The notes beneath the pieces were generated by a model. That model was not told where the DNA came from, made no database searches, and was given only the letters and a program-made list of their open reading frames with translations. A stretch of 37,402 bases of DNA, taken from NCBI GenBank assembly GCA_033791305.1, contig JASJGW010000124.1, positions 1 through 37,402 of the forward strand. The letters are read 5' to 3'. A program made the translations under genes and the position numbers. This DNA comes from Gammaproteobacteria bacterium. Lineage in GTDB: Bacteria > Pseudomonadota > Gammaproteobacteria > UBA9214. This document shows, piece by piece, positions 1-37,402 of the stretch. Every line of letters begins with the position of its first letter. Position 1 is the first letter of the stretch.

Positions 1-169
1 GGTAGTCAGTAAAGCGTTCATTCAGCTGGTTCAGTTCCCGTTGCAGTTTGTGGGTACGGCTGTTGCGGGAAAGGAGGGCATGGGTCACGATGGAGCCAAG
101 TGCAAGACCCAGCAGCAGACCCAGTATGCCAACTACCCACATGGAGCTTGTTCCGTCAAGCGTTACCAT
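1..169 (-). CDS. YhcB/DUF1043-family (ZapG-like) membrane protein, partial; 3' end runs off the window
   Basis: This is not in the ORF track because it is partial. Reverse-strand translation from the ATG at 169 (preceded by GGAGAGAAA) reads MVTLDGTSSMWVVGILGLLLGLALGSIVTHALLSRNSRTHKLQRELNQLNERFTDY. That is one N-terminal TM helix followed by a coiled-coil-like segment, as in E. coli YhcB. Confidence 0.5.
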   Translation of the reverse strand, partial: MVTLDGTSSMWVVGILGLLLGLALGSIVTHALLSRNSRTHKLQRELNQLNERFTDY

Positions 170-317
170 TTTCTCTCCTCTCTGGTGTGCGTGCGCCGGG
201 CAGTGCCGACGAATTGGAGCAACATTGTACTGGATTCCGTCGCCATGTGAACACTGTAAGTGCATTGGATGATGCATTCAGCAGAAATAATAGATATGTA
301 TTTCAACAAGATGTTAT

Positions 318-1061
318 TTATGCGATATTAATTTTCTGGGGGGCGGTGACAGCCGCAGGGCGTGGGCCAAAGAGTGCGCTGCCAACCCGGATCAGGGTGG
401 CTCCCTCGGCAATGGCCGCCTCAAAGTCTCCGCTCATGCCCATCGATAATTCACTGAAACCGGTCAAATCAAATCGTGCAGCGCAACTGTCACGCAAGTC
501 ACGCAAGGCCGAAAAGTCCGTGCGGCGTTCATCCAGTGCGGCTTCCCGGCGGCCTATGGTCATCAGTCCGCGTAACCGGATGCCATCGAGGCTGGCATTC
601 AGGAAATCATCAATAAATTGAAACACGGCATTGGCAGGTATGCCAAACTTGTCACGATCACCGGCGATGTTGACCTGCAGAAGTACATTCAGGACGCATG
701 TCGATTTGAGCGCGCTTTCGGAAAGCCTGGCTGCAAGCTTGATGCTGTCAAGCGTGTGCAGCCAGTCAAAATTACCGGGTATCATTTTTGCTTTGTTGCT
801 CTGCAAATGCCCGATAAAGTGCCACTCATTTTCCGGGTCTTCAATCAGGGCCTGTTTGGTCAGGGCATCCTGCACGGTGTTCTCTCCAAAACAGTGTTGT
901 CCGGCAGACATCGCGCTCTGCACATATTCGGGAGGCATATATTTGGTGATGGCTACCAGGCAGATGTCATCGACCGAGCGCCCCGATTGCATGGCTGCCA
1001 CGTGCATCCGGTTCCGGATAGCTTCGAGATTGTCCTGTATCTCTTCTGCTGTCAATGACAT
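318..1061 (-). CDS. yggS: YggS-family pyridoxal-phosphate homeostasis protein (PLPBP)
   Basis: The 247-aa ORF carries LVAITKY (PLP lysine), FGENTVQDA, HFIGHLQSNK and LSMGMSGDFEAAIAEGATLIRVGSALFG, which are hallmark YggS motifs. Confidence 0.9.
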   Translation of the reverse strand: MSLTAEEIQDNLEAIRNRMHVAAMQSGRSVDDICLVAITKYMPPEYVQSAMSAGQHCFGENTVQDALTKQALIEDPENEWHFIGHLQSNKAKMIPGNFDWLHTLDSIKLAARLSESALKSTCVLNVLLQVNIAGDRDKFGIPANAVFQFIDDFLNASLDGIRLRGLMTIGRREAALDERRTDFSALRDLRDSCAARFDLTGFSELSMGMSGDFEAAIAEGATLIRVGSALFGPRPAAVTAPQKINIA

Positions 1062-2023
1062 GGGGCAACCACCACATTACGTGGCCGGCCTTCCAGAAAG
1101 GCCCTGATGTTGGCAGCCAGTTCATTGATGAGTGTTTGCCGTGCGTTAACGGCTGCCCATGCATTGTGCGGGGTGACGATCAGGTTGGGAATTGAAGTAT
1201 CCAGCAACGGATTGCCATTGCGTGGTGGTTCTTCGCTTAGGACATCGACTGCTGCGCCAGCAATACGGCTGGTAAGCAGTGCCTGTAACAAGGCGGCCTC
1301 GTTAACAATACCGCCGCGGGCAGTGTTGATGAGCAGGGCATCTTCACGCATCAGTTCAAGTTCGTCACAGTCGATAAGATTGACTGTGGATTCGGTAAGG
1401 GGACAATGCAGGCTGATGATGTTTGACTGTGCAAGGACCTGGCCCAGCGGGATACGCCCTGTTTTCGGTTGGCTGTCGGTGCCGGGGCGCTGTGCGATCA
1501 GAATCTTCATGCCAAATGCCTCACCCATTCTTGCAACGGCCTTGCCCAGTTCTCCATAACCGATAATGCCCAGCGTTTGTCCGGCAAGTTCCCTGACAGG
1601 GTAATCAAGCAGGCAAAATGATGCTGCGTTGTGCCATTTGCCACTGCTAACAGCCCTGCGGTATTCATGGTGGCGTCGGGTCAGGGCAAGAATCACGGAG
1701 AAAACATGTTCCACCACGGAAGTGGTGGCATAGGCGCGGACATTGCACACGGTAATGTTACGTTCACCGGTGGCCACAAGATCGATATTATTGGTGCCGG
1801 TCGCTGCTACACAGATCAGGGCCAGGGAGTTGGTGGATAGCAGGATATCCCTGTCGACAGATACCTTGTTGGTGATGACGACGTTGGCGTTCTGGATGGC
1901 CCGCCGTACCTGAGCAGCACTGGTCTGTTCTTGCAAAGACCAGTCATCCAGCGTTGTTGTCAGCGGGCGGAGATCAAGGTCCTCCGGCCCAACCGTGTTG
2001 ATATCAAGGAATACCCCACGCAT
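1052..2023 (-). CDS. D-isomer-specific 2-hydroxyacid dehydrogenase (glycerate dehydrogenase/hydroxypyruvate reductase-like)
   Basis: It has the NAD-binding motif GIIGYGELGKAV and the catalytic Arg/Glu/His contexts NTARGGIV, VDVLSEEP and TPHNAWA. Its stop overlaps the yggS start by 10 nt (CCATGTCATTGA). Confidence 0.85.
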   Translation of the reverse strand: MRGVFLDINTVGPEDLDLRPLTTTLDDWSLQEQTSAAQVRRAIQNANVVITNKVSVDRDILLSTNSLALICVAATGTNNIDLVATGERNITVCNVRAYATTSVVEHVFSVILALTRRHHEYRRAVSSGKWHNAASFCLLDYPVRELAGQTLGIIGYGELGKAVARMGEAFGMKILIAQRPGTDSQPKTGRIPLGQVLAQSNIISLHCPLTESTVNLIDCDELELMREDALLINTARGGIVNEAALLQALLTSRIAGAAVDVLSEEPPRNGNPLLDTSIPNLIVTPHNAWAAVNARQTLINELAANIRAFLEGRPRNVVVAPCH

Positions 2024-2040
2024 TAGATCAGGCGGTGATA

Positions 2041-2613
2041 TTAGTCGTTGCCCAGCATTGCCCGCTTCAGTGACTTGGTGACAGGGTGTGGACCGATCCA
2101 GATGCCTAGCAGGGACCGGTAAAAGTCATTGCCCTCAACAACACCACGTAATTCCGCATTTATCCTGACCTCTGTACCGATGCCCGGGATATAGTCAATT
2201 CTAATTTGGTCACCTTTGAGCAGGTCCTGGAACAGGTCGTTGAATTTTTCCAGTTGTGGTTTGAGGGTCTGCATTTCCTGGTCTGAAAGATTGGCTTTCA
2301 GTCCATCCGTCCAGCCCTCAGTGATTTTCTCCTTGCTGACTTCGCCGTAAAGTATATGCATAAGGACACTTGCCGGACCGGTGTCGCTGAGTATCGCGCT
2401 TGCGTCCGGTGTCCTTGCCGGTAGATAGAGTGCCCCGATATAAATGTCGAGAAAGAATTTCTCCCTGATGCCGGCACCGTTAAGAAGCAGCGAGCTATCA
2501 ATGTTGGCAAATGCAAGGGTATCCGGAATTGCAATACCTTCAACTTCCTTTGCCATGATTGGGGAATTGGCAATAAAAAGACAGAACAACAGGATGATGG
2601 CTGATTTGTGCAT
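2041..2613 (-). CDS. Secreted chalcone-isomerase-like family protein
   Basis: It has the signal peptide MHKSAIILLFCLFIANSPIMA. The FFLDIYIGALYLP segment and its ~190-aa size are typical of bacterial chalcone-isomerase-like domain proteins. Confidence 0.65.
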   Translation of the reverse strand: MHKSAIILLFCLFIANSPIMAKEVEGIAIPDTLAFANIDSSLLLNGAGIREKFFLDIYIGALYLPARTPDASAILSDTGPASVLMHILYGEVSKEKITEGWTDGLKANLSDQEMQTLKPQLEKFNDLFQDLLKGDQIRIDYIPGIGTEVRINAELRGVVEGNDFYRSLLGIWIGPHPVTKSLKRAMLGND

Positions 2614-2640
2614 ATGAGTTCCCGGGATTTTCAGGTTATG

Positions 2641-3189
2641 TTATCCCTTGCGGGCCGGATGGCGAGTGATGTTTTCAACGTGAACAGGGAAGTGACTGGT
2701 CTTGACGTCTTTATAATAGCGTTCAAGCGTGAGCTTGACGACCGGGAAGGCAAGCTCGTCCCAGGGTATTTCATGTTCCTCAAACAGCCTGACATCCAGG
2801 CTCTCGGCTCCCGGGTGATAATCATCTCTTTCCAGATGCGCCCGGAACATCATATAGACCTGGTTGATTTGCGGGATGCTGAATACGCCGTATAGTGCCA
2901 TGTCAATAACGCTGGCTCCGGCTTCTTCCCGTGTTTCACGCGCGGCGGCCTGCTCGGTAGATTCTCCATTCTCCATGAAGCCTGCGGGCAGGGTCCACAA
3001 TCCGTAACGGGGTTCAATGGCACGTCTGCATAACAGTAAACGTTTGTCCCACACCGGAACACAGCCGGCCACAATATTCGGGTTCTGGTAATGTACGGTA
3101 TTGCAGGTACCGCAAACATAGCGTTGTCGATTGTCTCCGGCAGGGGTTTTCTCAGTCACCCGGGCGCCACACTTGCTGCAATAGATCAT
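2641..3189 (-). CDS. NUDIX hydrolase with N-terminal zinc ribbon
   Basis: MIYCSKCG...CGTCN forms a Cys4 ribbon. The Nudix box is GFMENGESTEQAAARETREEAGA. The ORF track extends it to a GTG at 3303 that overlaps the upstream stop, but I prefer the ATG at 3189 because the zinc ribbon normally sits at the extreme N-terminus. Confidence 0.8.
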   Translation of the reverse strand: MIYCSKCGARVTEKTPAGDNRQRYVCGTCNTVHYQNPNIVAGCVPVWDKRLLLCRRAIEPRYGLWTLPAGFMENGESTEQAAARETREEAGASVIDMALYGVFSIPQINQVYMMFRAHLERDDYHPGAESLDVRLFEEHEIPWDELAFPVVKLTLERYYKDVKTSHFPVHVENITRHPARKG

Positions 3190-3295
3190 GTGATTCTTTT
3201 TGTATATTAAAGAGTTGTAACGAATAGTACTTAAAGACAGGGGTGAATGCCATGCGGGCTCGACTGTCCCAGTACCCTTGTAGCCTGATATCTTG

Positions 3296-3817
3296 TTATT
3301 CACGAATGAATTTCCCGGCCAGTGTCAGGCCCAGCATGGTCTTGGCATCAAAAATCGTGCCGTCATAAACCTGTTCCAGTGCCTGGTCGAACGGTATCCA
3401 GTGGATCTCGATCAGTTCATGTTCCTCCGGTTGTGCCGGTACGGCTGTTAACTCGCGTGCCAGGTACAGATGAATGATTTCATCGCTGTAACCCGGGGTG
3501 ACAAGGGTCTTTCCCAGGGTATCCCAATGGCTGGCTTGCAGTCCCGCTTCTTCAACCAGTTCACGCGCTGCAGTGGTGCGGGGCTGTTCATGTGCTTCAA
3601 GCCGGCCAGCCGGTAATTCCCACAACCAGCCACCGCCGGCATGCCGGTACTGGCGTAGCAGGCAAACCTTGTCCTGCCGGTCCAGTGCCACGACGGCTGC
3701 TCCCCCGGGGTGGCGGACTACTTCGAGTTCCAGGGGGTTCCCGTTGGGTAAGGTCAGGGATTCCAGCCCGAGTTGGAGTATCCGTCCCTGATATATCAAT
3801 TTGGTCGTGTGTGGCAA
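3296..3817 (-). CDS. NUDIX hydrolase, ADP-ribose pyrophosphatase-like
   Basis: The Nudix box is GRLEAHEQPRTTAARELVEEAGL. The overall 173-aa layout resembles NudF-type ADP-sugar pyrophosphatases. Confidence 0.8.
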   Translation of the reverse strand: MPHTTKLIYQGRILQLGLESLTLPNGNPLELEVVRHPGGAAVVALDRQDKVCLLRQYRHAGGGWLWELPAGRLEAHEQPRTTAARELVEEAGLQASHWDTLGKTLVTPGYSDEIIHLYLARELTAVPAQPEEHELIEIHWIPFDQALEQVYDGTIFDAKTMLGLTLAGKFIRE

Positions 3818-3866
3818 AGGGTTCTCCCGGTACAGGACTTACCCTACTATAGTAGCAGCACATTCT

Positions 3867-4319
3867 ATGATTCATGCCTGTCAGGGGGCCCGGGTGCAAC
3901 CATTCTTTGAAAAACAGCCAGTACGCTTTTCCTGTACGCAATGTGGGAAATGCTGTCTGACAGGTGGTGATTATTACGTATATCTTACTGCAGCAGAATC
4001 GGAAGCAATTCGTAATCGGCTGCAGCTGTCACGCAGCTGGTTCCACAGGCGCTACCTGGGGCGTCTGGAAGCGGGTGAACGGGTGCTTGCTTCAGGCAAA
4101 GACGCACGTTGTATCTTTCTGGATGATAGTGGGCAATGTCGGGTCTATTCTGTCCGTCCGCTGCAATGCAGGACCTATCCGTTCTGGCCGGAACTGACCG
4201 GGAGTGCCAGGGCCTGGAATAGCGAGGCGCGGCGTTGCGAAGGCATTAATCGGGGCGCGGTAATCCCGGTTACAACCATTCGCCGGAATGTCAATGCCTG
4301 TCTGGATCAGGAGAATTAA
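3867..4319 (+). CDS. YkgJ-family cysteine-cluster protein (UPF0153)
   Basis: It has the FSCTQCGKCC (CxxCxxCC) motif plus the distal Cys contexts CIFL, GQCRVY and RPLQCRTYPFWP. The ATG at 3867 is preferred over the ORF-track start at 3801, which overlaps the divergent NUDIX gene. Confidence 0.75.
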   Translation: MIHACQGARVQPFFEKQPVRFSCTQCGKCCLTGGDYYVYLTAAESEAIRNRLQLSRSWFHRRYLGRLEAGERVLASGKDARCIFLDDSGQCRVYSVRPLQCRTYPFWPELTGSARAWNSEARRCEGINRGAVIPVTTIRRNVNACLDQEN

Positions 4320-4347
4320 CGGGATAGCAGATGATGCAATTTGTCGG

Positions 4348-5181
4348 TTAAGTGCAAGGTTCGAAAATGCCGAGCAGTTGACCGGCGTTGGCGGGTGCAT
4401 ATGGGTCGTGATACAGGTTGACCAGTTGCATGCCTTGTACGGGGGCAAGTAACGGGCCTTTGGTAAGGGTATCAAAGACATCGCCACCAAGTAATTGTTG
4501 CGTAATCGTGAGATACAGCCGGTCTACGACCCTGGCCTGCAGCAAGGTATGAAAAACAGCTGGACCGGCTATGGCATAGACGCTCCTGTAACCCCGCGCT
4601 GCAAGCTCGGGAATCATCATGCTGCCATCAACCTGTGTACCAGTACCGGCGTGAATGACCTCAAGCCCTTGTCTCTGAAGTTTTTTGCGCTTCGTCTGGT
4701 CGGCTTCTTCTCCGGTGATAACCAGTATCCTGCGTTCCCGGTAGGGTTCCAGTGCAGAGAGCGGTATATCCAGGCTGCCAGTGAGAATCGCGATGTCCGG
4801 CTGCTCTGGCAAACCCTGGCCAATTCGCCAGTTACGGATATCCGCAAATACCGGCTGGTTGTCTACCGGCAGGATGTCTTGTGCCTCTCCGATGATACTT
4901 TGCCGGTAGAAGCGGCCACTGGTTATCAGTAAATCGGCCTGCCCGGCCAGTTCCTGGTACAGCCGCCAGTCACGCGGGTTGCCCGTCGCTGCCGGTATGG
5001 TGTGGGTGGTGCGGTCGCTGATACCGATAGCGATACGGCCATCCAGTGTGGTAATGAAATTGCTGTAGACGAATGGCCGGTTTGACTGTCCCCTGGTGTG
5101 CAACCGATGCTGCAGGTACAGTCCTTCCAGCGGGCATTGTGCTCCCGGCGACGGAAAGAGGCGGGTTACTGGTGTTTGCAT
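4348..5181 (-). CDS. RibD C-terminal-domain (dihydrofolate-reductase-like) reductase; no deaminase domain
   Basis: NFITTLDGRIA and AGPAVFHTLLQARVVDRLYLTI are typical of the RibD_C pyrimidine-reductase fold. The start is uncertain (5181 or 5253). Confidence 0.7.
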   Translation of the reverse strand: MQTPVTRLFPSPGAQCPLEGLYLQHRLHTRGQSNRPFVYSNFITTLDGRIAIGISDRTTHTIPAATGNPRDWRLYQELAGQADLLITSGRFYRQSIIGEAQDILPVDNQPVFADIRNWRIGQGLPEQPDIAILTGSLDIPLSALEPYRERRILVITGEEADQTKRKKLQRQGLEVIHAGTGTQVDGSMMIPELAARGYRSVYAIAGPAVFHTLLQARVVDRLYLTITQQLLGGDVFDTLTKGPLLAPVQGMQLVNLYHDPYAPANAGQLLGIFEPCT

Positions 5182-5273
5182 GCTCGTGATTTCCTGTTGA
5201 TGTTCAGTATACTCAGGAAAGTTTTCTCCAGGAACCGGATGCAGTGCGGGCATTTATCTGGTGGGGATAAGAC

Positions 5274-5297
5274 AAAAAAAAGGGGCCTTCTGGCCCC
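5274..5297 (-). terminator. Rho-independent terminator after iscU
   Basis: The minus strand reads GGGGCC-AGAA-GGCCCC followed by eight T, 27 nt downstream of the iscU stop. Confidence 0.75.
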
Positions 5298-5323
5298 ATT
5301 TTCATGCTAGCAGCTTGGCGTGA

Positions 5324-5728
5324 TCAGGCTTCTGCTACCTGTTTTACGTCAACAGACTTGCCTTGAAAATCTGCAATCGCAGCCTTGATAGCATCTTCGG
5401 CCAGTACCGAGCAGTGTATTTTGACAGGTGGTAATGCAAGTTCTTCTGCAATTTCGGTATTTTTGATTTGCTTGGCCTCATCAAGTGATTTGCCCTTGAC
5501 CCATTCTGTCAACAGGGAACTCGAAGCAATCGCAGATCCGCAGCCATAAGTCTTAAACTTGGCGTCTTCAATGACGCCGTTGTCACCAACCTTGATTTGC
5601 AGTCGCATTACGTCACCACATGCCGGTGCTCCTACCATGCCCGTGCCAATATGCTTGTCTTCCTTGTCGAATGAACCTACATTGCGCGGGTTTTCGTAGT
5701 GGTCCAGTACTTTCTCACTATAAGCCAT
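5324..5728 (-). CDS. iscU: Fe-S cluster assembly scaffold IscU
   Basis: MAYSEKVLDHYENPRNVGSF, the three ligand Cys contexts (APACGD, YGCGSAIA, IHCSVLA) and the LPPVK HscA-binding motif are all present. Confidence 0.95.
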   Translation of the reverse strand: MAYSEKVLDHYENPRNVGSFDKEDKHIGTGMVGAPACGDVMRLQIKVGDNGVIEDAKFKTYGCGSAIASSSLLTEWVKGKSLDEAKQIKNTEIAEELALPPVKIHCSVLAEDAIKAAIADFQGKSVDVKQVAEA

Positions 5729-5767
5729 AATCCAATCCTCCAGTTAGTCCTGCTATCTTGAAATCTG

Positions 5768-6211
5768 TTACGCCGCTGTCTGCTTGAACCCTGAATCAAA
5801 TATCGGGGTTTCTGTATCACTGCTGGCTGCTGATACCGCCTCTTCCAGTGTAATGCTGTTGAGGTAGTCATAGATGCGGTTACTCAGGTGCAGCCACATT
5901 TGTGCGCCAGCTGGTGCCTCACCCTGAGTATGCGGCATTTCTTCACGGCGGCTAACATCATCAACAGTCGCCAGAATATTGGCAATCGTGATCTCGGATG
6001 CCGAACGGGCCAGACAATAGCCGCCGCCGGGCCCCCGCATGCCGGTCACAAGACCGTGCTGGCGCAGGCGTGCAAACAGCTGCTCAAGATATGAGATCGA
6101 GATGGACTGCTGTGCAGAAATGTCTGCCAGTGTCACCGGCCCGGTCTTGTGCTGCAGTGCCAGTTCCATCATTGCCGTGACGGCATGGCGTCCTTTTGTT
6201 GATAGCTTCAT
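5768..6211 (-). CDS. iscR: Rrf2-family regulator, IscR-like but lacking the Fe-S ligand cysteines
   Basis: The N-terminal wHTH MKLSTKGRHAVTAMMELAL...ISISYLEQLFARLRQHGLV...GPGGGYCLAR aligns closely with E. coli IscR. The region where Cys92/98/104/His107 lie reads VDDVSRREEMPHTQGEAPAGAQMWLHL and contains no Cys. Confidence 0.85.
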   Translation of the reverse strand: MKLSTKGRHAVTAMMELALQHKTGPVTLADISAQQSISISYLEQLFARLRQHGLVTGMRGPGGGYCLARSASEITIANILATVDDVSRREEMPHTQGEAPAGAQMWLHLSNRIYDYLNSITLEEAVSAASSDTETPIFDSGFKQTAA

Positions 6212-6328
6212 GATAACCTCAATAAATACGGTACTGCTTGTTGCTAACGATTGTGCTGGTCCGTATCCCTATCCAGCATCAACGGTCGCCTGAACCCATT
6301 GATGATTCCAGGCTGCTTGGATGTGTAT

Positions 6329-6358
6329 ATAATAGTAATAGTTGAGTCTTTTAGTCAA
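6329..6358 (-). promoter_or_regulatory. Candidate sigma-70 promoter of iscR-iscU
   Basis: The minus strand reads TTGACT, an 18-nt spacer, then TATTAT, about 115 nt upstream of the iscR ATG. Confidence 0.4.
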
Positions 6359-6362
6359 GATT
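6338..6362. promoter_or_regulatory. IscR type-1-like operator
   Basis: ATAGTTGAGTCTTTTAGTCAAGATT compares with the E. coli type-1 motif as I recall it (ATASYYGACTRWWWYAGTCRRSTAT). By hand, about 20 of 25 positions agree. It overlaps the -35/spacer of the predicted promoter. Confidence 0.4.
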
Positions 6363-6405
6363 TCAACTGTTCGAAATTTTTACAGGTGTTACAATAAATG
6401 CATTG

Positions 6406-6423
6406 TTATCAACAAGTTGATAA
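6406..6423. promoter_or_regulatory. Perfect palindrome TTATCAAC-AA-GTTGATAA (candidate operator)
   Basis: This is an 8+8 bp perfect inverted repeat in the divergent iscR/rsd intergenic region. It contains GATAA(T/C) half-sites. Confidence 0.3.
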
Positions 6424-6687
6424 TTCTCTACCCTGATGTGGGTATACCGGCAAGTACTGACCATATCATTCTAGGATGTTAGCCGTTGGGCCTTTCATAA
6501 AGGTGGTGATGGCGAACGAACTAACGATAAAACTGATGCAATTACATCGGCTTGCTGCAAAGCAGTCGTCAATGCGAGGAGACATTGGACCGACGTTTGA
6601 TACAATAGCCGGAGGAAGACGGTTTGAGCCGGTTTTAATCGGTTTCAGGTCCGCAGCACACTGAAATTTATCAGCCAGGAGCAGAAA

Positions 6688-7143
6688 ATGGGATCATATA
6701 TGCCGGGTGGCGTGGATCGCCGCAAAAAGTCACATGAAAAACTTGAGGCACTCGTTACATCACGAACTACAACATTGTCATTATTGACAGAGCTCGCTGG
6801 CCGGCGGCCATTTACACCTGATCCTTCTATGGAGAAAGCACTGCGCGAGTTTTGTGAGGCCTTGATCGATTATACAGCCAGTGCCCATTTCCAATTGTAC
6901 CGCTACCTGGCCGACAATCGAGAGCGGCGGACCTCGGTATTGAGCATCGCTGACGGGCTTTATCCGAAGATCGTGGAAACAACAGACCAGATTCTGCGTT
7001 TTAATGATAAATACGAGACCATGTCACTGGGCAACAGCGTTGAATTTCTGGCAGTTGACCTGTCCAACCTGGCTGAATGTATTGCTGAACGTATTCAGTG
7101 TGAGGATGAGGTGATTTCAGCTATGGGTAGTGGTGTTCACTAG
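6688..7143 (+). CDS. rsd: Rsd/AlgQ-family anti-sigma-70 regulator
   Basis: FCEALIDYTASAHFQLYRYL matches E. coli Rsd FCQSLVDYLSAGHFSIYERI. The size (151 aa) fits, and an AGGAG lies 6 nt before the ATG. Confidence 0.75.
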   Translation: MGSYMPGGVDRRKKSHEKLEALVTSRTTTLSLLTELAGRRPFTPDPSMEKALREFCEALIDYTASAHFQLYRYLADNRERRTSVLSIADGLYPKIVETTDQILRFNDKYETMSLGNSVEFLAVDLSNLAECIAERIQCEDEVISAMGSGVH

Positions 7144-7171
7144 CTATATCGCTCTTAAAGATAGATGTTAC

Positions 7172-7256
7172 AGCCACGAAATTCACTGAAAGACACGAAA
7201 GAATCAATACTCTATTAGCAATATTTCCGTGTTCTTCCGTGGATTTCGTGGCTATT
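7172..7256. repeat. Imperfect ~85-bp palindromic intergenic element rich in CACGRAA motifs, copy A
   Basis: The left arm is AGCCACGAAATTCACTGAAAGACACGAAAGAA. The reverse complement of the right arm is AGCCACGAAATCCACGGAAGAACACGGAAA. It is homologous to the element at 26590-26673. Confidence 0.6.
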
Positions 7257-7341
7257 AAAAAAATCTGGCACTCAGCATAATTCGGTTCCGGCAGTATGGT
7301 TGTGTTGTCACTCACCCGCCTGTTTACAGGAGATATGTTCC

Positions 7342-8175
7342 ATGGCAGATGACCACACCGTACCGGCAACGATTGAAGATTTACTGGAAATTATGGCGCA
7401 GCTCCGTAAGCCCGAGACAGGCTGTCCGTGGGACCTGCAGCAGGATTTCCGCTCCATCGCGCCATATACACTGGAAGAGGCCTATGAAGTCGTTGATGCT
7501 ATCGAGCAGGGGGAGGAGCGCGCCCTTAAAGAGGAATTGGGTGACTTGTTGTTCCAGGTTGTCTATCACGCGCAAATGGCACATGAAGCGGGCTGGTTTG
7601 ACTTTAATGCGGTGATAGCCGGGATCTGCGAGAAGATGGTGCGCCGTCATCCGCACGTGTTTGGTGATGACGTCATCAAGACCGCTGCAGCGCAGACACG
7701 AGCATGGGAGTTACACAAGGAAAGGGAGAGGGGGCGGCAGGGGAGTGTTCTTGATAGTGTGCCTCTGGCATTGCCTGCATTGACGCGTGCCGCCAAGTTG
7801 CAGAAAAGAGCATCGCGCGTTGGTTTCGACTGGCCGAGCATTCACGGGGTGTCTGACAAAGTCGAAGAGGAGCTGGAAGAATTGTGTGAGGAAATACAAA
7901 GTAATGCGGGTGCTGATGCCCTGATGGATGAAGCCGGCGACCTGCTGTTTGCTGTGGTAAATATGGTGAGGCATGCCGGGATAGATCCTGAGGCAGCATT
8001 ACGCCAGGGTAACCGGAAATTTTCCCGCCGCTTCCGGATGGTTGAAAAGCTCACTGAGGCGGCGGGAATGACGGTTGCAGAAACTGATCTTGATACGCTG
8101 GATTGTTACTGGGACCAGGTAAAGGAACTGGAAGTGACCGACCATCAATCCGGCAACGCGGCAGATACTTCATGA
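7342..8175 (+). CDS. mazG: Nucleoside triphosphate pyrophosphohydrolase MazG
   Basis: LLEIMAQLRKPETGCPWDLQQDFRSIAPYTLEEAYEVVDAIE and a second EELxE repeat show a tandem MazG domain organisation. The ATG at 7342 is preferred over 7300. Confidence 0.9.
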   Translation: MADDHTVPATIEDLLEIMAQLRKPETGCPWDLQQDFRSIAPYTLEEAYEVVDAIEQGEERALKEELGDLLFQVVYHAQMAHEAGWFDFNAVIAGICEKMVRRHPHVFGDDVIKTAAAQTRAWELHKERERGRQGSVLDSVPLALPALTRAAKLQKRASRVGFDWPSIHGVSDKVEEELEELCEEIQSNAGADALMDEAGDLLFAVVNMVRHAGIDPEAALRQGNRKFSRRFRMVEKLTEAAGMTVAETDLDTLDCYWDQVKELEVTDHQSGNAADTS

Positions 8176-8271
8176 GTCCGGGGGCTGCCCGGTCTTTTTC
8201 TTGTGTGTTGTCAGGTATTCAGGTACAAATAAAATCCTGTTGCAGGCAGTTTTAAACCAGAGACAGTTATC

Positions 8272-9090
8272 ATGACCACAACTGAGCCAGAAAATATAAT
8301 CGAGGTAGAAAACCTGGTCGCACATTATGGTGAACGCGTGATCCTCAATGATATCAACCTGGGTATCCGGACAGGCGAAATCAGGGTCATCATGGGTGGC
8401 AGCGGCTCGGGTAAAACCACCTTAATGCGGAATTTGCTGGGTCTGAACACCCCCAGTTCTGGCAGTATACGCATCCTTGGTAAGGATATAACCAGAATCA
8501 GCAAGCGCGAGCTGTATGCAATCAGGCGAAAGATGGGCGTCGCTTTTCAGGGTGGAGCCCTGCTGGGTTCGATGTCTGTGGCCGAAAATATTGAATTGCC
8601 CCTCAGACAACACACCAAACTGGATGAGAGCACCATTCGCATCATGTCCCGCATGAAGCTTGAGGTTGTCAATCTCGCAGGTTTCGAGAATTTGATGCCA
8701 TCGGAATTGTCCGGTGGCATGCTGAAACGGGCCGCACTGGCGCGTTCTATTGTGATGGACCCGGAAATGCTGTTCTTTGATGAGCCCTCTGCCGGACTTG
8801 ATCCGGTTGTTTCCGCAGAGCTGGATGAGTTAATCCTGCGACTGAAAGATGCAATGAATGTCACCATTGTGGTGGTGACGCACGAGCTTGAAAGTGCCTT
8901 CAAGATTGCGGACAGGATTACCGTGCTGGGGCAGGGCAATGTGCTGATGACGGGGACGGTGGATGAAGTGCAACACAGTGATAATGAGGTGATTCAGGAC
9001 ATGCTGAATCGACGACCCAGAGATGAAATCGTCAACGCGGAAGAATACCTGGCGCGACTGACCGCAGACCGGGAACAGCAACGCATATAA
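8272..9090 (+). CDS. mlaF: MlaF-like ABC transporter ATP-binding protein
   Basis: It has Walker A GGSGSGKTT, signature LSGGMLKRAALARSIVMDPEMLFFDEPSAGLDP (compare E. coli MlaF LSGGMARRAALARAI...FDEP) and H-loop VVTHE. It converges on mlaC. Confidence 0.8.
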   Translation: MTTTEPENIIEVENLVAHYGERVILNDINLGIRTGEIRVIMGGSGSGKTTLMRNLLGLNTPSSGSIRILGKDITRISKRELYAIRRKMGVAFQGGALLGSMSVAENIELPLRQHTKLDESTIRIMSRMKLEVVNLAGFENLMPSELSGGMLKRAALARSIVMDPEMLFFDEPSAGLDPVVSAELDELILRLKDAMNVTIVVVTHELESAFKIADRITVLGQGNVLMTGTVDEVQHSDNEVIQDMLNRRPRDEIVNAEEYLARLTADREQQRI

Positions 9091-9153
9091 ATAAATACTG
9101 CTCTGCTGCGTTGCTACCCGGGCTTTCCGACGCCACCCCCGGGTTCCCTGCGC

Positions 9154-9756
9154 TTACGTGGGCTGGCTTTCAAGCTCCTTGACCTTGACCTTCATTTTGC
9201 TGATCAGGCCATCAATACCATCTTTGCTTACAATGTTCTGATAGGAACTGCGATAGTTACTGATCAGGCTGATGCCTTCAATAATCACATCGTAGACCCA
9301 CCATTCACCGTTTTTCTTCTGGTAGACCTTGTAGTTAATCGGGATATCGGCACTGGCGGTGAGTATCAGGGTCTCGACAACGGCCTTCTTTCCCTTGACC
9401 TTTTCTCCCGGATAATCCACTTTTTCATCGGTGTAAGCTTCCACACGGCCAATGTAGGTGTTCTCGATCAGTTGGGCAAACAGCTGGACAAATTCCTGCT
9501 TCTGTTCACTGGATGCCTTTTTCCAGTTGGTGGCCAGGGTGCGTTGTGACATGGCGCGGAAGTCGAAGCGAGCATTAATGATCTTCCGCATTTCTATGCG
9601 CCGGGTAGCCTGGTCCAGTCCCTTGTTCTGGAGAAGGGTGAGAATGCTATCGACGGAGCCACGAATGGAATCCGTCGGTGACATCTCTGCAGACGCAAAG
9701 GTTGCCGCTACCAGGGTGATGCCGACGGTCAGTATCAGGAGCAGTCGTTTCAACAT
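9154..9756 (-). CDS. mlaC: MlaC/Ttg2D periplasmic phospholipid-binding protein
   Basis: It has the signal peptide MLKRLLLILTVGITLVAATFASA, then the toluene-tolerance Ttg2D pattern (RFDFRAMSQRTLATNWKK...QKQEFVQLF...YDVIIEGISLISNYRSSY). Confidence 0.85.
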   Translation of the reverse strand: MLKRLLLILTVGITLVAATFASAEMSPTDSIRGSVDSILTLLQNKGLDQATRRIEMRKIINARFDFRAMSQRTLATNWKKASSEQKQEFVQLFAQLIENTYIGRVEAYTDEKVDYPGEKVKGKKAVVETLILTASADIPINYKVYQKKNGEWWVYDVIIEGISLISNYRSSYQNIVSKDGIDGLISKMKVKVKELESQPT

Positions 9757-9794
9757 AACAAATACCTCGTAATGAATGATGTTCAACAGGTTCT

Positions 9795-10625
9795 CTAGTT
9801 TTCCACCTTGTTTTGGCGGTACTGGGTCCAAGCATCCCGGATGAACAGGTAAGGATCAAGGGCATCTCTCTTGATGCCCTCGTAGGTATCCTTGTCGAGC
9901 GCGACCTGGTTGACCGTTTCCAGGATGATTGCGGCCCAGTAATCCCGGTCTTCCCACAGGTAATAGATCAGGTCCATACGAGAGTCGGCCAACAGGCCAA
10001 TCCCGTCCCTGACGCTGGATGGCCCGAAGAAGGGTAACACCAGGTAGGGTCCCGGACCGATGCCGTAATACCCGAGTGTCTGACCGGTATCCTCTTCCTT
10101 CTTTTTGAGGTTGAAGTGGTCCTTGGCCGTGTCAAAGAAACCGCCGATTCCGAGTGTGGTGTTGACGCCAAACCGGGTCAACTCGTTACCGGCATCCGCA
10201 AATTTTCCTTGCAGGCCGGCATTAATCATCCTCATAGGGGTAGTCAGGTTCGAAAAGAAGTTGCCAATACCCAGCATCAGGGGCTCCGGCATGATCCAGC
10301 GGTACCCCTTTGCAACCGGCTTTAACAGGTAGAAATAGAGTTTATCGTTGAACCAGAACGTGCCCCGGTTAATTATCTCGAGTGGATCATAGACATCGAG
10401 TTCTTCATCCTCATCATCCAGCCAGGGCTGATCTTCATCCTCAAGGTCGTCGAGTTCTACAAATGTTTTCTCATCGCTGCTATCAGCCTCGTCTGCTGCT
10501 GCCAGGATAAGCGCAGGATTGGTGCTCTCATGTTCAGTGGTGGTTGCAGACGTGAGTATCGCGTTCGCGTTGACTCCTAAAGCGGGGAGTGCCAGTGCCA
10601 TAACCAGTAGAAGTAACTTTTTCAT
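9795..10625 (-). CDS. mlaA: MlaA/VacJ-family protein (no lipobox Cys)
   Basis: DPLEIINRGTFWFNDKLY...GNFFSNLTTP...TTLGIGGFFD...LGYYGIGPGPYLVLPFFGPSSVRD aligns with E. coli MlaA (DPLEGFNRTMYNFN...GMGGFIDVA...GPYVQLPFYG). Confidence 0.85.
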   Translation of the reverse strand: MKKLLLLVMALALPALGVNANAILTSATTTEHESTNPALILAAADEADSSDEKTFVELDDLEDEDQPWLDDEDEELDVYDPLEIINRGTFWFNDKLYFYLLKPVAKGYRWIMPEPLMLGIGNFFSNLTTPMRMINAGLQGKFADAGNELTRFGVNTTLGIGGFFDTAKDHFNLKKKEEDTGQTLGYYGIGPGPYLVLPFFGPSSVRDGIGLLADSRMDLIYYLWEDRDYWAAIILETVNQVALDKDTYEGIKRDALDPYLFIRDAWTQYRQNKVEN

Positions 10626-10646
10626 GATGTATTTTGCGGTGTTGTA

Positions 10647-11093
10647 CTATTCGGTTTCAAAGATGTATTTGCTGACCAGTTCTTCCAGACTGATCGATGA
10701 TTCTGTTTCTTCGATCTCATCACCTGCTGCAAGAAAAATATCCGATCCGCCCGGTGTGAGCTTGATGAATTTATCGCCGATGATTCCCGAAGTGCGGATA
10801 GATGCAATACTGTCATCTGTCAGTTCCACTGTTTTCTCGATATTCAGGTGTACCACGGCTTCATATTCTCCGGCGTCCAGTTCAATCTTGCTTACCTTGC
10901 CGACAACAACGCCCGCCAGTTCGATCGTTGTCCCTTCCTTCAGGCCGCTAATCGAGGTAAACCGGGCGGTAACCGGGTAGGTCTCATTTGCGAAGGGATC
11001 TATATCACCCATCTTGACGGCCAGCCAGGAGAAGCTGATAAAACCCGCCAGCAGGAATATTCCGACGATGAGTTCTAGACTTGTTTTTTTCAT
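10647..11093 (-). CDS. mlaD: MlaD (MCE-domain) protein
   Basis: It has the N-terminal TM anchor LIVGIFLLAGFISFSWLAV, then the MCE-domain pattern YPVTARFTSISGLKEGTTIELAGVVVGKV...GIIGDKFIKL. Confidence 0.85.
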   Translation of the reverse strand: MKKTSLELIVGIFLLAGFISFSWLAVKMGDIDPFANETYPVTARFTSISGLKEGTTIELAGVVVGKVSKIELDAGEYEAVVHLNIEKTVELTDDSIASIRTSGIIGDKFIKLTPGGSDIFLAAGDEIEETESSISLEELVSKYIFETE

Positions 11094-11132
11094 GGCTTGC
11101 TCCGTTTGCTGCTTGTGTGCCGTGACGTGTGC

Positions 11133-11924
11133 TTACGAAAGTATCAGTGAGCCTATCAGATAGTCCCAGACAAGAATGGTGACAGAGGCAAACACCACGG
11201 CATCAGTTGTGATGCGGCTGACACCTTCTGCACCGAATACGCCGGTCCGGCTGAGGTGAAGAAAGTATCCCTTGTAGGTGGTTATCCAGACAATCAGCAG
11301 ACCAAAGATGAGTGATTTGATCAGGCAGAGACGAATATCAGCCCATTCCACACTGTTATACATCCCCTGAAAATAGGATCCTTCTGAAACACCCAGTAAT
11401 ACGACCCCCGCCAGATAACCGCCAAATATTCCAACCACATTGAACATAAATGCCAGCACTGGCAGGGAAATCAGGGCGGCGACAAACTTGGGTGCAACCA
11501 GAAACTTCAGGGGATCGATTGCCATGCACTCAAGGGCATCAATCTGTTCGGAATGACGCATGATGCCGATTTCGGCACAAATGGCCGAACCCGCACGACC
11601 GATGACCATCAATGCGGTCAGTACCGGTCCCAGTTCCTGTATCAGACTGAGGGCCACCGCAGAACCAAGCAGTTCCTCGGAGCCGAATTGTTTCAGGTTA
11701 TGGTAGCCCTGCAGGCCAAGCACCATGCCGGTAAACAGACCAACGATAAGAATTACGGTAACCGAGCGGGCTCCGAAGAAATAGATCTGCCTGACAACAG
11801 GATAAACCGAGTAGGGTGGTTTGAATATGCAGGCGATGGTATCGCCAAAAAATATGCCCATCCTGCCCGTGGTTTCCAGCAGATATAAAAAATCTCTTCC
11901 GAGTTTGCTGAGCAGGTTTATCAT
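11133..11924 (-). CDS. mlaE: MlaE ABC transporter permease
   Basis: The 263-aa polytopic protein has QIYFFGARSVTVI, LKQFGSEELLG, ELGPVLTALMVIGRAGSAICAEIGIMRHSEQIDALECMAIDP, characteristic of the MlaE family. Confidence 0.9.
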   Translation of the reverse strand: MINLLSKLGRDFLYLLETTGRMGIFFGDTIACIFKPPYSVYPVVRQIYFFGARSVTVILIVGLFTGMVLGLQGYHNLKQFGSEELLGSAVALSLIQELGPVLTALMVIGRAGSAICAEIGIMRHSEQIDALECMAIDPLKFLVAPKFVAALISLPVLAFMFNVVGIFGGYLAGVVLLGVSEGSYFQGMYNSVEWADIRLCLIKSLIFGLLIVWITTYKGYFLHLSRTGVFGAEGVSRITTDAVVFASVTILVWDYLIGSLILS

Positions 11925-12006
11925 GATTGCAGGATTCTGTGGATGGCTGCGGTGAATGCAGGGGGCTGTTGTGGTCGCTTCTGTCTGGCATTAACCTTGA
12001 TAAGGG

Positions 12007-12333
12007 TTATGAATTCAGTCCTTCATCCACCGAGTTGTACAGGGTGAATACCTTGTCGAGACGCGCCAGTTCAAGGACACGTCGGGTAGGCTCGCTGACT
12101 GCGGCCAGGCCAAACTGGCTGCCGTTTTTCTTTGCTGCCTGTAGTGCTTCAACGAGCGAGGCAACGCCGGAACTGTCAATATAGGTGACCTCTGAAAGGT
12201 CAACGATTACCTTGCTGGTGGATTCGAAGCATTTAAGCAGGATTTCCCTTGCGACCGGTGAGCTTTCCAGGTCAACCTCGCCCGTGAAGGCAACAACGGA
12301 GGCACCTTGCCTTTCCGAAATTTCATGTTTCAT
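12007..12333 (-). CDS. STAS-domain anti-sigma-factor antagonist (RsbV/SpoIIAA/HsbA-like), in the MlaB position
   Basis: The 108-aa protein has VVAFTGEVDLESSPVAREIL, and VTYIDSSGVASLVEAL contains the DSSG phospho-serine motif of SpoIIAA-type STAS proteins. Its ATG lies 1 nt after the stop of the upstream gene. Confidence 0.85.
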   Translation of the reverse strand: MKHEISERQGASVVAFTGEVDLESSPVAREILLKCFESTSKVIVDLSEVTYIDSSGVASLVEALQAAKKNGSQFGLAAVSEPTRRVLELARLDKVFTLYNSVDEGLNS

Positions 12334-12334
12334 T

Positions 12335-14092
12335 TCAATTGGTTCTCCCGATAAATTTAACCATGCGTAACAGATTCCCCTTGCCGGAGTGTACCGGGAG
12401 GTACTCGACCTCGTCCATAATGTCGTGGATAAGGCAGATGCCCAAACCGCCGGGCCCCAGCTCTTCTGGCCATTTCGGTTTCATTTTCTTCGGGTCGACC
12501 GGGGGCGCTGAATCCTGCAAATCAAACTGGATTATGCCGTCTTTACAGACTATTTCCAATGTCGCCTCGCCATCTTCGGTACCTTTATAGGCATGTCGGA
12601 CCACATTCTGGCAGGCTTCTCCAACGGCAATAACAATATCCGTGGCCAGTGACCGGGTGCAGCCGCAGTCTTCGCAGGCCTTGCTGACTATTTCACGTAC
12701 TGCCTGTAATTCATCTGCGCGTGCAGGAAATGTGTGCCGGACGATCATGGTGGCCTGATTATGCCGTATATCTTCTTTTAAACAAGGGTTCGTGGCGTCA
12801 ATGGCAATCAGGGTAATATCGTCGTGACGCTTGCCCTCAGTATTGCCCAGGACAGAGATGATGGCTGCAATGCGCTCAGCAACCGGGACATCGATGCGTT
12901 CCCGGATGATTTTTTTGAATCCATCAATTCCCAGCCGACTGCCATCTTTCAGATCACCCTCGGTGACGCCATCCGTAAATATATACAGGGTGCCACCATC
13001 CAGGTTGAATATTTCTTTCCGGATGCCGCCATTTCCGGCAACCAGCGGCAGGATCCCCAATGGGGGGGCGCTGGCAGAGATGGGTGTAAATGATCCGTCC
13101 TGTGCGTGCAGCAAGGGAGGTTCATGTCCGGCATTGGCCAATTGCACTTCACCTGTTGCCGGATCAAGCAGGCCGCAGGCCATGGTGACAAACATGCCGT
13201 GGATGGCCGTTTCACACAGTTCTCTGTTTATGGTTGCCAGCAATACATTAGGTTCGTGCAAGGTCTTGCCAAGACAGCGAAACAGGCTGGATGTCTTGGA
13301 CATCAGCAAGGCAGCGTCCATGCCTTTCCCTGAAACATCACCAAGACTGAAGTAAATACGTCCGTCATTCAGGTCAAAAAAGTCGTAAAAGTCACCGGAC
13401 ATTTCATGGGCAGGCAGGTAAATGCCGCAGACAGGGAAGGGTGCGGGCCGGCGAGCAGGCAGCAGGCTGCGCTGCATTTCTGTGGCAAGTTCCAGTTCCC
13501 GACTGAACCGCTCCTGTTCGACCAGATCCTCGGCCATATGTGCATTGTGGATGGCCAGCGCAGCTGCCGAGGCCAGTGTTTGCAGCATCAGCAGGTCTGT
13601 ATCGGAAAACAGGCCGCTGGTATCGAGCTTGTTGACCAGTTCAATGGCACCGATTTTTCGCGTATGCACTGTCATGGGGGTGCACAGGATAGAACGGGTT
13701 TGAAAACCGGTGAAATCATCGACAGAATGATCAAAGTTCGGATCCTGTTGTACATCCCTGACAATGCGACTGCTGTTTTCGGAGACGCACTGACCGACGA
13801 TACCTTCACCGGCCTGCAGGGATATTCCACGTATGTCTACCGGGCCGGCGCTGGCCTTGCAAACCAGCGAGCCGTCCTCGTCGTTCAGCAAAAACAGGGC
13901 GCCGCCCTCTGCCTTGACGAACTGCACAATCAGATCGAGTGCTTTCTGGATGGTTACTTCGATGTTGAGCGTGACGGCCAGATGGCTGCTCATTTTTGAC
14001 AGTAATTCAAGGTGGCCGGAAACGTTGGCCGATTTTCGGCGATCGATGCGTTTGGGATCCCGGCGGTCCATGTCTGGAGGAGTGTTGCTCAT
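12335..14092 (-). CDS. GAF - PP2C/SpoIIE phosphatase - RsbW-like HATPase three-domain fusion protein
   Basis: There is an N-terminal GAF-like region. The PP2C motifs are SGDFYDF, GDVSGKGMDAAL, FTDGVTEG and HDDITLIAID. The C-terminal anti-sigma/Ser-kinase module has GEACQNVVRHAY and GPGGLGICLIHDIMDEVEY. Confidence 0.85.
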   Translation of the reverse strand: MSNTPPDMDRRDPKRIDRRKSANVSGHLELLSKMSSHLAVTLNIEVTIQKALDLIVQFVKAEGGALFLLNDEDGSLVCKASAGPVDIRGISLQAGEGIVGQCVSENSSRIVRDVQQDPNFDHSVDDFTGFQTRSILCTPMTVHTRKIGAIELVNKLDTSGLFSDTDLLMLQTLASAAALAIHNAHMAEDLVEQERFSRELELATEMQRSLLPARRPAPFPVCGIYLPAHEMSGDFYDFFDLNDGRIYFSLGDVSGKGMDAALLMSKTSSLFRCLGKTLHEPNVLLATINRELCETAIHGMFVTMACGLLDPATGEVQLANAGHEPPLLHAQDGSFTPISASAPPLGILPLVAGNGGIRKEIFNLDGGTLYIFTDGVTEGDLKDGSRLGIDGFKKIIRERIDVPVAERIAAIISVLGNTEGKRHDDITLIAIDATNPCLKEDIRHNQATMIVRHTFPARADELQAVREIVSKACEDCGCTRSLATDIVIAVGEACQNVVRHAYKGTEDGEATLEIVCKDGIIQFDLQDSAPPVDPKKMKPKWPEELGPGGLGICLIHDIMDEVEYLPVHSGKGNLLRMVKFIGRTN

Positions 14093-14196
14093 CTACGTCC
14101 AGTGTCCTGTTGGCTTCATGCCCTTGCCGGGGATGGCATCAATAATGGACGCCGTCATGTGGACATTGTCTGTACTGGTCTGAGTCTGTTGTTAAA

Positions 14197-14273
<77 letters not shown>

Positions 14274-14274
14274 T

Positions 14275-15276
14275 TTAACAGTTGCGACTAACAGAAAATT
14301 CTGCGAGGCCGTACAACGCGTCCTTGTAGACTGATTCCGGTAGTGGATTCAGTGCCTCGATGGCGAGATCCGCTTCCCGCTGTGCGGCCTGTGCAGTGTA
14401 CGGGATGCCCCCGGTTGATTCAATAATCGCACACACTACCTGCATGTTATCATGTCCACCGTTTTCGATTGCCTTGCGTATCAGTTTTGCCTGGCTTGGC
14501 GTGCCCTTGTGAATGGCGTGGATGAGAGGCAGGGTTGGCTTGCCTTCGGCAAGGTCATCTCCAACATTCTTGCCGGTGTCTTCGGGGGAAGCACTGTAGT
14601 CAAGCACGTCATCAATTAACTGGAATGCAATACCCAGATGCAGGCCGTAATTGGCTAAAGCAATTTCGATCTGTTCAGGTTGCCTGCTGAGAACGGCGCC
14701 AATCTGGGCGGCCGCTTCAAACAGGCGTGCGGTCTTGCGGCTGACGACATCCATGTAACGGTCTTCGGTCGTCTCGGCATCGTGGCAGTTAAGCAACTGC
14801 AGTACTTCACCTTCTGCAATGGTATTCGTGGTGTGGGACATGATCTCCATGATGCGCATGTCATTGGCTGCGACCATCATCTCGAATGAGCGTGAATACA
14901 GAAAATCACCGACCAGTATGCTGGCTTCATTTCCCCACAGGGCATTGGCGGTCATATTGCCGCGTCGCAACTGGGAGGCATCCACGACGTCAGCATGGAG
15001 CAGGGTCGCGGTATGGATAAATTCGATCACGGCAGCCAGGGTGATGTGCTGAGTACCCTTGCAGGAACAGGCATTAGCCGCCAGCAATACCAGCATCGGG
15101 CGTAGCCGTTTGCCGCCACTACTAATAATATAGTTTGACAGCTGGTTAATGAGGGCGACATCACTGTGCAGTGAGCTGTGTATCAGCGCATTGACTGCTT
15201 CCATATCATCCGAGAGCAATTGCCGGACCGAATCAATATATGGCGCATCAGTATAGGTTTTAACGAGTTTTAGCAT
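14275..15276 (-). CDS. ispB: Octaprenyl-diphosphate synthase IspB (first Asp-rich motif reads ADVVD)
   Basis: [25 protein letters not shown]...[14 protein letters not shown]...[11 protein letters not shown]...[20 protein letters not shown] is collinear with E. coli IspB. The start at M22 (15276) is chosen by alignment to the E. coli N-terminus. Confidence 0.9.
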
Positions 15277-15379
15277 ATTTACGTGATTCTTCAAGCAGCT
15301 TACCGCAGCCCGGGATAGTCCTGGCTGACACTCTGGCAAGTTTAACGGGGTTATCTACCTTGTGCCAGAAGGGATTTGA

Positions 15380-15408
15380 TTGACCTGACCGGATGCAAAC
15401 ATTATTAT
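15380..15408 (+). promoter_or_regulatory. Candidate sigma-70 promoter of rplU-rpmA
   Basis: TTGACC, a 17-nt spacer, then TATTAT lie about 50 nt upstream of the rplU ATG. Confidence 0.45.
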
Positions 15409-15456
15409 AGGCGGCCTTTTTCGACAATGAAGTTTGATGTATTTGGAGTTTTTGAC

Positions 15457-15768
15457 ATGTATGCGGTTATAAAGACGGGCGGAAAGCAGTATCGTGTCAC
15501 CCAGGGAGACACCTTGCGGGTTGAGACACTGGATGCCAGTGAAGGCGATGCAGTCGAATTCGACCAGATTCTGATGGTTGGTGATGGGGAAGACGTCAAG
15601 ATTGGTGCGCCATTGGTTGATGGTGGCAAGGTGACTGCCACGGTCAAGGGACATGGCCGCGCCAAAAAGGTCGAGATCATCAAGTTCCGCCGGCGCAAGC
15701 ATCACATGAAACGGATGGGACATCGCCAGAACTATACTGAAGTTGAAATTACCGGGATTTCAGGCTAA
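15457..15768 (+). CDS. rplU: 50S ribosomal protein L21
   Basis: [23 protein letters not shown]... is the canonical L21 N-terminus. A GGAG lies 8 nt upstream. The ORF-track start at 15376 is too long. Confidence 0.95.
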
Positions 15769-15792
15769 CCGCTTGATTTAGAGGGTTATTAG

Positions 15793-16050
15793 ATGGCACA
15801 TAAGAAAGCAGGCGGCAGTACGCGTAATGGTCGCGATTCCGAATCAAAACGACTGGGTGTTAAGCGCTACGGTGGTGAAACCGTACTGGCTGGTAACATT
15901 CTGGTACGTCAACGCGGTACACATTTCCATCCTGGCAAGAATGTCGGTTGTGGCAGGGACCATACCCTGTTTGCCAAGAGCAACGGTGTTGTGCAGTTTG
16001 TGCAGCGGGGCGCGAAGAAACGCAAGTTTGTCGAAATTGTTGCCGGCTGA
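15793..16050 (+). CDS. rpmA: 50S ribosomal protein L27
   Basis: [24 protein letters not shown]... is the canonical L27 sequence. Confidence 0.95.
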
Positions 16051-16076
16051 TTCTAACGCCAGCCGGTTTCATCAAG

Positions 16077-16106
16077 CCCCGCCTTCGAGCGGGGTTTTTT
16101 GTTTTT
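16077..16106 (+). terminator. Rho-independent terminator/attenuator after rpmA
   Basis: CCCCGC-CTTCGA-GCGGGG is followed by TTTTTTGTTTTT. Confidence 0.65.
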
Positions 16107-16108
16107 GA

Positions 16109-17158
<1,050 letters not shown>

Positions 17159-17221
17159 TCTCTGCCTTGATGCGTAACTACTTCGAGACGTACAGGGCTA
17201 TGTACCGACAGATCAATCGAA

Positions 17222-18349
17222 ATGTCCGATAAGATTAAAACAAGCGAGTGTAAGCGTTGGGTCGTCAAGATCGGCAGTTCGTTGTTGACGGATGATGGAC
17301 AGGGTCTGGCCGTTATGGCAATTGACGACTGGGTCGAACAAATAGCCGCCCTGCAGCAGTCCGGTCGTGAAATTCTTCTGGTGTCATCCGGCGCGGTCGC
17401 TGAAGGTATGACGCGACTGGGCTGGAGGCAGCGTCCTCACTCCCTGCATGAGTTGCAGGCTGCAGCAGCCGTCGGTCAGATGGGGCTGGTGCAGGCGTAT
17501 GAATCCCGCTTCCAGAAATACGGTTTGCATACCGCACAGGTACTGTTAACACATGAAGACCTGGCCGATCGGCGGCGCTACCTGAATGCACGCAGCACCC
17601 TGCGGACCTTGCTAGGTCTGGGTGTGATACCGATCGTCAATGAAAACGACACCGTGACCACAGAAGAAATTCGTTTTGGGGACAATGACACACTGGCGGC
17701 CCTGGTCGCCAACCTGACAGGCGCTGACCTGCTGGTGTTGCTGACGGACCAGCAGGGTTTGCTGGAGAGTGATCCACGGAGCAATCCTGCTGCCAGGCTG
17801 ATACCAGAGGCACAGGCCGGTGATGTGTGTCTGGAAACCATGGCTGCTGGTAGCGGTGGGTCGCTGGGGCGAGGTGGTATGTTGACCAAGGTGCGGGCGG
17901 CGGCCCGTGCGGCCCGTTCCGGCACGCTGACCCTGATTGCCTCCGGCCATGAAAAAAATATTCTGCAACGGGTTGCAGCCGGAGAAGTGCTGGGTACCCG
18001 CCTGTATCCGGTCTGTGAACCCTTTGCTGCGCGCAAGCAATGGCTTGCTGGCCAGTTGCAGGTGCGGGGGCACCTGCAACTGGATGCAGGTGCCGTGAAT
18101 GTGTTGCGCAGTGCGGGCAGCAGCCTGCTACCGGTCGGTGTTACCCGGGTTGAAGGTAACTTTAAACGCGGTGATCTGGTGGTGTGTCTTGGACCGGCGG
18201 GTGAAGAGGTGGCCCGCGGCCTGGTGAATTACAGTGTATCGGAATCAGAAAAGATTATTGGTCAGCCGAGCAGCCGGATTGAGGCATTGCTGGGGTATGT
18301 CGACGAGGTGGAACTGGTGCATCGGGACAACCTGGTGCTGACGATCTGA
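17222..18349 (+). CDS. proB: Glutamate 5-kinase ProB (with C-terminal PUA domain)
   Basis: It has [22 protein letters not shown] and [12 protein letters not shown], plus a C-terminal PUA-like GDLVVC...ARGLVNYS. Confidence 0.95.
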
Positions 18350-18387
18350 TGCGGATGTTTCCGGGTGTACGTTGCCGGAGGCGGCAT

Positions 18388-18417
18388 AAAAAAGGCCGGT
18401 CAGTGACCGGCCTTTTT
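18388..18417. terminator. Bidirectional rho-independent terminator between proB and rpsT
   Basis: AAAAAA-GGCCGGTCA-G-TGACCGGCC-TTTTT has an A-run and a T-run flanking a GC-rich hairpin between convergent genes. Confidence 0.75.
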
Positions 18418-18446
18418 ACAGATGTCAGGTAGTTGCCTGGTGCGGC

Positions 18447-18707
18447 CTAGATGCTGCGAATATGCTGATTAAGACGGCTCTTGTGACGCGCGGCCTTGTT
18501 CGCATGGATAAGCCCTTTTCCTGCCACGCTGTCAATGACCGGTACGGCTGCATCGTATGCCTGCTTGGCCATGTCACGATCACCGGCTGCAATCGCTGCG
18601 ATCACTTTTTTTATGGCTGTACGCATGTTGGATCGCTGACTGGCGTTCCGTTGACGGTGATTTTCTGCCTGCCGTGCGCGCTTTAATGCTTGTGCTGAAT
18701 TGGCCAA
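18447..18707 (-). CDS. rpsT: 30S ribosomal protein S20
   Basis: [35 protein letters not shown] is the canonical S20 sequence. Confidence 0.95.
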
Positions 18708-18940
18708 AAGAACTGCTCCTGCATCTCATTATTCGAAAGACCGCGTACTATGCGGATCTCCGGGGGATTTGTCAATATCGGGCGCTGTCAGGCTGGTGCG
18801 GCGCGCGCCGGAGGGCAGAATTATTTCGGAACCAGAACCGTGCACACGCCATACCCTGCTGGTAAGCTGCTGTTTTAATTGATACCTTTTCTGACCCCAT
18901 GCAACCAGTCTCTCACCCCTGCCAGGAATAATGCCGGTAA

Positions 18941-20515
18941 ATGAGTAGTAAGCTACTGAAAAACACAGCAATAGTTGGGGGTATGACACTGGTGTCCCGG
19001 GTGCTTGGACTGGTGCGGGATATCGTGCTGGCGCGCTGGTTTGGGGTCGATGCCAGCATGGATGCTTTCTTTGTCGCCTTTAAAATTCCGAATTTTATGC
19101 GGCGGTTGTTCGCTGAGGGTGCCTTTTCACAGGCGTTTGTACCGATCATTTCGGAGTACAAGGAACAACAGGACAGTGCCACAGTGCAACAACTGGTCAA
19201 CAGGGTTGCCGGCACTCTGCTGGGCGTGTTGTCCCTGATTACGGTGATCGGGGTACTGGCAAGTCCGGTGCTGGTTGCTATTTTTGCGCCGGGGTTCCTC
19301 TACCGGGACCCCGCACAGTTTGATCTGGCAGCATTGATGCTGCGCATGACTTTTCCCTACCTGCTACTGATCTCCCTGGTTGCGTTTGCAGCCGGGATAC
19401 TGAATACCTACGGACGCTTTGCTGCGGCTTCTTTTGCCCCGGTATGGCTGAATGTGGTGCTGATTGGTGCTGCCATCCTGGTTTCACCGCGGCTGGCCCA
19501 GCCGGAACTGGCACTGGCCGGTGGTGTGTTGGTGGCGGGTGTTGTGCAGGTATTGTTTTTGTTGCCGTCACTGCAGCGTGCAGGTCTGTTTCCCCGGCCG
19601 CAATGGGGTATGCAGGACACGGGTGTACGTCGCATCATGAAGCTCATGTTGCCGGGTATTATTGGCTCTTCCGTGGCCCAGATTAATCTGTTGTTCGATA
19701 CCCTGATCGCCTCGTTTTTGGTGGTCGGCAGTGTCAGCTGGTTGTACTATTCCGATCGTCTGGTCGAATTTCCGCTGGGTATCTTTGCCATTGCGCTTGC
19801 GACAGTTATTCTGCCGAGTCTGTCACGCAGTCATGCCACAGACTCTGCTATAGAATTTTCACGCACGGTTGACTGGGGGTTACGGCTGGTATTGCTGATC
19901 GCGGTGCCATCGGCCATTGGCCTGTTGCTACTGGCACGGCCGATGCTGGCAACGCTGTTCAATTACGGTGATTTCAACGCTGCCGATGTGGACATGGCCG
20001 GTTTGAGTTTGATGGCCTATACCATCGGTTTGCCTGCATTCATGCTCATCAAGGTGCTGGCGCCGGCATATTATTCCCGCAAGGACACCCGCACCCCGGT
20101 GCGTATTGCCATCGTTGCGCTGGTGACCAACATGGTGCTGAATCTCGTGTTTGTGGTGCCGCTGGTCATGCTGAAGATTCCTGGTCCGCATGCAGGTCTG
20201 GCCATGGCGACTTCAATCGCGGCCTGGGTGAACGCAGGCCTGTTGTATCGTGGGCTGAAAAAACAGCAGGTCTACCGCCCGGAAGCAGGCTGGCGGCAAT
20301 TTCTCCTGCAAATCGGGCTGGCCGGTGCCGTGCTGGGTGCCGTGCTGTTCTGGGGTGTGCCGGTCATGCAAGTATGGCTGGACTGGTCTGTCTGGTCACG
20401 GGTGTCCGGACTGTTTATCTGGATCTTGGCCGGGGCAGGTGCTTATTTTATTGCCCTGTCCCTCGTTGGTTTGCGACTCGGGAGCCTCTGGCAGCACCCG
20501 CATGATGGGGGCTAG
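18941..20515 (+). CDS. murJ: Lipid II flippase MurJ (MviN)
   Basis: SRVLGLVRDIVLARWFGVDASMDAFFVAFKIPNFMRRLFAEGAFSQAFVPIISEYK is nearly identical in pattern to E. coli MurJ. The protein is 524 aa and polytopic. Confidence 0.95.
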   Translation: MSSKLLKNTAIVGGMTLVSRVLGLVRDIVLARWFGVDASMDAFFVAFKIPNFMRRLFAEGAFSQAFVPIISEYKEQQDSATVQQLVNRVAGTLLGVLSLITVIGVLASPVLVAIFAPGFLYRDPAQFDLAALMLRMTFPYLLLISLVAFAAGILNTYGRFAAASFAPVWLNVVLIGAAILVSPRLAQPELALAGGVLVAGVVQVLFLLPSLQRAGLFPRPQWGMQDTGVRRIMKLMLPGIIGSSVAQINLLFDTLIASFLVVGSVSWLYYSDRLVEFPLGIFAIALATVILPSLSRSHATDSAIEFSRTVDWGLRLVLLIAVPSAIGLLLLARPMLATLFNYGDFNAADVDMAGLSLMAYTIGLPAFMLIKVLAPAYYSRKDTRTPVRIAIVALVTNMVLNLVFVVPLVMLKIPGPHAGLAMATSIAAWVNAGLLYRGLKKQQVYRPEAGWRQFLLQIGLAGAVLGAVLFWGVPVMQVWLDWSVWSRVSGLFIWILAGAGAYFIALSLVGLRLGSLWQHPHDGG

Positions 20516-20559
20516 ATGCCTTATACTCCCCGTTTTACTACTGAGGTCAGTCTCCACTG

Positions 20560-21528
20560 ATGGAACTGGTTCGCGGTTTATATAATCTGCGCCCTGAACA
20601 TCGGGGTTGTGTAGCAACGATTGGCAGCTTTGATGGGGTACATCTGGGGCATCAGGCCGTGCTGGCGCAATTGGCGGAGCAGGGCAGGAGCCGGCAGTTA
20701 CCGGTTACATTGATTACTTTTGAACCGCAGCCGCGCGAATATTTTATGCCGGACGTGGCACCACCCCGGCTGACACGTTTCCGGGAAAAGCTGGAAGTGC
20801 TACAGCACTGCGGCATCGACCGTGTTGTCTGTCTGCGCTTTAATGACCAGCTGGCGAACCTGGCGCCGGAAGCATTTATCCAGCACATTTTGCTGGATGG
20901 TCTGGATGTAAAGTACCTGGTCGTCGGGGATGATTTTCGTTATGGCAAGGCACGTAGCGGGAATTATGAGATGCTCGAGCAGGCCGGCCACCGGCACGGA
21001 TTCTCCGTGGTCAACACGCATACCTTCAATGTGGAGAGTGCACGTGTCAGCAGCACCCGTATTCGGGAGGCATTGCAGCAGGGTGATTTGTTCGGGGCGG
21101 AGTTACTGCTGGGGCGGCTCTTCTGGATGAGCGGGCGCGTTGCGCATGGCGACAAGCGGGGCCGGACGATCGGTTTCCCGACCGCCAATATTTTTTTGCA
21201 CCGCACCGCAGTCCCGGTGGACGGTGTATTTGCCGTGAAAATGCACGGTATTGACAACCAGCCGTTGCCTGGCGTGGCGAACGTTGGTACCCGGCCGACC
21301 GTTGGCGGTACGCGTTCCCTGCTGGAGGTGCACCTGTTTGATTTTGACCGGGAGATCTACGGGCGCCATGTACGGGTAAGTTTCCTGAAAAAACTTCGCC
21401 CGGAGCGCCGGTTTGATTCCTTTGAGAAGCTGAAACAGCAAATCTTGCAGGATGCCGGACAGGCAAGGGATTTCTTCAGGCAGACACAGGCCGCGTCCCG
21501 GGGGGGCAGGCAGGGGAAAGGGCGCTGA
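20560..21528 (+). CDS. ribF: Bifunctional riboflavin kinase / FMN adenylyltransferase
   Basis: It has GSFDGVHLGHQAVL and VVGDDFRYG in the FAD synthetase domain, and the GRTIGFPTAN...GVANVGTRPT riboflavin kinase motifs. Confidence 0.95.
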   Translation: MELVRGLYNLRPEHRGCVATIGSFDGVHLGHQAVLAQLAEQGRSRQLPVTLITFEPQPREYFMPDVAPPRLTRFREKLEVLQHCGIDRVVCLRFNDQLANLAPEAFIQHILLDGLDVKYLVVGDDFRYGKARSGNYEMLEQAGHRHGFSVVNTHTFNVESARVSSTRIREALQQGDLFGAELLLGRLFWMSGRVAHGDKRGRTIGFPTANIFLHRTAVPVDGVFAVKMHGIDNQPLPGVANVGTRPTVGGTRSLLEVHLFDFDREIYGRHVRVSFLKKLRPERRFDSFEKLKQQILQDAGQARDFFRQTQAASRGGRQGKGR

Positions 21529-21687
21529 CTGACGGGTTTACCCATCCTGCGGTCGCCATGTCCGCTATAATCACAATCCTGATCGTGGCACGGGTAAAGC
21601 GAAGCGTACCCGCCAGGGAAATGATTAGAATTCACGGCAGTATTAGGTTATAAACTGCGCCTTCTGCGTTCTGGCGGTAATGGAAAC

Positions 21688-24534
21688 ATGGCTGACTATA
21701 AAGACACACTGAATCTTCCCAGCACAGACTTCCCGATGAGGGGTAATTTACCGAATCGTGAACCTGAAATGCTCAAGCGCTGGGAGGATATGGATATCTA
21801 CGGGCAATTGCGGCGTTCGGGTGAAGGGCGTCCGCGTTTTGTGCTGCACGATGGTCCTCCCTATGCCAATGGCGATATTCACATAGGCCATGCCGTCAAC
21901 AAGGTATTGAAGGACATTATCGTCAAGAGCAAGACCCTGAGTGGCTATGATGCGCCGTATGTGCCGGGCTGGGACTGTCATGGCCTGCCGATAGAGCTCA
22001 ACGTTGAAAAGAAAGTTGGCAAGGCCGGGGTCAAGGTTGATGCGCCTGCATTCAGAAAGGCATGCCGCGACTATGCCGGCAAGCAGGTTGACGGGCAGCG
22101 CAAGGATTTCATCCGTCTTGGGGTGTTTGGTGACTGGCAGAATTCCTACCTCACCATGAACTATCAATACGAGGCAGACATCATTCGTGCGCTGGGCCGT
22201 ATTGTCGAGAACAGGCACCTGCACAAGGGGTTCAAGCCGGTACACTGGTGTACGGACTGCGGCTCGGCCCTGGCTGAAGCGGAAGTCGAATACGCGGACA
22301 AGAAATCACCGGCAATTGATGTGCGCTTCCCGGTGCTGAATGAAGATGGCCTGCTGTCCTGTTGTCACCATGTTGAAGGGCACGCAGGCGCAGGGCCGCT
22401 GTCGGTCGTTATCTGGACGACCACACCTTGGACCTTGCCGGCCAATCGTGCTGTCTCGTTGAATCCGGTATTCGAGTATGCCGTGGTGCAATGTAATACC
22501 GACACGGGTGTCGAACGGCTGTTAGTGGCCGAGTCGTTGCTCAAGGATGTCATGCTGCGTTTTGGTGTCGAGAAATACCAGGTGATTGCCTACTGCAAGG
22601 GCAGTGATCTGGAGGGGCAACTGCTGGGGCATCCGTTCTATGAGCGGGAAGTGCCGATTATTCTGGGCGATCATGTGACGGCAGAGGCCGGTACCGGTGC
22701 CGTGCATACGGCCCCCGGTCATGGTCAGGATGACTATGTTGTTGGCAGCCGTTACAAACTGCCGGTCGATAATCCGGTTGACAGTCGTGGCTGCTTTCTG
22801 CCGGATACCGAACTGTTTGCGGGTGAGCACGTGTTAAAGGCCAATGATCATGTCATTGAAGTCCTGAAAGGCAAGGGCGCGCTGGTGCATGAAGAAATGC
22901 TCTACCACAGCTATCCACATTGCTGGCGCCACAAGACGCCGATCATCTTTCGTGCGACACCGCAATGGTTTATCAGCATGGATCAGCAGGGGCTGCGTAC
23001 GGCTGCCCTGGATGCAGTCAAGGACGTGCAGTGGCTGCCTGGCTGGGGCGAGGCCCGCATCAAGGGGATGGTGGAGAGTCGACCGGACTGGTGTATCTCG
23101 CGGCAGCGCACCTGGGGTGTGCCGATTCCCCTGTTCACAGACAAGCAAACCGGCGAATTGCACCGGGACACGGCACGGTTGATAGAAGAAGTTGCCGGGC
23201 GGGTGGAACAGCAGGGTATTGATGCCTGGTTTGAGCTGGACCCGCAGGAATTGCTCGGTGATGGGGCGGATGACTATGACAAGGCCGGGGATACGCTGGA
23301 TGTGTGGTTTGATTCCGGTGTGTCACATGCGACTGTGCTGGAACAGCGTGCGCAACTGGGTGTGCCTGCCGATCTGTATCTTGAGGGTTCCGATCAGCAT
23401 CGTGGCTGGTTCCAGTCATCGTTGTTAACCTCGATTGCCATGCGCGGTTCGGCCCCCTACAAAACAGTGCTGACGCATGGTTTTACGGTCGATGCGAAGG
23501 GGCAGAAGATGTCCAAGTCATGTGGCAACGTGGTTGCGCCGCAGAAGGTTGTTAATTCACTGGGTGCGGATATTTTACGTCTGTGGGTGGCCGCGACAGA
23601 TTACCGTGGCGAAATGAGCGTGTCGGACGAGATCCTGAAACGTACAGCGGAGGCCTATCGCCGTTTGCGTAACACGGCGCGTTTTCTGCTTGCCAACCTG
23701 TCAGGATTCGACCCTGAAAACGACCTGCTTGATCCCGAGCAGATGCTGTGTCTGGACCGCTGGACGCTGGAACGTGCCCGCATGTTGCAGGAACAGATTC
23801 AGCAGGCCTATGAGAGTTACGAGTTCCACCGGATATACCAGCTGGTACACAACTTCTGTGCGGTGGATATGGGCAGTTTTTACCTGGATATCATCAAGGA
23901 TCGTCAGTACACCACGCAGGAGAGCAGTATTCTCAGACGTTCGGCACAAACCGCGATGTATCATGTTGTTGAGTCGCTGGCGCGCTGGCTGGCACCCATT
24001 CTGAGTTTTACTGCGGAAGAAATCTGGCAGCGTCTGCCTGGAAAACGGGAAGATTCCGTGTTCCTGTCGACCTGGTATGAATTGCCGTCAGCGTTTTATC
24101 CGGAGGGTGAAATTCTGCAACGCATGGGGACTGGTTTCTGGGGGCAGATTATTGCGGTGCGTGAAGCCATCAGCAAGGAGCTGGAGAACCTGCGTGTTGC
24201 CGGCAAGATCGGTTCATCACTGGCAGCGGAAGTGGACCTGTATGCAGATACCGAAACACAGGCCATGTTAAAGACGGTCAATGACGAATTGCGTTTTATA
24301 TTGATAACATCTTATGCGCGTGTACACGCCGCAGAAGAATGCCCGGATGATGCCGTGGCTGCGGATATTCCCGGGCTGGTATTCAGTATCAGGGTAACTG
24401 CTTCTGCCCATGACAAGTGCGTCCGCTGCTGGCATCATCGTGAAGATGTTGGTGCCAGCACAGAGCATCCGGAACTATGCGGACGTTGCATCGAGAATGT
24501 AGCGGGTGCCGGCGAACAGCGCCGTTTTGCCTGA
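21688..24534 (+). CDS. ileS: Isoleucyl-tRNA synthetase
   Basis: It has the HIGH motif ([11 protein letters not shown]), KMSKS ([10 protein letters not shown]) and a C-terminal Zn finger (CVRCWHH...CGRC). It is 948 aa. Confidence 0.97.
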
Positions 24535-24558
24535 GCATCCGGCACGGAGAGCTGCGCC

Positions 24559-25032
24559 TTGAAGTGGTTATGGGTTTCCGTTGTCGTGTTGCTGGTAGAC
24601 CAGTGCACCAAGTTACTGGCTGATGCCATGCTCACCCTGTACCAGCCAGTCGAGCTTATACCGTATTTTGCCCTTCGCAAGGCCTATAACAGCGGCGCAG
24701 CATTCAGTTTTCTGGCGGACGAGTCTGGCTGGCAGCGCTGGTTTTTTATTGCGTTGGCCGTGATCGTAATCGGTGTGCTGGTTGTCTGGCTGCGGCGTTT
24801 ATCGGCAGAGGAAGTGCGTACCCGGCTGGCACTGGTGTTAATTCTTGGTGGCGCGGCCGGTAACGTGGTTGACCGGCTGGTGTACGGTTACGTGATCGAT
24901 TTTATTGATGTCTATTATAAAAGTTGGCACTGGCCGGCATTTAATATCGCAGATGCTGCGATTTCGGTGGGCGCATTCCTGCTGTTGCTGGATGCCTTTC
25001 AGGGTGGCAAGGAAAAATCCCCGGCCGGCTAG
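24559..25032 (+). CDS. lspA: Lipoprotein signal peptidase II
   Basis: It has [22 protein letters not shown] and FNIADAAI (catalytic Asp contexts). The start codon is TTG. Confidence 0.9.
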
Positions 25033-25092
25033 CCGTCGCAATACGCTCCCTGCTTTTGCAGGGGAGCATAAAGAATCTAGAGAATCCCTTAC

Positions 25093-25542
25093 GTGAAATA
25101 TCCGATCAGTCCTGAAAGTACCGTAACGCTGCACCTTTCCCTGATGCTGAAGGACGGTACGGTTGCCGAGAGTACCCTTGATGACGAGCCGCTGACATTT
25201 ACCATGGGCGACGGCTCATTCGCCGAGGGCCTGGAGCTTGGTCTCTATGGTCTGCGTCCCGGCGATACCCAGCGGCTGGAACTCTACCCGGAGCAGGCCT
25301 TTGGTTTGCACGATCCGGGGAAAGTGCATCCACTGCCACGTACAGATTTTGATGCAGAAATGGCGCTGGAACCGGGTCTTATCATTGGTTTTAATACTCC
25401 CGGGGGCGAGGAGTTATCCGGAACAATCATTACGTTTGACGATGTCACGGTTGAGGTGGATTTCAATCACCCGCTGGCAGGGCGGGTAGTTATTTTTGAT
25501 GTAGAGATCATTGATGTGGTTCTGGCAGATTCGGATAGCTGA
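25093..25542 (+). CDS. fkpB: FKBP-type peptidyl-prolyl cis-trans isomerase (FkpB/SlpA-like)
   Basis: VTLHLSLMLKDGTVAEST...FTMGDGSFAEGLELGLYGLRPGD...DFNHPLAGR shows an FKBP fold with an insert-in-flap. It sits in the conserved position between lspA and ispH. The start codon is GTG. Confidence 0.85.
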   Translation: MKYPISPESTVTLHLSLMLKDGTVAESTLDDEPLTFTMGDGSFAEGLELGLYGLRPGDTQRLELYPEQAFGLHDPGKVHPLPRTDFDAEMALEPGLIIGFNTPGGEELSGTIITFDDVTVEVDFNHPLAGRVVIFDVEIIDVVLADSDS

Positions 25543-25597
25543 TTTTGTTTGTCGGGTCAGCGTATTAAATTTCCAATAGCATATAATTAACCACATC

Positions 25598-26557
25598 ATG
25601 TCTGCTCCTGTAAAAGTCATGCTTGCCAATCCGCGTGGTTTCTGTGCGGGTGTTGATCGTGCAATCGAAATTGTTGAGCGTGCGCTGGAGTTGTTTGGTG
25701 CGCCAATCTATGTGCGTCATGAAGTGGTGCATAACCGCCATGTCGTTGCTGGCTTGCGCGCCCGTGGCACGGTGTTTGTTGATGAGCTGGACGAGGTGCC
25801 CGATGGCGGTACGGTTATTTTCAGTGCGCATGGTGTGTCACTTGCCGTGCATGCCGAAGGTAAACGGCGAGGGCTGCGCGTGTTCGATGCAACCTGTCCC
25901 CTGGTCACCAAGGTACACCTGGAGGTTAGCCGTTATGCCGATGCGGGACGGGAATGTATTTTGATTGGTCACAAGGGACACCCCGAAGTCGAGGGTACCA
26001 TGGGTCAGTACGATACATCGAAAGGCGGTGCGATGTACCTGGTTGAAAGACCGGAGGATGTCGTCGGGTTGCAGGTCAGGAATCCGGATGAGCTGGCCTT
26101 TGTTACCCAGACTACCCTGTCCGTTGATGACACGTTGCGGGTGATAGATGCCTTGAGGACACGGTTCCCGTCAATACAGGGACCACGCAAGGATGATATC
26201 TGTTATGCCACACAGAACCGGCAGGATGCTGTCAAGCAGCTGACGGAGCAGTGTGATGTGATCCTTGTGGTCGGTTCCCCGAACAGTTCAAACTCGAACC
26301 GCTTGCATGAACTGGCGGAGAACAGGGGAGTGGCTGCATACCTGATCGATGAGGCGAGCCAGATCCGGGATGAATGGCTTGCAGGCAGACAGGCAATCGG
26401 TGTAACTGCCGGGGCTTCTGCTCCGGAGCAGATTGTTACCGGCGTGATTGAATCATTGCGTCAGCGTGGTGCTGTGACAGTAGAGGAATCGCGGGGAAAA
26501 ACAGAGGCGGTGATGTTCTCCCTGCCGGGGGAATTGAGGAAATCCGGGCTGAGCTAG
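25598..26557 (+). CDS. ispH: 4-hydroxy-3-methylbut-2-enyl diphosphate reductase IspH/LytB
   Basis: The three cluster Cys contexts are [14 protein letters not shown] and [20 protein letters not shown] is also present. Confidence 0.95.
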
Positions 26558-26589
26558 TACAGTTTTAAGTTGATGATGAGAAAAAATGT

Positions 26590-26673
26590 TGCCACAGAAT
26601 CCACGGAAAACCCGGAAGAATAAATGCCTTGAGAGACATATTTTCGTGTCCTTTTGCGGGTTTCGTTGTTATT
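26590..26673. repeat. CACGRAA-rich palindromic intergenic element, copy B
   Basis: TGCCACAGAATCCACGGAAAACCCGGAAGAATAAATGC ... ATATTTTCGTGTCCTTTTGCGGGTTTCGTTGTTATT. By hand, both arms align at roughly three-quarters identity to copy A (7172-7256). It is followed by ATTTTT. Confidence 0.5.
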
Positions 26674-26718
26674 TTTCCTGCTGCCGCGCAGTTTCAAAAA
26701 TCACCAGTCTGTTTGGAA

Positions 26719-27123
26719 TTATTTCCAGCAGTGGCTGTTTAGCGCGTTGTCAGTTACGGATTTTTGTCCCAGCGATGTCAGTGTGAAGGTCGCGCATTTG
26801 TCGGTGTCCTGCCTGCCAAGACTGGTGGGGGCGGCGCTGACTGTAAATGAGACATTATTGGCGTTAACAATCGACAGTGTGTAGAAACCGCCATCGGTAG
26901 TGGCACCATACACCTCGGATATGCTGGTTGGGTAGGTGCCCTGGTCTGAATAGGACCTTTCCATTCTGTTGGCCAGTTCCAGCAGTTGCCCCATGCCTTC
27001 TGCCCTGCGCGATTTCTTTACATGTTCCATGTATGACGGATAGCCGACCGTTACGATAATTGCAAGGATCGTAATGACTATCATGAGTTCAATTAATGTA
27101 AAGCCGCGGGTCTTTTTTATCAT
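26719..27123 (-). CDS. pilE: Type IV minor pilin PilE
   Basis: It has the prepilin leader and cleavage site MIKKTRG/FTLIELMIVITILAIIVTVGYPSY, and a C-terminal Cys pair (DKC...HC). The ORF-track start at 27228 overlaps pilY1, so the ATG at 27123 is preferred. Confidence 0.85.
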   Translation of the reverse strand: MIKKTRGFTLIELMIVITILAIIVTVGYPSYMEHVKKSRRAEGMGQLLELANRMERSYSDQGTYPTSISEVYGATTDGGFYTLSIVNANNVSFTVSAAPTSLGRQDTDKCATFTLTSLGQKSVTDNALNSHCWK

Positions 27124-27160
27124 CCTGTTTCTCTTGTGCCATGCGTGGCACTGTTTACGA

Positions 27161-30100
27161 CTATTGTCTGAGGTCAATCCAGTTGCGTTGACCCAGTACC
27201 GCGTTCGGACCAAGTGACTCCAGGTCAATCGTTTCGATAGTAATCACATCGGCCGGTACTGCATCGGCAGTGAATAGGTTGGTGTTGCCACCGTCAGACT
27301 GGTTTTTGTCGATGTCAAGCAGATACTGCTCGGGGATGACACTGCCGGGTACATAATCTCGATACTGCGCGTACTTCCGCAAAATGTCTCCCAGCGCTTC
27401 ATCCGCATACAGGGCGTCCAAAGCCAGTAATGCCTGGTTGAGTGCGGCCTCGGATGTGGCAGAGTTGATGATGTTTTGCAGCGCGACAAATTCAGCCAGT
27501 ATCCGGGTGCCTTCCAGGGCGTCTGCCCAGACCTTGTACTGGCCAAGGTTGAGGCCACGCTGTTCCCGGGTCAGGGCACTGCTGTAATTCGCATCGCCGT
27601 AACAGGGAGTCAAGGCGTTCTCTGCACGCTGGATATTATCGGCCAGATCACTGTAGTGCCAGAAGATGGCGGCTTCAAAGAGCAAGCCGCTCTCATAGGC
27701 GTCGCTGTCTTTCTCGAAGAGGGTGGTTGTCTTATTGCCCTTGCCCAATACTATGGGGTTGAAGGCCCTGGCAAAGGTGCCGCCCTTGCGGATGCTGCCC
27801 TTGTGGGGCAGGTTATCCGGGGGCTGTAGCGTCATATTTGCCGGGTCGAGCAACTGTACGGTCAGCGCCCCGTTGCGCCAGCGATAGCCGGTATAGCCGT
27901 TTTCCTTGTACTCCGTGATATGCAAGCTGAGTGCCGGGTCCTTGATGTAGCGATCCGGTACCGGCAGGCTGAGTTGTTGTGCGCAGGATAAATTGGTATA
28001 TGGGTTGTCAGTCTCGATTAACGTCCGGGTATCAAGTACCGCAGAATCCGCTGCAGCCAGGACCTTGGGATCGGAATAGCAGACCTTTACCCTGGGGTCG
28101 TGCAGTCCGAGCACACACTGCGAGCGGGTACCATGTACGCCCTTTCTCAGGATGGCATCCTCGTCGAACAGGATCCGCAGTGTTGGATTCTTGCTGTTCT
28201 CCGGGCACACCCACTGCAACGGGTCACCATTAAGGTCAGTGTTATTGGCGATGCTGGCCAGGGTAAAGATGACCGGCTCTCCATACTTGGGATCTCGAAT
28301 GTTCTCCGCTGGTACGCCGAGTTCCAGTTGGGCCGCAATGTGATCCTGGTACTGAATGAATTCATTCATCTTTGGGGTAGCATTATTCAGGCCGCCTTCC
28401 CAGATCTTGCAGCCAATTTGCAGGCTGCCACGCTCGGAGAGATCGGCATTGGCCAGCACGACCATGAAGGGTTTGTCGTCAGCGAGCAATTCACCGTTTG
28501 CACCATCGAGTTTATAGGTTTCAGACTCGGGAACGATGATCGTTTTCTCGCATTTATCGATGGTGCCGTCTATCTCATCAATGATAGCCCGGTAGAATGG
28601 ACCGAAGCGCCCGCCATCTTCCGGACAGACATTTTCCCCGTTAACTACATCAGGTGTTTCCAGTATAGGCGTGGGCGTTGATGGCGTGAGGGTGTCATAG
28701 GCCCGGTTGAGTTCTGCCTCTACGGCCTCGATGCACCTGTCGTTTACCAGAATCCGCTTGTTGTTATTTGTGTCACTGCAGGCATTACTCACAATATCGG
28801 TGCTGGCAGAGGTGGGTGCCAGGCTGGCAAGCCCGCGGCGTGGTTCCAGTTCAAACAGGTCGACATAGGAAATACCGTTGATGCTGTCGTATTCATGCAC
28901 GAGACCGTCAACGGTTCGACTGAGTCCGTCATTATCTGCATTTTGGTAACCTGCGCTGTGCTTGAAGATCAGGTTGGGTGCCGTCATGCTGCCATTGGGG
29001 TTGTCTGTGACTACGTCAAGGTGGCCAAAGAGCAGGGGACCATAGTTGGTAATCGGTGGTAACGGCAGGATGAGGCCATTGACGAACATCTTGTCAATAC
29101 CATCCCGCAGGCGTACAAACGCCGGTTGTGAAATGTTGCCCTCACCAAGACTCAGACCGACCGGCGGAACACCACTGGCTGTGTCCAGTGCATCAAGTTG
29201 GGTATCGCCATTCAGGTTGAATACCACCTTATTGGCGCTGGCACCGGTCAGGTAATCCAGTGACATCATCCAGCTGTTGCCGGCCAGGGTTCGCTGGCCA
29301 CACTGGTGTCCAGTCGGGTTGGTGGTGACAAACTGTACCCGGTTGGCACGGATAAAGGGGGCGCCGACCAGGCGTTCACCACAAATGGGAAACTCCAGCC
29401 GCCAGCCACTGAGCAGGGATGCCTCACAAGAAGTGTCACCGGTATTACAGTAATAATTGACCGGCTTGTTGACCGGGGTGGTCCGCACGGTCTTTGTTTC
29501 ATTATTATTGGCGAAGTAGGCAGTAATCGGAGAGCCGACTGGGTTCAGCGCCTGTGTCTGTAAATCGGCATCCTCTAAAGGATCAAAGCTCGTCTCAGTG
29601 CCGTCAATCCATGATTGCTTGATGTGGATACCATAGATGGCCTGGTTAAAAAGAGAGTTTCCGCCGGTATCTACTGCATCATTCAGGGCATCAACCTGGC
29701 TAAAGATACTGCCGGTACCGAAGTAGATGATATAGCCGCCGATTGATGAATGCGGGTGCTTGACGACTGCTGGTGTGTTGGTGATCGGCAGATTGGGGTT
29801 ACCATCGAACACCTTGCGGGCTGTCGAGCTGGCAGGGTCGGCCTTGTCCAGCCTGAACATCCACAGGTCGCCATTGATGTCGCCTGCGAAGGCCGTTTCG
29901 ACGGTCAGGTCAGTTTTATCAGTATCGACCAGTACCGGTGCGGACAGGCCACCATTGGCCAATGTGTCGATTGAATGGATAATATTCGGATCTGCCAGAC
30001 TGACCATTAACAGGGCAGCTGGATGACTGGTATCCGTGTTGCATTCAGAATTATTGATACCGGTACACGCCTCCTTGTAGCCGCTGCCGGTGAAAACGTA

Positions 30101-31321
30101 CCAGTCCGGCGCCGCAGCAGTGCCCAGCGCGGCAATTCGAGGTGCGCCATAGATGTGCCCGAAATGTCCACCTGTCTTTTCAAACAGGACCTTGTCGCTG
30201 GTGTAGCCCGGTGTTGTTACATCCAGTGCGAACAGGCCTTCAAAGCCGGCACCACCACCACCGGCGAGGATCGTGCGCCATTCACAGGCGCTGATATTGA
30301 TGGGGGTGGTATCGGTTGGGTTGCCACCAACGATAGTGTCTGTGCAGGTAGTATGGTCGGGGTCGACCTGCGCCGAGCTGACAACCATTTCACCATCGAG
30401 ATAGTGGGTGTGCTGGTAGCCGGGTTGTGCCAGCGGGAACAGATTTTCAATGACCATGGAAGGGATATAGCCCATGACTTCCGAGCCGTCTGCCTCGGCA
30501 AAGAAATGCAGTATGCCATCGTTGGCAGGCGTGGCGATCACGCCAGTACGATTGCGGTTGGCATGCCTGAACCCGGCATAGCCATCAAAAGAGGTAATCA
30601 ACTCACGCGGTGGCCCGATGTAGACGGGTGTGTTGGTAATATCCCCCAGCAGGCTGTAGCGTTGGCGCAGGAAGCCGTTAGGCTGGTCGGTTTCATTGCT
30701 GCGATCACCGCGAATAAAGTTAACAACCGGGCTAAAGTAGTTGTTATTCTGGTTGGTGGCAGGATCAACAGCATCGGCAGGGTCACCATCACCATTGGGG
30801 TCATTGATTGTTTCCGGGTCCAGTGAGATTTTCTGCGCAGCGGTCAGATTGTCCCAGAGAAATGAAACCTGGTTCGAAGTGTTATAGGTGAAGAGCCGCC
30901 GGCCATCGGTGGCTTCTTCCTTCCAGTAATCCGTTATGTCCTGTTCCTTTTTGAGGAACGTGGCGCGTGCCATCCAGGTCTTTGTCGAGTCGCCGGCCAA
31001 CGCAATCAGTGCGGTATCATCTCTGGAACCCACCAGAGTTGTATGGGTGTGGCCAGTCAGCGTATGGTCGAGTGAGCGTGAGCCATTTACACCAATGTCA
31101 TATTCGATGAGGTCACCCTGCCAGGCACCGTTCTCAAACCATGGACGGTAGGCCTTGGTTGGACCGTCGAGAAGGTCCCTGCTTTTCAGGGCATATTCAC
31201 CGAGCGTAATTGCAGGCGTGCTGACGGGATCGAAGACCGCGACGGCATACAACAGTCTGCTGATAACCACCGTCATGGCTGCGATGACCTTCCAGAGTGT
31301 ATGTTTATATTTTGTCTTCAT
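27161..31321 (-). CDS. pilY1: PilY1/PilC-family pilus tip adhesin with a long C-terminal extension
   Basis: It has a signal peptide. The PilC beta-propeller signatures lie at residues ~210-750: LLGDITNTPVYIGPP, ANDGILHFF, WRTILAGGGGAGFEGLFALDVTTP, AFAGDINGDLWMFRL (Ca-site-like), IYFGTGS, GWRLEF..GERLV. Then ~630 further residues follow. Confidence 0.85.
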   Translation of the reverse strand: MKTKYKHTLWKVIAAMTVVISRLLYAVAVFDPVSTPAITLGEYALKSRDLLDGPTKAYRPWFENGAWQGDLIEYDIGVNGSRSLDHTLTGHTHTTLVGSRDDTALIALAGDSTKTWMARATFLKKEQDITDYWKEEATDGRRLFTYNTSNQVSFLWDNLTAAQKISLDPETINDPNGDGDPADAVDPATNQNNNYFSPVVNFIRGDRSNETDQPNGFLRQRYSLLGDITNTPVYIGPPRELITSFDGYAGFRHANRNRTGVIATPANDGILHFFAEADGSEVMGYIPSMVIENLFPLAQPGYQHTHYLDGEMVVSSAQVDPDHTTCTDTIVGGNPTDTTPINISACEWRTILAGGGGAGFEGLFALDVTTPGYTSDKVLFEKTGGHFGHIYGAPRIAALGTAAAPDWYVFTGSGYKEACTGINNSECNTDTSHPAALLMVSLADPNIIHSIDTLANGGLSAPVLVDTDKTDLTVETAFAGDINGDLWMFRLDKADPASSTARKVFDGNPNLPITNTPAVVKHPHSSIGGYIIYFGTGSIFSQVDALNDAVDTGGNSLFNQAIYGIHIKQSWIDGTETSFDPLEDADLQTQALNPVGSPITAYFANNNETKTVRTTPVNKPVNYYCNTGDTSCEASLLSGWRLEFPICGERLVGAPFIRANRVQFVTTNPTGHQCGQRTLAGNSWMMSLDYLTGASANKVVFNLNGDTQLDALDTASGVPPVGLSLGEGNISQPAFVRLRDGIDKMFVNGLILPLPPITNYGPLLFGHLDVVTDNPNGSMTAPNLIFKHSAGYQNADNDGLSRTVDGLVHEYDSINGISYVDLFELEPRRGLASLAPTSASTDIVSNACSDTNNNKRILVNDRCIEAVEAELNRAYDTLTPSTPTPILETPDVVNGENVCPEDGGRFGPFYRAIIDEIDGTIDKCEKTIIVPESETYKLDGANGELLADDKPFMVVLANADLSERGSLQIGCKIWEGGLNNATPKMNEFIQYQDHIAAQLELGVPAENIRDPKYGEPVIFTLASIANNTDLNGDPLQWVCPENSKNPTLRILFDEDAILRKGVHGTRSQCVLGLHDPRVKVCYSDPKVLAAADSAVLDTRTLIETDNPYTNLSCAQQLSLPVPDRYIKDPALSLHITEYKENGYTGYRWRNGALTVQLLDPANMTLQPPDNLPHKGSIRKGGTFARAFNPIVLGKGNKTTTLFEKDSDAYESGLLFEAAIFWHYSDLADNIQRAENALTPCYGDANYSSALTREQRGLNLGQYKVWADALEGTRILAEFVALQNIINSATSEAALNQALLALDALYADEALGDILRKYAQYRDYVPGSVIPEQYLLDIDKNQSDGGNTNLFTADAVPADVITIETIDLESLGPNAVLGQRNWIDLRQ

Positions 31322-31336
31322 GGGACTTTCCGTAAA

Positions 31337-31870
31337 TCAGGGGACCAGTGGGTCGGTGACAACCACTGATTGCACAGTTCGTTTTGCGCCCCTGGAGCTT
31401 TCACTCTGGGCGGTGATGAGGAACACCTGAACGATAGAGCCGGGTGCCGGGGTGATAGTGCCGCTATAGGAACTGTCTTCACCGTCATCGTTATCAGTGC
31501 CCGCATTCAGGATGATGTACTCACCGGTGCTGCCATCGGGCAGGGAAACGGTTTTCCTGGTAAAACTCCATACCAGATCTGATGGTTCGACATCTCCGAT
31601 GGTGTGATAACCTGCGGTCGTTGGGTACGAGAGGCCATCGGATTCTACCTTCAGGATATCTTCTACCCCCCTGGCAAGGGTGTATTCCGCAGTGTTCAGT
31701 GCCATGGTCTGGAACTGGGTGTTGCCGGCCATCAGGTTCTCAAGGCGGGAGACATTCATTCCGAAGATGCCAAGCATGGTCAGGATCAGCAGGAAAACCA
31801 GTGCCATAAACAAGGCAGCGCCAGCTTGCCGGTGACTGAATCGGTAGGTCTTGTGTCGGCTCCTTTGCAT
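31337..31870 (-). CDS. pilX: Type IV minor pilin PilX
   Basis: RQAGAALFMALVFLLILTMLGIFGMNVSRLENLMAGN is a PilX N-terminal domain pattern. The gene sits between pilW and pilY1. Confidence 0.8.
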   Translation of the reverse strand: MQRSRHKTYRFSHRQAGAALFMALVFLLILTMLGIFGMNVSRLENLMAGNTQFQTMALNTAEYTLARGVEDILKVESDGLSYPTTAGYHTIGDVEPSDLVWSFTRKTVSLPDGSTGEYIILNAGTDNDDGEDSSYSGTITPAPGSIVQVFLITAQSESSRGAKRTVQSVVVTDPLVP

Positions 31871-31884
31871 TTGCTGTCTCAGAC

Positions 31885-32979
31885 CTATTTGCTATTGCGC
31901 AGTTTTACTGTAGATGTATAGAGCTTGCGGCGATAACCCCGGTTAGCGGTATCTGCTGACATGTAGTCCGCATCCATGGTGTAGGTGTTGCTGTTGGTAT
32001 AACCGGTTTCCGGACATTCGGCGCGGACGAGCAACCAGACGCGTGCCGCAACCACGTCTTCCCAGCCGGGTTTTGTTATATCGGTTGAGTCGATCTCGTC
32101 GGCGTTGTAGTAGCGGTCAACAACGTGGTCGCCACTGGTGTCGATGCCGTATTTTATTTGCAGGTTATCAGCGCCATAGGCCACTTCTTCTGCAGAAAAT
32201 GCTCCGCTGCTGTCAAGGCTGACACGATAGAGAGACGGAACAGCGCCATCGGCAGGGCATGCAGAAGTATTGCTGGATGCGCCAATATAGTAGGCATGCG
32301 CTATCAGTTCGGACGTTCTGATAGCCGGTGCAACAAGATTGTTCTCGGCGCTTTCACTATATTTCCCCTGAAACAGGCGTCCCCTGAACAGCGATGAGCG
32401 CAGAAAGTATTCATTCGGGTAACAGTCCTTGATGGTCGTATTCGGCGCAGATTTATTGCACGGCAGGGGTTTGGTCATACTGCCGATAATGGACGGGTGT
32501 GCGTAGCGTACCAGCAGCACGTCGCCCCGGACATAAGAAGCGGGGTTGCCGGCGTCCTCTTCTATACAGCCATAGTTACCACCTGATGGTTTTGCCGTGC
32601 CTGAAAGGTCCAGGCCATACACGCTGCGGCCCAGCATGCGTAACCAGTCTGATGGCCCGGTAGTGGTGCCGGTGCACTTTTCTGCAGCCGCATGATTGAC
32701 GCCCTGTGTGCCTGCTATTGTGTTGATATCTGCATTGCCACCCCAGTATCCGGCGCGGCGCAGGTCGGAGACGAGCACATCCATGGCGTAGCGGCCATTT
32801 TCCTGAATGCGTGCGAGGACATTCAGTATAATTATGCTTTTCTTCGAGCTGAGAAATATCTGGCCAATCCCGGCAAGCAGAATCAATGTGATAATCAGGG
32901 CTACCATCAGTTCTATCATGCTGAAGCCGCGGCTGCGGTAGTATGGTTTGGTTAAACATTTGCGCGCGCGCGTAGTCAT
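31885..32979 (-). CDS. pilW: Type IV minor pilin PilW
   Basis: It has the prepilin motif SRG/FSMIELMVALIITLILLAGIGQIF. The ATG at 32979 forms an ATGA overlap with the pilV stop. Confidence 0.85.
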   Translation of the reverse strand: MTTRARKCLTKPYYRSRGFSMIELMVALIITLILLAGIGQIFLSSKKSIIILNVLARIQENGRYAMDVLVSDLRRAGYWGGNADINTIAGTQGVNHAAAEKCTGTTTGPSDWLRMLGRSVYGLDLSGTAKPSGGNYGCIEEDAGNPASYVRGDVLLVRYAHPSIIGSMTKPLPCNKSAPNTTIKDCYPNEYFLRSSLFRGRLFQGKYSESAENNLVAPAIRTSELIAHAYYIGASSNTSACPADGAVPSLYRVSLDSSGAFSAEEVAYGADNLQIKYGIDTSGDHVVDRYYNADEIDSTDITKPGWEDVVAARVWLLVRAECPETGYTNSNTYTMDADYMSADTANRGYRRKLYTSTVKLRNSK

Positions 32980-33479
32980 TCCGAAAGAACCAGTCGAAAG
33001 CAACGAAGGTCATTCTTGTCCTGTGGCGGGCAATTCACGCCGCTGGCGCCAGTACGATTTTCGTCCCAGCGAACTGTAATGGTGTGAACCAGTGGCAGAC
33101 CGGCAGTCCGGGTGATGTCCCCCTGTCCTCCGGGTAGCAGGGCGATGGCTGCTTTCCACTGGCTGAGATCGAATGTTGCCATTTGTGCTGTGGTGCAATC
33201 CGCTAATGTGCAGTCGGGAACCGATCCTGTCACAGCATCGGAGCCAATGAGGTAGTCGCTATCAATGGTTCCCCGGGAGTTGGCCCGCATGCGTTCAGAG
33301 ATGTCATACGCCAGCATGGTGGAAGTGGTACGCATGCTGGCCATTTCGTTGGATCGCAGGCCGGTTGTTTGCAGGGCAGCCAGGCCCAGCAAGCCAATTG
33401 AAAGGACCAGCAGGGCAATCATTACTTCCAGCAGGGTAAAGCCATGCTGTTTGTTCCCGGAATGTTTGATTCTGTGCAT
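32976..33479 (-). CDS. pilV: Type IV minor pilin PilV
   Basis: KQHG/FTLLEVMIALLVLSIGLLGLAALQ is the PilV pattern. The ATG at 33479 is preferred over 33512. Confidence 0.85.
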   Translation of the reverse strand: MHRIKHSGNKQHGFTLLEVMIALLVLSIGLLGLAALQTTGLRSNEMASMRTTSTMLAYDISERMRANSRGTIDSDYLIGSDAVTGSVPDCTLADCTTAQMATFDLSQWKAAIALLPGGQGDITRTAGLPLVHTITVRWDENRTGASGVNCPPQDKNDLRCFRLVLSE

Positions 33480-33499
33480 CACGATTATCGATATCCCTG

Positions 33500-33745
33500 T
33501 TAACGGGTGCATGCACGTTCGGTAACTGTTGTGTGACCTTGCCGGGTAATGATGATGTTGCGTTCCTGGTAATGGTCACAATCATCTGCCTTCAGGGTGA
33601 GGGTGTGCGGTCCATTGGCAGTCTGTCCGGTTGGCAGGAAGCGGATATCACTGTTTCCTGCGGTTAAAATGCTCTTTTCCGGACAGATGGTTGTGCTGGT
33701 CGTGATCAGCAGTTCAACCAGAGAAAAATACTGTTGTCTTTCCAT
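33500..33745 (-). CDS. fimU: Truncated FimU/GspH-family minor pilin remnant (probable pseudogene)
   Basis: MERQQYFSLVELLITTSTTICPEKS keeps only ~9 residues of the pilin helix, and position -1 is Tyr rather than Gly. The C-terminal DIRFLPTGQTANGPHTLTLKADDCDHYQERNIIITRQGHTTV matches the GspH/FimT C-terminal pattern. It is about 80 aa, against roughly twice that length for FimU as I recall it. Confidence 0.5.
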   Translation of the reverse strand: MERQQYFSLVELLITTSTTICPEKSILTAGNSDIRFLPTGQTANGPHTLTLKADDCDHYQERNIIITRQGHTTVTERACTR

Positions 33746-33968
33746 GCTAATGGTTCTACAAACCTCGCTCATTCGCGCCATCCGCTATAAGATAAGCGCC
33801 TAAAATCACCCGATGAACGGATTCAGTCCCGAACCTGCTTCCATTTCCGGCGGCACTGCATATTAAAAACGGCTGGACCGGTCCTCTGTTATCGGTTAGC
33901 CAGGTGTTAGTTTGGTGGTGACAGGGTGATCATTATCGTAGATCTGAATCAGTATCTGGAAGGGCGGC

Positions 33969-35063
33969 ATGTCGGGAAACAGGGTCAGTGTTGATTGTAT
34001 TGTGGTGGGGGCCGGTCTGCTCGGCATGTTGTCAGCGCGTGCCTTATGTGCAGCAGGACTTTCCGTTGTCCTGCTGGACCGTGGTGAGGCCGGAAGAGAG
34101 GCCTCCTGGGCCGGCGGGGGCATACTATCGCCGCTCATCCCCTGGCAGTATGCGGACGCTATTTCCGAACTGGTGGCCTGGAGTCAGCGTTATTATCCTG
34201 TCCTGGTCAACGAGCTGCTGGAGCAGACCGGCATTGATGCCGAGTGGGTGCAATCCGGTGTGCTGTTCCTGGATACGCCGCTGGATGCGAGGATCAGGGA
34301 GTGGGCTACAAAGTATTCGTGTCGAATCCAGGCGGTAGGTCATGAACAGACACGCCAGCTTGACCCGGAGGTATCGCTGGCCGCAGCAACCAGTCTGCTG
34401 CTGCCCGATGTGGCACAAATCCGTAATCCGTTGCTGTGTGCTGCCATGTCCAGGTCGATACAGCTACAGGGGGTTGATTTGCATGAGCAGACCGAGGTCA
34501 CTGATCTCATCATAAGGTCGAGCGGTATTCAGGGCGTGCAGACCAACCAGGGGGAGTTCACTGCAGACCGCGTTGTAATCGCCGGTGGTGCCTGGAGTTC
34601 CCTGATTCTGCGGCAGGCCGGGCTGGAGTTGGCAGTGGAACCGGTTCGTGGGCAGATGATCATGTTTGCGGCCCGTCCCGGTTTGTTGCGGCATATCACT
34701 ATGCACGGTGATTACTACCTGATCCCGCGTCAGAATGGTCTGGTACTGGCGGGGAGTACGCTGGAGTACACGGGGTATAACAAGGAAACCACACAGGCAG
34801 CGCGGGATGTGCTCATGGAAAAGGCAATTAACCTGGTGCCAGCCCTGTCCGATTACAAGATCATTAAACACTGGGCAGGGCTGCGGCCCGGGACATCCGA
34901 TGGGGTTCCTTTTATCGGGGAACACCCGGAGATCCGCGGACTGTACGTGAATACTGGTCATTTTCGCAACGGTGTGATAATGGCGCCGGCCTCTGCACAA
35001 CTGTTGCTGGATTGCATGCTGGAAAGGGATAGTTTTACACCATTTTCTCCTTATGCACTGTGA
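33969..35063 (+). CDS. thiO: Glycine oxidase ThiO (FAD-dependent)
   Basis: IVVGAGLLG, GREASWAGGGILSPLIPWQY, LHEQTEV, PVRGQMIMF, HWAGLRPG and NTGHFRNGVIMAPASAQLL are collinear with Pseudomonas ThiO. Confidence 0.8.
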   Translation: MSGNRVSVDCIVVGAGLLGMLSARALCAAGLSVVLLDRGEAGREASWAGGGILSPLIPWQYADAISELVAWSQRYYPVLVNELLEQTGIDAEWVQSGVLFLDTPLDARIREWATKYSCRIQAVGHEQTRQLDPEVSLAAATSLLLPDVAQIRNPLLCAAMSRSIQLQGVDLHEQTEVTDLIIRSSGIQGVQTNQGEFTADRVVIAGGAWSSLILRQAGLELAVEPVRGQMIMFAARPGLLRHITMHGDYYLIPRQNGLVLAGSTLEYTGYNKETTQAARDVLMEKAINLVPALSDYKIIKHWAGLRPGTSDGVPFIGEHPEIRGLYVNTGHFRNGVIMAPASAQLLLDCMLERDSFTPFSPYAL

Positions 35064-35221
35064 TATCCGGGGGTGTGACTGGCGTGTTCAACCTGTTAAT
35101 TGGCGCGTCTGGCATAGACGAAAGCGATCTGGCAAGCTTATAATAGAACTGATAGAAAACTCCTATGGCAGGGGCAACTGTTTCCGGAAGGTTATCTATG
35201 GAAAACCAGACAGGTAGTCAT

Positions 35222-35638
35222 ATGAACAGCAAGCCGGACATCGCCAGTATGTTAAGGGATCATGGTATTTTGCCAACACAGCAGCGTCTGATGATTGCGC
35301 GGGTACTGTTTGATCACCTGCAGCACTATTCGGCTGACCAGGTAATGACATCCGTGAACGATGGCCGGGATCGTGTCTCGAAGGCTACGGTTTATAATAC
35401 CCTGGGGCTGTTTGCCCGCCATGGCCTGGTTAGGGAAATTATTGTCGATCCGACACGGGTGTTTTACGATCCCAATACCACTAACCATCATCATTTTTAT
35501 AACGTTGATACCGGTGAACTGATAGATATCGACTCGGCTGATTTACAGGTCAGGGAATTGCCGGATCTTCCAGACGGCACTGTTGCGGAAGGCGTAGATG
35601 TGATTATTCGTCTGCGCAGTGAAACGGCTGTTAACTGA
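35222..35638 (+). CDS. Fur-family transcriptional regulator, Irr-like (no cysteines, HHH motif)
   Basis: ILPTQQRLMIARVLF...SKATVYNTLGLFARHGLVREI...YDPNTTNHHHFYNVDTGELIDID...VDVIIRLR parallels Bradyrhizobium Irr (LRPTRQR...VSLATVYNTLNQL...FDTNVTTHHHYYLE...IDMVVRLR). The start could be 35165, 35198 or 35222. Confidence 0.8.
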   Translation: MNSKPDIASMLRDHGILPTQQRLMIARVLFDHLQHYSADQVMTSVNDGRDRVSKATVYNTLGLFARHGLVREIIVDPTRVFYDPNTTNHHHFYNVDTGELIDIDSADLQVRELPDLPDGTVAEGVDVIIRLRSETAVN

Positions 35639-35685
35639 CCACGTAGCAAAATTTTCTTCCCTGCTTTATAGTCTCTCTCCGCAGA

Positions 35686-35761
35686 GCCGGAGTAGCTCAG
35701 TCGGTAGAGCAGCTCACTCGTAATGAGAAGGTCGGGGGTTCAATTCCTCTCTCCGGCACCA
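35686..35761 (+). tRNA. tRNA-Thr (anticodon CGU)
   Basis: GCCGGAGTAGCTCAGTCGGTAGAGCAGCTCACTCGTAATGAGAAGGTCGGGGGTTCAATTCCTCTCTCCGGCACCA has a perfect acceptor stem and the anticodon loop CTCGTAA. The layout matches E. coli thrW, including the 27-43 G/A mismatch. Confidence 0.9.
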
Positions 35762-36254
35762 TTAAATCAATGAGTTACAGAGCATCAATCCCTCGCCAGC
35801 GAGTTAGGCTAGCGATTAGGTGAGCATTTCAGCCTGTTTTCGTACTTTATCCCCTGTTTATCTCTTCCAAGCCGAGTCGAAGGAGAGGCAGATTGACCTT
35901 ACGGGGGGGTTAAAATTGCAGGGTTGAGTGTCTGCATTTAGTCCCCACCCTGAATGCTGCTCGGTTTTTTGGTTTATCGGTATTTGTTAACATTCAACAG
36001 TGTCTAGTAGCTCAAAGCACTGAAGCTGTTGGCAACCCAGTTACCAGGATATACCAATCATGCTTTGGTCAAAGCGACCAATGCAGGTGAACTGATCGAG
36101 GTAAATGAAGATGACTGACAAACTCTTAAAAGCGCTTGACAGAACACCTTATGAAGTTGCGCCGAAAGAAAACGAATAAAAAAGAAATAGGAAGTGGTTC
36201 ACTCCGTTCTCTTATCTTTACCAAAGCATCATCCGAAATCGGTCTTATAAATTT

Positions 36255-37031
36255 GTGATGCCGTCTGAGTTGCCACTACTTTTTATCGCCGGATTATTCG
36301 GCGGCATGCTTAATACAATAGCTGGTGGTGGCACTTTTATCACTTTCCCTGCGTTGCTGTTGGCTGGCGTGCCACCTGTCAGTGCCAACGCAACCAATAC
36401 CTTTGCTTCCTGTTCTGGCTATATAAGTGGTGCATATGCTTTCCGAAAGGAATTACTTGCACACAAGCGGGAGCTACCAAAATATATAGTGATTGGCCTG
36501 CTTGGCGGGATTGCAGGTGCATGGCTTCTCCTGCAAACACCAGAATCAATATTTCGTGAGGCAATCCCCTGGTTGCTCCTGTTCGCTACACTTCTATTTG
36601 CATTCGGTGTAAGGCTGAATAGTATTTTCAGGGAGTTTGCCTCCAGCCATCAGTATGCCTCTATGTTTGGAGGTCCTCTGTTGATGCTGATACTGCTCGC
36701 TATTTGCATTTACGGCGGCTTCTTTAATGCCGGGCTTGGCATCATTGTATTGAGCTATTTGGCTTTATCCGGCTACACAGATATCAGCGCCATGAACGGC
36801 TTGAAACTACTGACTTCTGCTTGTGTTTCATTGGTTGCCATAGTTCTGTTTATTGAGAACGGCGTAATTGCATGGTTTGAAGGAACTATTGTACTTTTTG
36901 GGACGTTGTTGGGTGGATATGTTGCTGCACATGTGTCACGTCGAATACCTCAGGAAATTGTAAAGAACTTTGTGATTCTTGCGGGTGTCGGGACGACGAT
37001 ATACTTCTTCTACGAAATATATTTTGTGTAG
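36255..37031 (+). CDS. TauE/SafE (TSUP) family sulfite/anion exporter
   Basis: The 258-aa polytopic protein has GLFGGMLNTIAGGGTFITFPALLLAGVPPVSANATN and a second repeat GGFFNAGLGIIVL, typical of the TSUP family. Confidence 0.85.
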   Translation: MMPSELPLLFIAGLFGGMLNTIAGGGTFITFPALLLAGVPPVSANATNTFASCSGYISGAYAFRKELLAHKRELPKYIVIGLLGGIAGAWLLLQTPESIFREAIPWLLLFATLLFAFGVRLNSIFREFASSHQYASMFGGPLLMLILLAICIYGGFFNAGLGIIVLSYLALSGYTDISAMNGLKLLTSACVSLVAIVLFIENGVIAWFEGTIVLFGTLLGGYVAAHVSRRIPQEIVKNFVILAGVGTTIYFFYEIYFV

Positions 37032-37103
37032 ATAGAATACATGCTGAAGGCCAGCTGCCTCCAGGAGGCATGAATTGAACTCGTCACTTTTAAGATGCCT
37101 GTT

Positions 37104-37163
37104 ATGAATATTAGAGAAGCAACAGAAAGTGATTTTGATGCTGTATTTCTACCGTCCAGATGA
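37104..37163 (+). pseudogene. Possible N-terminal fragment of a GNAT acetyltransferase gene
   Basis: ATG...TGA encodes MNIREATESDFDAVFLPSR. The IRxATxxDxxxV opening is typical of GNAT N-termini, but the frame stops after 19 codons. Confidence 0.2.
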
Positions 37164-37402
37164 AGCTGGGGGACGGTACGTTACCGCCCGAAACCTTCCG
37201 TTTAGTCGGCCCTTACTATAACCAAAGACTTAACGACGGGAATCCGCTCTGAAGCGGATGTTCAGAAAGTTATCTTAAATTTCTTGTAGGTACTGTTCTC
37301 GGACCTTTAAACGCCGGGTGCGGATCGGTGGTTGTCGCCCCTATTCCTGCCTGTCAATCATGGCCACTGAACGACAGGAAAGCAGCAGCTATTATCCTTT
37401 TC

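Follow-up and report, generated by a model that had tools for sequence, protein, structure and literature searches.

The window analysed here, a stretch of 37,402 nt, carries on its minus strand a GAF-PP2C-kinase fusion gene, a STAS gene, mlaE, mlaD, mlaA and mlaC, in that order, with mlaF convergent on the plus strand (Table 1). It raises the question of whether a phosphorylation-dependent partner switch controls an Mla-type lipid transporter. The original prediction proposed that it does, with the STAS protein occupying the MlaB slot of a rearranged Mla operon, and offered as an alternative a sigma-factor switch that merely neighbours mla. All of the open reading frames have the positions, order and strands that it described, including the convergent mlaF, and its account of the junctions also holds: the fusion stop codon and the STAS ATG are 1 nt apart as read from the sequence, and the 82-nt gap between STAS and mlaE, said to have no recognisable terminator, yielded no terminator-like site when scanned and has no unusual structure (z = -1.1). 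The likely start of mlaC is at 9756, as matches to the family begin at residue 26 of the ORF.

Table 1. Features of the switch module and the mla genes in the window.
Feature	Position	Strand	Basis or remark
Fusion gene, 585 aa: GAF sensor, PP2C/SpoIIE phosphatase and RsbW-like serine kinase (HATPase_c_2)	12335-14092	-	Pfam
GAF domain of fusion, aa 42-182; presumed signal input	13547-13969	-	Pfam PF13185
PP2C/SpoIIE phosphatase domain of fusion, aa 243-432	12797-13366	-	Pfam PF07228
RsbW/SpoIIAB-type kinase domain of fusion, aa 455-579	12356-12730	-	Pfam PF13581
STAS gene, 108 aa, RsbV/SpoIIAA type; adjoins permease gene upstream	12007-12333	-	Pfam, TIGR00377
Ser54 codon, YIDSSG motif, predicted phospho-acceptor	12172-12174	-	Alignment of relatives
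STAS-mlaE spacer, 82 nt, without terminator	11925-12006	-	Sequence, terminator and structure scan
mlaE permease, canonical type	11133-11924	-	Pfam, tree
mlaD, short single-MCE protein	10647-11093	-	TIGR04430
mlaA (VacJ) outer-membrane lipoprotein gene	9795-10625	-	Pfam PF04333
mlaC periplasmic lipid carrier	9154-9756, ORF open to 9831	-	Pfam PF05494
mlaF-type ABC ATPase (MlaF'), convergent with mlaC	8272-9090	+	LSGGM, Walker A, tree
tRNA-Pro(CGG), between ispB and fusion gene	14197-14273	-	Upstream operon boundary

Several features go beyond the original prediction: the tRNA-Pro(CGG) gene; a promoter-like site at 8208-8235, ahead of mlaF and downstream of a terminator-like hairpin that closes mazG; and the absence from the window of a sigma-factor gene beside the module. 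The mlaF gene probably forms a transcription unit by itself.

The STAS protein resembles RsbV/SpoIIAA rather than MlaB and carries the motif IDSSGVASL, as originally predicted. It matches Pfam STAS (2e-21) and exceeds the cut-off of the anti-sigma antagonist superfamily model TIGR00377 (79.8 bits; cut-off 53.45). Residues D53, S54 and S55 are invariant in all 72 related STAS proteins, and Ser54 aligns both with Thr52 of E. coli MlaB and with the Ser of the TM1442 D-S-x-G motif, the phospho-acceptor position of this class of STAS proteins. The AF2 model (pLDDT 97.7) shows an extra fifth strand and fourth helix, and its best structural matches are TM1442 (TMq 0.89) and RsbV (range for both, 0.84-0.89); chains of RsbV from an RsbV/RsbW complex entry and of SpoIIAA from SpoIIAB complex entries are among the matches, and MlaB ranks 45th by fold (TMq 0.64). 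Sequence and fold together point to a partner-switch antagonist whose D-S-x-G motif offers a phosphorylatable Ser. We also considered an MlaB-type minimal subunit, which is ruled out by the score against the MlaB model NF033618 (28.4 bits; cut-off 90), by comparison with PDB sequences (E = 4.8e-4 for MlaB and 1.7e-16 for TM1442), and by the extra strand and helix and the fold rank.

The fusion protein matches GAF_2 (9e-18), SpoIIE (5.7e-40) and HATPase_c_2 (9.4e-28) and has 2098 homologues at E <= 1e-10. Of 81 relatives, 78-81 keep its catalytic motifs unchanged; the PP2C metal-binding aspartates D234, D237, D252, D374, D424 and D425 are kept in 80-81 of the 81, and the N-box (E492/N496/H500), D527 and the G2 box (G548/G551) of the kinase domain are conserved across the same set. 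The G1 box reads D-x-A-x-P versus DxGxG. The domain is a putative kinase; it matches the RsbW model NF003144 at 59 bits, below the cut-off, and is encoded as a separate gene in about 20 relatives, which thus have a split phosphatase and kinase. A GAF domain occupies the N-terminus, for which Pfam gives no Response_reg match, and the RssB model NF045505 reaches only 37.6 bits (cut-off 700); the protein is not a receiver-controlled fusion of the HsbR/CrsR type.

The comparative check that the original prediction had called for was carried out on loci retrieved through homology to the fusion or to the permease. Sixty-seven loci, spread over Alpha-, Beta- and Gammaproteobacteria, encode a fusion relative and offer enough flank to be evaluated, and in 61 of these the fusion (or split phosphatase and kinase) is followed by STAS and directly by an mlaE-type permease gene; 59 of the 61 also have an mlaF-type gene. 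In many distant loci the end of the STAS gene overlaps the start of the permease gene or is no more than 15 nt away from it, and the spacer is 15-96 nt in close relatives. Searching from permease homologues gave the order SpoIIE - HATPase_c_2 - STAS - MlaE - ABC_tran - MlaD - ABC_trans_aux at three of three loci, with STAS-MlaE gaps of 1-16 nt. The linkage of the module with mla genes is far above chance and is not an accidental neighbourhood, and such overlapping or closely spaced genes suit subunits that are produced together. No other gene family or sigma factor was found conserved beside the module across the clades of related loci; the sole sigma gene seen, in a single locus (L085), is ECF/PhyR-like and lies about 4 kb off on the other strand. 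Six of the 67 loci are without adjacent transporter genes. Fusion and STAS alone, with no adjoining transporter, occur at three loci. At three evaluable Marinicella loci, as at three shorter ones of the Marinicella type, neither STAS nor mla genes were found next to the fusion. In a crude distance-matrix test of covariation the STAS protein follows the fusion (partial r 0.58), with no signal specific to MlaF' (0.12) or MlaE' (0.09).

What kind of transporter the module adjoins was established from its components, using for comparison switch-linked loci, that is, those carrying relatives of the GAF-PP2C-kinase/STAS module. The permease (PF02405, 3.9e-75; NF033619, 272, just below the cut-off of 315) groups with MlaE of E. 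coli, P. aeruginosa and A. baumannii with 100/100 bootstrap support and 45-48% identity, whereas the permeases of distant switch-linked loci share only 28-37% with it. MlaD passes the OM_asym_MlaD model TIGR04430 (162.9; cut-off 135), and MlaC (PF05494, 2.7e-46) and MlaA (PF04333, 1.6e-69) are clear matches; an MlaE-clade permease and a short single-MCE MlaD accompanied by MlaC and MlaA are features of an Mla system. The ATPase has the LSGGM signature and the Walker A sequence GGSGSGKT, and its best NCBIfam model is MlaF (NF008809, 216 bits; cut-off 441). In the tree it falls among the ATPases of switch-linked loci (56-75% identity, 100/100 bootstrap), apart from canonical MlaF of E. coli, A. 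baumannii and P. aeruginosa (38-47% identity); this placement and the NF008809 score rule out a canonical MlaF orthologue. Its C-terminal extension keeps an E-Y-L-x-R-L motif, found as (D/E)xY(L/M)xRL in 54 of 59 relatives and resembling Y261/L265/L266 of E. coli MlaF, which dock in the MlaF-MlaB groove.

Since MlaF' groups with switch-linked ATPases and MlaE with canonical permeases, both at 100/100, the ATPase, STAS protein and kinase/phosphatase stayed together in descent as the membrane components were replaced. On these sequence relationships the operon is a chimera, joining canonical MlaE/D/A/C to an ATPase, STAS and switch from a Brucella-Mpc-like family. A rearranged Mla operon of the E. 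coli type is therefore too simple a description. In the Mpc-like family, moreover, a STAS gene immediately before the permease gene stands in the normal place of the MlaB equivalent. This is a genuine transporter-subunit slot, as Brucella MpcE carries a STAS domain fused to the permease.

We think it rather probable that the module is an accessory to an MCE-type lipid ABC transporter, supplying a phosphorylation-gated analogue of MlaB that acts on MlaF. The STAS protein would take the role of MlaB, binding the MlaF-type ATPase and letting it work with MlaE; the kinase domain of the fusion would phosphorylate Ser54, on the helical face of the STAS protein, and phospho-STAS would then detach from the ATPase or be unable to bind. 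The PP2C domain, under control of the GAF sensor, would strip the phosphate and restore active STAS, so that transport by MlaF'E-D-C-A would follow an intracellular signal. In favour of this reading are the linkage and close spacing of the genes, the lack of any other gene family or sigma factor conserved beside the module, the chimeric ancestry, the match of Ser54 to Thr52, the C-terminal motif of the ATPase, the MpcE fusion and the conserved catalytic residues; the binding of STAS to the ATPase, the unphosphorylated form as the active one, the signal and the physiological effect are inferred. Counting against this gated analogue of MlaB are the RsbV-like character of the STAS protein, its covariation with the fusion but not specifically with MlaF' or MlaE', the transporter-less loci, the D-x-A-x-P form of the kinase G1 box and the probably separate transcription of mlaF. 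Also to be counted against it are a possible sigma target encoded elsewhere, as the kinase domain is of an anti-sigma family, and a possible canonical mlaF/mlaB pair elsewhere in the genome. That the module lies inside an Mla-type operon both in this window and in dozens of further proteobacteria suggests, as its physiological effect, that envelope lipid trafficking may be switchable by protein phosphorylation.

An unlikely but serious contender is that the module regulates the transporter through another contact or with the opposite logic: the kinase domain might bind and inhibit the ATPase until STAS displaces it, so that MlaF' would take the place of sigma in a classical partner switch, phospho-STAS might be the activating form, or STAS might dock on the permease. 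This reading can draw on the linkage just as well, a target is normally sequestered by RsbW-type domains until the STAS protein frees it, and the MpcE fusion shows that STAS can be tethered to a permease; moreover, both phospho-states of one STAS protein can have partners, as reportedly in HsbA of Pseudomonas. However, the sole solved precedent places STAS on the ATPase via its phospho-site face, and the conserved C-terminal motif of MlaF' fits this geometry.

A conventional sigma partner switch, in which the kinase is the anti-sigma factor for a distant sigma factor and the transporter genes are co-transcribed or are transcriptional targets, strikes us as improbable. It would account for the resemblance of the kinase to RsbW (below cut-off) and of the STAS protein to the antagonist superfamily (above cut-off), it has parallels in HsbR and CrsR, fused PP2C-kinase regulators that act on RpoS, and it accommodates the 6 of 67 loci that lack adjacent transporter genes. 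Against this, none of the clades has a sigma gene conserved within the block or next to it, no sigma partner is encoded alongside in the window block or the conserved blocks of related loci, and neither the tight stop-start coupling of STAS and permease nor the co-inheritance of module and ATPase despite transporter exchange is expected of a general stress switch. Because the linkage recurs across classes and the module has no conserved sigma neighbour, the sigma switch that merely neighbours mla, offered with the original prediction, is unlikely. That the adjacency is functionless, through inherited synteny or chance insertion beside mla, is highly improbable. The loci do share ancestry, all having been retrieved by homology to the fusion or permease, and tRNA genes, one of which lies directly upstream of the fusion in the window, are common insertion sites; yet the block is kept at 37-53% fusion identity across three classes with all flanking genes different, and in the lineage of the window it was rebuilt around a different transporter with STAS still directly before mlaE.

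No published description of such a phospho-switch on an Mla system was found in the literature, and to our knowledge phosphorylation of MlaB has never been shown. The locus resembles E. coli MlaFEDB in having a small STAS protein in the mla operon, Ser54 in the place of Thr52, and an ATPase with LSGGM and a C-terminal Tyr/Leu extension; MlaE, MlaD, MlaC and MlaA are likewise present. Thr52 occupies a central position in the contact surface between E. coli MlaF and MlaB, whose binding is weakened by the T52E substitution (PMC7367683). MlaB is however minimal (97 aa), lacking the fifth strand, the last helix and the kinase/phosphatase that are found here; mlaB is the last gene of mlaFEDCB, whereas here STAS precedes mlaE with the kinase/phosphatase ahead of it, and the ATPase, unlike E. 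coli MlaF, is not a canonical orthologue.

With RsbU-RsbV-RsbW and SpoIIE-SpoIIAA-SpoIIAB the module shares three domain families, the D-S-S-G site and intact PP2C aspartates. In those switches the output is a sigma factor of the same operon, whereas here the conserved neighbours are lipid-transporter genes, and in the window one polypeptide joins the phosphatase to the kinase, preceded by a GAF sensor. HsbR-HsbA (Pseudomonas), CrsR-CrsA (Shewanella), SypE-SypA (Vibrio fischeri) and Rv1364c (M. tuberculosis) also combine phosphatase and RsbW-type kinase in one polypeptide and act on a neighbouring or fused STAS protein; their sensors are receiver or PAS domains as against GAF, and their outputs, several of them besides or instead of sigma, include RpoS, FlgM, a diguanylate cyclase and polysaccharide synthesis. 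We know of none described as linked to an ABC transporter. A phospho-STAS switch acting directly on a non-sigma target has recently been proposed in envelope biogenesis for the partner-switching-like module HenR-All4160 of Anabaena, where the target is an enzyme of polysaccharide biosynthesis, the kinase genes lie elsewhere and neither an MCE nor an ABC transporter is involved (bioRxiv 10.64898/2026.04.08.717354).

The Mpc system of Brucella abortus, MpcEFDA, is a Mla-Pqi chimera in which MpcE has an MlaB-like STAS domain fused to the permease N-terminus (PMC12436622). Most switch-linked loci resemble it in encoding MlaE-like and MlaF-like proteins, a PqiC-like lipoprotein and an MCE protein, some 330 aa in length, that bears a long helical tail (MlaE', MlaF', the long MCE protein and the lipoprotein occur together in 47 distant loci and in L083-L085), and in both systems a STAS element stands immediately ahead of the permease, as an N-terminal domain or as an upstream gene. 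In Brucella STAS is fused and no kinase/phosphatase is described (PMC12436622), whereas here a free STAS protein has a conserved, predicted phospho-serine site and dedicated enzymes. The window locus differs from Mpc in having a short MlaD, MlaA and MlaC in place of the long MCE protein and PqiC-like lipoprotein, and only its ATPase, STAS and switch are of the Mpc-like lineage.

The open reading frame map of the mla locus bears out the gene order and strands of the original prediction: a gene fusing a GAF sensor, a PP2C/SpoIIE phosphatase and an RsbW-like kinase is followed by a small STAS gene and mlaE-D-A-C, with mlaF converging from the other side. The predicted spacings, 1 nt between the fusion and STAS genes and 82 nt between STAS and mlaE, were both confirmed in the sequence; the 82-nt gap, which had been described as having no recognizable terminator, contains nothing resembling a terminator, and its predicted folding is no more stable than that of shuffled sequence. 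A search for terminators and structured RNAs in this spacer, in the convergent mlaF/mlaC spacer and in the leader of the fusion gene found nothing notable. The extent of the family matches suggests that the true start of mlaC is at 9756.

Features of the window at and beyond the mla locus
Feature	Position	Strand	Basis
MlaF-like ABC ATPase, convergent with mlaC	8272-9090	+	Pfam, NCBIfam
mlaC	9831-9154	-	Pfam, NCBIfam
mlaA	10625-9795	-	Pfam, NCBIfam
mlaD	11093-10647	-	above NCBIfam equivalog cut-off for lipid-asymmetry MlaD
mlaE	11924-11133	-	Pfam, NCBIfam
STAS protein, 108 aa	12333-12007	-	Pfam, NCBIfam
Fusion, GAF + SpoIIE/PP2C + HATPase_c_2, 585 aa	14092-12335	-	Pfam, NCBIfam
tRNA-Pro(CGG)	14197-14273	-	Rfam
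Type IV pilus minor-pilin cluster	26719-33512	-	

Two tRNAs are the sole Rfam matches within the window. The tRNA-Pro gene separates ispB from the fusion gene, in whose 104-nt leader no consensus promoter was found; the tRNA promoter may read through into the operon, or the tRNA may be an old insertion point. Upstream of mlaF are a terminator-like hairpin ending mazG and a promoter-like site of its own.

The flanks are composed of gammaproteobacterial housekeeping genes (rsd, mazG, ispB, rplU, rpmA, obg, proB, murJ, ribF, lspA and ispH, with ileS inferred from the syntenic locus L001), and window positions 8272-15339 are syntenic with the ispB-murA-ibaG-mlaBCDEF region of E. coli (L082, 3333710-3340065). 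The E. coli operon is adjoined by ispB, beyond which lie rplU, rpmA and obgE, and the window locus is therefore the ancestral mla position. As in E. coli, mlaF retains its far position and opposite strand relative to ispB; the window differs in having neither murA nor ibaG, and in the inversion of its E-D-(A)-C block. The pilus cluster elsewhere in the window encodes a ComP_DUS-like pilin, a 1386-aa PilY1-like protein, proteins resembling PilX and PilW, and one more minor pilin, which has a Tt1218-like domain.

Homologues of the fusion number 2098 at E <= 1e-10. When one genome per species was scanned for the pattern, 586 loci encoding fusion relatives were identified; 80 of these were retrieved and searched with all of the window proteins, and their open reading frames were clustered. 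The tally is limited to the 67 loci in which 2.5 kb or more of sequence follows the fusion gene. The switch and STAS genes are repeatedly linked to mlaE-type genes, as had been proposed for checking, in 61 of the 67 loci. Twelve have the exact window arrangement including the convergent mlaF, 47 have the fusion (or a split phosphatase and kinase), STAS, permease (MlaE') and ATPase (MlaF') genes in that order on one strand, and in two the contig ends after mlaE. The remaining six, which have no adjacent transporter genes and count against a transporter switch, comprise three with fusion and STAS only and three, all Marinicella, with the fusion only.

The 47 one-strand loci are found in Alphaproteobacteria (Dongia, Ferrovibrio and other Rhodospirillales), Betaproteobacteria (Azonexus, Dechloromonas and Propionivibrio) and several gammaproteobacterial groups. 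The fusion proteins of these loci share 39-53% identity with that of the window, the flanking genes vary by clade, and many of the loci have a candidate permease start codon that either overlaps the STAS stop codon or is no more than 15 nt away. When the search was reversed, all three permease homologues recovered with a Dongia MlaE' query came from contigs carrying the switch-transporter operon, each in the order SpoIIE, HATPase_c_2, STAS, MlaE, ABC_tran, MlaD, ABC_trans_aux with a STAS-MlaE spacing of 1-16 nt. One of these contigs also carries, about 4 kb downstream and on the other strand, an ECF/PhyR-like sigma gene (L085:10323-10892, -), which is not kept in other loci.

Genes for a ~335-aa MCE protein and an ABC_trans_aux/PqiC-family lipoprotein come after those for the permease and ATPase in the distant loci, which share this architecture with the Mpc system of Brucella abortus. 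The N-terminal STAS domain of the Brucella permease MpcE is a homologue of MlaB (PMC12436622), and the slot directly before the permease is thus a genuine STAS-subunit slot in the Mpc-type family; no STAS-permease fusions were seen among the 150 nearest STAS representatives or the 120 nearest relatives of Dongia MlaE'.

Neighbour-joining trees (100 bootstrap replicates) were constructed for MlaF and MlaE. The window MlaF clusters with the switch-linked ATPases of the distant loci (bootstrap 100/100), to which it is 56-75% identical (median 65%), and is only 38-47% identical to MlaF of E. coli, A. baumannii and P. aeruginosa. The window MlaE clusters with MlaE of these same three species (bootstrap 100/100), with 45-48% identity to canonical MlaE and 28-37% to the switch-linked permeases, and MlaD, MlaA and MlaC are of the E. 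coli kind (NCBIfam). By these sequence relationships the window operon is a chimera, with ATPase, STAS and kinase/phosphatase of one history and membrane and periplasmic parts of another. We read the shared history of the ATPase with STAS and the switch as the strongest indirect sign that they work together. It is possible, and we offer it tentatively, that ATPase, STAS and kinase/phosphatase form a portable cassette for MCE transporters, mostly of the Mpc type and here the housekeeping Mla system, with mlaF/mlaB displaced; bulk movement of phospholipids from one membrane to the other would in that case be gated by a signal.

The STAS protein had been described as RsbV/SpoIIAA-like rather than MlaB-like and as keeping a phospho-serine motif, and both descriptions hold. 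By sequence its nearest relatives are TM1442, RsbV, RsfB and SpoIIAA, with E. coli MlaB a weak match; an AlphaFold2 model (pLDDT 97.7) has a fifth strand and fourth helix that are absent from MlaB, and Foldseek ranks TM1442, RsbV (chains of an RsbV/RsbW complex entry) and SpoIIAA at the top (TMq 0.84-0.90), with MlaB 45th (TMq 0.64). Residues Y51, D53, S54, S55 and E62 are invariant in the STAS proteins of 72 related loci. Ser54 aligns with the serine of the TM1442 D-S-x-G motif, the phospho-acceptor position of this STAS class, and with Thr52 of MlaB, which Kolich et al. placed at the centre of the MlaF-MlaB interface, with T52E weakening binding; they noted that MlaB phosphorylation was still to be demonstrated and that no kinase was known (PMC7367683). 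Some of the nearest STAS relatives (P0173, P0227, P0206, P0135 and P0242) are fused to TLC/MFS-type transporters, to a WecG-family glycosyltransferase (with STAS in tandem) or to RsbW-type kinase domains, and these fusions hint at other non-sigma outputs of the RsbV/SpoIIAA-type class.

Of 81 fusion relatives, 78-81 retain the metal-binding aspartates of the PP2C domain and the N-box and G2 box of the kinase, whose G1 box is atypical. In ~20 relatives the kinase has a gene of its own, so fusion is optional; separate, overlapping phosphatase and kinase genes occur in L012, L014, L015, L018 and ~17 distant loci (e.g. L063:7971-9667), and since identity to the window protein is as high as 62-70% in some split-gene relatives, the two halves have been joined or parted repeatedly. 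LSGGM and Walker A GGSGSGK(S/T) are present in all 60 ATPases of the clade, and 54 of 59 have a C-terminal extension with (D/E)xY(L/M)xRL, recalling the E. coli MlaF residues Y261/L265/L266 that dock in the MlaF-MlaB groove.

We propose, as the most likely reading, that the STAS protein is a functional counterpart of MlaB gated by phosphorylation: in its unphosphorylated form it would bind MlaF' and permit transport, the kinase domain would phosphorylate Ser54 and thereby remove STAS from the ATPase, and the GAF-controlled PP2C domain would reverse the phosphorylation. We infer both the direction of this switch and the STAS binding partner. The unlikeness of STAS to MlaB counts against an MlaB analogue, and a covariation test over 47 loci recovered the expected pairs (STAS-fusion 0.58, MlaF'-MlaE' 0.53) but showed nothing specific between STAS and MlaF' (partial r 0.12); as the test is crude, we take its result as neither backing nor refuting the proposal. 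That the module acts on the transporter by another contact, or with opposite logic, is rather unlikely in our estimation. A conventional sigma switch, with its sigma factor encoded elsewhere, would suit the RsbV/SpoIIAA likeness; no conserved sigma factor or other family was found beside the block among the related loci compared, and we regard this explanation as improbable. Synteny devoid of functional meaning is very hard to credit beside the 61 linked loci.

Two neighbouring genes are candidates for indicating what the GAF domain senses. Marinicella-type loci (L068, L070, L073, L077, L078 and L079) encode a fusion orthologue 37-39% identical (e.g. L070:7155-9668), with no STAS or mla gene detected beside it where the flank is long enough. 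Its reading frame overlaps or directly abuts upstream pssA, encoding CDP-diacylglycerol-serine O-phosphatidyltransferase (TIGR00473 113.5, above the cut-off of 107), and this adjacency is a second, independent tie of the sensor-phosphatase-kinase family to phospholipid metabolism. In several Gammaproteobacteria the gene immediately after the switch-transporter operon encodes a CHASE2 adenylate/guanylate cyclase and lies downstream of the PqiC-like gene in L021, L028, L047, L048, L072, L074 and L080; in L019, from which transporter genes are absent, it directly follows STAS (9065-11317). The window has none in the vicinity. Because of the cyclase gene, a cyclic nucleotide might be what the GAF domain reads, and the cyclase product could be its ligand; because the Marinicella orthologue is coupled in translation to pssA, the domain might instead read a lipid-metabolism cue.

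Post-translational regulation of Mla-type lipid transporters is an open question, and the authors of the MlaFB structure raised whether MlaB-type STAS proteins are phosphorylated (PMC7367683). This is now directly testable, since the operon family pairs STAS with its own kinase, phosphatase and sensor, and its carriers include the cultured Azonexus hydrophilus and several Dongia species. Full-text literature searches pairing partner switching with Mla or MlaF and STAS found nothing; Mla goes unmentioned in a 2021 review of STAS-only proteins, and in a 2023 Mla phylogenomic survey MlaB figures solely as a syntenic STAS gene, with no mention of a partner-switch link. Partner switches with non-sigma outputs are already known, in growing number, as are STAS subunits of Mla/Mpc transporters; the combination of a partner switch with an Mla/Mpc-type transporter appears to be undescribed, and if the proposal is correct, partner switching would reach beyond sigma factors to an ABC transporter, and outer-membrane lipid homeostasis would be open to signal control.

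Follow-up and report, generated by a model that had tools for sequence, protein, structure and literature searches.

A GAF-PP2C-kinase gene and its putative STAS partner adjoin Mla lipid transporter genes in a gammaproteobacterial genome

What does an enzyme that joins a sensor, a phosphatase and a kinase in one chain control, when its conserved neighbours encode a lipid transporter? The question is raised by one gene of the window, the stretch of 37,402 nucleotides of gammaproteobacterial DNA analysed here. A preliminary description of the gene emphasised its domain fusion and an unusual ATP-binding box. It made no mention of a conserved coupling to Mla/MCE genes, which was found here and which we judge to be the more interesting feature. 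The regulation of Mla/MCE lipid transporters is an open question, and the module described below places a STAS protein, a kinase, a phosphatase and a sensor in a transporter operon. The enzyme gene, its parts and the gene of its putative substrate are as follows.

12335–14092, minus strand: GAF-PP2C-RsbW-like kinase gene (ORF of 585 aa with three Pfam domains)
13547–13969, minus strand: GAF domain of the predicted cNMP-binding type, aa 42-182 (Pfam GAF_2, E=9e-18)
13463–13603, minus strand: long helix linking GAF to PP2C, aa 164-210 (DSSP on the AlphaFold2 model, H164-210)
12797–13366, minus strand: SpoIIE/PP2C phosphatase domain, aa 243-432 (Pfam SpoIIE, E=5.7e-40)
12746–12748, minus strand: codon of Met449, the fusion junction, corresponding to the kinase start codon in split relatives (junction comparison)
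12356–12730, minus strand: predicted RsbW/SpoIIAB-type HATPase_c_2 serine kinase domain, aa 455-579 (Pfam, E=9.4e-28)
12494–12514, minus strand: G1-box variant D527-S-A-P-P-V-D533 (alignment of 96 kinase domains)
12007–12333, minus strand: 108-aa STAS protein, putative substrate of the enzyme (Pfam STAS, 2e-21)
12172–12174, minus strand: putative phospho-site Ser54 of the STAS protein, in DSSG (motif residues 53-56)

The 585-aa frame had been proposed without a strand. It is real and lies on the minus strand; read on the plus strand, the interval is riddled with stops. The three domains assigned to it, GAF, SpoIIE/PP2C and RsbW-type, were all recovered in a profile-HMM check with Pfam, and the motif peptides quoted for it were all found in the translation: SGDFYDF at residue 232, GDVSGKG at 251, FTDGVTEG at 372, HDDITL at 423, GEACQNVVRHAY at 491, QDSAPPVD at 526 and GPGGLGICLI at 546. 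The enzyme has more than 2000 homologs, and the best approximately 110 matches (62–90% identity) all share the three-domain architecture. The AlphaFold2 model of the protein (pLDDT 70.6) has its best fold match in the RsbU+RsbW structure of Rv1364c (3ke6, E=5.8e-17), and it also matches RsbW (6m37) with a TM score of 0.86. The assignment as a single-chain phosphatase and kinase with a GAF input is supported, as far as sequence and predicted fold can indicate. Scans of positions 8000–15500 for promoters and terminators gave nothing that exceeds the shuffled background.

The phosphatase domain has the complete set of metal-binding aspartates of PPM phosphatases, and the metal-ligand residues D234, D237, D252, G255, D374, G375, D424 and D425 are invariant in an alignment of 27 homologs. 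In the GAF domain, the residues F120, D125, G129-F130, T132, S134, N154-K155 and D166 are invariant among 27 homologs. Its best sequence match among solved structures is the cAMP-bound GAF domain of Lcd1 (5w10, 4e-18), followed by GAF domains of PDE5, PDE2, PDE10 and CyaB2, and the GAF region of the AlphaFold2 model superposes on 5w10 with a TM score of 0.8. Of the NKFDE motif, which we take to be the signature of cNMP-binding GAF domains, the protein keeps N154, K155 and D166 and is aromatic at position 162, and Leu167 stands where the final Glu is expected. The direct small-molecule control proposed earlier is plausible, because the domain is closest to cNMP-binding GAFs; the ligand may be cAMP, cGMP or another compound, all of which are compatible with the sequence. 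The helix 164-210 has a counterpart in the coiled-coil linker of RsbU-type PPM phosphatases (PMC12143880). Control of a PPM phosphatase by one or more GAF domains through a helical linker has been described for the partner-switching proteins RsbZ of Clostridioides difficile and OsaC of Streptomyces coelicolor (PMC12143880). However, RsbZ has no fused kinase, the domain order of OsaC is different, and both feed sigma-B-type factors.

A CHASE2 cyclase (57–64% identity) is encoded 3' of the transporter cluster in 14 of 65 loci. Its specificity residues are Lys and Thr, the pair found in adenylate cyclases. It adjoins the cluster in one subclade only, and is absent from this window; the genome from which the window derives encodes 7 class III cyclase domains of its own.

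The start codon of the STAS gene lies 1 nt past the stop codon of the enzyme gene. The [IL]DSSG motif around the putative phospho-serine is kept in 30 of 30 orthologs. The protein combines the DS(S/T)G motif of STAS antagonists with a score above the cut-off against TIGR00377 (79.8 bits), whereas it reached 28.4 bits against the MlaB equivalog NF033618 mlaB_1, for which the cut-off is 90. Its best PDB match is TM1442 (1.7e-16), and MlaB chains match with only 5e-4. By sequence, the protein is a classical antagonist of the SpoIIAA/RsbV type. Downstream of it are the transporter genes.

11133–11924, minus strand: mlaE-type permease gene (Pfam MlaE, 3.9e-75; TIGR00056 above cut-off)
10647–11093, minus strand: mlaD, encoding an MCE protein (Pfam MlaD; TIGR04430 162.9 bits, cut-off 135)
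9795–10625, minus strand: mlaA (Pfam MlaA, 1.6e-69)
9154–9831, minus strand: mlaC, start uncertain, the listed ORF overlapping the end of mlaA (Pfam MlaC, 2.7e-46)
8272–9090, plus strand: mlaF', encoding an ABC ATPase, convergent with the operon (ABC_tran)

Alphaproteobacteria, Betaproteobacteria and Gammaproteobacteria share the gene order [GAF-PP2C±kinase]-STAS-MlaE-MlaF, and genes for an MCE protein and for a lipoprotein resembling PqiC often come after it. Among 105 non-redundant loci from the three classes, counted where the flank was sufficient, the enzyme gene is followed by STAS in 89 of 98, by STAS and MlaE in 73 of 86, and by STAS, MlaE and MlaF in 68 of 78; the window, like the last group, has STAS in one cluster with mlaE and mlaF. 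The PqiC-like lipoprotein is encoded in 47 of 65 clusters. In other genomes the same transporter cluster is accompanied by a module of HDOD-PP2C, kinase and STAS, so that the sensor and the state of fusion vary among clusters, while STAS and the transporter are constant.

The ATPase is also distinctive. The mlaF' product is 60–84% identical to module-adjacent MlaF proteins of other genomes, but only about 40% identical to the canonical MlaF of its own genome (contig C246). This comparison places it in an ATPase subfamily whose genes accompany the phospho-module. Of 400 genomes sampled, 75 encode a member of the subfamily, and the enzyme was matched in 72 of these 75 and in 25 of the approximately 326 genomes without MlaF', a comparison made by hand from tables that score few matches per genome. 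Since the genome of the window has a separate canonical mlaFED-mlaB operon, each of its MlaF paralogs has its own STAS protein.

We infer that the enzyme is bifunctional and switches the phosphorylation of the STAS protein, and with it Mla/MCE transport, under the control of a cyclic nucleotide; taken as a whole, we consider this explanation probable. The RsbW-type domain would act as a serine kinase that phosphorylates Ser54 of STAS, and the PP2C domain would strip the phosphate from the same residue. The GAF domain would bind a cyclic nucleotide, most likely cAMP produced by CHASE2-type adenylate cyclases, and its signal would pass through the long helical linker and turn the phosphatase on. 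The output would not be a sigma factor: unphosphorylated STAS, in the manner of MlaB, would bind the dedicated ATPase MlaF' and license lipid transport by the adjacent Mla/MCE system, and phospho-STAS would be unable to bind. The fusion of phosphatase and kinase would be an evolutionarily labile convenience with no separate mechanism. For the wider proposal, that in several hundred proteobacterial genomes an MCE/Mla transporter is gated post-translationally by a cAMP-GAF (or HDOD) phosphatase and an RsbW-type kinase, which toggle an MlaB-like STAS protein that is bound to the ATPase only when unphosphorylated, we regard the chances as even.

It is unlikely, in our judgement, that the module is instead a classical partner switch like those of HsbR and CrsR, with a sigma factor as its output, in which the kinase domain sequesters RpoS or another sigma factor, dephosphorylated STAS displaces it, and the Mla genes are only co-expressed. 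In favour of it, the kinase domain shares homology with RsbW and SpoIIAB, both anti-sigma factors, and the STAS protein is nearest to anti-sigma antagonists. RpoS is bound by the D3 domain in both HsbR and CrsR (PMC6482189), which makes a sigma output encoded elsewhere conceivable. However, no sigma factor gene was seen in the clusters annotated with Pfam (the remaining loci were probed with transporter queries only), the order STAS-MlaE-MlaF is kept in three proteobacterial classes despite the varying sensor and fusion state, and a distinct MlaF subfamily occurs almost exclusively with the module. The nearby rsd gene (6688–7143) was considered as a link to sigma-70 and rejected, as it is outside the conserved cluster in other genomes.

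The likeness to HsbR-HsbA of Pseudomonas aeruginosa and CrsR-CrsA of Shewanella oneidensis is in the chain itself, a PP2C domain (243-432) followed by a C-terminal GHKL domain (455-579) that resembles an RsbW-type kinase or anti-sigma factor. In both systems the cognate STAS substrate is encoded alongside, and its phosphorylation state is the signal (PMC6482189). They differ from the window family in input, an N-terminal receiver domain that an Hpt/histidine-kinase relay phosphorylates as opposed to GAF (no Response_reg domain was found by Pfam in the 585-aa protein), and in output, which is RpoS, FlgM and HsbD in HsbR/CrsR, whereas the window family has no linked sigma factor in its annotated clusters and has the Mla/MCE transporter as its conserved neighbour. 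A non-sigma output is known from SypE-SypA of Vibrio fischeri, in which an RsbW-like kinase and a PP2C domain in one protein control a STAS protein (PMC10120452). The domain order of SypE is kinase-REC-phosphatase, its input is a receiver, and its output is biofilm polysaccharide.

The proposed output has a parallel in Escherichia coli, where a small STAS protein, MlaB, is likewise encoded with MlaE and MlaF. MlaB contacts MlaF by the face on which T52 lies, the equivalent of the phospho-site; this face is needed for MlaF function, and the substitution T52E weakens binding (PMC7367683). The same study called the phosphoregulation of MlaB an open question and raised it only as a possibility, since E. 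coli lacks a candidate kinase (PMC7367683). In contrast to E. coli, which has neither a kinase nor a phosphatase for MlaB, the window encodes a SpoIIAA-like STAS protein with an invariant DSSG motif, and its binding to MlaF' is putative. A second parallel is the Mla-Pqi-type system of Brucella abortus, which has the same gene content and in which MpcE is a STAS-MlaE fusion (PMC12436622). With the common form of the cluster it shares an MlaE-like permease, an MlaF-like ATPase, an MCE protein of approximately 330 aa, a PqiC-like lipoprotein, and a STAS domain directly N-terminal to the permease. It differs in the fusion of STAS to the permease, and a kinase or phosphatase has not been described for it; the window cluster, for its part, is of the MlaD/MlaA/MlaC form and not of the MCE-330/PqiC form. 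Among the best 150 STAS relatives from 1.8 billion representative proteins, of which multi-domain matches were scanned with Pfam, there are fusions of the kinase-STAS, tandem-STAS, TLC/MFS-STAS and WecG-STAS types and no STAS-MlaE fusion. This result speaks neither for nor against an MlaB-like role, and Brucella supplies the one case for the Rosetta-stone argument.

If the proposed mechanism is correct, the module would be a natural phosphoregulated counterpart of MlaB, which has only been hypothesised from the E. coli structures, and partner switching would reach beyond transcription to the direct control of an ABC transporter. It would also provide a new target for bacterial cAMP and link a periplasm-sensing CHASE2 cyclase to envelope lipid transport. 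The literature searched, which did not extend to subscription journals, contained no paper linking MlaB or MCE systems to RsbU, RsbW or PP2C proteins. Since the family has members in cultured bacteria (among them Dongia, Azonexus and Marinicella), the idea is directly testable.

The preliminary description had called the G1 box degenerate and asked whether the domain is only a binder. The sequence DxGxG is indeed literally absent, and the box reads DSAPPVD. However, this is not decay, because D-x-A is the conserved form of the family: of 96 kinase domains aligned, 85 have Ala at position 529 and 9 have Gly. The second glycine is not required in RsbW-type kinases, since the G1 box of Bacillus subtilis RsbW is DEGDS. 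In other PP2C-kinase fusions G1 has the form D-x-G-x-x-F-D-P, and L132 alone has DSA. The N-box, G1 and G2 of GHKL serine kinases are all recognisable, with the Gly of G1 mostly Ala, and the domain has sequence matches in the PDB to RsbW (3.9e-11) and SpoIIAB (3e-7). It is most likely an active kinase, and among RsbW-type kinases D-x-A is a G1 variant that looks functional.

A pseudo-kinase or mere binder, with STAS phosphorylated by another kinase or never, is quite improbable, although G1 lacks its glycine and the ATP lid of the Mla-linked kinases is 5–6 residues shorter than in other fusions. The intact N-box, G1 Asp and G2 argue against a role as binder only: the general-base Glu (E492) and the adenine-binding Asp (D527) are kept in 96 of 96 domains, and the Mg-binding Asn (N496) and the glycines G548 and G551 of G2 (GGLG) in 95 of 96; the domains with Gly at position 529 point the same way. 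The phospho-serine of STAS and the metal ligands of PP2C are co-conserved, which is understandable only with a cognate kinase, and apart from this kinase domain the genome has no HATPase_c_2 match as small as RsbW; the six others are in frames of 443–661 aa and are presumably histidine kinases. The appearance of lost function can be seen in G305, an orphaned enzyme copy without STAS in which the motifs have decayed.

The preliminary description had regarded the enzyme as an HsbR/CrsR-type hub with its receiver exchanged for GAF. A PP2C-kinase chain with a GAF domain is what is found, but it does not represent a special type of hub. On a tree of 98 sequences, the family changes between the fused and the split form at least 16 times, and PP2C-kinase fusions with HDOD, PAS or dCache/HAMP sensors are found in the same class; for these reasons the fusion does not set the enzyme apart as an HsbR/CrsR-like type of its own. 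Of the 126 loci examined, 74 are fused, and fusion is facultative within the family, which is a further difference from HsbR and CrsR. Neither GAF-PPM phosphatases (RsbZ, OsaC) nor a PAS-PPM-RsbW-STAS fusion (Rv1364c) are new (PMC12143880). Rv1364c of Mycobacterium tuberculosis, the best fold match, is likewise a fusion of a non-receiver sensor with PPM and RsbW domains, although its sensor is PAS, its STAS domain is in the same chain, and it is linked to the regulation of SigF and not to a transporter. On the sequences compared, the phosphatase-kinase fusion is a labile trait, and together with the functional-looking G1 box this corrects the earlier picture of the enzyme.

The lability can be followed at the junction. 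In the window it reads CAGGCCACCATGATC, in frame, whereas in the closest split relative, L001, it reads CAGTCC-CCATGATC, which gives a TGA stop overlapping the ATG; the two differ by a 1-nt indel. That the single chain arose through misassembly or a spurious frameshift in a fragmented metagenome-assembled genome (381 contigs, 87% completeness), in which the genes are truly separate as in L001, was rejected as very improbable even though one nucleotide separates the two states, because the 74 fused loci come from many independent assemblies, including isolates of Dongia mobilis, D. deserti and Marinicella spp., and on the tree the window sequence falls between its nearest fused relatives, L047 and L048. 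The enzyme family has a sister family with an HDOD sensor. Counter to the proposed mechanism, the fused gene is present in a Marinicella clade without STAS or Mla genes nearby.

The enzyme is encoded by a single open reading frame of 585 amino acids, and the plus strand of its region is closed by many stop codons. Pfam profiles find the three domains named in the preliminary description, GAF_2 (residues 42-182, 9e-18), SpoIIE/PP2C (residues 243-432, 5.7e-40), and HATPase_c_2 (residues 455-579, 9.4e-28), all well above the gathering score. The peptides quoted there are all present at the expected positions, and NCBIfam places the C-terminus nearest to RsbW and SpoIIAB. The AlphaFold2 model, calculated from 27 homologs, is of modest confidence overall (pLDDT 70.6, pTM 0.47), with individual domains folded and residues 164-210 forming a continuous helix that joins the GAF domain to PP2C. 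Its best fold matches in the PDB are the RsbU and RsbW fragment of Mycobacterium tuberculosis Rv1364c (3ke6, E=5.8e-17), the PP2C domain of Pseudomonas aeruginosa RssB, Bacillus subtilis RsbW (6m37, TM 0.86), and the cAMP-bound GAF domain of Leptospira Lcd1 (5w10, TM 0.8). The observed architecture is confirmed by the domains, peptides, and fold matches recovered.

The features of the region are as follows.
8272-9090, plus strand: MlaF-like ABC ATPase, converging on mlaE-mlaD-mlaA-mlaC
12007-12333, minus strand: STAS protein, 108 amino acids, passing the anti-sigma-antagonist model TIGR00377
12335-14092, minus strand: GAF-PP2C-kinase enzyme
14197-14273, minus strand: tRNA-Pro(CGG), between ispB and the enzyme gene

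The STAS gene starts 1 nt past the stop codon of the enzyme gene and is followed on the same strand by mlaE, mlaD, mlaA, and mlaC; tRNA-Pro and ispB lie upstream of the enzyme gene. By sequence, the STAS protein is an antagonist of the SpoIIAA/RsbV type and not an ortholog of MlaB, and its residues 53-56 form the phosphorylatable motif DSSG. Any promoter of the operon must fit in the approximately 100 nt past tRNA-Pro or sit upstream of it. The listed mlaC reading frame, with a TTG start at 9831, shares 37 nt (9795-9831) with the end of mlaA. Since alignments of mlaC in relatives begin at about residue 15-38, its true start is probably further downstream.

The locus stands out for the conserved coupling of a STAS protein, predicted to be phospho-switchable, to an Mla/MCE lipid transporter. 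The order of enzyme (with or without a separate kinase), STAS, MlaE-like permease, MlaF-like ATPase, MCE protein of about 330 residues, and PqiC-like lipoprotein recurs in Gammaproteobacteria, Betaproteobacteria (Azonexus, Dechloromonas, Propionivibrio), and Alphaproteobacteria (Dongia, Rhodospirillales). Among 105 non-redundant loci, each counted only where its downstream flank is long enough, the enzyme is followed by STAS at 89 of 98, by STAS and MlaE at 73 of 86, by STAS, MlaE, and MlaF at 68 of 78, and by the PqiC-like lipoprotein at 47 of 65. The ATPase forms its own subfamily, MlaF', with 58-84% identity among carriers and approximately 40% to canonical MlaF. Of 400 gammaproteobacterial genomes sampled, 75 contain it; an enzyme match was found in 72 of these 75 versus 25 of about 326 without MlaF', in tables compared by hand with few matches scored per genome. 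In the window lineage the cluster is rearranged: MlaD, MlaA, and MlaC take the place of PqiC and the long MCE protein, and the conserved MlaF' has the inverted orientation.

In its common form, the cluster corresponds to the recently described Mpc (Mla-Pqi chimeric) system of Brucella, whose permease carries an N-terminally fused STAS domain (PMC12436622). In Escherichia coli, the MlaF-contacting face of MlaB includes T52, which corresponds to the phospho-serine, and the T52E substitution weakens the binding; phosphoregulation of MlaB was called an open question by the authors (PMC7367683). From these analogies, together with the conserved gene order and co-occurrence, we infer that the STAS protein may be a regulatory subunit of the adjacent transporter, which would be gated by its phosphorylation state. 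Output to a sigma factor is a less likely alternative, since domains of the RsbW type are capable of sigma factor binding (PMC6482189); among the genes of the annotated clusters, from the window and some of its relatives, none encodes a sigma factor.

No STAS-MlaE fusion is present among the best 150 relatives of the STAS protein in a search of 1.8 billion representatives. The fusion partners in relatives P0135, P0173, and P0227 (46-52% identity) and in the WecG protein P0206 (30%) are an RsbW-like kinase, TLC/MFS-type transporters, and the WecG glycosyltransferase. The TLC/MFS-type fusions indicate that SpoIIAA-like STAS domains joined directly to transporters are not rare. In the Marinicella clade, neither STAS nor Mla genes lie near the fused gene, which is separated by 3 nt from a preceding gene for a CDP-alcohol phosphatidyltransferase (M. 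gelatinilytica L114:6155-8668 and six related loci); a phospholipid-synthesis gene there takes the place of a lipid-transport gene.

The genome of the window is a 2.57 Mb MAG with a canonical mlaF-mlaE-mlaD-mlaB-ibaG-murA operon outside the window (contig C246:11876-14528; mlaB of 99 amino acids). The transporter studied here is therefore a paralog of that system and comes with a separate STAS protein. The canonical operon is without mlaC. Because mlaC and mlaA were seen, in the regions examined, only in the cluster of the window, the two transporters may share MlaC and MlaA.

The G1 box of the kinase reads DSAPPVD where DxGxG was expected, and was previously described as degenerate. The second glycine is already optional in solved RsbW-type kinases (DEGVG in SpoIIAB, DEGDS in B. 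subtilis RsbW). In 96 distinct kinase domains from both fused and split members of the family, with 30-100% identity, the adenine-binding Asp527 and the N-box Glu492 are invariant (96/96), N-box Asn496 and the G2 glycines 548 and 551 are each kept in 95, and position 529 is Ala in 85 and Gly in 9. Other PP2C-kinase fusions of the same bacterial class have D-x-G-x-x-F-D-P as G1 and a lid 5-6 residues longer than the Mla-linked kinases; DSA recurs in the G1 of one unrelated fusion, L132. The serine of DSSG is invariant in 30 of 30 STAS orthologs, and the PP2C metal ligands do not vary among the enzyme homologs. This conservation argues against a decayed G1 box and largely resolves the question in favor of a kinase that is predicted to be active and has a G1 variant particular to the family. 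A natural control is provided by genome G305 (L004:1501-3270), in which an orphan fused copy has lost its STAS and Mla neighbors. Its kinase motifs are broken (N-box EAYQS with Asn changed to Ser, GGLG lost, G2 replaced by NDDESE), and its GAF and PP2C motifs are intact.

The GAF-PP2C-kinase architecture is common: the enzyme has more than 2000 homologs, of which the top 110 or so (62-90% identity) all have the same three domains, and a pattern scan matched at least 587 genome loci. Among relatives on long contigs, the closest (88% identity) encodes the kinase in a separate gene of 137 amino acids, the ATG of which overlaps the phosphatase stop; its junction and that of the window differ by a single-base indel. 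The gene is fused at 74 and split at 46 of 126 loci. A tree built from 98 GAF-PP2C sequences requires 16 or more switches between the two states, and well-supported branches force at least 11 of them; some may be MAG sequencing errors, yet entire clades are uniformly fused or uniformly split. The single chain is thus a three-gene module in a labile, alternative gene structure and not a distinct HsbR/CrsR-like class.

The sensor is likewise modular. A sister family, split (L127:2899-8616, 569 amino acids and a 145-residue kinase) or fused (L131:4131-6320, 729 amino acids), has HDOD in place of GAF and the same STAS-MlaE-MlaF-MCE-PqiC-like genes downstream, and other PP2C-kinase fusions of the class carry PAS or dCache/PDC-HAMP sensors. 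The GAF-PPM phosphatases RsbZ and OsaC and the PAS-PPM-RsbW-STAS protein Rv1364c have been described (PMC12143880). The preliminary interpretation is partly supported: the GAF-phosphatase-kinase chain stands, an active kinase is favored over a degenerate one, and the swap of receiver for GAF is ordinary modularity and not the mark of a special hub.

The best sequence and fold matches of the GAF domain are cyclic-nucleotide-binding GAFs, and the residues F120...D125...G129-F130-x-T132-x-S134 and N154-K155...D166 are invariant among homologs. One gammaproteobacterial subclade, with nth-DUF1841 upstream as well, has a CHASE2-class III cyclase of 750 amino acids directly after the transporter genes. 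It is found at 14 of 65 loci with enough flank (L032:14145-16391, L039:14015-16294, and 12 others), with 57-64% identity between families. The residues that set its specificity are Lys in IDKYMGD and Thr in YTVLGDAVN, a pair that among class III cyclases points to the adenylate-cyclase type. The window's genome encodes seven domains of class III cyclases; three of these belong to CHASE2 homologs and lie on contigs other than that of the window. The CHASE2 cyclase may supply the GAF ligand, for which these cyclases and the GAF matches make cAMP the leading candidate, and the coupling of STAS to the transporter is probably under cyclic-nucleotide control.

A conserved basic tail, PPGGDRRDPxRxDRRK, precedes the GAF domain (amino acids 1-26, 14014-14092). 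It is disordered in the model, and its residues R10, R11, D17, R18, and R19 do not vary across 27 homologs that share 62% identity or more.
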